Assembly: GCA_964016885.1 (NCBI GenBank)
Contig: OZ024743.1
Coordinates: 343,294,001 to 343,358,000 of the forward strand
DNA from: Eledone cirrhosa
Taxonomy: Eukaryota
Reading direction: 5' to 3'
DNA length: 64,000 nucleotides
Below, piece after piece: positions 1-64,000 of this stretch. Made by a program: the position numbers and the translations under genes. Every line of letters starts with the position of its first letter. Position 1 is the stretch's first letter. The notes under the pieces are model-generated. The model ran no database searches. It was given only the letters and a program-made list of their open reading frames with translations, and was not told the origin of the DNA.

Positions 1-194
1 TTTACCCGTTTCAGCCATCCGGCTGAGGCCATATTATTATAAGAAATTATATATATATTATAAGAAATTTTTGCTGAAAGGTGAAAGTACTACAAATATT
101 CGAGATATTATGATTTACAGATAATATATTAAAAATATAAATTGTTAAAAACGATAGGATCATTTTGAAGATTTATAGGAATATTATAAATTAC

Positions 195-620
195 ACATAG
201 TTCTGAATGTAGAATTTTGGCGATGTCTGCAAGAATTAAATAATTCTGTTCTGAGATTAATAGAGTTTTGACAGTTAATTATATAAAAAAAATTTCTTCA
301 ATACACAATTTACAGAATTTTGATAAAGCCATATTTCGGTACGCAGGTGCCTTCAAAATCGTTTTCCAAGATATTGAATAGTCTATATTCTTGCTTTTTA
401 AGTTCCATTTAAGATGTGAAAGAGAAGTAGAAGGTTTTTTATCAGATCTTCTAAAAGAATGATTGTGGTTATTCCAGCGATCTTTAAATTTTGTAGAAGT
501 GGCACCGACAGTTAAATATATTATCACTAGTTTTAACTGTGCATTTATAGACTACATTTTTATCTAAACACTTATTTGGTAAAGGGCAGTTTGATTTGAT
601 TCTTCAGTTACATTTTATAC
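195..620 (-). pseudogene. Penelope-like element GIY-YIG endonuclease remnant
   Basis: ORF 279-527 (VGATSTKFKDRWNNH...STSLS...ISWKTIL...CKLCIEE) fits the PLE GIY-YIG C-terminal pattern. Upstream minus strand reads SNCPLPNKCLDKNVVYKCTV and downstream INLRTELFNSCRH, both across stops or frameshifts. Confidence 0.8.
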
Positions 621-949
621 ATTTAACCCACTACAATATTATAAGATAAATACTTACAAACATAATTCTCCATATAAATATATACATAAAATTTATTTCC
701 TCCAAATTAACATATATAAGTGGTCTTCTTTTTTTCCCTTTTCCTTCCTTTTCTTTTTCTCTTACTAATATATCAAAACTTTCCATAGCGTATAAAATAA
801 CAGTTTTTCAATCATATAACTCAACCTTATTTACATATTCATTTGCATAATCCTCCATAAATTTGAAAAATCCGTTCTATAATCTCACTACCCAAGGAAT
901 ATTCAACTGATATTCCTTGGCTATGTCAAAATTTATAAAACACTTTGTA

Positions 950-1004
950 TTTTATCTGATGAAAGCGTACCAAAGTTTTTGGTACCCTTGAAATATATAT
1001 AAAA
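950..1004 (+). ncRNA. Minimal type I hammerhead ribozyme, degenerate near the cleavage site
   Basis: ttttat-CTGATGA-aag c gtaccaaa/tttggtac c ctt-GAAA-tatat-ataaaa. About 3 nt shorter around the UH site than the 9151 and 11008 copies. Confidence 0.7.
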
Positions 1005-1037
1005 GAATAAATATGGTTTTATAAATGTAGTTTCCAT

Positions 1038-1282
1038 GGAGGCACATGGCTTAGTGGTTAGAGCATTGGCCTTGCAATCGAAAGGTTGTGAGTTCAATTC
1101 TCAGACCGGGTGATGTGTTGTTTCCTTGAGCAAGACACTTTATTTCACATTGCTCCAGTGCACTCACTGTAAATGAGGTTGGTGTTAGGAAGGGCATCCA
1201 GCTGTAGAAATCAAGCCAGAATCAGTTCCTGTCCCACCCTTGCAAGCAGGGAAAAAGCAGACGTAAAAATGAAATGAAATGA
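1038..1282 (+). mobile_element. tRNA-derived CORE-type SINE with RTE-derived 3' tail (family A)
   Basis: A box TGGCTTAGTGG, B box GAGTTCAATTC, CORE-like ccttgagcaagacactt, tail ggttggtgttaggaagggcatccagctgtagaaa shared with the RTE 3' UTR, (aaatg)n end. Confidence 0.85.
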
Positions 1283-1542
1283 TTTATTTAATATCATTGA
1301 ATATTTACTCCAGAAATCTGTCGAGTTTTCTGAATCAGTTATAAACATTTATATTTGTTGAATTTCCAACAAATTAAATATCCCTTCCACTTATATATAT
1401 TTTATTATTTTTTTCATTCTTAAATTGGTTTTGTTATTGTGTATTTTCACTCAATTTTATTGTAAACCCCCACTGTCCCTGTCTTTGTATAGTCCCCTAT
1501 ATGTCGGCCCTTGTGGCCAATAAATGAAACCATTATTATTAT

Positions 1543-1738
1543 TGGCAGTATCGGTAGAGAGTCGGACACCATGCTTTGCAGCACAGAGTTATGTCCTTTT
1601 ACAGTCTGAGTTCAAATCCCGCCGAGGTTAACTTTGCCTTTTATTCTTACAAGGTTGATAAAGTACCAGTAATGCACTGGGATAATTTCTGGCCTTGTAC
1701 CAAAAGTAGAAACATTATTATTATTATTATTATTATTA
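1543..1738 (+). mobile_element. tRNA-derived SINE with Nin/Deu-like domain (family B)
   Basis: B box gagttcaaatccc, then aactttgcctttt...gataaagtaccag, (tta)n tail. Many copies in the window. Confidence 0.75.
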
Positions 1739-3682
1739 CTAGCAGAAAAACCACCCTTTGGGTGGTTTTCTGCTAGCATGTGTAGTGTGTATGTTGATAT
1801 TATACACAGGTATATATACATGTAGATATGATACACCAAATAAAATCGTAATTGACAATATACACAGAAATTGAACGAAGACTGTGTTACACTGTCTTAT
1901 GTAATCAGTAACGTAATCCATGATACATTAAAAAAAGACGATATTATATATAAACTGCATTAGGAGAAAATTAGTGATAGAAAATTAATATGTTTATTTA
2001 AGCGATCGCCACCGGAAGTGTTGACATTTGAAAGTTTTAAAGAAGTGAATCTTTAAATAAATAATAAAATATATTTAATCAACAACCACGAAATTTAGTA
2101 GATAAATTATGTAATATTCATTCATTATTCATTCAAAGTAATCCAACTTATTTTACAAACGGGATTAAAAAAAATAAACCGTACGTAATCCCGCAGACCT
2201 TCCTTTATTATAGTTTAGATTACAATGAGGATGCTGATGATGATGATCATAGTAGTGATTTTACTTGTGTTGGGGTTAGTAATAGAAGTAGTAAAGTCAT
2301 CATTATGACTTTTTTGAACTGCATAGAGAAGGGCAGTGATATCAAGATCTTAGATACATACACCACAGTAAAACTATATAGATTACACACACACACACAC
2401 ACACAGGTTCTCATGCCTGAACTAAGCTCCATGTATCATACATTACATTGAGGTGGTCAAGCTTTGTATTGAGCAGACAACTGTCGCGCGCGCGTGCGTG
2501 CGTGCGTGCGTGTGTGTGTATGCATATTTCTATGCATATGTATGTATGTTTTCTGTTTCTCTTAATTTTGAGTTTATTTTTGACCTGCTACATTCCTGGT
2601 GGCAAGATTGCAAAGAAAAGGTAATGTTCGTTGTCCTTTATGCGATCCTTTGAATTGTAAGACTATGTTACAGATTTTGAAAATTCCAGATATCGAGGCC
2701 ATTTGTTGCTTATGAATTAAGGAGCTACGTTCTTTCTCTAAAAATCCAAATTCAGTCATACAGGTCTAGGCAGGTTGGTAATAATAAATATGAAGCTAAA
2801 TGTTTATGAACGTATGTTAGTGTGTGTGTGTATGAATGTGTACATGTAGTGGGCATGCATGTATGTATACTATGCCTCAGCTAATGTAGATCAAACATAC
2901 AATTATGTTCAAATAATTACTAATAGAAACATGATAGTGAAAATTAGGATAGCCATGGACAGCTTAAATTGGATAAACTACAAAACCGCACACACAAACA
3001 TGCAAACAGACATCCAAATATGCACACATACACACAAAAAACACGAATATACACATGCACACATCCACACACAAGAAACATGCATATACACACTCCACTC
3101 GCACAGACTCTCATATACTCACCCAAACATGTTTATGTATTTTCCATATAGAAATGTAATAGTGCTCAATATACCATTTGTAGTGAGTGAGAAAGAATTA
3201 TTCAGTGAAGGTGTTTATGTTAGTGAGTACGTATGTGAAAAAATGAATGAGAGTGTGTGTATGTGAAAGAATCAGTGAGAGAGTGTGTGTATGTGTGGAG
3301 GAATGAGTGAGGGAGTGTATGTGAGAGTAAGTATGTGTGAGTGAATGAATGTGAATGTGTCTGTATGAGTGATTGCATATGTATGTGTGAGTATATGTGT
3401 GTAAATATGTATGTGTGTTTGTCTATGTGAGTGTGTGTGTATATGCGAGTTTATGTGTGGATCTATATATACATCTATGCATATGTGTATGTGTGTATGG
3501 CCAATGCTCTAACCACTAAGCCATGTGCCTCCATATTACAGACATAAATTGATAATAGATGTAAATACCAATTTAAGGTGGTAAGTTGGCAGAGTTTTTG
3601 GGAGTGTCAGTGTTTTGAGTTCACATCTCAACAAGATCAATTTTGTCTTTCATTCATTACGTTGTTCATGTTACAATTTTTT

Positions 3683-4735
3683 TTCTGGGTGGGAAATAAT
3701 GAGCTGGGTGGAGTAGGGATCATGTTAGCAGAAAAATGGTTAGATAAGGTAATTGTTGTAAATAGCATGAATGACAGAATCATTAAAAATAAACTAGTAC
3801 TAAATAGAATAACAGTGTCAATTATATCTGCTTAGGCACCCCAATCTGGACTGTCGGATACTAAAAGACAGGCTCTATGAGTCCCTTAATGCACACTACT
3901 TCCCAAATAAGCGACAGTGACTTCATAATCATTGCAGGCGACTTTAATGGGCATGTCAGGCAACACTGTGATGGCTTCGACAGGATCGACGAGGGTTATG
4001 GGTTTGGTGCTAGAAACCCATTGATCTATCTATCTGTAACATGAGCTTCAAAAAACAAGACAATCACTTGATCACCTATAGATCGGGGGAGCATACCAGC
4101 CAGATAGATTTTATCCTTACCAGAAGACAAGACAGAGTGACAGTTGTAAATACAAAGGTATGTTGCTTGATGCTTTTGTGGGTAAGGAAGAGCAAATAGA
4201 GACATACAATATAAAGGAGCAGTGGGAATTCCTGAAAGATAACCTACTAAAGGTGATAAATGAATTCTGTGGTTGGAGCAGGTCCCTAGGAAGAAGGAGA
4301 GTGACTTGGTGGCAAAACAGTAAAATGGAGGAGACAATTAAGGCCAAATGACAAGCATAGAAAGAATGGCAGGATGCAAGGGAGTTAAGAACACACCAAG
4401 GAGGCTAGGAGAGAAGCTAGGCAACAAGTGTACTTTGCAAGAAGGAAAGCGGAAAATAAAAAATGTAAGCATGTTCTGCAACGCAAGCACCAAAGGCATT
4501 CAAAGGTGTTCAGGATAGCGAGGCAGTGTGTCAGAGAAAATGTTGATGTTGATGGAGAGAAGTGTGTCCATGATGATAATGGAGTATGTTAGGAAGGGGC
4601 ATCAAGCTGTAGAAACCAAGCCGGAAACAGTTCTATATGAGCGAGACAGTCACCCCATCTGACTTGCCTCAAATGGGATAACCCATCTAACCTATGCTAG
4701 CATAGAAAATTGACATTAAACAACAATGATAATGG
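3683..4735 (+). pseudogene. Degraded RTE LINE fragment (APE endonuclease region) plus RTE-type tail
   Basis: GVGIMLAEKW...DRII...IISA, IAGDFNGHV and WWQNSKMEETIKAK motifs align by eye with the 51757-54411 copy; several stops and deletions. Confidence 0.8.
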
Positions 4736-4770
<35 letters not shown>

Positions 4771-5155
4771 TTTACTGTTTCAACAGCAAATGTAAAATCT
4801 TAATAGGAGGGTAGAAAATCCTTATGATATTTATAATAGACATTTCATCTTTTTTTCGTCAAGGCTGAAAAACAGGCTTTCTGTATGATGCAGAGTAAAG
4901 AACCCAATTGTCGCCATATAAATCTCTTGGATTTATAAGGATAGCATTGCCCCAAAACATTAAACTGCTGGCCTGACAGTTTCCTTTTAAACAAAGAGAG
5001 TGAATCTCAATGGTGACATTGCTAGCTCAAACAAAGAAATTGGTATCTCAGTTAGTCTGACAGAGGCCAAAGGTCAGTGCGTGCCAATAATCCGAACACA
5101 TGGGAATATGTGTTCTCTATATATATGTGCGCGCGCGTGTGTAGATATATATATA

Positions 5156-5285
5156 TTTTAAATAAAGGAAAAGAATGACTTCACTTCTAGTGTTAAATAA
5201 TTAGATTTAATTTTATAATATAATATTATGAGTTGGTAGATCTAGTTTAGATCTACCAACTCATCTATATATATAAAACTGAGGA

Positions 5286-5317
<32 letters not shown>

Positions 5318-5847
5318 AATCCCTAAAACTCGAGAAGTACCCAACTGATTTTTTTCAAACTTTACATGTGTATTACTTATGTTTCAGGGAGTGTTATGCA
5401 CCTAAAAAAATTCAACCTTTTGATCCCCTAGGTGAAAAACTTCCTTTTTTCAGCTTTTTAGGGCTTTTTTGAGGCGTTACGTGTAGCCGATTTTCCCGAA
5501 ATTTCAAGGCATATCATGCACATAAAAGAAATTCATTTTCTTGATCCCCTAGGGCCCGCATTAGGTGAAAACCTGCATTTTTCCTGCTTCATCAAGGAAA
5601 ATATTAAAGATTATCCAGCCATCAGAGTATTCGATTTATTTTCTTTACATGTCCAGGCATGCAGTTTTTCCATGATTAGGTCTGTTGGCGCCCGCATTCC
5701 AAATACCTTATCCCGTGCAACGCCGGGTACCACTGCTAGTAATATAATATTATAAAATTAAATCAACTTATTTAACACTACAAGTGAAGGTCATTCTTTT
5801 CCTTTTTTTCAAATATACCTAACTGTACCAAGGATCTCACACATTTT

Positions 5848-5850
<3 letters not shown>
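5156..5850. repeat. Asymmetric fold-back of a PLE 3' end, interrupted by a Helitron
   Basis: 5156-5244 is the reverse complement of 5248-5263 joined to 5740-5816. The right arm ends aatatacctaactgtaccaaggatctcacacattttc, matching the PLE terminus at 36210-36290 (-). Confidence 0.8.
5264..5739 (+). mobile_element. Non-autonomous Helitron
   Basis: 5' TCTATATATATAAAA, 3' cccgtgcaacgccggg hairpin then CTAG, inserted between A and T with no TSD. Second copy ends at 33666. Confidence 0.85.
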
Positions 5851-8606
<2,756 letters not shown>

Positions 8607-9150
8607 ATATATATATATATAATAGTTAGTTAAAATAGAAGTTAAAATCTATGAGTTAAATTAAATTATATAAATTTTTAATTAAATAAATATATAAATA
8701 TGTGAAAGCTATGAAAAGTAATATATATTGGTTAATTTTGATATATTATATTAGTATAATTAGCTTAAATACTAGAGGTATTCAATGGGCTATGCTACCT
8801 AATATTTGAAAACAACGGTTTTTTCTACTCTTTTGTCGTTATTTCTTCTTTCTTTCTTCTTTTTCTTCTTGTTTATGTATATTTCTTCATCTTTTTCACC
8901 CATCTATATATTCATTGATATATGTATTTTTTAAATTTTATCTCTTTCTTTTTCTTATATTTTTTTTGCATATCTTCTTCTTTACACACTCTCTTATATC
9001 TCTAATTCGCTCCACGTCCTTTTCTTCTTTAAGTTTATCATATTATTATTTGTGGTATATAAATGTTGAGATTTGATGAAATAAATCACTGCCAATACTG
9101 GAATTGAAATATCAAGACCGTAGAGGTAAGTCATATATCAAATCATATAT

Positions 9151-9214
9151 TTTATCTGACGAGGACGTACTGAAAAAAAAAAAAACACAGTACCTTCGAA
9201 ATATATATAATAAA
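9151..9214 (+). ncRNA. Minimal type I hammerhead ribozyme
   Basis: tttat-CTGACGA-gga c gtactg/A-rich loop/cagtac c ttc-GAAA-tatata-TA-ataaa. Complete core, 5-bp stem I, palindromic stem III. Confidence 0.85.
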
Positions 9215-9355
9215 GCATATATTTTGATGTGAATATCTTCATTTGTTAATATTTTGAATAATATTAAAACTCCAGGAATATTTCACTGTAGAGTGCTTTT
9301 AATCTATTGTAAAACGGTATTCATTGAGTAATCAATGAACCATATTAATCTTTGG

Positions 9356-9388
<33 letters not shown>

Positions 9389-9391
<3 letters not shown>

Positions 9392-9925
9392 GGGTTGGAG
9401 AAAATAATGGAAACACCTAGCATCATAGCATCATAATTTTGAAATAGCTATAAAATCCTCAAAAGCTTGTTTATTTTTGGTTTTTTTACTTATTATTAGT
9501 GTTGCTTAATATGTTTTGTTAAAATTGCTGTTTCTTTTCAGATATCAGCAGAAAAAGGTAATTAAAATTCATTAAAATGACAAATCTATCGGACTTTCAA
9601 AGAGGTCAAATTTTTGGTGCTCGTATGGCAGGCGCTAGCGTAACGAAAACAGCCGAAATGTTTGGTGTATCAAGAAGTACTGTCTCGAAAGTAATGACAG
9701 CCTTTGAGAAAGAGGGAAAAACTTCCTCGTCGAAAAAAAACTCCGGAAGAAAACCAAAACTTTCGGATAGGGACCGTCGGACTCTTACACGAATTGTTAG
9801 AAAGGATCACAAAAGTACAGCTCCCAAAATTACTGCAGAGCTTAATGACCACCTCGAGAACAATCAAAATAAACAAGCTATGATGCTATGATGCTAGGTG
9901 TTTCCATTATTTTGTCCAACCCCCG
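9389..9925 (+). mobile_element. Internally deleted Tc1/mariner transposon
   Basis: About 47-bp TIRs (caggggttggagaaaataatggaaacacctagcatcatagcatcata and its near-perfect inverse) flanked by TA. Confidence 0.93.
9577..9891 (+). CDS. Truncated Tc1 transposase, N-terminal HTH DNA-binding domain only
   Basis: LSDFQRGQI.GAR.AG.SV...A..FGVSRSTVSKV...SGRKPKLSDRDRRTL; no DDE domain before the right TIR. Confidence 0.8.
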   Translation: MTNLSDFQRGQIFGARMAGASVTKTAEMFGVSRSTVSKVMTAFEKEGKTSSSKKNSGRKPKLSDRDRRTLTRIVRKDHKSTAPKITAELNDHLENNQNKQAMML

Positions 9926-10269
9926 TATATATATCATTTAATGTGTTTTCCCTGATGGAGTAACTGGAGCAATGACAGAATGAGAGGACCAAAATAGACA
10001 TTAATATGCTCACAGAATGTGGGACAGAAGAGCTTTGGCAATGAAATAACCATTTGCATGCTCAACCAACCAATGAATGGATTAGTTACACAAGTAACAA
10101 AAAGTAAATTGAAGAGAAACAACTAGTGCATGCGGGTTTTATTAACAGCATGACCATCCCAATAACATGTGATGGGGGGGGGGGCACTATCTATCATCAG
10201 AGTTCTGCCCCTCCTGCTTCTCTCTCTCTCTCTCTTAAACATACAAAGATAATATATCTTCCTGTATGT

Positions 10270-10415
10270 GAGAGAGAGAGAGAGAGAGAGAGAGGAGGAG
10301 AGAGAGAGGGAGAGAGAGGGGGAGAGAGAGAGGGAGAGAGAGAGTTAGAGAAAGAGAGAGAGGGGGAGAAAGAGAAAGAGAGGGGGGGGGAGAGCGGGGG
10401 GAGGGAGAAAGAGAG
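10270..10415. repeat. (GA)n / purine-rich tract
   Basis: Direct reading. Confidence 0.9.
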
Positions 10416-10649
10416 AGGAAAGTGGTACAGACAAACATTCTGTGAAACTACAGCTGATACAGTAATACTTAATGATAAATTTCATGTTATCCTAATGAAA
10501 TAATTACCAGGGATTAATACTTTCAAGTATTTGTGGAATAGATATATTAGTCATTACTATATTATAATTACTTATATCTCTGTTCCACAAACACTTGATG
10601 TTACATTGATATATATACGCACATATATATCAACACAGGTGCACATTGA

Positions 10650-10688
<39 letters not shown>

Positions 10689-11007
10689 ATAAAAAGAGTG
10701 GGGGGGGGAGGTAAAAACCCACCTGCAATGCATAGCGGTTTTGGCTTGTATTCCATAAGCCTTTCCAAATACACCTTTGTATACAAGTCAAAACCGATCA
10801 GCACCGCAGTCATGTTTTTACCTACCTCTAAACCCACTCTGCTTCTTCCTATGCACAGAATACACCCCTGATTTGTGGTCTTCCCAGCCTCGGCACCACA
10901 GACATTATATATATATATATATATATATATCCCCGATGTCTTCCAAAAGTAACGGTTGCATTTTGAAAGGGTATGTCAATATTTATTTATAAAACTGGTA
11001 TATATTG

Positions 11008-11072
11008 TATTTTGTCTGATGAAAGCATACCATAATTTAACATGGTATCCTTGAAATATGTATAATAAAATA
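11008..11072 (+). ncRNA. Minimal type I hammerhead ribozyme
   Basis: tattttgt-CTGATGA-aag c ataccat/atggtat c ctt-GAAA-tatgta-TA-ataaaata. Downstream atatggttttataaatatagtttccat matches the flank of the 950 copy. Confidence 0.85.
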
Positions 11073-11111
11073 GATATGGTTTTATAAATATAGTTTCCAT
11101 TTGTTAATATC

Positions 11112-11164
<53 letters not shown>

Positions 11165-11271
11165 TATGTATATATATGTATATAAATGAATTGATTTTTC
11201 AAAGGCATTTGATTCCAAAAATAGGGAAAGAATGTTCCAAATTCTTTAAGCATATGGCATACCACTTTTAT

Positions 11272-11610
11272 TCATGATCACTGTTTTATGTCCATTCTTC
11301 CACGCTGGCATAGGTTAGATGGGTTGTCCTGTTGAGGGCAATGCCAGGTCGGGTGACCTTGTCTTGCTCATACGGGAACTGATTTTGGACTTATATCTAC
11401 AGCTGGATGCACTTCCTAACAGCAACCTCATTTACAGTGATTACTGGGTGTTTTTTTACCGTGGTGCATACACGACCACTTTACAGTGTGGGCTGGATGC
11501 TTTTTTGTCGTGACACCTACACGACCACTTTGCAGGGGGGGGGGGGGGGGGCATATTGTCATATTGTCAGCTTCGGCTTGTCCCCGTGGGAAGTCGGGTC
11601 TTCTGTATTA
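11272..11610 (-). mobile_element. RTE 3'-end fragment / RTE-tailed SINE
   Basis: Reverse complement of the 18235-18615 type sequence. Confidence 0.75.
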
Positions 11611-11611
11611 T

Positions 11612-12470
11612 TAAATACAATTAAATTAATCTATAAAAACACAGAAACCATGATGATCACCCCAGATGGCGAAACCACTTTTTCCAATATTTTAGCCAGC
11701 ATGTTTTAGGGTGATACATTAGTTTTGGATTATTCATTGAAAGCATCATTTAAAATGCCTGATAGAGATTGTGGAATTGTTATAGAACCCATGTGGGAGA
11801 CATGTTATCCTGAGATACAACTAAAGGATTTGGCCTATGCTGATGACATCACACTGATTAATGGGTCACTGCAGTTGGCTGACAATTTATTAAATTGTGT
11901 TGAACATGCAGCAAATATAGTTGGTTTACATCTTAATGCTAGCGAAATAGAAATTGTAACAAATGAATGATGATTATCAAGTAAAATCCTTAACTGGTCA
12001 AATCATTAATCAGGTGGAACAATTTATATATTTAGGCAGTTATATCCTAGAAAGCAAGGATGATTTTAATGTATGGAAAGGAATAGTATGGGCTGCAGTA
12101 AATCAACTAAACAAAAGATGGAAGTCTAACAGAGAGAAAATTGAAACAGATTTTTCAAGGCATGTGTAGAAAGTATTCTGTTATATAACTTAGAAACTTG
12201 GACCATAACACATAACCTAGAAATAAAAACAGATGGATTATATACTAAACTTCTGAGAAGAATTATTAACATCAGCTGCAGAGATCATATAACTAACAAA
12301 AAGCTATACCAAGGCCTGTCACATCTGTCAGATACCATTTGGCAGAGATTATTTGACAGGTTTCTAAGCTTTTATTTTAGTCATCATCAGAAGGTAGGTG
12401 GCACAAAAGATCAGGAATGAAGATTTTTCCAAAAATGCTCAGTGAGGATACTGCTATAAAATCTGAAGCA
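11612..12470 (+). pseudogene. Old RTE-clade reverse transcriptase, second family
   Basis: ITPDGETTF...GDTL, DLAYADDITL, VGLHLNAS and VEQFIYLGSYI motifs with stops and frameshifts. Confidence 0.8.
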
Positions 12471-12547
12471 TATGATAAAGCTATATCTATATAAATACAG
12501 ACTGTATAACCAAGACTGCATCAACATGTATAAATATATACACATAT

Positions 12548-13538
<991 letters not shown>

Positions 13539-13543
13539 TTCTC

Positions 13544-13575
13544 ACCTGAGGAAGGGCTTATGCCCGAAACGTCGT
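13544..13575 (+). ncRNA. Minimal hammerhead-like motif, short stem I
   Basis: ac-CTGAGGA-a-gggc ttat gccc-GAAA-cg-TC-gt. Palindromic ACGT stem III; followed by aataaa, a pyrimidine-rich tail and (TA)n. Confidence 0.65.
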
Positions 13576-13663
13576 TCCCCACCACCACCCCACTCTCCAG
13601 AGCGTGAAATTAATAAACATTCGTTGTACTGCCTCTCTGTTTTGTTCCTGTTCAAATTTTTCC

Positions 13664-13719
<56 letters not shown>

Positions 13720-13736
13720 TAAGTTAAAGGCCTTTG

Positions 13737-13778
<42 letters not shown>

Positions 13779-14112
13779 GGAGGCACTTGGCTTAGTGGTT
13801 AGAGCATTGGCCTTGCAATCGAAAGGTTGTGAGTTCAATTCTCAGACTGGGTGATGTGTTGTTTCCTTGAGCAAGACACTTTATTTCACATTGCTCCAGT
13901 TTACTCAGCTGTAGAAATGAGATGATAGGGACCCCACTCCCTATCATTCCACTGCAAAGTGGTCGTGGAGGTGCCATGGCAAAAAAAGCACCCAGCACTC
14001 ACTGTAAATGAGGTTGGTGTTAGGAAGGGCATCCAGCTGTAGAAATCAAGCCAGCATCAGTTCCCGTCCTACCCTTGCAAGCAGGGAAAGGTGGACGTAA
14101 AATGAATGAATG
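13779..14112 (+). mobile_element. SINE family A, full length
   Basis: A and B boxes, CORE-like segment, RTE tail, inserted in (TA)n. Confidence 0.88.
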
Positions 14113-14159
14113 TAAACATGTCAGAAAATAAAAATTTCCCTATAAATTGAAAAAATGAT

Positions 14160-14548
14160 AAACACCTTTAATCAATTTTCGGATCTAATTGGACCTTCAT
14201 TATGTTGATGGAGTCATGCCATTCAGCTGCTAGTGCACCTCTCAATATATAAAGCTTAATTAATTACCAACATGAGAGTTCATTATATATCCGCCGAGGT
14301 TAACTTTGCCTTTCATCCTTACGGGGTCGATAAAATAAAGTATCAGTAATGCACTGGCTAATTGCTGGCCTTGTGCCAAAAAGTAGAAACAATTATATAT
14401 ATGCAAATTAGTACATCCATTTCAGAATAATACTAAGAGTAAATGGTATATATACCCATTAAATGCATGTTTCCTTGTCGTTGATTGGATGATATAATGT
14501 CTTCTGATAAGGGTCTAATCAGATCAGAAAATTGATTAAAGCGGTTTG
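14160..14548. repeat. Old inverted repeat with a decayed hammerhead in each arm; family B SINE fragment inside (14290-14395)
   Basis: Plus 14501-14541 ctt-CTGATAA-gggtctaatcagatca-GAAA-attgat-TA-aag. Minus 14204-14166 ataATGA-aggtccaattagatcc-GAAA-attgat-TA-aag. Confidence 0.65.
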
Positions 14549-14549
14549 C

Positions 14550-15420
14550 AGGAGTTTGGACATGAATACTTAGCTAGTGATGAAGAGTGGGTGAGAATTG
14601 AGGTTGGGGACGGTGCATGGGAGAGGGGGAAGATTGGTGCAGATTAGTGTCTTCTATATGTTTGTTTCATCCTGTGCACATGGGTGAGAGGTTTAATTGT
14701 GTGAGGTCAGCTTTTATCACTTCATTCCAAGCTTTCTAGGTTTTCCTCTTCCATAGATTCCTTAACTTCAAGCGTTCTATACCTTTTTATGCAGCTGTCA
14801 TCCTCCATAAGCATCACATGTCCATATCCCCACAATCTCACTGCATCTGATTTCTCTTGTGCCCAGTTTCTCTCTTAGTTCATTGATGCTTTGCAATTCA
14901 TGCACACTACTATTACACATCTATTGGAGCATAGAGGCTTCATTTCTTTACAATCTCAATAAGTCCTCTGTACACAATGCCCACCTCCATGCAGCATTGC
15001 TGTTTGTACACAAACATCATACAATCTGCTTTTCAGGAAAAAAAAGCTTTTATATCTAGCAACAGTAGTAGCTCCCTGGACTTTTTCCATCCCGTTCTCA
15101 CTCTGGCTACTGTACTTTCAGAACACCCACCTCCACTGCTAATTTGGTCACCCATGTAACAGAAGCTATCTACTACTTCCAAAGAGCCCTCTGAGCATTT
15201 AATAGAAACTGTTTCATGTGAGCTCTTACGGCTTATTGCTTCTATGCACCGACCACATATAAACTATGTTCTTTACTAGCCTGCTTGAGATCCCACGACA
15301 TCGCATAGGAATCCATAGTTTGCATTTGGAACATAGAATGGAATTTCTACCTATACCTTTCCTGCACACTGAGCAAAGCTATTTCCCTGAAGTGATCAGG
15401 GCCTTGTTTTCCTTTCTACA
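14550..15420 (-). pseudogene. Degraded RTE LINE 3' part (PHD region to 3' UTR)
   Basis: Reverse-complement similarity to 53580-54400 ([21 protein letters not shown]). Confidence 0.85.
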
Positions 15421-16165
15421 CGGAGTCATTGGGATGCTCTCCTCAGACATGTTCTGGCAGAGCTCATCACTCTCCAAGTTGAAATACACCAGATTTCTTT
15501 CAGAAAGAGAGAAAAAGAGAGTGAGAGAGAATCACCCTCAGTATTGGGCTGGTACAATATCAACCTCAAAAAGATGAATGGCAAAGTTAACCTTGGCAGG
15601 ATTTGAACTTAGAGTGCAGTGAGCCAGAACAAAAACCAAGGCATTTTAAATCCAATGCCCTAATACCTTTGTCAATTCACCACCTAATGCTGCTTTATAC
15701 AGTAAGCACAGAAATCATGAGGGCGACTATATTGCTAGAGCAAGTTAACCTTCAAGTTAAATAACAGATAATGAAAGCTTCTCAATGTATTTTTTTACAT
15801 ACTTATCATATTACAGTTTGAACTAGAATTCTATTTCATTCGCATTACCCACCACCTCAGTTTCTGTTTGGTTTTCCTATTTATACAGAAACTCAATCCC
15901 ATCATCATCATCGTTTTTATGCTCACTTTGTGAATGTTAGCATGGGTCAGACGATACAATTTTCAGGTAAATCTACCAACTGGATGCTCTCCCAACCTAT
16001 ATTTGTTTTCAAAATATGGCCTATATTGCATGAAACACACATATATATACGCATATATATATATGTGTGTGTATGCCCAACCCATGCAAACATGGGAAAA
16101 CAGTCATAAAGATATATATATGTGTGTGTGTGAGAATAAAAACGATGGTGATGATGATGAATGAC

Positions 16166-17084
16166 ATATATAATATAATATAATATAATATATATATATA
16201 TAATATAATATAATATAATATAATATATATATATATATAATATAATATAATATAATATATAATATATATAATATAAATATAATATATATAATATAAATAT
16301 AATATATATATATATAATATAATATATATATTATATAAATATAATATAATATATATATTATATAAATATAATATAATATATATATTATATAAATATAATA
16401 TAATATATATATTATATAATATAAATATAATATAATATAATTGTTTCTACTTTAGGCACAAGGCCAGCAATTACCCAGTGCATTACTGGTACTTTATTTT
16501 ATCGACCCCGTAAGGATGAAAGGCAAAGTCAACCTCGGCGGGATTTGAACTCATATAATATAATATAATATAAATATATATAATATAATATATAATATAT
16601 AATATATATAATATATATATAATATATATATATATATAATATATAATATATATATAATATATATATAATATATAATATATATAATATATATATAATATAT
16701 ATATATAATATATAATATATATATATAATATATATATAATATATAATATATATATAATATATAATATATATAATATATAATATATATATAATATATAATA
16801 TATATAATATATAATATATATAATATATATATAATATATATATATAATATATATATATAATATATAATATATATATAATATATATATATAATATATATAT
16901 ATAATATATAATATATATATATAATATATATATATAATATATAATATATATATAATATATAATATATATATATAATATATATATATAATATATATATATA
17001 ATATATATATATAATATATATATATAATATATATATATAATATATATATATAATATATATATAATCATCATCGTTTAACGTCCA
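16166..17084. repeat. (TA)/(TAA) AT-only array containing a family B SINE (16440-16553, minus)
   Basis: Direct reading; SINE core aaggatgaaaggcaaagtcaacctcggcgggatttgaactc. Confidence 0.9.
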
Positions 17085-17560
17085 TCTTCCACGCTTGCAT
17101 GGGTTTGGACGGGAGTTTTCCCACTTGAGGCAAGAGTGGTTGTCTCGCTCGCATAGGACTGTCTGGCGGGTTTTCTACGGCTGGATGCCCTTCCTAACAC
17201 CAACCACGTTTACAGTGTGGACTGGGAAGTTTTTACCATGTTACCTACACGGCCACATTACAGCGTGGACTGTGTGTTTTTTTTGTCATGACACCTACAT
17301 GACCTCATTTGTTTCGGACTGGATGTTGTGGTACCAACATAACTTTACATTGAAAGGGGTGGTGTGGATGGGGTGGGGGTAGTGGGATGGGGGTGTATTT
17401 TGTTAGAGGTGCCTACTGACTGTAGTAGGTTTCACTTTGTACTTAGGTAAGGCGGGTCTTCTGTATTACTGTGTAGCGCCAAAGATCTCCGTCCAGTGAC
17501 ATTGTCTTGGAGAGGTGTAAGTGTGTGCGGTCGGAATTTATCAAGTCGTCCCAGGTTTTT
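17085..17560 (-). mobile_element. RTE LINE 3' end, 5'-truncated
   Basis: Near-identical reverse complement of 8103-8600. Confidence 0.93.
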
Positions 17561-17967
17561 TATAATATATATATATATATAATATATAGTTATGTAATAT
17601 ACAACATAAGGTAATTATTTCATTTACCAGTGGTTTCTTAAAAGCAAAAAATTTTTTTCAGAATGAAAAAAATCCTGGTGTATTTATTGGCATTGGATTT
17701 TAAAAACAAAAATATAATCTATATGAAAGTGAGGCTGGAAAAGGAAGGAAAGGAAAAATAAAAACACACATGCAAACACACACACACAAATATATACATA
17801 CACATATATATATACATACACACACACACATATATATGTGTATATATATATCCATACACATACATATACACATACATACATACACACATAAATATCAACA
17901 TATCCATACATACACATACATACAAATACACAAACGTGCATACACACACACTCACACATATACATGC

Positions 17968-17998
<31 letters not shown>

Positions 17999-18195
17999 AA
18001 CATATATATACATACATACACACACAAACATATATATACATACATACACACACATACATATATATACACATGCACACACATATATATATATATATATACA
18101 TATATATATACATATATATACACATATATATATACATATATATACACATATATACATATATATATATACACATATATACATATATATATATACAC

Positions 18196-18226
<31 letters not shown>

Positions 18227-18234
18227 CATATATA

Positions 18235-18615
18235 CCTCTCAAAGGCAATGACACACGACCGTGACCTCTGGCGTCACGCAGTAATACAGAGTACCCGACC
18301 TCCCATGGGTACACGCTGAAGCATATAGACAATATGCCTCCCCCCCCCACCGCAAGGTGGTCGTGGAGGTGCCACGACAAAAAAGCACCCAGCCCACACT
18401 GTAAAGTGGACGTGTAGGCGCCACGAAAAAGCACCCAGCACTCACTGTAAATGAGGTTGGTGTTAGGAAGGGCATCCAGCTGTAGAAATTAAGCCAAATC
18501 AGTTCCTGTATGAGCAAGGCATGGTCAGCCGACCAGACACTGCCCACAACAGGACAACCCGTCTAACCCATGCTAGCGTGGAAGAACGGACGTAAAACGG
18601 TGATGATGATGATGA
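18235..18615 (+). mobile_element. RTE 3'-terminal fragment, related subfamily
   Basis: [19 protein letters not shown] end, tandem 3' UTR units, (gat)n tail. Confidence 0.85.
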
Positions 18616-19178
18616 TACATACATACATATATACATACACATGCATACATACATACACACAATCATACGTATATACACACGTACATACATACACATACAT
18701 ACACACATATATACACGTATACATACGCATGCACAAATATAGAAATATATACACACCTACATACTCACACACACAAATAAATATAAGAAAAAATAAAAAA
18801 ATGAATATAAAGATTATTATAGTGTTGACAGCGATACAGGCCACAAATAAATGAACAAACACACGTGGTAAGCAATACACACAAATGCACGTACACATAC
18901 ATACGTAAAAATAAATACATACACACTCACATAAATATACAAATACATAAACACATACACATATACATACACACACATACATATATACACACACATACAT
19001 ATATATACACACATACATATATATACACACATACATATATATACACACATACATATATATATATAGGAAGGAGTAGGACCCCGACAGCTGAGCTCAAGCC
19101 GTCTCGACGGCTAATTCTGGTCCACCTGGTTCCTTACCACATTTCCTTTGTTATTTATATATATATATACACATACAT

Positions 19179-19736
19179 GGTGGCTGCCAACTCGTTTTCG
19201 AGTACGACCACTACTTTATATCCATGTAGGAGAACCCCTACCGATGCGCTGAACGAGTGACTTTTTAGTCCAGCCAGCGACTTGAAAACTCTGGTACAAA
19301 CACTACACTTGTGACAATTATTGACACACAGTGCTTTGCCTTTGGTACCATGTGACGACAAGTGCAGAGAGATCTCCAGATATAAAGCAATGCCTGTGCC
19401 GTGAAGCTTTTATAGTGAGCAAAGGCACTGCACAAAGCCAGTACCACTCTCTTAACCAAGATGATATTTACCAAAAAGAAGAACAAGTCAACATCATCGG
19501 ATACCATCAGGGTTGCAGGTGTTATATCAGAGTTTTCCTTCTCCTAGAATTCTGCCTTGACAAAGGCTAAGGAGTCATCTCTCCCAGTGATTTTGGATGG
19601 CCATTGACTCTTAAGAGCTCATTTGCCCTTTGACAGGTTTTGTTTTTAGTCCTGCAGGATGTCCAAAGTCACCCTCCTCACCAAGAAACCTTGGTGGGGT
19701 TGCCAGTTTAGTCGCCAACGACCCGACCATGAGACA
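19179..19736 (-). mobile_element. Bipartite non-autonomous RTE-type element, copy 1
   Basis: Minus strand has an RTE 5'-UTR-like motif ctaggagaaggaaaactctga close to a C2H2-coding end ([17 protein letters not shown]) and ends gcagccacc followed by an AT-rich repeat. Confidence 0.75.
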
Positions 19737-20103
19737 TACACATACATACATATCACAAACACATACATACAAATACAAACACACATATATATGTGTGTAA
19801 ATCTCATTCTTAGATAATTCATATGAACCTTGTTTAACTCCAAAATATATATATATATATATATATATACATACACATATATACACATACGTACATACAC
19901 ACATACATATATATATATATACATACACATATATACATACACACATACACATGATTGAAAGCAACATTTTTTTGCTTTTAAGAAACCACTGGTAAATGAA
20001 ATAATTGCCTTATGTTGTTTATTACATAACTATTAAGCTCTGTTACCTACATAGATCACTCTTTTTTTCCCGGACTTTTCCGATGGAATTACTTCATTTA
20101 CAC

Positions 20104-20144
<41 letters not shown>

Positions 20145-20177
20145 ATATATATTATATATTATATATATTATGAAATA

Positions 20178-20364
20178 CTTGTTTCTACTTTAGGCACAAG
20201 GCCAGCAATTACCCAGTGCATTACTGGTACTTTATTTTATCGACCCCGTAAGGATGAAAGGCAAAGTCAACCTCGGCGGGATTTGAACTCAGATCGTAAA
20301 GGGACGTAACTATGCTTGAAAGCATGGCGTCCGACCCTCTACCGATACTGCCAATCCACCGCCC
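20178..20364 (-). mobile_element. SINE family B, full length
   Basis: Head gggcggtggattggcagtatcggtagag, B box, Nin/Deu-like core. Confidence 0.85.
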
Positions 20365-20447
20365 TATATATTATGAAATACTGTTGGCTTCATGCTCACA
20401 ATAATTTCTATACTTTCATTTACATATAATATATATATATATATATA

Positions 20448-20906
20448 TGTCTTGCTCAAGGAAACAACACATCACCCGGTCTGAGAATTGAACTCACAAC
20501 CTTGCAATCGAAAGGTTGTGAGTTCAATTCTCAGACTGGGTGATGTGTTGTTTCCTTGAGCAACACACTTTATTTCACATTGCTCCAGTTTACTCAGCTG
20601 CAGAAATGAGATGATAGGACTGGGGTCCCTATCCTTCCACTGCATAGTGGTCGTGGAGGTGCCACAGCAAAAAAGCACCCAGCCCACACTGTAAAGTGGA
20701 CGTGTAGGCGCCACGGAAAAAAAGGTACCTAGCACTCACTATAAAAGAGGTTGGTGTTAGGAAGAGCATCCAGCTGTAGAAATCAAGCCAGAGTCAGTTC
20801 CCGTATGAGCAAGACAAGGTTAGCCGACCGGACACTGCCCAAAACAGGACAACCCGTCTAACCCATGCTAGCGTGGAAGAACGGACGTAAAACGGTGGTG
20901 ATGATG
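20448..20906 (+). mobile_element. SINE family A with fold-back 5' end
   Basis: 20448-20503 is the inverse of 20512-20567; the remainder is a normal body and RTE tail. Confidence 0.85.
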
Positions 20907-23750
20907 ATATATATATATATACATACATACATACATACATACATACAGAGGGTTTCCTCACATTTTCTGCCAACCAAATCCACTCACAAGGCACTGGTTG
21001 TCCCAAAGCTATAGTAAAAGACGTGTAACCAAGGTTCCACATAGTTGTGAAGCAAATTCTTTACATAGCTTTGCCTGCACCTATATCATTGTAGCTGACT
21101 GACCATATACCATTATAGAATCAAAGTCTGCACAATCAAATATTTTCTTTTTCATATTACACACTAACTGACTTACCCAGTTTCGCCTGGGTAAACAGAT
21201 GTTATGAGAAGACAGGTGGAAAAGAAAACGACTATTGGATATGTTGTGTGGTTTATAGTATGAGGCAAGACCGTGGTGTGTGTGTGTGATTAAAAAAAAT
21301 AAATAAACAGTAAAAAAAAAAATCTTCCAGATACACCAGATTCTTTGTTTTACCATTCATATAACTGTCCATGGGTAAAAAGTGATTCTCTTGTATTCAA
21401 CTCTACAATTGTGAAACTCTGAGCCTGAGCTTTATTTATGGTCATAGCAAAGCTGGCTCAAACAGGGAACTGAAGTCTTGAGAATTTGAACAACAGCTCA
21501 GTAGAGGAAGGGATAAGAGGAATCTTGAGAATAAATGCATTTTCTCCTTGATCATTGCCTCCAAGAATAGTGATCTCTGGGAGATGGTTCACCTTCCACC
21601 TGATGGTTGGTCCACGTTTCTCAAAAGAATGATGGAAGTTCCAATCTTATATTATTTATAGATAGAGATAATTATATATAAATGTGTATGTACGTGAGTG
21701 TGTGTGCACATATGTGTACGTGTGTATGCGCATACATTTGTGTGTGTAAACCAGCATTCGAATCGGATATGCTGGCCATGAAACACGATCATCACTAACA
21801 ATAAGCACGCAGAGAGAATCCCTTATGGTTGATTCCCAGCCTGCTAGAAATAGCAGTCAGGTTGGTTAGCATACTCAAAATGTTTTTCTTCTTTGATGTT
21901 AAAAAATTAGTATCAATACACTTTCCTGGATATACTCTTATTCCATTGGTGTACTTACTTTTCAAGTGTCACTTTTCATTTTGTGTGATGCGCAAAGGAA
22001 CCAAACAACCAACAAACATCTCTCTTATATTATGTGTAGATTACTGATCTAAATTATTTAATGCCTTTCTAGACTTTACATGTTACATAACTATACACTT
22101 GTTTGTTTTATTACTATTTATAGATGGCCAAGAGTAAGGTGCAAGAAAGTTAGTTGTATGTATATTTTCATCATTGCTATCATCTTTTTTACGTCCACCT
22201 TTACATCATGTTTGCATGGTTTGGATGAGACTTTTTGAGGCAGTTTTTCTACAGCCAAATGTCCCTCCTGACACAAAACCATATTTTATACTAGGTATGG
22301 TATATGACACTAACATTCATCAAACTGTCACACTGAAACATTATGTGAAATGTAAACAAATATCACAGCTTGCTTTTCAACAGTGTCAATATGATGATGG
22401 TTTATGGCCTTGCTCGCTTGCACTTGCATGCACACAGTGTGTGCATGGAAATTATTTCTACAGGACTAGAACTGTTTTATCTGTATTAAATTATCAAAAT
22501 TGTCAGATAGGATTGGTCAGTATAATTATTTATAGGATTTACATTTGACAAGCAAGTTTATTTCTTAACATTTCTGACTAGCAAATTCACTCACAAGGCA
22601 TTGTTCCAACAAAGGCTATAGTAGAAGACACTGGCAGAAAGTACCACACAGTGGGGTGGAACCTAGAACCATGTGGCTGTGAAGAAAACTTCTTAATCAC
22701 ACAACCATACCTCTACCTGCATTATACAACCTACATTTTACAGAAAAATCATCATCCACAGCTTTACCATAGATTTTTTAGGCTGATAAGTTTACAATAT
22801 AACAAGCATCCAAATTCCTTGTGTCTTCACACTACTGACACTAACACCACCATGTATCAGCTCTTTCAACACATTTGGTGGTCTGGTTTGGTCTTTCAAC
22901 AAAATTCTTTGGAAGATTTTTTATTAGATCTTTCTTAGCCTAATCTGAATTTTTTGCAGCTCGTATTACACAAGACAGAATTCCATTATATAGAAACGGG
23001 TTTTCTAATCAAAGTTTACAAAGCAAATGCTTTATGTTCACTTCAAATAATAACTGCAAAGATAGAGCAATTCCAGCTGTTTAGATGTGTATTATAACAA
23101 TTTATTCAATAAGTATGTAGGGAAGAGAAATGGTAAAGTTCGTGACTTTCCTGAGATCAAAAGCAACAGGCAAAAACCAGTCAAGAGAATAGGGAGGGGG
23201 TGCATGAAAAGTCACATAATTCAATTTGACAAGAATATACCAAAGCACTACAGTAACTATTTCACATTATTTTTGGATTAAAATTCAATTATGGCAAGGT
23301 TCCCAATCTTTTTTAACTCATTTACTCTTGTAGCAACTTTTTCAATGTAAATTTACTCCAATTTACATTTCTACCATAACACCAACAAAGTGAAAATGTT
23401 AAAATACTCTTTATAAACTTATTATTTTAGGTTCAACAAACAATAACATTACAAATATATTAATTCATTTATTTATTTATAACAACTACTGATGACCAGA
23501 TATCAATAATAGGACAAACTTGTCAGTCAATGTAAACATATCAATCAATGAAACTCTGAGCTTGCTTTTCATTTACAATTTTGGAGATTCTTGACAGTTG
23601 TTAAAAGAGCAAATCTTGTATCATATTTGGAGACTAATCGAGATCAAGAAAGATATGTACAAATCAAGGATCAGCAAACTTACCTCTTGAGGTAAATTTA
23701 ACTCAGATCAAGAACCCCTAATCTATATTGCTGGCACCAAAATGACTTAC

Positions 23751-23849
23751 CTTATCACAGTGCGTAACAATGCAGACCGGGCTTCATTATGGAATGTTAT
23801 AATCACAGATGTTGCTGGTAGTTTTTCTTGGCTCCAATCTTTAGTGCAA
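23751..23849 (-). CDS. GALNT2: Internal coding exon of polypeptide N-acetylgalactosaminyltransferase (GALNT2-like)
   Basis: Acceptor tttatttcacAG, donor agGTAAGT, 99 bp, phase 2/2. Translates [33 protein letters not shown], matching the GALNT2 motif [22 protein letters not shown]. Missing from the ORF track. Confidence 0.92.
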
Positions 23850-25818
23850 CTGTGAAATAAAAAATATAACATTAGTAACATGAAGATCACCAATCATCAA
23901 CATCACCACAATCATCATCAGTACCCCTATTAACCCCTCTACAACTATTACCACTATTGCTTGCAAAACCTCATCAGAAAGGTAGGTAACTTTCCACCTC
24001 CTTTGCCTTTGAGATAGAAGGAAAATTATACTTACCTCAGCAGTCACAAAATACCATTGGTGGCTACACAGAACTGCATTTAAATTACAATGAAGATATG
24101 AGTCCTTTCTTGCCTGCTCCATTATGAGAATTACACATAGGAACTTTCAAGGTTAGAGATCTTCAGTATCTAGACAAATCAGAGTTGTGGGGAATTCTGA
24201 TCTGATTTATGAAGCTGTGTCTTCTGTATATTATAAAACACATCCAGTACACTCTGTAAAGTGGTTGGTATTAAGAAGAGCATCCAGCCATAGAAGCCCT
24301 GTCAAAAATGTGTAGAGGGGACTCTTTAGTCATGTGAAAGTCATGACAAACTCCTTAGTGCTGATACCTTGATAAAATGCAAACAGTACACTCTAAAGCA
24401 GTTGGCATTAGGAAAGGCAGCCAGCTGTAGAAACCATATCAAAAGGTGGAAACAACAGAGAAGGAATTTAGATGGCTTTGGCTAAAAGGAGGTTACTGGT
24501 GGGGTTAGTAAAATACCATGTGGACACAGGCTGAAAGTTGATTGATTTTGGTTGAGTCACCTAGATGAGAATGTATGATGTTTTAAGACCTAAAAAAAAA
24601 AAACACTGTGAAGACAGGATGCAACACTGATGATGTACGTGTAGAACTTAACCCTTTTGATACCAAACTGCCTGAAACTAACCCTGGTCCTATGACACAA
24701 AGTTGTTTATTTTAAAGTGCTTATATTCATCTGAAAACCTCCCATCATAGATTTATGTAATAACTTTTGATATGTTCTAAACAACAGATAAATATTGAGA
24801 AAGTCAAGTATTTTACTAAATCTCCCCAAATTCTTTATTATTTTCCTTTCCTTGGTGTCTTTCTTTAGAAATATTGTAATATACATAAGAATAATTTTAA
24901 GGGGTCTTGTTTCTATTTACATATAAAATTATTATTGGCCAAGATACTATAAACAGTGGTCAAGGACACTATAAACAGAAAAACAAAAATGTTATACGCT
25001 ACAGCAAAAGACAAAAAGCCAAAACAAATACATCAAGTCATCTAGGTTGGTGCATGATCAATCCAATGACCTAGACTAGTATTTTATTTTATTAACCATG
25101 AAAGACAGAGGTAAAGTTGACTAGCATTTTTTAAAACAACAATGAAACCAAACAAATTTTATATCAATGTATTTTATGATAAGTTCCTAAAATGCTCAAT
25201 ATATGGATTTATTTCAACACATGCATAACTTGTCTAAGAATAAAATGTTTAATTTAAATGTCTATACAAAATGTAAACAAGCTGCAAACAAACAGCAAAA
25301 CAAAACAAATTTTATGAGTGTATTTTATGTTTGGTAGGTTCTCAAAATATTCAATATATGGATTTATTTCAAGAAGCTATTGCCAACAGTGTACATTCAA
25401 ACATTTGTAAAGATGACAATTTAACTTCATATTTTGTTTCCCCATGCGCTTTTTTTCTTTCTTTCTGTTTAATGAGGGAAGATAGTACAAAGACCATGAT
25501 CCACTTCAAGGTCTCTAAAACTGGTAGGTGGAAGAGAGGAATGTATCCTCAAACCAGATTTGTCCTGAGTATTTGGAACCAAGTAAACTCTGCTGAGGGC
25601 CAGGCAATGGATTGAGGTTACCACCAAAATGGATCACAGCAGAATTTGAAATGAGAATGCAAAAAGTCAGAAAAAAAAAGAAAAAAAAATAGCCCAAGAC
25701 ATCTCATCCAACGTTTTAACAATTCCACTAACTTACCACCTTTAACTAACATTTTATTAACTCGAAAATGATGTAAAGTGAAGTTAATTTTGGCAGAACT
25801 TGAATGTAGTGTGTGGAG

Positions 25819-26162
25819 CAGTGATTCCCAACATGGGGCACACGCCGCACAGGGGGGCAATTTAAATATTTAAGAGGGCCATTTGAAAATGATGTTAATG
25901 AGAACAAACTTAAGATTTTACTTTTACACCAAGGCAACTTTGGTACACATTACTGTCAGAAACTCCTGCCTCACCTCCTCCACCATATGTCCATATGTTA
26001 TACATCTGACACCATCTATACACCAATTTGTTTACACTTCGCAATTGATCATTGTCATTGCTGTTTTTTTTCATATCCGGGATGAGGGGGGGGGGACATA
26101 CACATTTTTTAGATGTTGAGGTGGGAGGTGGGGCATGGTACCCAAAATGTTGGGAACTACTG
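25819..26162. mobile_element. hAT (Charlie-like) MITE
   Basis: TIRs cagtgattcccaacat / atgttgggaactactg (14 of 16); 8-bp flanks gtgtggag / gtatagag (6 of 8). Confidence 0.8.
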
Positions 26163-27155
26163 GTATAGAGAGACAAAATAAATACAGTAAAGCATTTTGT
26201 CTACCCTAATAAAGAAACATGACAAACTATTGCATCACCAAAATAAGAACTAATTCAACTGATCAAATTAAGCCTGCAATAATGTTATAATTGGAATTAT
26301 TAACGTATCCCACCTATTATCATTTACCCATGATGTACTTATCCTTCTATTACCACACCTATCCCCTTTCCCTTAACCTCCCATAGTTTAGAGAGGGCCC
26401 TTTAATCGAGTCTATGACTAACAACCTATCTAATGCTGCTACCACAAAAAAATATATACGTAATACACCCTGGAAGATGATTGCTGGTAGGAAGGGAATC
26501 CAACTGTAGAAAACATGCCAAAAACAGTCGAAAAGACTCTTCAGTTGAGTCATGGGCACAGTCTAGTGTTGGTGAAATGATAAACGTACTCAGTACACTC
26601 TGTAAAATGGTTGGTGATAGGAAGGGCATCCTGCCATAGAAAACTTGCCAAACAAAGGATCAAGAGGATTCTTCAGTTCTGTCAAAGACATGACAATCTC
26701 CTTAGTATGGTACCACAACTGAATGCACCCAGTACACTTTGTCGAGTGTGGGGAATGTATGTAAGTGAGATACAAACCCCTGACCCATCTGAGGTCAGTG
26801 GCTCCGATTAAGTACCAAGTTGGTCTATGACAACTCATCCAACTCTTTGATTAGAAGGGAAAATGGATGTTAAATCATTATGATGATAACTATTTTATTG
26901 ATCTAACACCCAATAATAAAGTTTGTTAATATATATACACACACAACTTTAGTGTAAATGCAAGCAAGGTCAGTCTGACATACTAATAGGTAACAAAACA
27001 CCCCAAACAACAAGTGATAAACATCTTTTCTATTGCAAAGCTACAAATTGCTACAGTGGCTTTGTGAATGTATGTTGATAAACACACCTGATCCTCTTTG
27101 TTTCAGTTTTGCTGAATTTTGTCGAATTGAAGACACATGCAGTAAACTGAAACTG

Positions 27156-27209
<54 letters not shown>

Positions 27210-27266
27210 ATTTATATATATATATTTTCATTCATTATTCATTTTCATCATCGAATATTGAATGAA

Positions 27267-27347
<81 letters not shown>

Positions 27348-28094
27348 GGTGTGTGTACATACCTACTGTATGTGAAGATATATGTTGTGGGTTTGATTCC
27401 TGAACTGAGTTGTGCATTGTTTTCTTCAGCAAAACACTTCATTTCATGTCGCTTCAGTATACTTAGATGAAAATGAGTACCAGCAGCAATTGGCTGTTTA
27501 GCCTTATGATGGACTGGCGTCTTGTTAAGGAGGAAGACTTGTATTCACAGTCACTTAATGACAAGGAAACTAGGATAAGCACTAGCCTAATGAGCCTCCT
27601 GGCTTGAGACAGACTTTAGACTTAGACATACCTATATACATATATATACAGACAGCTATGTGACCAAACAAATGAAAAACCAATCAACACATTCTGCAAA
27701 TTAAGAATATTTGTTTTAATAGTTTGACTTATTCATGCATTATCAATGGTTTTATATAGACACAAACATATTTAACTCTTCAGATAAATTCTGAATAATT
27801 CCCATTATTCTACATCACATACAATAAAACCTTGTTTATATTCTAATGTTATTTCAGTCTATATGGACGCAGTATGGCTAAATGGTTAAAACGTTCACTT
27901 CCCAATCATAAGGTCCTGGGTTTGATCCTATTGCATGGCAATTTGGGGAAGGGTGACTTACCATAGCCATAGGTTGACCTAAGCCATGTGAGTGAAACTG
28001 GGTAAATAGAGACTGTTTGGAAATATGTTGGGTGGTTTGCACCGGTAATTTTAAAAGGCCAGTCATATCACACAGTGGATCCTGTTGAATCACC

Positions 28095-28475
28095 ATCATC
28101 ATCATCATTTAACATCCAATTTCCACGATAGCATGGGTAGGACAGGCTGTCCCTTTGTGAGAGATCAGGTTGGAGCACTGTGTTTTGCTCACACAGAACT
28201 GATTTTGGCCTAGTTTCTACAGCCAGATGCCCTTCCTAACGCCAACCACATTTACAGTGTGAACTGGATGCTTTTTGTCGTGACACCTATATGATTACTT
28301 TGCAGTGTGAACTCGGCGCTTTTTGTCGTGACACCTACACAACCACTTTAGTGTAGACTGGGCACTTTTTGTCATGACACCTACACGACCACTTTACAGT
28401 GTGGACTGGGCACTTTTTATCATGACACCTATACGACCCTTTATAGTGTGGGCTGGGCTCTTTTGTCGTGGCTCC
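28095..28475 (-). repeat. RTE-type tail with about five tandem ~47-bp units
   Basis: Unit cactttacagtgtggactgggcactttttgtcgtgacacctacacgac repeated 28248-28472; the same unit occurs 2-3 times in other RTE 3' UTRs here. Confidence 0.8.
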
Positions 28476-28837
28476 AGGTAGAGGTCCTGAGAATTATATT
28501 AAGGGCACACATAGTGGAATGCTCAGCAACTTGCATGCTAATTTCATGATTAGGCTTCTCCATTGATCAAACAACTGAAACACTCATTATTGGAACTAAC
28601 AGAAGTCTATCCCACTCTATTTTTACCTATATACACTAATCAATACCAATTTCATTTCTTTTTTTTTTTTTTTTTTGAGATTATTTTTTTTAATTTCTAT
28701 TTCAAAAACTAAGAAAACAAATAAAAACTTTAAATAACAAATCAAATACAGTATCTGTCATCATTTTTTTACGTCCATTTTACCATGCTGGCATGGGTTG
28801 GACAGTTGGTTGCAGTCCGAATCATTGTTATAATAAT

Positions 28838-29150
28838 AATTGTTTCTACATTTTGGCACAAGGCCAGCAATTATCCCAGTGTATTACTGGTGCTTTATTT
28901 TATCGACCCCGTAAGGATGAAAGGCAAAGTTAACCTAGGCAGGATTTGAACTCAGAGCATAAAGGGCCGTAACTCTTTGCTGCAAAGCATGACATCAGAC
29001 CCTCTACCGATACTGCCAATCCACCGCCCATTGTTATAATAATTGTTTCTACTTTTGGCACAAGACCAGCAATTACCCAGTGCATTACTGGTACTTTATT
29101 TTATCGACCGCATAAGGATGAAAGGCAAAGTTAACCTCGGCGGGATTTGA
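28838..29150 (-). mobile_element. Two tandem family B SINEs
   Basis: 28838-29030 full length, 29040-29150 5'-truncated. A further copy lies at 29875-30047. Confidence 0.85.
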
Positions 29151-31879
29151 ATAGCGCTTAATCACCGTTAAACTTTTGCAATAATAGCACTTCACTTCTT
29201 CAATCCACATAACAACAGCACAATCTTATTTTTTGTCTTTTTCCCTTTTAAAAAAAAACAAAAAAACAAAAAAACAAAAAAACAAAAAAAAACAAAAACA
29301 CTCCTCCCTCTCTCTCTCTTCCTTTGAAAACTTCTACCCTGTTATTTGGTGGAGGGAGGAGGTTCACTTTTTTAAATTGATGAAACAAAGCTGGTAAATT
29401 GAGGAACTGCATCTATTTCTCCAGGCATGAAGAACTAAACTATTTTAGAGTAATCTGCTGCCACTGCCAATGATGAATTTATAGATAGATGGCCTGAAGA
29501 ACTACAGATAGATATCAAAAGATCCATAGAATAGATACACAGAAAAAAAGAAAAAATATATATTTCCTTAATCATATTACTTTTATGATGGCTAAGATGT
29601 ATATTGGACAGTATTATATAAAAAAAAAATACAAACTACCATTGACAAAAACACTGCCTGATACTAATGTTGCAACAGCAACAGCAACAGTAGTAGTAGT
29701 AGTAGTACTGCCACCACTACTACAGTAATGAATTCATCCAATAAACATGTAGAAGGATCAGTGACAATGTCACCTCAAGAGAAGATGATGATGTTAACAA
29801 AGAAGTCAATACAAATGTTACTATCACCACAACCACTAATACTACTACCAATACTGCCACTTCCATCACCAATAATTGTTTCTACTTTTGACACAAGGCC
29901 AGCAATTACCCTAGTGCATTACTGGTGCTTTATTTTATTGACCGACCCCATAAGGATGAAAGGCAAAGTTAATCTCGGTGAGATTTGAACTCAGAACGTA
30001 AAGGGCCATAACTGTATCCGACTTCTGATACTGCCAATCCACTGCCCTTCATCAATCATGACTTCTATCATCAATAATGATAATGACAAATGCAGAGAAA
30101 ACATTAAATGTAATTGTTTCAACTTAAAGGACTATAAATAGTTGAGAAAATAAGATAAGTACATACCCCTGGGCACAGTAAAAAGTGGAAAGAGGCCACA
30201 CTGTTTTCCATCTCCACTAGGTAATTTACAAGTTAAGGGCCAAAATGCTTGCATGAAGGAGGGAGAGAGTCTCTTCTTTGAAGACCTGCTGTCCAGCTCT
30301 CTTGAGAGTTTCTTACCACTCTTGGGACAATCAGATTTTTTTTTTTTAAACTACCAAAAGAATAGTATTAATAACACTGCCACCACAATCACCACCATCA
30401 CCACAATCAATACTGCCAGCATACACAACACCATCACTGCCAACACCACTAATATTACTGCCACTAAAACTATTAACACTACCATCTCACCACCACAATT
30501 ATCACTGCCACCACATAAACACCATCATCACAACAAACACAGCTGCCACCATCCCCACTACTATCACAACAACCACAACCACTGCCAAGAAAGGTCAAAG
30601 AGCACACAGATAAGGAAAGTTGTAAAAAAACCTACTTGAAGGGAGTGTGGCTCAGATAATTTAACCCTTTCATTCTATTAATATATGACCGCCCATTTCC
30701 AAAGGTCCCTACTAAAATTAATATTTTCCAACATAATTTGACATAATATTTTGTTAAGTTGTTACTAATACCATATTAATAATTTTAGTAAATCTCTCTA
30801 AATTCTTCATTAATTAATTAAAGTACAATGTATTTCATTAGAAATATGATACAAAACCACACCTGATTCTTATATTACAAAACTGTTTGTTTATCATCAA
30901 CATCATCATCACCACTTTTTAACATGTTTTCCTTGATAGCATGGGTTAGATGAGTTGTCACGTTGTGAAACAAGTCAGGTCAGGTGACTGTGTTTTGCTC
31001 ATAAGAAACTGTTTCTACAACTGGATGCCCTTTCTAATGATAACCACATCAGCATGGACTGGGTACATTCTATATCAGGACATCATTTGACATGGTGGAC
31101 TGGGAGCTTTTTGTCAGATCACCAGTACAACCACCTTACAGATGCTCTTTGTTACCACCAACAGGATGGACTAAGTGCTTATAGTCATGGCAGCAGCAGC
31201 ACTGTGGGAGAGCAGGTAGCGAGCATGTCCAGCTTTCCATTCTTGTATGAATGAGTTGGATGCGAGAGGTGTATCGAGGGTGTGAAAGGCAGGGCTTGGG
31301 GGAGCTGAGCGAAGTGTGTATGCAGGATAGGGATGAAGGAGGTGAGTGAGGGAGGTTTAAGGGGGAATACTTAGCTGATGCAACAGGGAGGTGAGTACTA
31401 ATATGTGGAAAGATGTATGGGAAGAAGGGTGGAAGATTGGTGCAGACTAGTAGTGTCCTCTATATATACTTTTGTATTTTTGTGTAAAGGCTTTATCTTA
31501 CATAATCTACGAGATTTTGATGTTATCTATTTTGAGAATAATACCTTAACATCAGTATGAGTGGCTGGTTATGACTAGTTTGAAGAGAAAGAGGTGAGAG
31601 AATTCTAGCCGGATATGGCCGGTTTAAATGCAAAAGGGTTAAATTATGTTTCAAATACCAGGTAAATAACAAGAAAGTTATTTATATTACTAAATCCCTC
31701 AAAATGTTTTTTTTTATTATTTTAAAATCAAAGGTAATGTCTTTCTGCAGAAATGTAGTAAGGAAAGGGTTAAGGCCTTCTAAAAGCAAATGGCAGCAGT
31801 AACAAGCCACAGCAGTATCATCATCATCATCACGATCTGTATTTTTCCATGCTAGAATGAGTTAGACAAGACTTTTTAA

Positions 31880-32084
31880 CCCTTTAGTATTTACATTATT
31901 CTATAGTTACTATTGTATTTTCATGGTAAAGGCTTTAACTCACATAATATCGAATCTATGAAATTTTGGTATTTATTTTGAGAACAATACCTTAACATAA
32001 GTATAAGTAGCCAGTTACAGCTGGTTTGAACAGAAAGAGGTGAGAGAATTCTCGCCGGATACAGTCGATTTAAATGCTAAAGGG
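31880..32084. mobile_element. piggyBac-type MITE
   Basis: TTAA on both sides; TIR ccctttagtattta / taaatgctaaaggg (13 of 14). Partial second copy at about 31470-31638. Confidence 0.82.
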
Positions 32085-32635
32085 TTAAAGCAGTATTTTA
32101 TAGCTGGATGCCCTTGCTGACACCCATCTACAATTGCTTTTCTTTTAAGTAAGGTACTGGTCTTTGTATGGTGAACTGCTGAGCAGAATATAAACAAATG
32201 CCACCATTTGCGAAAGCACTTAAAATCTAAAACAAAGGCAAAGAGATAAACACACACACAGAATGGGCTTCTGTAAAGTCTCCATCTTCCAGATTCCCAG
32301 ATAAAGCATTAGTGATCCTAAAGCTACAGCAGAAGTGTCATGCAATAGGATAGAACATGAAACCATGTGGTTGCAAAGCAAACTTTTTTAACCACACAGC
32401 CATGCCAGTAAAGTAACATTTTTTTTTTTTATTAGTACAGAGAATATTGCAGTTGTTGATCTGGTTTAAACATGTAGACATGCAGCTATTAACATCACAG
32501 CACAAGGCCAGTGTAACTAATAAACTTAGGATGGCCACCACATAGATGCCTCCTATAATATAGCAATAATTCAGCTATTAAACAGCAGAAGAAACACATT
32601 CCATGTAAGAGATATTGCTACATGTAATCCAATAT

Positions 32636-33666
32636 CTATATATATGAAAAAAGTGCAGGGCAATAAAGATAGACGGTAGCCACGGAGTAGGCAGACCCAG
32701 AAAAACCTGGGACGACCTGATAAATTCCGACCTCACACACTTACACCTCTCCAAGACAATGTCACTGGACCGAGACCTTTGGCGGTTCTCAGTAATAGAG
32801 AAGACCCGCCTTGCCTAAATACAAAGTAAACCTACTACAGTCAGTAGGCATCTCTAACAAAATACGCCCCCGTCACACCACCACCACCACCCCATCCACA
32901 CCGCCCCTTTCAATGTAAAGTTACGTTGGTGCCACAACATCCAGGCCGAAACAAATGAGATCGTGTAGGTGTCACGACAAAAAAACACACAGTCCACGCT
33001 GTAATGTGGCCGTGTAGGCAACACGGTAAAAACCTCCCAGTCCCACACTGTAAATGTGGTTGGTGTTAGGAAGGGCATCCAGCCGTAGAAAACCCGCCAG
33101 ACAGTCCTATGCGAGCAAGACAACCACTCTTGCCTCAAGTGGGAAAACTCCCGTCCAAACCCATGCAAGCGTGGAACATGGACGTTAAACGATGATGATA
33201 TAAAACTGAGGATGTATGTCTGTGTGTGTGAGTTTGAATCCCTAAAACTCGAGAAGTACCCAACTGATTTTTTTCAAACTTTACATGTGTATTACTTATG
33301 TTTCAGGGAGTGTTATGCACATAAAAAAATTTGATCCCCTAGGGCCCGCATTAGGTGAAAAACTTCATTTTTTCAGCTTTTTAAGGCTTTTTTGAGGCGT
33401 TACGTCTAGTCAATTTTCCCGAAATTTCAAGGCATATTATGCACATAAAAAAATTCATTTTCTTGATCCCCTTGGGCCCGCATTAGGTGAAAACCTGCAT
33501 TTTTCCTGCTTCATCGAGGAAAATCTTAAAGATTATCCAGCCATCAGAGTATTCAGATTATTTTCTTTACATATTGTCCAGGCATGCAGTTTTTCCGCGA
33601 TTAGGTCTGTTGACAGCCCGCATTCCAAAATACCTTATCCCATGCAACGCTGGGTACCACTGCTAG
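32636..33666 (+). mobile_element. Non-autonomous Helitron, copy 2 (body 33197-33666)
   Basis: High similarity to 5264-5739; ends gggtaccactgCTAG followed by t. Confidence 0.85.
32646..33198 (+). mobile_element. RTE LINE 3' end inserted in a Helitron 5' terminus
   Basis: Near-identical to 8048-8604; bracketed by tctatatata (left) and atataaaactgaggatg (right). Confidence 0.9.
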
Positions 33667-34777
33667 TAGAATATATAGAAACACATTTATCAACAAATAT
33701 ATTGGATGTAGAAATATGCATAACAAAATCTCGCCCTTTGCTATCATTATCATCATCATTTTTCTGTACTTGTTTGGATTAGACAAAGAGCAGAGCTTAT
33801 CTCCTTTTCATGTTAAACAACAGAGTACAAGACTCACTCCACCCATCCTGGATGGGAACCAATTCACTGAAAGGTTAACTCCAGCTGTTGCTGCTGGTAC
33901 AGATTTTAACTTGTGTGAACTGAAACATTGTTAAATGAAGTACCTTGCTCAAGGACACAAATTGTCCTCTGGAATTGAACCCACAACCCAAAGCCACACA
34001 TATTTACTGTCATTTTTTCTACTGACAGGATAATAGTAACAAGAAAGTCAAGTGATTCGTTATGTATATTCATGAAGAGGTTACACCCTTCATTCTGTTG
34101 TGACCCAGAAATCATACATATAAAACTACTAAACATAATGGCTTCTGATTTACGCAGAAGGCCAGTGATTGGAGGGATGGAAAAGTTGATTATATCAACC
34201 CCAGTACTTGGCTCGTACTTATTTTTTCAGCCCCAGAAGGATGAAAGGCAAAATTAACCGTGACAGGATTTGAATATAGAAAATTAAAGAGCCATAACTA
34301 AATGAGATAAAGTGTTTTGTCCAATGCTCTAACACTTCTGTCAATCAATCGCTCTAAAGTTATTAAACATAATGATGTATAAAATATATTGCCATTTAGA
34401 TGCTTCAAATATACAATATTTGAGAAATTTGAAAAAAATAAACTAAAATGTGAATCACCGTACCAATGAATTCTTTGTTATTGTTTTTACTGTATAATCA
34501 AGAATACCTGTAACCATTTCCAACGCTTCCGTGACTGGTGAGAGGTGGTGAAAGGGAAGAAGGTATACTTAAATTAGAGTCCTGGTCTAAATGCTTGTAC
34601 CAATGGGTCGAGTGGAGGTTTTGAACTGCCATCCAAGTAGGTCACACAGATTTGAACCCATAATACAAAGGACCAAAGTTAATACAGCAAATCATTTTGT
34701 CTGATACTTTAACAACTCCCCCAATCCACTGTCCTGGACTTGTACTTTATTTTATCAACCATGAAAGAATGAAAAGC

Positions 34778-35950
34778 AAACTATGGGCACACAAGAAATG
34801 TAGTGCAATCACAGGCAGACTATCAAAGAACATAGGTTTTATATGTGGCCAATGCACAGGTGCAGTAAGTAGCAAGAGCCTACAGAATACTAGCTTCCTC
34901 AAATGCCCAGAGGACTCTGTAGAAACAGTCGACAGTTTCTGTTTCCTGGGTGACCAAATTAGCAGTGGAGGTAGATGATCCAAAAGTATAGTAGCCAGAG
35001 TGAAAATGGGATGGAAAAAGTTTAGGGAGCTACTACCACTGCTAGCTACAAAAGGTTTTCCCCTCAAAATGAAGGGCAGATTGTATGATGCATGTATAAG
35101 AACAGCAATGTTACATGGTAGTGAGACTTGGGCAGTATATACAGAGGACCTTCAAAGATTGGAAAGAAATGAAGCATGCGTGCCCCCAATGAATGTGTAA
35201 TAGTGATATACACAAAAAGCAAAGCGTAAATGAACTAAGAGAGAAATTAGGCATAAAAGGGATCAGATGCAGTGTGATGGAGAGGAGATTGAGTTGGTAT
35301 GACTATGTGATGGGTATGACGGCTGACAACTGTACAATAAGGTGCAGGGCGATCAAAGTTGATGAAAGCTATGGAATAGGAAGACCTAAGAAGGCCTGGG
35401 ATGAGGTGATAAAAGCTGACCTTGCACAATTTCACCGCTCAAAGGCAACGACACATAATTGAGATTCTTTATGTAGTAATACAGAAGACCTACCTTCTCA
35501 CACTCATGGGATGAGGGCATGCATTCTAGTATGCACCACTTAACCCCTATCTCCCCACCCCTTCAAACACCTCCCATGTCCTAACACTCCACCGACGTCC
35601 TGACACACCCACATCTTTACACTATCCCCAACCTCATCCCAGCCCCAGTCCAGACTGCAAGGTGATTGTTTTGGTGCCACGACAAAAAGCACCCAGTCCA
35701 CACTGTAAAGTGGTTGTGTTGGTATCACAATAAAAAGCACCCAACCCACACCATAAATTAGTCGTTATGGTGCCTTGATGAAAAGCAGCCAGTCCACACT
35801 GTAAATGTGGCTGGCATTAGGAAGGGCATCCAGCTGTAGAAACCAAGCCAGAAACAGTTCTGTATGAGCAACATGGTCTTGTGGCTTGCCTCAAATCGGA
35901 CAATACGTCTAACTCATGCTAGCATGGAAAATAGATGTTAAACAATAATG
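34778..35950 (+). pseudogene. Older RTE LINE 3' part with tandem-unit 3' UTR
   Basis: [32 protein letters not shown] and GRPKKAW in three broken ORFs. Confidence 0.88.
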
Positions 35951-36093
35951 ATTATATATACACACATACATATACACATACATACATACATACATATATA
36001 TATATATACACACACATACATATACACATACATATATACATACATATACACATACACACATACATATATATATATATACACATACACACATAC

Positions 36094-36128
<35 letters not shown>

Positions 36129-36175
36129 TACATACACATACACACACACATACATATATATTTACACATACACGC

Positions 36176-36213
<38 letters not shown>

Positions 36214-36819
36214 AAATGTGTGTAATCCTTGGTACAGTTAGGTATATTAAGACAGGAGGGAAGAAAAAATGGCTTCACTTGTGCTTTCAACAAATTTATT
36301 TTCTTCACAAGATCCAAAAAGAATTTTTTTCTGGATTAGAAAAAAAATTTTTTCTTAAAAAAAATTATTTTATAAATTAAGTTGTTGGTTAGGTCTTAGG
36401 AGTTCTTGGTTAACGTAGGAGGTCTTGTTTCGTTTTTAGAACGACCTTTCACGCTGAGGTGCGCTTGTCAAACTGATGTGTATGTGGTGTGTTGTTCTAT
36501 ATATAGGGATTTAACATGTCTGTGGTGTGGTGGGGGGTTTTTTTCCTCCCCCTTTAATAAGTGTATGGGTGTAGGTGTGTTGAAAAGTGTTAATAGCAGT
36601 AATGAGTTGAGACGGTGAGTAGGGTTGGGTGGGGAGAAATGTAGCAAGTGCGGCCTGCCCCGGTCATTCTCGAAAAATTCCTTTATTCAGGGGAAAAAGC
36701 TTTTAGTATTCCTTTGTGTTGAGAATGGTCACAGGCAAATTGCACCTGCCAAGTTTGTAAACAATTATTTTTTTCTAAAGAATTTTTCTACGTCCATCCC
36801 AAAATTAGTCCTTTGTTCA

Positions 36820-37081
36820 ACACACACATATGTGCGCATATACGTACATACACACACGGGCATATGTAGGAATATATAGGCACACACCATCAATCACACA
36901 CCCATGTACATATACATCCACATACATACACAAAAACATACAAAGACATATAAAAACACATATACACATACATACACACACGAATATGTACTCATACCTC
37001 CACATGGGTATATATATATATACATACATATACACACAAAGATACATAACTAAATATACATATATACACATACACACACGT

Positions 37082-37118
<37 letters not shown>

Positions 37119-37459
37119 TATGTCCGTATATATACCTCCGTTCACACACATGCATACACATACACACATACATATATATAGAGAGAGAGGCATACACACA
37201 CACACATACATATATATACATACATAGATATATACATATATGTACACAAACACATACAGACACATACACACATATACATACACACATATATATATACACA
37301 TATATATATATATATACACATATATATATATATATACACATATATATATATATATATATACACATATATATATATATACACATATATATATATATACACA
37401 TATATATATATACACACATATATATATATACACACATATATATATATATATATACACAC

Positions 37460-37492
<33 letters not shown>

Positions 37493-37787
37493 TATATATA
37501 TATATACACACATATATATATATATATACACACATATATATATATATATATACACACATATATATATATATATATACACATATATATATATATATACACA
37601 TATATATATATATATATACACACATATATATATATATATACACACATATATATATATATATATACACACATATATATATATATACACATATATATATATA
37701 CACATATATATATATATATATACACATATATATATATATATATACACACATATATATATATATATACACACATATATATATATATAT

Positions 37788-37834
<47 letters not shown>

Positions 37835-37873
37835 TATATATATATATACACACATATATATATATATACACAC

Positions 37874-37906
<33 letters not shown>

Positions 37907-38073
37907 TATATATATATATACACACATATATATATATATATACACACATATATATATATATATACACACATATATATATATATATACACACATATATATA
38001 TATATATACACACATATATATATATATATACACACATATATATATATATATACACACATATATATATATATAT

Positions 38074-38118
<45 letters not shown>

Positions 38119-38407
38119 TATATACACATATATATATATATATATATACACATATATATACACATATATATATATATATACATACATATATTTATATATA
38201 CATACATACATACATACATACATATACATACATATACATACATATATATATATACATACATACACACACACATATATACACATACATATACATATATATA
38301 TACATACATACATACACATATATACACATACATACACATATATACACATACATACACACATACATATATACACATACATATACATACATATATATATATA
38401 TATACAT

Positions 38408-38439
<32 letters not shown>

Positions 38440-38809
38440 GTGTGTACACACAAGCACATAAAGACACATATATACATACACATATATATATATACATATA
38501 TATACATACATACATACATATACACATACATATATATACACATACATACATATACATATATATACACACATACACATATATATACACACATACACACATA
38601 TATATAAACACACACACACATATATATAAACACACACACAAACATACACACATCCATACATATATATATACACACCCACATACATATATACCCACACGTA
38701 CATACATCCATACATACCTACACACATATATGTGTGTGTCTATATACACATACATACACACATACATATATACACATACATATACATACATATATATATA
38801 TATATACAT

Positions 38810-38849
<40 letters not shown>

Positions 38850-39120
38850 ACACACAAGCACATAAAGACACATATATACATACACATATATATATATACA
38901 TATATATACATACATACATACATATACACATACATATATATACACATACATACATATACATATATATACACACATACACATATATATACACACATACACA
39001 CATATATATAAACACACACACAAACATACACACATCCATACATATATATATACACACCCACATACATATATACCCACACGTACATACATCCATACATACC
39101 TACACACATATATGTGTGTG
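36820..39120. repeat. Compound (TA)n/(CA)n array with an internal ~400-bp tandem duplication
   Basis: Marker gtgtacacacaagcacataaagac at about 38442 and 38846; tacccacacgtacatacatccatacataccta at about 38689 and 39071. Confidence 0.92.
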
Positions 39121-39181
39121 TCTCACCGTTCACTCAGATATTCATGTGTACACATAAGAAGGGGGGTAGTGAAATGGAATT

Positions 39182-40790
39182 TTACCTCCAAGTGTTAATC
39201 CATTTTTTCGTGTTCAGTAGTGGCTTAAATTTTTCAATGAAGAATTCTTCATTATATCTGCGGAAATGTTCGTTATCCGACCATATCTTGAAGAAAGGGA
39301 AGATTGTGAATTTTCCCTTCCCGCATGATGCAAAGTGTGCGCTACATGTGGTATTTCTGACTGTGGGGTCTTTAATTTGTTGTTTATGTACCCGGACTCT
39401 ATCATGTAATCCCGTTCCGGTTTCCCCAATGTAATACTCTTTACACTGTGGACATGTTGCGCAATATATTAGGTTTTTCGTTTTGCAGTTCATGTTTGCA
39501 TTGACCTTAAAATTATCATGGTTTTTGAAGGACAACTGTTTGCCCTCTTCGACGAGTTCACAGGTTCCACATCTAGGGTCCCCGCATTTCGTCACTTGCA
39601 TTGATTCCATGTTGGTCGTAAATTTTGCCTTGGTAATTAGTTTTTTACGGTTGGGTGCTTGGCGTCTGCTATAAATTATCTGTGTGTTTTTTAAGAGTGC
39701 ATTCATTTTGGTAGATTGCTGTAGAATCGGGAGATACTGCTTAGCAGTTTTCACAATGTTGATGTTCCCTGGGTTGTGAGTGATGACAAAAGAGATAGCA
39801 GGGTTTTCTTTTTTATGTTGTGGGTTTGGTTTTTTCAGTGTTGTTATTGGGATGTTCTTAGCCTTGGAGATGGCTGCGTTGATGGCTGACCGGAAATTTA
39901 AGTATTGGTGTGTGTCAGTGGGTTTGCAAAATAGGTCCGTTATGATATTTTCCCCTTCTTTAATGATGAGGATATCTAGAAAGGGAAGTTCCTTTTCGTT
40001 ACATTCCATACTGAATTGTATAGCTTCATGAAGCTTGTTTAAGATCGAATAAAATTTTTGTAGGTCTGTTTGGCTTCTGTTCCAGAAGATGAAGCAGTCA
40101 TCTAGGTAATGTTTCCAGTTTTTATTAATGTAGAAGGCAAAGTCGTGACTGAATGTTATCTGTAGTTGGGAATATAATTTTGCCTCTAAGTGACCCATAA
40201 CGAGCGTTGCATATGTAGGGGCCACTTTGGTACCCATGGCTGTTCCTTTTATTTGTAGATAAAGTTCGTTGTCAAAGAGGAAGTGGTTGTTTTCCAATAC
40301 TAATTTAAGTCCTTCCAAGATGAATTCTTTGGGGAATCTTTCTGAAATGTGACTTGAGTGTTTTGTAATCCAGAAGACCACAGCTTCAATCCCTAGGTCG
40401 TGTGGGATGTTAGTGTACAGGCTTATTACATCAAAACTGACTAGGATTGTATCCTGGTGTACTTTTTGGGGGATATAGTTAAGGAATTCCATATCATCTC
40501 TGGTGTAGCTTGGAACTTTTTTACATAGGGGTTTGAGTATGATGTCTAATAGGTTGCTTAGACGTTGTGTGCTTGAGGCTGGGCCAACAATAATGGGGCG
40601 TAATTTTAAGTCTGTCGGTTTTGGTGCTTCGATGTATGATGTATTTTTCCCTTTTATGTTGTTTTGGATTTCTATGGATTTGTGAATTTTTGGTAATCCA
40701 TAGAAATTGCTGGTTTTCATTTCGAAGTTGGTTAGGTAATCTACTTCTTTTGGTGTTAGGTTGTTTTGGTACTTTGTTGTTAGTTTGCCT
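39182..40790 (-). CDS. PLE reverse transcriptase + GIY-YIG endonuclease (open frame, N-truncated)
   Basis: [49 protein letters not shown], Cys-rich linker, [20 protein letters not shown]. The first ~98 aa of the listed ORF are microsatellite. Confidence 0.93.
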
Positions 40791-40924
40791 ATATATATAT
40801 ATACACACATATATACATATATATACATATATATATATACACACATACATACATATACACATACATACATATACACGTACATATACACATACATATACAT
40901 ATATATATACACACACATACATAT

Positions 40925-40973
<49 letters not shown>

Positions 40974-40980
40974 GACATAT

Positions 40981-41025
<45 letters not shown>

Positions 41026-41833
41026 TACATATACACACATACATATATATATACACATACATATATATATACACATACATATACATAATCCATGCTAGCG
41101 TGGAAAATGGACGTTAAACGAAGATTATATATATACACATATATATATATATATATACACATACATATATATATATACATATACACATACATATATATAT
41201 ACATATACACATACATATATATATACATATACACATACATATATATATACATATACACATACATATACATATACACATACATATACATATACACATACAT
41301 ATACATATACACATACATATATATATACATATACATATATATATACATATACACATACATATATATATACATATACACATACATATATATATATATATAC
41401 ATATACACATACATATATATATACATATACACATACATATATATATACATATACACATACATATATATATACATATACACATACATATATATATACATAT
41501 ACACATACATATATATATACATATACACATATATATATATACATATACACATATATATATATACACATATACACATATATATATATACATATACACATAT
41601 ATATATATACATATACACATATATACATATACATATACACATATATATACATATACACATACATATATATATACATATACACATATATATATATACATAT
41701 ACACATATATACATATACATATACACATATATATACATATACACATACATATATATATACATATACACATACATATATATATACATATACACATACATAT
41801 ATATATACATATACACATACATATATATATATA

Positions 41834-42108
41834 CCGGGTGATGTGTTGTTTCCTTGAGCAAGACACTTTATTTCACATTGCTCCAGTTTACTCAGCTGTA
41901 GAAATGAGATGATAGGGACTGGGGTCCCTATCATTCCACTGTAAAGTGGTCGTGGAGGTGCCACGGCAAAAAAAGCACCCAGCACTCACTGTAAATGAGG
42001 TTGGTGTTAGGAAGGGCATCCAGCTGTAGAAATCAAGCCAGAATCAATTCCCGTCCCACCCTTGCAAGCAGGGAAAAGCGGACGTAAAATGATGATGATG
42101 ATGATGAT
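41834..42108 (+). mobile_element. SINE family A, 5'-truncated
   Basis: Starts after the B box; CORE-like segment, RTE tail, (gat)n. Confidence 0.88.
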
Positions 42109-42182
42109 ATATATACATATATATATACATATACACATACATATATACATACATACATACATATACATATATATATACACAT

Positions 42183-42219
<37 letters not shown>

Positions 42220-44745
42220 CATATATATATATACACATACATATATATATATACACATACATATATATATATACACATATATATAAATATACACATACAT
42301 ATATATATATATATATAAACATATACACATACATATATATATATATATATAAACATATACACATACATATATATATATATATATAAACATATACACATAC
42401 ATATATATATATATAAACATATACACATACATATATATACATATACACATACATATATATATATATACATATACACATACATATATATATATATATACAT
42501 ATACACATACATATATATATATATATACATATACACATACATATATATATATATATACATATACACATACATATATATATATATATACATATACACATAC
42601 ATATATATATATATATACATATACACATACATATATATATATATATACATATACACATACATATATATATATATATACATATACACATACATATATATAT
42701 ATATATACATATAAACATACATATATATATATATATACATATAAACATACATATATATATATATACATATACACATACATATATATATATATATATACAT
42801 ATACACATACATATATATATATATACATATACACATACATATATATATACATATACATATACACATATATATATATACATATACACATATATATATATAT
42901 ACATATACACATATATATATATATACATATACACATACATATATATATATACATATACACATACATATATATATATACATATACACATACATATATATAT
43001 ATACATATACACATACATATATATATATACATATACACATACATATATACATATACACATATATATATATATACATATACACATATATATATATATACAT
43101 ATACACATACATATATATATATACATATACACATACATATATATATATACATATACACATACATATATATATATACATATACACATACATATATATATAT
43201 ACATATACACATATATATATATATACATATACACATATATATATATATACATATACACATATATATATATATACATATACACATATATATATATATACAT
43301 ATACACATATATATATATATACATATACACATATATATATATATACATATACACATATATATATATATACATATACACATATATATATATATACATATAC
43401 ACATACATATATATATATATATACACATACATATATATATATATATACATATACACATATATATATATATACATATACACATATATATATATATACATAT
43501 ACACATATATATATATACATATACACATACATATATATATACATATACACATACATATATATATATATATACACATACATATACATATACATATACATAT
43601 ACACATACATATATATATACATATACACATACATATATATATATATATACACATACATATATATATACATATACACATACATATATATATATATATATAC
43701 ATATACACATATATATATATATATATACATATACACATACATATATATATACATATACACATACATATATATATATATATACATATACACATACATATAT
43801 ATATATATATACACATACATATATATATATATATACATATACACATACATATATATATACATATACACATACATATATATATATATATACATATACACAT
43901 ACATATATATATACATATACACATACATATATATATATACATATACACATACATATATATATACATATACACATACATATATATATATACATATACACAT
44001 ACATATATATATATATATACATATACACATACATATATATATATATACATATACACATACATATATATATATATATACATATACACATACATATATATAT
44101 ATACATATACACATACATATATATATATACATATACACATACATATATATATATACACATACATATATATATATACATACATATACACATACATATATAT
44201 ATATATATACATACATATACACATACATATATATATATATATACATACATATACACATACATATATATATATATATACATACATATACACATACATATAT
44301 ATATAATATATATACATACATATACACATACATATATATATATATATACATACATATACACATACATATATATATATATACATACATATACACATACATA
44401 TATATATATATACATACATATACACATACATATATATATATATATACATACATATACACATACATATATATATATATATACATATACACATACATATATA
44501 TATATATATATACATATACACATACATATATATATATATATATACATATACACATACATATATATATATATATACATATACACATACATATATATATACA
44601 TATACACATACATATATATATACATATACACATACATATATATATATATATACATATACACATACATACATATATATATATATATACATATACACATACA
44701 TACATATATATATATATATACATATACACATACATATATATATAT

Positions 44746-44776
<31 letters not shown>

Positions 44777-44929
44777 CATATATACATATACATATACACA
44801 TATATATATATATACATATACATATACACATATATATATATATACATATACACATACATATATATATACATATACACATACATATATATATACATATACA
44901 CATACATATATATATATATATACACATAC

Positions 44930-44961
<32 letters not shown>

Positions 44962-45875
44962 ATATATATACATATACACATACATATATATATATATACA
45001 TATACACATATATATATATATACATATACACATATATATATATATACATATACACATATATATATATATACATATACACATACATATATATATACATATA
45101 CACATACATATATATATACATATACACATACATATATATATACATATACACATACATATATATATACATATACATATATATATATATACATATACACATA
45201 CATATATATATACATATACACATACATATATATATACATATACATATATATATATATACATATACACATACATATATATATATATACACATACATATATA
45301 TATACATATACACATATATATATATATATATACATATACACATATATATATATATATACATATACACATACATATATATATATATACACATACATATATA
45401 TATACATATACACATACATATATATATATATACACATACATATATATATACATATACATATATATATATATATACATATACACATACATATATATACATA
45501 TACACATACATATATATATATATACACATACATATATATATATATACATATACATATATATATATATATACATATACACATACATATATATATATATACA
45601 TATACACATACATATATATATACATATACACATACATATATATATATATACATATACACATACATATATATATATATATACACATACATATACACATACA
45701 CATACATATACACATACATATATATATATATACATATACACATACATATATATATACATATACATATACATATATATACATATACATATATATACATATA
45801 CACATACATATACATATATATATATATAATATATACATATACACATACATATATATATACATATACACATACATA

Positions 45876-45913
<38 letters not shown>

Positions 45914-45956
45914 TATATATATATACATATACACATACATATATATATATATACAT

Positions 45957-46365
45957 GGTGGCTGCCAACTCGTTTTCGAGTACGGCCACTACTTTATATC
46001 CATGTAGGAGAACCCCTACTGATGCGCTGAACGAGTGTGACTTTTTAGTCCAGCCAGCGACTTGAAAGCTCTGGTACAAACACTACACTTGTGACAATTA
46101 TTGACACATAGTGCTGGGCCCATGGTACCATGTAACGACAAATGCAGAGAGATCTCCAGATATAAAGCAATGCCTGTGCCGTGAAGCTTTTATAGTGAGC
46201 AAAGGCACTGCACAAAGCCAGTCCCACTCTCTTAACCAAGATGATATTTACCAAAAAGAAGAACAAGTCAACATCATTGGATACCATCAGGGTTGCAGGT
46301 GTTATATCAGAGTTTTCCTTCTCCTAGAATTCTGCCTTGACAAAGGCTAAGGGGTCATCTCTCCC
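45957..46365 (-). mobile_element. Bipartite non-autonomous RTE-type element, copy 2
   Basis: Near-identical to 19179-19586; same 3' end, shorter 5' end. Confidence 0.8.
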
Positions 46366-47168
46366 CTTATGTATATATATATATACATATACACATATAT
46401 ATATATATACATACATATATATATACATACATATATATATACATACATATACACATACATATATATATATACATATACACATACATATAGATATATATAC
46501 ATATACACATACATATATATATATACATATACACATACATATATATATACATATACATATACACATATATATATATACATATACACATACATATATATAT
46601 ATATACATATACACATACATATATATATATACATATACACATATATATACATATACACATATATATATATACATATACACATACATATATATATATATAC
46701 ATATACACATATATATATATATATACATATACACATATATATATATATATACATATACACATACATATATATATATATACATATATACATATACACATAC
46801 ATATATATATATATATATACACATACATATATATATATATATACATATACACATACATATATATATATATATACATATACACATACATATATATATATAT
46901 ATACATATACACATACATATATATATATATATACATATACACATACATATATATATATATACATATATACATATACACATACATATATATATATATACAT
47001 ATATACATATACACATACATATATATATATACATATACACATACATATATATATATATATATGTACATATACACATATATATATATATATAAATATACAC
47101 ATATATATATATATACATATACACATACATATATATATATACACATACATATATATATATATATATAT

Positions 47169-47209
<41 letters not shown>

Positions 47210-48360
47210 TATATATATATATACACATACATATATACACATACATATATATATATACACATACATATATATATATACACATACACATACATATATACAC
47301 ATACATATATATATATACACATACATATATATATATATACACATACATATATATATATATACACATACATATATATATATATACACATACATATATATAT
47401 ACATATACACATACATATATATATATATACATATACACATACATATATATATACATATACACATACATATATATATACATATACATATATATATATATAC
47501 ATATACACATACATATATATATACATATACACATACATATATATATACATATACATATATATATATATACATATACACATACATATATATATATATACAC
47601 ATACATATATATATACATATACACATATATATATATATATATACATATACACATATATATATATATATACATATACACATACATATATATATATATACAC
47701 ATACATATATATATACATATACACATACATATATATATATATACACATACATATATATATACATATACATATATATATATATATACATATACACATACAT
47801 ATATATACATATACACATACATATATATATATATACACATACATATATATATATATACATATACATATATATATATACACATACATATATATATATACAC
47901 ATACATATATATATATACACATACATATATATATATACACATACATATATATATATACACATACATATATATATATACACATACATATATATATATACAC
48001 ATACATATATATATATACACATACATATATATATATACACATACATATATATATACACACATACATATATATATACACACATACATATATATATACACAC
48101 ATACATATATATATACACATACATATATATATATACACATACATATATATATATACACATACATATATATATATACACATACATATATATATATACACAT
48201 ACATATATATATATATACACATACATATATATATATACACATACATATATATATATACACATACATATATATATATACACATACATATATATATATACAC
48301 ATACATATATATATATACACATACATATATATATATACACATACATATATATATATACAC

Positions 48361-48391
<31 letters not shown>

Positions 48392-48438
48392 CACATACAT
48401 ATATATACACATACATATATATACACATACATATATAT

Positions 48439-48481
<43 letters not shown>

Positions 48482-48492
48482 TACATATACAC

Positions 48493-48523
<31 letters not shown>

Positions 48524-48602
48524 CATATACACATACATATACATATATATATATACATATACACATACATATACACATATATATATATATATATATACAT
48601 AT

Positions 48603-48632
<30 letters not shown>

Positions 48633-48633
<1 letters not shown>

Positions 48634-50058
48634 TCACCTTGATCACCTTGACCGACCAGTCTGTCGGGCGTCCATTCAGCGTCGCTGGTCACAGCATGGC
48701 GTCCATTCCTCTCTGGATTGTGCTTTCCTCATCCATGCATTCCCAATCGTATTCTTAAAATCGTAACTCCACCCTCGTGGAGGCCTTCCGAGTGGTGGTT
48801 TCCACTCGTGCGGGTACCACTGGGTAACTGCACGGGTGCACCGATTATCGGTGAACCGAGCGATGTGTCCAGCCCATCTGAACTTGCTGCGCATATATTC
48901 CGTGATGACGTCCCTCACGCCGGACTTCTGTCTGATTACTTCGCTCCTGGTGTGCTCTCTCAACGAGATTCCTAGCATTGATATGGAGGCACATGGCTTA
49001 GATATTAGAGCATTAGTGGTTAGAGCATTGGCCTTGCAATCAAAAGGTTGTGAGTTCAATTCTCAGACCAGGTGATCTGTTGTTTCCTTGAGCAAGGCAC
49101 TTTATTTCACATTGCTCCAGCTTACTCAGCTGTAGAAATGAGATAATAGGGACTGGGGACCCTATCATTCCACTGCAAAGTGGTCGTGGAGGTGCCACGG
49201 CAAAAGCGCGCCCAGCACTCACTGTAAATGAGGTTGGTGTTAGGAAGGGCATCCAGCTGTAGAAATCAAGCCAGCATCAGTTCCCGTCCCACCCTTGCAA
49301 GCAGGAAAAAGTGGACGTAAAAATGAAATGATGAAATGAAATGATCTTTCCATGGCTCTTTGAGCCGTTACCAGCCTATGCTCTTCTCTCTTCCTTGTAG
49401 CCCAAGTTTCACTGCCATATAACATTGGAGGTAAAACTGCTATTGAAGAGGTTGGTGCGGGTGGTCTTGTCCAACCTCCCCTTGAGCACATCCCTTATGC
49501 CGTTGAACGCCTTCTATCCGGCCATTACTCTCCGCGAGATCTCGCGCTCAATGTCTCAGCGCATGTTCACTTCTCGTCACAGTTAGATGTATTCCTCCAT
49601 CTCCTCTATTTCATAACCGCCAACCACCATTCGACCTGTTGGTACGTTGTCGGACGGCATGAACTTCGTTTTCATGCGCGCGAAAGAGTACAAAATGCCT
49701 CTCTGCGTCGCGTTCGTAGACTAGGAGAAGGCCTCGAGCACAGAAGGCGTAGAAATCAACGCAGTGCTGAACTCGCAGCAGAAGCAAGGAGTCGAGGCGA
49801 GTGTCGGATGCACCACCGACATAGCTCTGCTGTCATCACCCGCAAGGAGATACGATCTCTCCAAAACATTTCACCGCGTCTCGACCAGATCATCAGAGTC
49901 ATTGACTGGCAAGGCGCTGTCAACATCAATGGCGAGATACTTACCCACCTCCGTTTCGCTGATGACATCTTACTCGTCGCTGAAACCACGGTTCAGCTTC
50001 AGAACATGCTGACGGAGCTCGACATCAAAAGCTCTGTAGAAGCCCTCAAGATGAACTG
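48633..50058 (-). mobile_element. GC-rich RTE-1-like LINE (third family) with inverted 5' segment
   Basis: Minus: [35 protein letters not shown], tail (caaggtgat)2. Plus 49680-50058: [30 protein letters not shown]. Confidence 0.88.
48984..49345 (+). mobile_element. SINE family A inserted in the GC-rich RTE
   Basis: Splits MERS|ML; tgat present at both ends; short duplication in the A-box region. Confidence 0.88.
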
Positions 50059-50363
50059 CATATATATACAGATATATATATATATATACATATATATATA
50101 CATATATACACATATACACATATACACATACACACACATATATATATATATACACATACACACATACATATATATAAATATACACATATATATATATATA
50201 TATACACACATACACATATATATATACACATACATACATACACACACATATATATACATACACACACATATATACATACACACACATATATATACATACA
50301 CACACATATATATACATACACACACATATATATATACATACACACACATATATATATATACAC

Positions 50364-50394
<31 letters not shown>

Positions 50395-51103
50395 TATATA
50401 TATATACACATATATATATATATATATATACACATATATATATATATATATACACACACATATATATATATATATACACATATATATATATATATACACA
50501 CACATATATATATATATATACACATACACACATATATATATATACACATATATCTATACACATACACATATACATATATATAAATATACACATATATATA
50601 CACACATATATATATATACACACATATATATATATATACACACATATATATATATGCACACATATATATATATACACACACATATATATATACACACATA
50701 TATATATACACACACATATATATATACACACACATATATATATACACACACACATATATATACACATATATATATATACACACACACATATACACACACA
50801 CATATACACACACACATATATATATATACACACACATATATATACACACACACATATACACACACACATATATATATATACATACACATATATACATATA
50901 CACATATACACACACACATATATATATATACATACACATATATACATATACACATATACACACACACATATATATATATATACACATATATACATATATA
51001 TATATATATACACATATATACATATATATATATACACATATATACATATATATATATATATACACATATATATATATATATATACACATATATATATATA
51101 TAT

Positions 51104-51484
51104 GGTGGCTGCCAACTCGTTTTCGAGTACGGCCACTACTTTATATCCATGTAGGAGAACCCCTACCGATGCGCTGAACGAATGTGACTTTTTAGTCCAG
51201 CCAGCGACTTGAAAACTCTGGTACAAAGACTACACTTGTGACCATTATTGACACATAGTGCAGGGCCCATGGTACCATGTGATGACAAGTGCAGAGAGAT
51301 CTCCAGATATAAAGCAATGCCTGTGCTGTGAAGCTTTTATAGTGAGCAAAGGCACTGCACAAAGCCAGTCCCACTCTCTTAACCAAGATGATATTTACCA
51401 AAAAGAAGAACAAGTCAACATCATTGGATACCATCAGGGTTGCAGGTGTTATATCAGAGTTTTCCTTCTCCTAGAATTCTGCCT
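51104..51484 (-). mobile_element. Bipartite non-autonomous RTE-type element, copy 3
   Basis: Same 3' end, most 5'-truncated copy. Confidence 0.8.
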
Positions 51485-51664
51485 ATATATGTGTATATAT
51501 ATATATATACACATATATACATATATATATATATATACACATATATACATATATATATATATACACATATATATATATATATATATACACATATATACAT
51601 ATATATATATATACACATATATACATATATATATATATACACATATATACATATATATATATAT

Positions 51665-51756
<92 letters not shown>

Positions 51757-51760
<4 letters not shown>

Positions 51761-54411
51761 CCCAAATATCCGACAGTGACTATATAATTATCGCAGGCGA
51801 CCTAAATGGTCACGTTGGACAACATTGTGACGGCTACGACGAAATCCATGGAGGCTATGGGTTTGGTACTAGAAATGAGGAAGGCTCCAGAATCCTGGAA
51901 TTCTGTGATGCAAATAACCTAACTATCTGTAACACTAACTTCAAAAAACGTGACAATCACCTGATCACCTATAGATCCGGGGAACACACAAGCCAGGTAG
52001 ATTATATCCTTACCAGAAGACGTGACAGAGTGTCTGTTGTAAACACTAAATCCCTCCCCCATGAAGAATGCACCTCCCAACATAGACTGATAATTAGCGA
52101 CCTCATAGTCAGGACGAGACGTACTCGACAACAGAAGAGGACTATCCTCAGGAGGAAAATATGGAAGCTAAAGGACCCCACAGCCAGGAATAAATTTCAA
52201 AGCATATTACTTGATGCTTTCGACAGTAAGGAAGAACATTTAGAGTCGGACAATATAGAGGGACAGTGGGAATTTCTGAAAGCAAACCTGCTGTTGGCGA
52301 CAGACGAAGTCTGTGGCTGGAGCAGGCCTGTAGGCAGGAGGAGAGTAACATGGTGGTGGAACAGTAAGGTGGAGGGGTCAATTAAGGCCAAAAAGCAGGC
52401 TTGGAAAGTATGGCGGGATGGGGGAAGTAGAGAGGACTATCAAGTGGCCAGGAGGGAAGCTAGGAGACAAGTGTACTTAGCAAGAAGGGAAGCTGAGGAA
52501 AGAAAGTTCAAGCATGTTCTACAACGCGATGACCAAAAACGTGAGGTGTTCAGGATTGCTAGGCAATGCGTCAAGGAAAACCGTGATATTGTCGGGGAGA
52601 AGTGTGTACTAAACGACGATGGCACACTTGCCATCACCGACGCTGATAAGAAGGTAGCTTGGAAGTGTCACTATGAAAGGCTACTAAATGAGGAGAATAA
52701 TTGGGAGAAAGGCAGTCTCCCCCATATCGACCCAATAGAGGGACCAGCAGTGTTAGTCGAGGGGAGTATAATAAGTAAGGCAATCAAGGATATGAAGACG
52801 GGTAAGGCGGCTGGGCCTTCGGAAATAGTTGCTGAGATGCTGAAATCATCTGGCACGGTGGGACACACCATGGTCACCCGCATAGTTAACCAAGTCGTAC
52901 AGAATGGGGTTGTTCCGAAGGACTGGCATAGCAGCATCATCGTTAACTGTTATAAGGGTAAAGGAGACGCCCTAGATAGGAGTAACTATAGAGGCATTAA
53001 ATTAATCGACCAGGTCATGAAGGTCACGGAAAAAGTAATAGCACAACTAATCAGAGAGAGAATTGACCTAGATGAAATGCAGTTCGGGTTTGTGTCAGGC
53101 AAAAGTACCACAGACGCTCTTTTCATAGTACGACAACTACAGGAGAAGTACCTAGCTAAAGGTAAACCCCTCTACTTAGCTTTTGTCGACTTGGAGAAAG
53201 CCTTCGACAGAGTCCCCCGCTCCATTATCTGGTGGGCTCTTAGAAAACTAGGCGTTGACGAATGGCTTGTGAGGGCTATACAAGCCATGTATAAAGAAAC
53301 AGTCAGCAAGGTTAGAATTAACAACGAATATAGTGAAGAGTTTAGCGTAAAAGTTGGCGTCCATCAGGGCTCTGTTCTCAGCCCACTACTATTTATTATT
53401 GCCCTTCAGGCTATAACAGAGGAGTTCAAGACAGGCTGCCCATGGGAACTCCTATACGCAGACGACCTGACACTCATAGCGGAATCAATGGCCGAGCTAG
53501 AGAAGAAATTCCAAACATGGAAGCACGGCCTAGAGTCAAAAGGACTTAAAATTAACCTGGCTAAGACCAAAGTACTAGTTTGTAGGAAAGAAAACAAGGC
53601 GGCGGTCCCTTCTGGGAAATGGTCGTGCTCGGTGTGTAGGAAAGGCGTAGGTAGAAACTCCATTTTATGTCCTAAATGCAAAGTATGGGTGCATAAAAGA
53701 TGTAGTGGGATCACAGGTAAGCTAACTAAGAACATAGATTTTACATGTGGCCGGTGCTCTGGTGCAATAAGTAGCAGCAAGTGCCCACAAACTACTAGCT
53801 CTTTCAATTGCGCAGAGGGTTCTATAGAAATAGTGGACAGCTTCCGTTACCTGGGCGATAAAATCAGCAGTGGGGGAGGGTGCTCTGAAAGTACTGTAGC
53901 TAGAGTCAGAACTGGTTGGAAAAAGTTCAGAGAGCTTATACCACTATTAGCTGCTAAAGGGTTCTCACTAAAAATGAAAGGCAGGTTGTACGATGCCTGC
54001 ATACGAACAGCAATGCTGCATGGCAGTGAGACCTGGGCATTGTGTGCAGAGGATATACGCAGACTAGAGAGGAACGAAGCTTGCATGCTCCGCTGGATGT
54101 GTAACAGTAATATACGTGAACGGCAAAGCATAAACGAACTAAGGAAAAAATTAGAGATAAGAGGGATCAGGTGTTGTTTACTCGAGAGAAGGCTACGTTG
54201 GTATGGACACGTGATGCGCATGAAAGTCGATAGCTGTATAACAAAGTGCAGGGCAATAAAGATAGACGGTAGTCACGGAATAGGCAGACCTAGAAAAACC
54301 TGGGACGAGCTGATAAACTCCGACATCACACACTTACACCTCTCCAAGACAATGTCACTGGACCGAGACCTTTGGCGGTACTCAGTAACAGAGAAGACCC
54401 GCCTTACCTAA
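51757..54411 (+). CDS. RTE LINE ORF: partial APE endonuclease + reverse transcriptase with internal PHD finger
   Basis: Frame is open upstream of 52030 ([31 protein letters not shown]), then [51 protein letters not shown]. No stop; no start (5'-truncated). Confidence 0.96.
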
Positions 54412-54800
54412 ATATATAGTAAAACCTACTCCAGCCAGTAGGCATCTCTAACAAAATACACCCCGTCCCACCACCCCCACCCCCACCCCATCCACACCAC
54501 CCCGTTCTATGTAAAGTTATGTTGGTGCCGCGCCATCGAGGCCGAAACAAATGAGATCGTGTAGGTGTCACGACAAAAAAACACACAGTCCACGCTGTAA
54601 TGTGGCCGTGTAGGCAACACGGTAAAAACCTCCCAGACCCACACTGTAAATGTGGTTGGTGTTAGGAAGGGCATCCAACTGTAGAAAACCTGCCAGACAG
54701 TCCTATGCGAGCAAGACAATCACTCTTGCCTCAAGTGGGACTACCCCCGTCCAAACCCTTGCAAGTGTGGAACACGGACGTTAAACATTGATGATGATGA
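54412..54800 (+). mobile_element. RTE 3' UTR and (gat)n tail
   Basis: Matches 8221-8606, 17085-17445 and 32818-33198. Confidence 0.93.
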
Positions 54801-56589
<1,789 letters not shown>

Positions 56590-57702
56590 AAGTTAAATAA
56601 AAGTCAAATGATTAAAATTGTTCAGTTCTGAGAGCATTCCTCAGTCAGAAGTCTATAGAATTCTTTCTGGGGTGAGGCTCCCTGTAGTGTTTATGCCTGC
56701 TATTGTTCAGTACATTTGACCTCCACCATTATATTGGTACTGTTGTTGTTGTAGTGGTCAGCTTATATCTTGCTGCTGCTAACAATTTAGAAGTATTCAG
56801 TTTGTGTTTTCTCTTCATCCCACCTGCCACCATCGTAGTGGTGGTGGTGGTGGGGTGGGGGGGGGGGGTATTTCATGTATATGAAGAAATATAAGGCAAT
56901 AAATGAAGAAAACAGAAGATAAATAAATAATATAATAAAATAAAATAATTAATATAATTTGTGTAATTTGAAAATAAATAAATAAATAGAGAATAAAGAA
57001 TAAAGAGTAAATGAGAGATTGGTGAAAAAGTAATGATAATGTATATGGAGAAGTGAGAAATAATGTAGGATAAAGTGTGTGTGTGTGTGTGCTATAACCA
57101 ATCTCAAGGTCAGAATATGTTGGATAGATTGGTATGATACAAGATGTTAAGATGAGATATTCAATGTGTTTGTGTTATAATCTATCTCAACTTAAAATAA
57201 ATATAAGGTTATACAGTGAAGAGGGCAGAAAACAAATAAATTAATATAGAGAAATCAAGATTTAAGATTGGAACTTTAAAGTCAGAAATCTGGTAAATTA
57301 AAAGTGTTTGTGTTATAGATGTTGGCCAGATTATTATGGCTGTGTCCGATTCTGTCTCTGGGAGCCCCACCCCAGAAAGAATTCTTATAGACTTCTGACT
57401 GATGAATGCTCTCAGAACTGAACAATGGGAAGTTTGACACATTTTTTGATATTTTGTTCCTTCAACACCTTGTCCCTTCTACCATTTTATCAATTTTTAA
57501 GCTAACTCCAACAATGACAACACTAATAACTGACCAATGAGAGGAGAAGGGGACCTGTGACACGAAAATTCGTTTGTTTGAATTCATATGACTCCAGTTC
57601 CCCAGTGAATTAACAACCCAGCAAGGAACTGGGGATATCAGAGTATTGACAATATCATACACCTAAACAACATATGTACTTGTCTATACCACACTAATTC
57701 AA

Positions 57703-57757
57703 ACTGCCTGAAGAGGTCACAGCCAAAGATGGCTGTCACTGAAATATATATAGCAGT
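57703..57757 (+). ncRNA. Minimal type I hammerhead ribozyme
   Basis: actgc-CTGAAGA-ggt c acagcca/tggctgt c act-GAAA-tatata-TA-gcagt, then AATAAA. Perfect stem I and complete core. Confidence 0.9.
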
Positions 57758-58221
57758 AATAAACGAAGCTAAATTTTAATCATTTGACTTTTATTTAACT
57801 TTATTTACACTACTCCGGAGTAACCAAACCAACCTGCGCACTTCGTCGAGTGCTCCAGCCTGCATACTGAGGTGTTGGTATACAACCAACATAAACTCAA
57901 AATCTATATATATATATATACATATATTATATACATATATATACATATATATACATATATATATATATACATATACATATATATATATATACATATATAT
58001 ACATATATATATATACATATACAATATACACATATATACATATACACATATATACATATATATACATATATATACATATACATACATATATACATATACA
58101 TATATACATATATATACATATATACATATATATACATATATACATATATATACATATACATATATATACATATATATACATATATATACATATATATACA
58201 TATATATATATACATATATAC

Positions 58222-58252
<31 letters not shown>

Positions 58253-58361
58253 CATATATATATATACATATATATATATACATATATACATACATATATA
58301 TATACATATACACATATACATATACACATATACATATATACATATACATATATATATATAC

Positions 58362-58402
<41 letters not shown>

Positions 58403-58617
58403 TTCGTTTCTGATTTGTTTAGCAAGATTCTTTATCTATAAATCGTGTGTTGAAACCGATATTGTTATACTTTGGGAGGGTCATGTTGCCAATAAGAAAC
58501 ACACGCACCAGTTGCATTCACTTCAATTTAATATATTAAATATTTATAAATTTACAAATTTATAAATTTCTGGTTGGTTGGTTGGTTCCACAACCAGATA
58601 GTTGTTTATATATATAT

Positions 58618-58662
58618 AGTCATAGTTCTTTCGTCACACACTCTGTGACCTCTTCAGTGACT
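58618..58662 (-). ncRNA. Hammerhead ribozyme in the left palindrome arm
   Basis: Exact reverse complement of 58754-58798. Confidence 0.82.
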
Positions 58663-58753
58663 GGGGATTTCTTTCTTCGTTTCTGTGCCTTTCCTTTCTT
58701 CTATCCTACGCCATTTTGTTTGGAAAGGCACAGAAACGAAGAAAGAAATCCCC

Positions 58754-58798
58754 AGTCACTGAAGAGGTCACAGAGTGTGTGACGAAAGAACTATGACT
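58754..58798 (+). ncRNA. Hammerhead ribozyme in the right palindrome arm
   Basis: agtca-CTGAAGA-g-gtcaca gagtg tgtgac-GAAA-gaac-TA-tgact. Confidence 0.82.
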
Positions 58799-58953
58799 AT
58801 ATATATATAAACAACTATCTGGTTGTGGAACCAACCAACCAACCAGAAATTTATAAATTTGTAAATTTATAAATATTTTAATAAATTAAATGAAGTGAAA
58901 GCAACTGGTGCATGTGTTTCTTATTGGCAACATGACCCTCCCAAAGTATAACA

Positions 58954-58995
<42 letters not shown>

Positions 58996-59044
58996 TATAC
59001 ATACATATACATATATATACATATATATACATATATATATATAC

Positions 59045-59075
<31 letters not shown>

Positions 59076-59249
59076 CATATATATATACATATATATATAC
59101 ATATATACATATATATACATATATATATATATATATACATACATATATAATATATATATATATATACATACATATATATACATATATAGTATACATACAT
59201 ACATACATACATATATATATACATACATACATACATACATACATATAGT

Positions 59250-59359
<110 letters not shown>

Positions 59360-59465
59360 CATATATATATACATATATATATATACATATATATATACAT
59401 ATATATATACATATATATATATACATATATATATACATATATATATAAATATAATATATACATAC

Positions 59466-59496
<31 letters not shown>

Positions 59497-59519
59497 CATA
59501 TATACATATTATATACATA

Positions 59520-59572
<53 letters not shown>

Positions 59573-59848
59573 ACATATATATATATATACATATACATAT
59601 ACATATATATACATATAACATATACATATATATACATATATATACATATATATACATATATATATATAATATATACATATACATATACATATATATACAT
59701 ATACATATATATATATACATATACATATACATATATATACATATACATATACATTATATATACATATATATATATATTACATATATATACATATATATAT
59801 ATATAATATACATATACATATATATATATATATATATACATATACATA

Positions 59849-59880
<32 letters not shown>

Positions 59881-59978
59881 ACATATATATACATATATAT
59901 ACATATACATATATATACATATATATACATATATATATATATACATATATATACATATATATACATATATATATATAC

Positions 59979-60065
<87 letters not shown>

Positions 60066-60086
60066 CATATATATACATATATATAT

Positions 60087-60140
<54 letters not shown>

Positions 60141-60317
60141 AAATATATATATATACATATATATACATATATATATATATACATATATATATACATAATA
60201 CATATATTATATACATATATATATACATATACATATACATATATATACATATATATATACATATACATATACATATAGTATACATATATATATATACATA
60301 TATACTATATATAATAT

Positions 60318-60363
<46 letters not shown>

Positions 60364-60380
60364 CATATATATATATACAC

Positions 60381-60429
<49 letters not shown>

Positions 60430-60454
60430 CATATACATATATACATATATATAT

Positions 60455-60557
<103 letters not shown>

Positions 60558-60560
60558 CAC

Positions 60561-60609
<49 letters not shown>

Positions 60610-60681
60610 CATATACATATATACATATATATATACATATATATATATATATACATATACAATATATATATATACATATAC

Positions 60682-60729
<48 letters not shown>

Positions 60730-60807
60730 ATATATACATATATATACATATATATACATATATATACATATATATATACATATATATATATATACATATA
60801 TATATAC

Positions 60808-60874
<67 letters not shown>

Positions 60875-60881
60875 TATATAC

Positions 60882-60940
<59 letters not shown>

Positions 60941-60997
60941 CATAATATATATACATATATATATACATATATATATACATATATATATACATATATA

Positions 60998-61056
<59 letters not shown>

Positions 61057-61561
61057 CATATATATATACATATATATACATATATATACATATATATATA
61101 TATATACATATATATATACATATATATACATATATATATATATATACATATATATATACATATATATATATATATACACATATATATATATACACATATA
61201 TATATATACCCATATATATATATATACACATATATATATATACATAAACACACATATATATATATACCCATATATATATATACCCATATATATATATACA
61301 CATATATATATATACATAAACACACATATATATATATACACATATATATATATATACACATATATATATATACACATATATATATATATACATATATATA
61401 TATACACATATATATATATATACATATATATATATACATATATATATATAAACACATACATATATATATACACATACATATATATATACACATACATATA
61501 TATATACACATACATATATATATACACATACATATATATATACACATACATATATATATAC

Positions 61562-61596
<35 letters not shown>

Positions 61597-61599
61597 TAT

Positions 61600-62897
61600 A
61601 ACTTTGAAATGTTTTGGCCAGTATTGGCCCAGGCCATGTCTAACTTAATATCACCACCTGGCGAAGTCTTTCAATTCAGGATTTGGGCACCATGGCCCAT
61701 TCGAGAAGAGAATTACTGTTTGCGGAGACATATCCGGGTGTGGGTGGTTTGTCCGGGATTACTTGGAGGAATTTGTCCAAAGACTTCTTGAATTTTGTGT
61801 GGTCAGTTTCTGTTTTGACGTGTCCTGGTGTGATGTTGAAGAGAGCAGGGCCGATTGAGGTGAAATAATTGTGCCGTATTGTTGTTATGAGTTGCGATTT
61901 AGATTTTTGTATGGGACGGATAGCACGGGGCCCAAGCCTTGGGTGTATCTTGAAGGCGATGCCAACATCATTTGGGCAGTGATGATGGAACATTTTCCAC
62001 ATCATGCAGATAAAATAACGCTCACGGCGACGTTGGAGTGAGTAAAGTTTCAGGTTTTCTAGTCGACCCCAGTAGTCAAGGTCTGACATGCCATCTATCT
62101 TTTTCGTGATTGCCCTTTGAGGAGCTTCAAGTTTCATGATACTTTGTTTCGTGTGGGGAGACCACAGTGGACAACAGTATTCAAGGTGTGGTCGGGCAAA
62201 AGTAGAGAAGAGAAGGATAATGGTGTGGGAATCTCTCGACTGGAAGGTTCTGAGGATCCAGGAACACATTCTGCGGGCCATGTCAACTTTGCTGCTTATA
62301 AGCGTGGCCCAGCTTATGTTGCTGTCCCCGGTTACTCCCAAGTCTCTGATGTTGTTAGATGCCACGAGAGTTTCCCCGGAGGGAAGGGAGTACGGGAGTT
62401 TCAGAGCATCCTCTTTTCCAAAGTGGATCAGTTAGAATTTGTCTTCGTTCAGTAACATGTTGTTCTTTTCCAGCCATTGGGTAACAGCCAGTAGGTCTGA
62501 CTGAAGGCTTATCTGGTCATCCACGCCATTGATGACCTTTTGGAGCTTGGAATCATCAGCGAAAATTTTAATGTTGCTGTGTTTGATGATGTCAGTGATG
62601 TCATTAATATAGATGATGAAGAGAAGTGGGCCCAACACAGTGCCTTGTGGGACCCCACTACTGACTTTGACTGGGCTGGATTTGACTCCTTCAACTACAA
62701 CATGTTGGGTTCTGTTTGACAGGAAGCTCTTGATCCACTGCAGCAGCTTTCCAGTGACACCAATATTGGACAGCTTTCTCAGTAGAATGTTATGATCAAC
62801 CCTGTCAAAGGCCTTGCTGAAATCAAGGTAGATAACATCAGTGTTGGAACCCTCTCCCAAGGCTCTCAAAATGTCATCAAAGTGATGCAGTAGCTGA
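61600..62897 (-). mobile_element. 5'-truncated CR1-clade LINE (RT with one in-frame stop)
   Basis: DVIYLDFSKAFDRVDH, SGVPQGTVLGPLLF, FADDSKL, RDLGV, RPHLEYCCPLWSP. ORFs 62432-62932 and 61676-62365 are in the same frame. Confidence 0.92.
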
Positions 62898-62940
62898 AAT
62901 ACATACATATATATACATATATACATATACATACATATAT

Positions 62941-63529
62941 GGTGGCTGCCAACTCGTTTTCGAGTACGGCCACTACTTTATATCCGATGCGCTGAACAAG
63001 TGTGACTTTTTAGTCCAGCCAGCAACTTGAAAACTCTGGTACAAACACTACACTTGTGACAATTATTGACACATAGTGCTTTACCTTTGGTACCATGTGA
63101 CGACAAGTGCAGAGAGATCTCCAGATACAAAGCAATGCCTGTGCCGTGAAGCTTTTATAGTGAGCAAAGGCACTGCACAAAGCCAGTCCCACTCTCTTAA
63201 CCAAGATGATATTTACCAAAAAGAAGAACAAGTCAACATCATTGGATACCATCAGGGTTGCAGGTGTTATATCAGAGTTTTCCTTCTCCTAGAATTCTGC
63301 CTTGACAAAGCCTAAGGGCTCATCTCTCCCAGTGATTTTGGATGGCCATTGACTCTTAAGAGCTCCTTTGCCCTTTGACAGGTTTTGTTTTTAGTCCTGC
63401 AGGATGTCCAAAGTCACCCTCCTCACCAAGAAACCTTGGTGGGGTTGCCAGTTCAGTCGCCAACGACCCGACCATGAGACAGGTTGTACTGGGATACATG
63501 TTACCAGTAGCACCAAGTGGTGACCTGAC
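62941..63529 (-). mobile_element. Bipartite non-autonomous RTE-type element, copy 4 (longest)
   Basis: Extends about 50 bp further 5' than copy 1; small deletion near the 3' end. Confidence 0.8.
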
Positions 63530-63788
63530 ATATATACATACATATATATATACATACATATATACATATATATACATACATATATACATATATACATACA
63601 TATATACATATATATATACATATATACATACATATATACATATATATATATACATACATACATACATACATACATACATACATACATACATACATACATA
63701 CATACATACATTTGTCGTAACTTTTAAAGAAGATCATCGACTATTTTGAAAAATAAATACGAAATATTAGTGAATAGACGAACTCATC

Positions 63789-64000
63789 ATGGCAAAAAGT
63801 ACAAGTCTCCTTCGACCAAATCGCAATTACAACCGTTGTACACAGTGGACCTACGAGCTTAACAAAGTATTATATGAAGCATATAAACAATCTGAACCCC
63901 AAAAGTTCGGTTTTATGCAAAGGCTAAAAACTTTATGGAACTCCAAACACCCAGAATTAGACTTTTCTCCAAAGCATTTAAATGAACAGGCAAAACGTAT
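63789..64000 (+). CDS. N-terminus of a probable R4/Dong-clade non-LTR retrotransposon ORF, running off the window
   Basis: ATG 63789: MAKSTSLLRPNRNYNRCTQWTYELNKVLYEAYKQSEPQKFGFMQRLKTLWNSKHPELDFSPKHLNEQAKR, fitting the WT.E.N..L...Y..S.P...G...R....W...HP pattern. About 78-nt leader after (TACA)n. Confidence 0.65.
   Translation, partial: MAKSTSLLRPNRNYNRCTQWTYELNKVLYEAYKQSEPQKFGFMQRLKTLWNSKHPELDFSPKHLNEQAKR

What the first reader, a model, noticed from the sequence alone, without database searches (positions are those of the whole stretch)
58403..58957. Palindromic mini-element with an intact hammerhead ribozyme on each strand
Seen: a ~550-bp non-coding island between TA arrays is a hairpin with 236-bp arms and a 27-nt spacer. 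Each arm holds a full minimal type I hammerhead (58754-58798 +, 58618-58662 -), and only the left arm continues into an extra ~55-nt terminal tail. Established: Penelope-like elements carry minimal hammerheads in their pseudo-LTRs and form inverted tail-less copies. Inference: this is a non-autonomous, ORF-free fold-back ribozyme retroelement. A read-through transcript from either strand would contain one ribozyme preceded by its exact antisense, so it would be self-sequestering and would form long dsRNA (a possible ADAR or RNAi substrate).
Basis: partly seen in the sequence, partly recalled or inferred. Interest (0 to 1): 0.88.

Follow-up and report, generated by a model that had tools for sequence, protein, structure and literature searches.

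The report
Truncated inverted Penelope-like retrotransposon insertion
The hairpin is real but ordinary: it is the short end of a retrotransposon family with thousands of copies, inserted once with and once without its 56-base tail, and the copies as a group suggest that both halves were likely copied from one RNA.

Summary
The palindrome is real (236-nt arms, 27-nt spacer, a minimal type I hammerhead motif on each strand), but it is not a separate element. The left 319 nt, spacer and tail included, are the 3' end of an autonomous Penelope-like family (RT + C-terminal GIY-YIG; 8,349 exact hammerhead-core matches genome-wide). The right arm is an inverted tail-less copy of the same end. The exact junction occurs at only 2 places, and several hundred similar hairpins are estimated, with varied junctions in the sampled ones: by-products, not an amplified mini-element. 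This architecture, and opposite-strand hammerhead pairs 100-700 bp apart, are in print. What the family adds: 113 of 118 sampled 3' ends fall at two AATAT sites joined to (TA)n; 32 of 32 inverted pairs with two terminal ends are one tailed plus one tail-less; the two arms of a locus share variants; and 5' ends pile up where the left arm ends, the likely transcription start. Best model: both sides of a cut (TA)n tract prime on one RNA and the two cDNAs join head to head. Ribozyme cleavage and transcription of this copy are unshown.

The parts
58403..58721 (-). Tailed arm: last 319 nt of the PLE (pseudo-LTR end plus tail); its 5' end lies at the family's main 5'-end hot spot
   Evidence: unit 1-319, 92-100% in 40 scored copies
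58403..58458 (-). 56-nt tail = sequence between the two 3'-end sites; coding sequence of the parent ORF start
58459..58694 (-). Left arm of the palindrome (part shared with the right arm)
58695..58721 (-). 'Spacer' = extra 27 nt of the left copy; holds a YY1-like motif at 58709-58718 (motif name recalled)
58722..58957 (+). Inverted tail-less copy, 5'-truncated 27 nt short of the left copy, ending at the proximal AATAT site
58754..58798 (+). Minimal type I hammerhead motif, predicted cut 3' of 58793; stem III loop AA variant
   Evidence: features as in PMC4209133
58618..58662 (-). Identical hammerhead motif on the minus strand, predicted cut between 58623 and 58622
58401..58484 (-). Inferred ATG (58484-58482) and first ~27 codons of the parent ORF; ATG copy on + at 58932-58934
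57906..58402 (.). Left (TA)n-type target array
58958..61600 (.). Right (TA)n-type target array

Best explanation
This is a short insertion of an endonuclease-bearing Penelope-like element, made of one tailed and one inverted tail-less copy of the element's end, likely produced when both sides of a cut (TA)n tract primed reverse transcription on one RNA. Shown: the parent family with RT and C-terminal GIY-YIG motifs; two fixed 3'-end sites 56 nt apart, both at AATAT|CG and joined to (TA)n; one of each per inverted insertion; arms of a locus more alike than arms of different loci; a 5'-end hot spot at -304 to -326. Inferred: (1) the RNA starts in the pseudo-LTR near -320; (2) the enzyme cuts both strands of (TA)n; (3) each 3'-OH anneals to the AUAU at one of the two sites; (4) the tailed cDNA ran off the RNA's 5' end (319 nt) and the tail-less one stopped 27 nt earlier; (5) the two were joined head to head by end joining with little or no microhomology. 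The copy lacks the upstream NRF1-like and ETS-like motifs and is probably inert; both hammerheads are passengers, and in any read-through RNA they are predicted to be locked in the hairpin.
For: Identity as a PLE end (about 0.95 on its own). Two 3'-end sites: 113 of 118 ends, 56 tailed and 57 tail-less. Pairing: of 43 head-to-head junctions in the position-ordered sample, 32 are tailed + tail-less, 0 tail-less + tail-less, 2 tailed + tailed where one 'end' reads on into the ORF, 9 have one arm without a terminal end in view; a second, similarity-picked set gave 24, 0, 3 (all read-through) and 9 of 36. Chance of 32 of 32 under free choice is 2^-32. Same template: median 2 differences within a locus against 7 between loci over 31 pairs; stem III letter concordant in 28 of 29 readable pairs. 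5' hot spot: 20 of 120 arms end in 304-326 against 8 in 335-470; genome-wide 506 at -317..-319, 31 at -290..-292, at most 57 near -351. Junctions: 32 of 56 overlap by 1-13 nt, 10 blunt, 14 with 1-26 extra nt. In vitro, a Poseidon PLE cuts and extends both strands from two internal sites that define the tail (PMC11167929).
Against: No biochemical or RNA evidence here. Arm similarity could come from later conversion between arms or from two RNAs of one source; one pair (L015) has arms of two subfamilies. 31 of 35 apparently single arms show no partner remnant, so two-ended priming is not visible in every insertion. The transcription start is inferred from truncation counts and recalled motif names; an RT pause would look alike. 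The in vitro Poseidon element primed without homology to the target, unlike the AUAU match proposed here. Arkhipova et al. 2013 proposed self-priming on an antisense template for such inversions. The upstream control pattern was mis-specified and is only an upper bound.
Confidence: 0.62

Rival explanations
1. Same PLE by-product, but the inverted arm arises otherwise: from a second RNA bound by an RT dimer, or by fold-back self-priming or template switching on the first cDNA or an antisense RNA.
For: Self-priming on an antisense template proposed for A. vaga Penelopes (PMC3846280 passages); PAc predicted to be a dimer; L015 has arms of two subfamilies; near-perfect palindromic junctions occur.
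Against: Either arm may be the longer one (17 against 15 in the ordered sample) and arm lengths differ by up to kilobases, which simple fold-back does not predict; fold-back does not explain why the second arm stops at the other AATAT site; two free RNAs do not by themselves give 32 of 32 mixed ends.
Confidence: 0.3
2. An independently mobile, non-autonomous palindromic ribozyme element.
For: Several hundred short hairpins are estimated (12 divergent pairs within 250 nt among the first 100 of 4,433 hits; 4 among the first 100 of 8,349); one other locus has the same junction.
Against: Junction at 2 places only, with other flanks and a tail-less long arm at the second; sampled short hairpins have different junctions; lengths form a continuum up to full-length elements; upstream promoter-like motifs are absent from this copy.
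Confidence: 0.04
3. Assembly fold-back artefact.
For: No listed public contig spans the whole stretch; flanks are long TA arrays.
Against: Arms differ at 5 places; the right arm ends exactly at the family's second 3'-end site; contigs of public runs show many other left-to-right joints and TA loose ends at 58459.
Confidence: 0.03

Closest known systems
EN+ Penelope-like elements with a CX2-5CxxC linker (Neptune or Nematis clades; Craig et al. 2021, PMC8557442)
   Same: RT + C-terminal GIY-YIG, Cys linker, heavy 5' truncation, adjacent inverted 5'-truncated copy, tail at one end only, microsatellite targeting, hammerhead in the pseudo-LTR
   Different: Tail is 56 nt rather than 30-40; clade not resolved by a tree; no Pfam hit for the family's own protein
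Dual opposite-strand min-HHRs of Schistosoma Cercyon PLEs (Cervera and de la Pena 2014, PMC4209133)
   Same: [quoted passage not shown]
   Different: Other host and family; stem III loop here is AA or GA, the AA form a poor palindrome
Poseidon PAc of Anolis (Frangieh et al. 2024, PMC11167929)
   Same: Two internal RT start sites inside the ORF start define the tail; AT-rich target; hammerhead dispensable for insertion
   Different: PAc primes without target homology; here both sites carry AATAT matching (TA)n; PAc's hammerhead overlaps the start codon, here it lies about 140 nt upstream
LINE-1 twin priming (mechanism recalled; only search listings seen)
   Same: Two target ends priming on one RNA, giving a head-to-head inversion
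   Different: In L1 the second site is variable and upstream, so the arms hardly overlap; here it is fixed 56 nt from the first, so the end is duplicated
Animal non-LTR retrozymes (bioRxiv 10.64898/2026.07.22.740005, first fifth read)
   Same: Non-coding, type I hammerhead, pseudo-LTR related
   Different: Retrozymes are head-to-tail tandem units; this is a head-to-head pair with a non-recurring junction

Membership tests
EN+ Penelope-like element (parent family) | Single ORF with RT followed by GIY-YIG endonuclease | tested here: met
   1,135-aa open frame in L075 with YVDD and VYSI...YIGE motifs; own protein 0 Pfam families, but 5 of 39 aligned relatives hit RVT_1 and 3 of 39 GIY-YIG; profile hits an RT structure at E 1.8e-5
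EN+ Penelope-like element (parent family) | Pseudo-LTRs from partial tandems, overlapping the ORF start | tested here: met
   L072: inverted tail-less copy, pseudo-LTR, ORF starting inside it, pseudo-LTR with tail; tandems in L124, L165
EN+ Penelope-like element (parent family) | Adjacent inverted 5'-truncated copy; tail at one end | tested here: met
EN+ Penelope-like element (parent family) | RT groups with PLE RTs in a phylogeny | not tested
   No named reference PLE proteins were held
Neptune/Nematis clades | CX2-5CxxC linker before the endonuclease | tested here: met
   C-X4-C-X2-C in P0002; which of the two clades not resolved
PLE minimal type I hammerhead | Conserved core, extra nucleotide 9/10.1, G10.1-C11.1, short stem III | tested here: met
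   criteria from PMC4209133; no Rfam hammerhead hit
PLE minimal type I hammerhead | Palindromic loop 3 allowing an active dimer | tested here: inconclusive
   Helix III homodimer +2.4 kcal/mol for this copy's AA loop, -1.7 for the GA subfamily
PLE minimal type I hammerhead | Self-cleavage | not testable with these tools
   Indirect only: at most 19 5' ends at the cut window against 15 next to it
Non-LTR retrozyme | Head-to-tail tandem units each with a hammerhead | tested here: not met
   Head-to-head pair
Independent non-autonomous fold-back element | Same internal junction and ends in many copies | tested here: not met
   2 places genome-wide with up to 1 mismatch

The most novel reading that the evidence does not exclude
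PLE inverted repeats are made by programmed two-ended priming: one RNA carries two fixed AUAU sites, each takes one end of a double-strand cut in (TA)n, so every inverted insertion gets one tailed and one tail-less arm, and priming next to the RNA's 5' end mass-produces ~600-bp ribozyme palindromes. This family would be a thousands-strong genomic record of that mechanism.
Probability: 0.45. Interest if true: 0.62.

Novelty: new member of a known kind. Interest (0 to 1): 0.3.

Why it matters
As a single locus, little: it is one of an estimated several hundred such hairpins and the pattern is in print. As a family it bears on an open question, how Penelope-like elements form their inverted and tailed structures (named as unresolved in PMC8557442). 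The strict one-tailed, one-tail-less rule, the AUAU match to the target and the 5'-end pile-up give three predictions that the existing in vitro PLE assay could test. The census also argues that hammerhead-cut RNA is not a main template. If some hairpins sit in transcribed regions they would be long dsRNA, but that is untested.

Tried and rejected
Rfam: no hammerhead among 29 matches on the island or among the 150 listed of 388 on the window. Pfam on the two family proteins: 0 families. Hammerhead-cut templates: a few sampled arms began at the cut site, but genome-wide 46 matches at -218..-220 included 26 of a stem III variant and at least 1 insertion variant, leaving at most 19 against 15 at -221..-223: no clear peak. 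A small cluster of 5' ends at -251..-254 (6 arms) was not followed up. Lower arm divergence near the junction, suggested by this copy, was not general. Sequencing runs: no RNA holder listed, which says nothing on expression; public contigs did not span the locus. A direct genome-wide count of close hammerhead pairs was not obtained; the figure is extrapolated from the first 100 listed places. Earlier-findings look-ups returned nothing. Dimer energies failed and were redone for helix III only. Literature: searches found no paper stating the one-of-each rule or two-ended priming for PLEs; subscription papers (such as Arkhipova 2006, Evgen'ev and Arkhipova 2005) and supplements were not seen and may contain it.

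Full report
Observation. The island lies between TA arrays. Arms 58459-58694 and 58722-58957 are 236 nt with 27 nt between and differ by 3 substitutions and 2 indels. Rfam did not report a hammerhead. [quoted passage not shown]

What it is. A search of the own genome (3.0 Gb) with 58403-58721 gave 881 candidates, 40 scored, matching the whole query, spacer included, at 92-100%. A 36-nt hammerhead core has 8,349 exact matches, control 0. Upstream of this end, copies continue into a 3' UTR, a GIY-YIG endonuclease, a C-X4-C-X2-C linker and an RT with YVDD. L072 shows the whole plan: inverted tail-less copy, pseudo-LTR, ORF beginning inside it, pseudo-LTR with tail; L075 has an open frame of 1,135 aa through the endonuclease. 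The tail is ORF-start sequence. The best of 84 protein relatives is an Octopus vulgaris RT-domain protein at 69%, so the host is likely a cephalopod (inference). The family's proteins hit no Pfam family; 5 of 39 aligned members hit RVT_1 and 3 GIY-YIG, and the profile hits an RT structure. The linker points to Neptune or Nematis (PMC8557442 passages); no tree was made.

Is the hairpin its own element? No. The 27-nt junction occurs at 2 places with up to one mismatch; the other has different flanks and a tail-less long arm. I fetched the loci of the first 100 core matches on contig 1 as a position-ordered sample. Arm lengths run from tens of bases to the full 4.1 kb. Short hairpins are common: 4 divergent pairs within 200 nt among those 100 matches, and 12 within 250 nt among the first 100 of 4,433 matches of this copy's subfamily, which extrapolates to several hundred; sampled ones have different junctions.

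Rules seen in the family. (a) 113 of 118 3' ends lie at two sites, 56 tailed and 57 tail-less; both sites read AATAT then CG in the element and nearly all join (TA)n. Two of the tailed 'ends' are internal. (b) Of 43 head-to-head junctions, 32 pair a tailed with a tail-less end, none pairs two tail-less ends, 2 tailed pairs have one side reading on into the ORF, and 9 lack a second terminal end in view; a similarity-picked set of 36 gave 24, 0, 3 and 9. (c) Over 31 pairs, arms of one locus differ by a median of 2 events against 7 between loci; the stem III letter agrees in 28 of 29 readable pairs; L015 is mixed. (d) 20 of 120 arms have their 5' end 304-326 nt from the tail end, against 8 in 335-470. 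Genome-wide, 3-nt windows followed by three non-matching letters gave 506 at -317..-319, where this copy's left arm ends, and 31 at -290..-292, where its right arm starts; an upstream control, whose pattern I mis-specified so that it also counts point variants, gave 57 as an upper bound. The hot spot sits at a YY1-like motif just downstream of NRF1-like and ETS-like motifs (names recalled); in human promoters YY1 sites lie at or just after the start and NRF1 sites before it (PMC11269187 passages), and Drosophila Penelope starts inside its pseudo-LTR (PMC2377424 passages). (e) Junctions show 1-13 nt overlap in 32 of 56, none in 10, and extra bases in 14. (f) 31 of 35 apparently single arms show no partner remnant; 4 tail-less arms carry a short tailed remnant.

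Mechanism. Most likely the element's protein cuts both strands of (TA)n, the two 3' ends anneal to the two AUAU sites of one RNA, both are extended, and the cDNAs are joined head to head. Here the template began about 319 nt before the distal site, either the 5' end of a full mRNA or a short transcript from a 3' pseudo-LTR. Both-strand cutting and two internal start sites are shown in vitro for an Anolis PLE, which however primed without homology (PMC11167929, first two of four parts read). Steps of priming, single template and joining are inferred. The main rival is a second RNA or self-priming on an antisense template (PMC3846280 passages).

The ribozymes. A + strand read-through folds into one hairpin with stem I pairing probability 0.000 at all four lengths tried; a single arm forms stem II (0.96 or more) and stem I weakly (0.12-0.15). 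The 2-nt loop of stem III cannot close in a monomer, and this copy's AA loop makes a weak dimer helix (+2.4 against -1.7 kcal/mol for the GA form). 5' ends show no clear excess at the cut site (at most 19 against 15). Activity is untested; published minimal PLE hammerheads were inactive alone and weak as dimers.

Artefact check. The arms are not identical and the right arm stops at the family's second site; contigs of four public runs show many other inverted joints of this family but none listed spans the locus. No RNA holder was listed.

Prior art and verdict. Cervera and de la Pena 2014 report dual minimal hammerheads about 100-700 bp apart on opposite strands, ascribed to truncated PLEs; Craig et al. 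2021 draw the inverted copy with the tail at one end. The locus is thus a new instance of a known kind. I found no statement of the one-of-each rule or of two-ended priming in searches, but subscription papers and supplements were not seen. Interest 0.3, carried by the family-level test of PLE inversion rather than by this copy.

Noticed in passing
window 56576-57905: A second, unrelated PLE-like family (2,576 candidates, 99% identity) with its own hammerhead motif at about 57703-57756 (+). Same plan: tailed arm on +, inverted tail-less arm with an internal deletion on -, 99-nt tail; the inverted arms seen in 6 of 11 other loci end at the same tail-less point. Its ORF was not sought.
   Followed up: partly
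window 39200-40800 (-): Decayed RT + Cys linker + GIY-YIG element of a different PLE family, 27% to the studied protein.
   Followed up: partly
window 956, 9156, 11016 (+): Three related CTGAnGA...GAAA motifs with short stems, possibly further minimal hammerheads of another repeat family.
   Followed up: no
L015:1240-1820: Inverted pair whose two arms belong to different subfamilies: a two-template insertion or a conversion.
   Followed up: partly
L185-L214: A third stem III variant with a T after GAAA occurs in at least 26 copies, and AA and GA loops are both abundant, so stem III seems loosely constrained.
   Followed up: partly
L072 ORF (P0001 about 250-430): Long Asn/Thr/His-rich low-complexity stretch in the N-terminal part of the ORF, recalling the N-rich inserts of rotifer Penelopes.
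   Followed up: no
L084, L095, L116, L130, L138, L139: Six arms have 5' ends at -251..-254, right at the hammerhead core, perhaps an RT stop at the ribozyme structure.
   Followed up: no
window 20451-20565: A 115-nt near-perfect hairpin outside TA arrays.
   Followed up: no
window 61600-62900 and 48700-54400: LINE-like RT remnants by eye.
   Followed up: no
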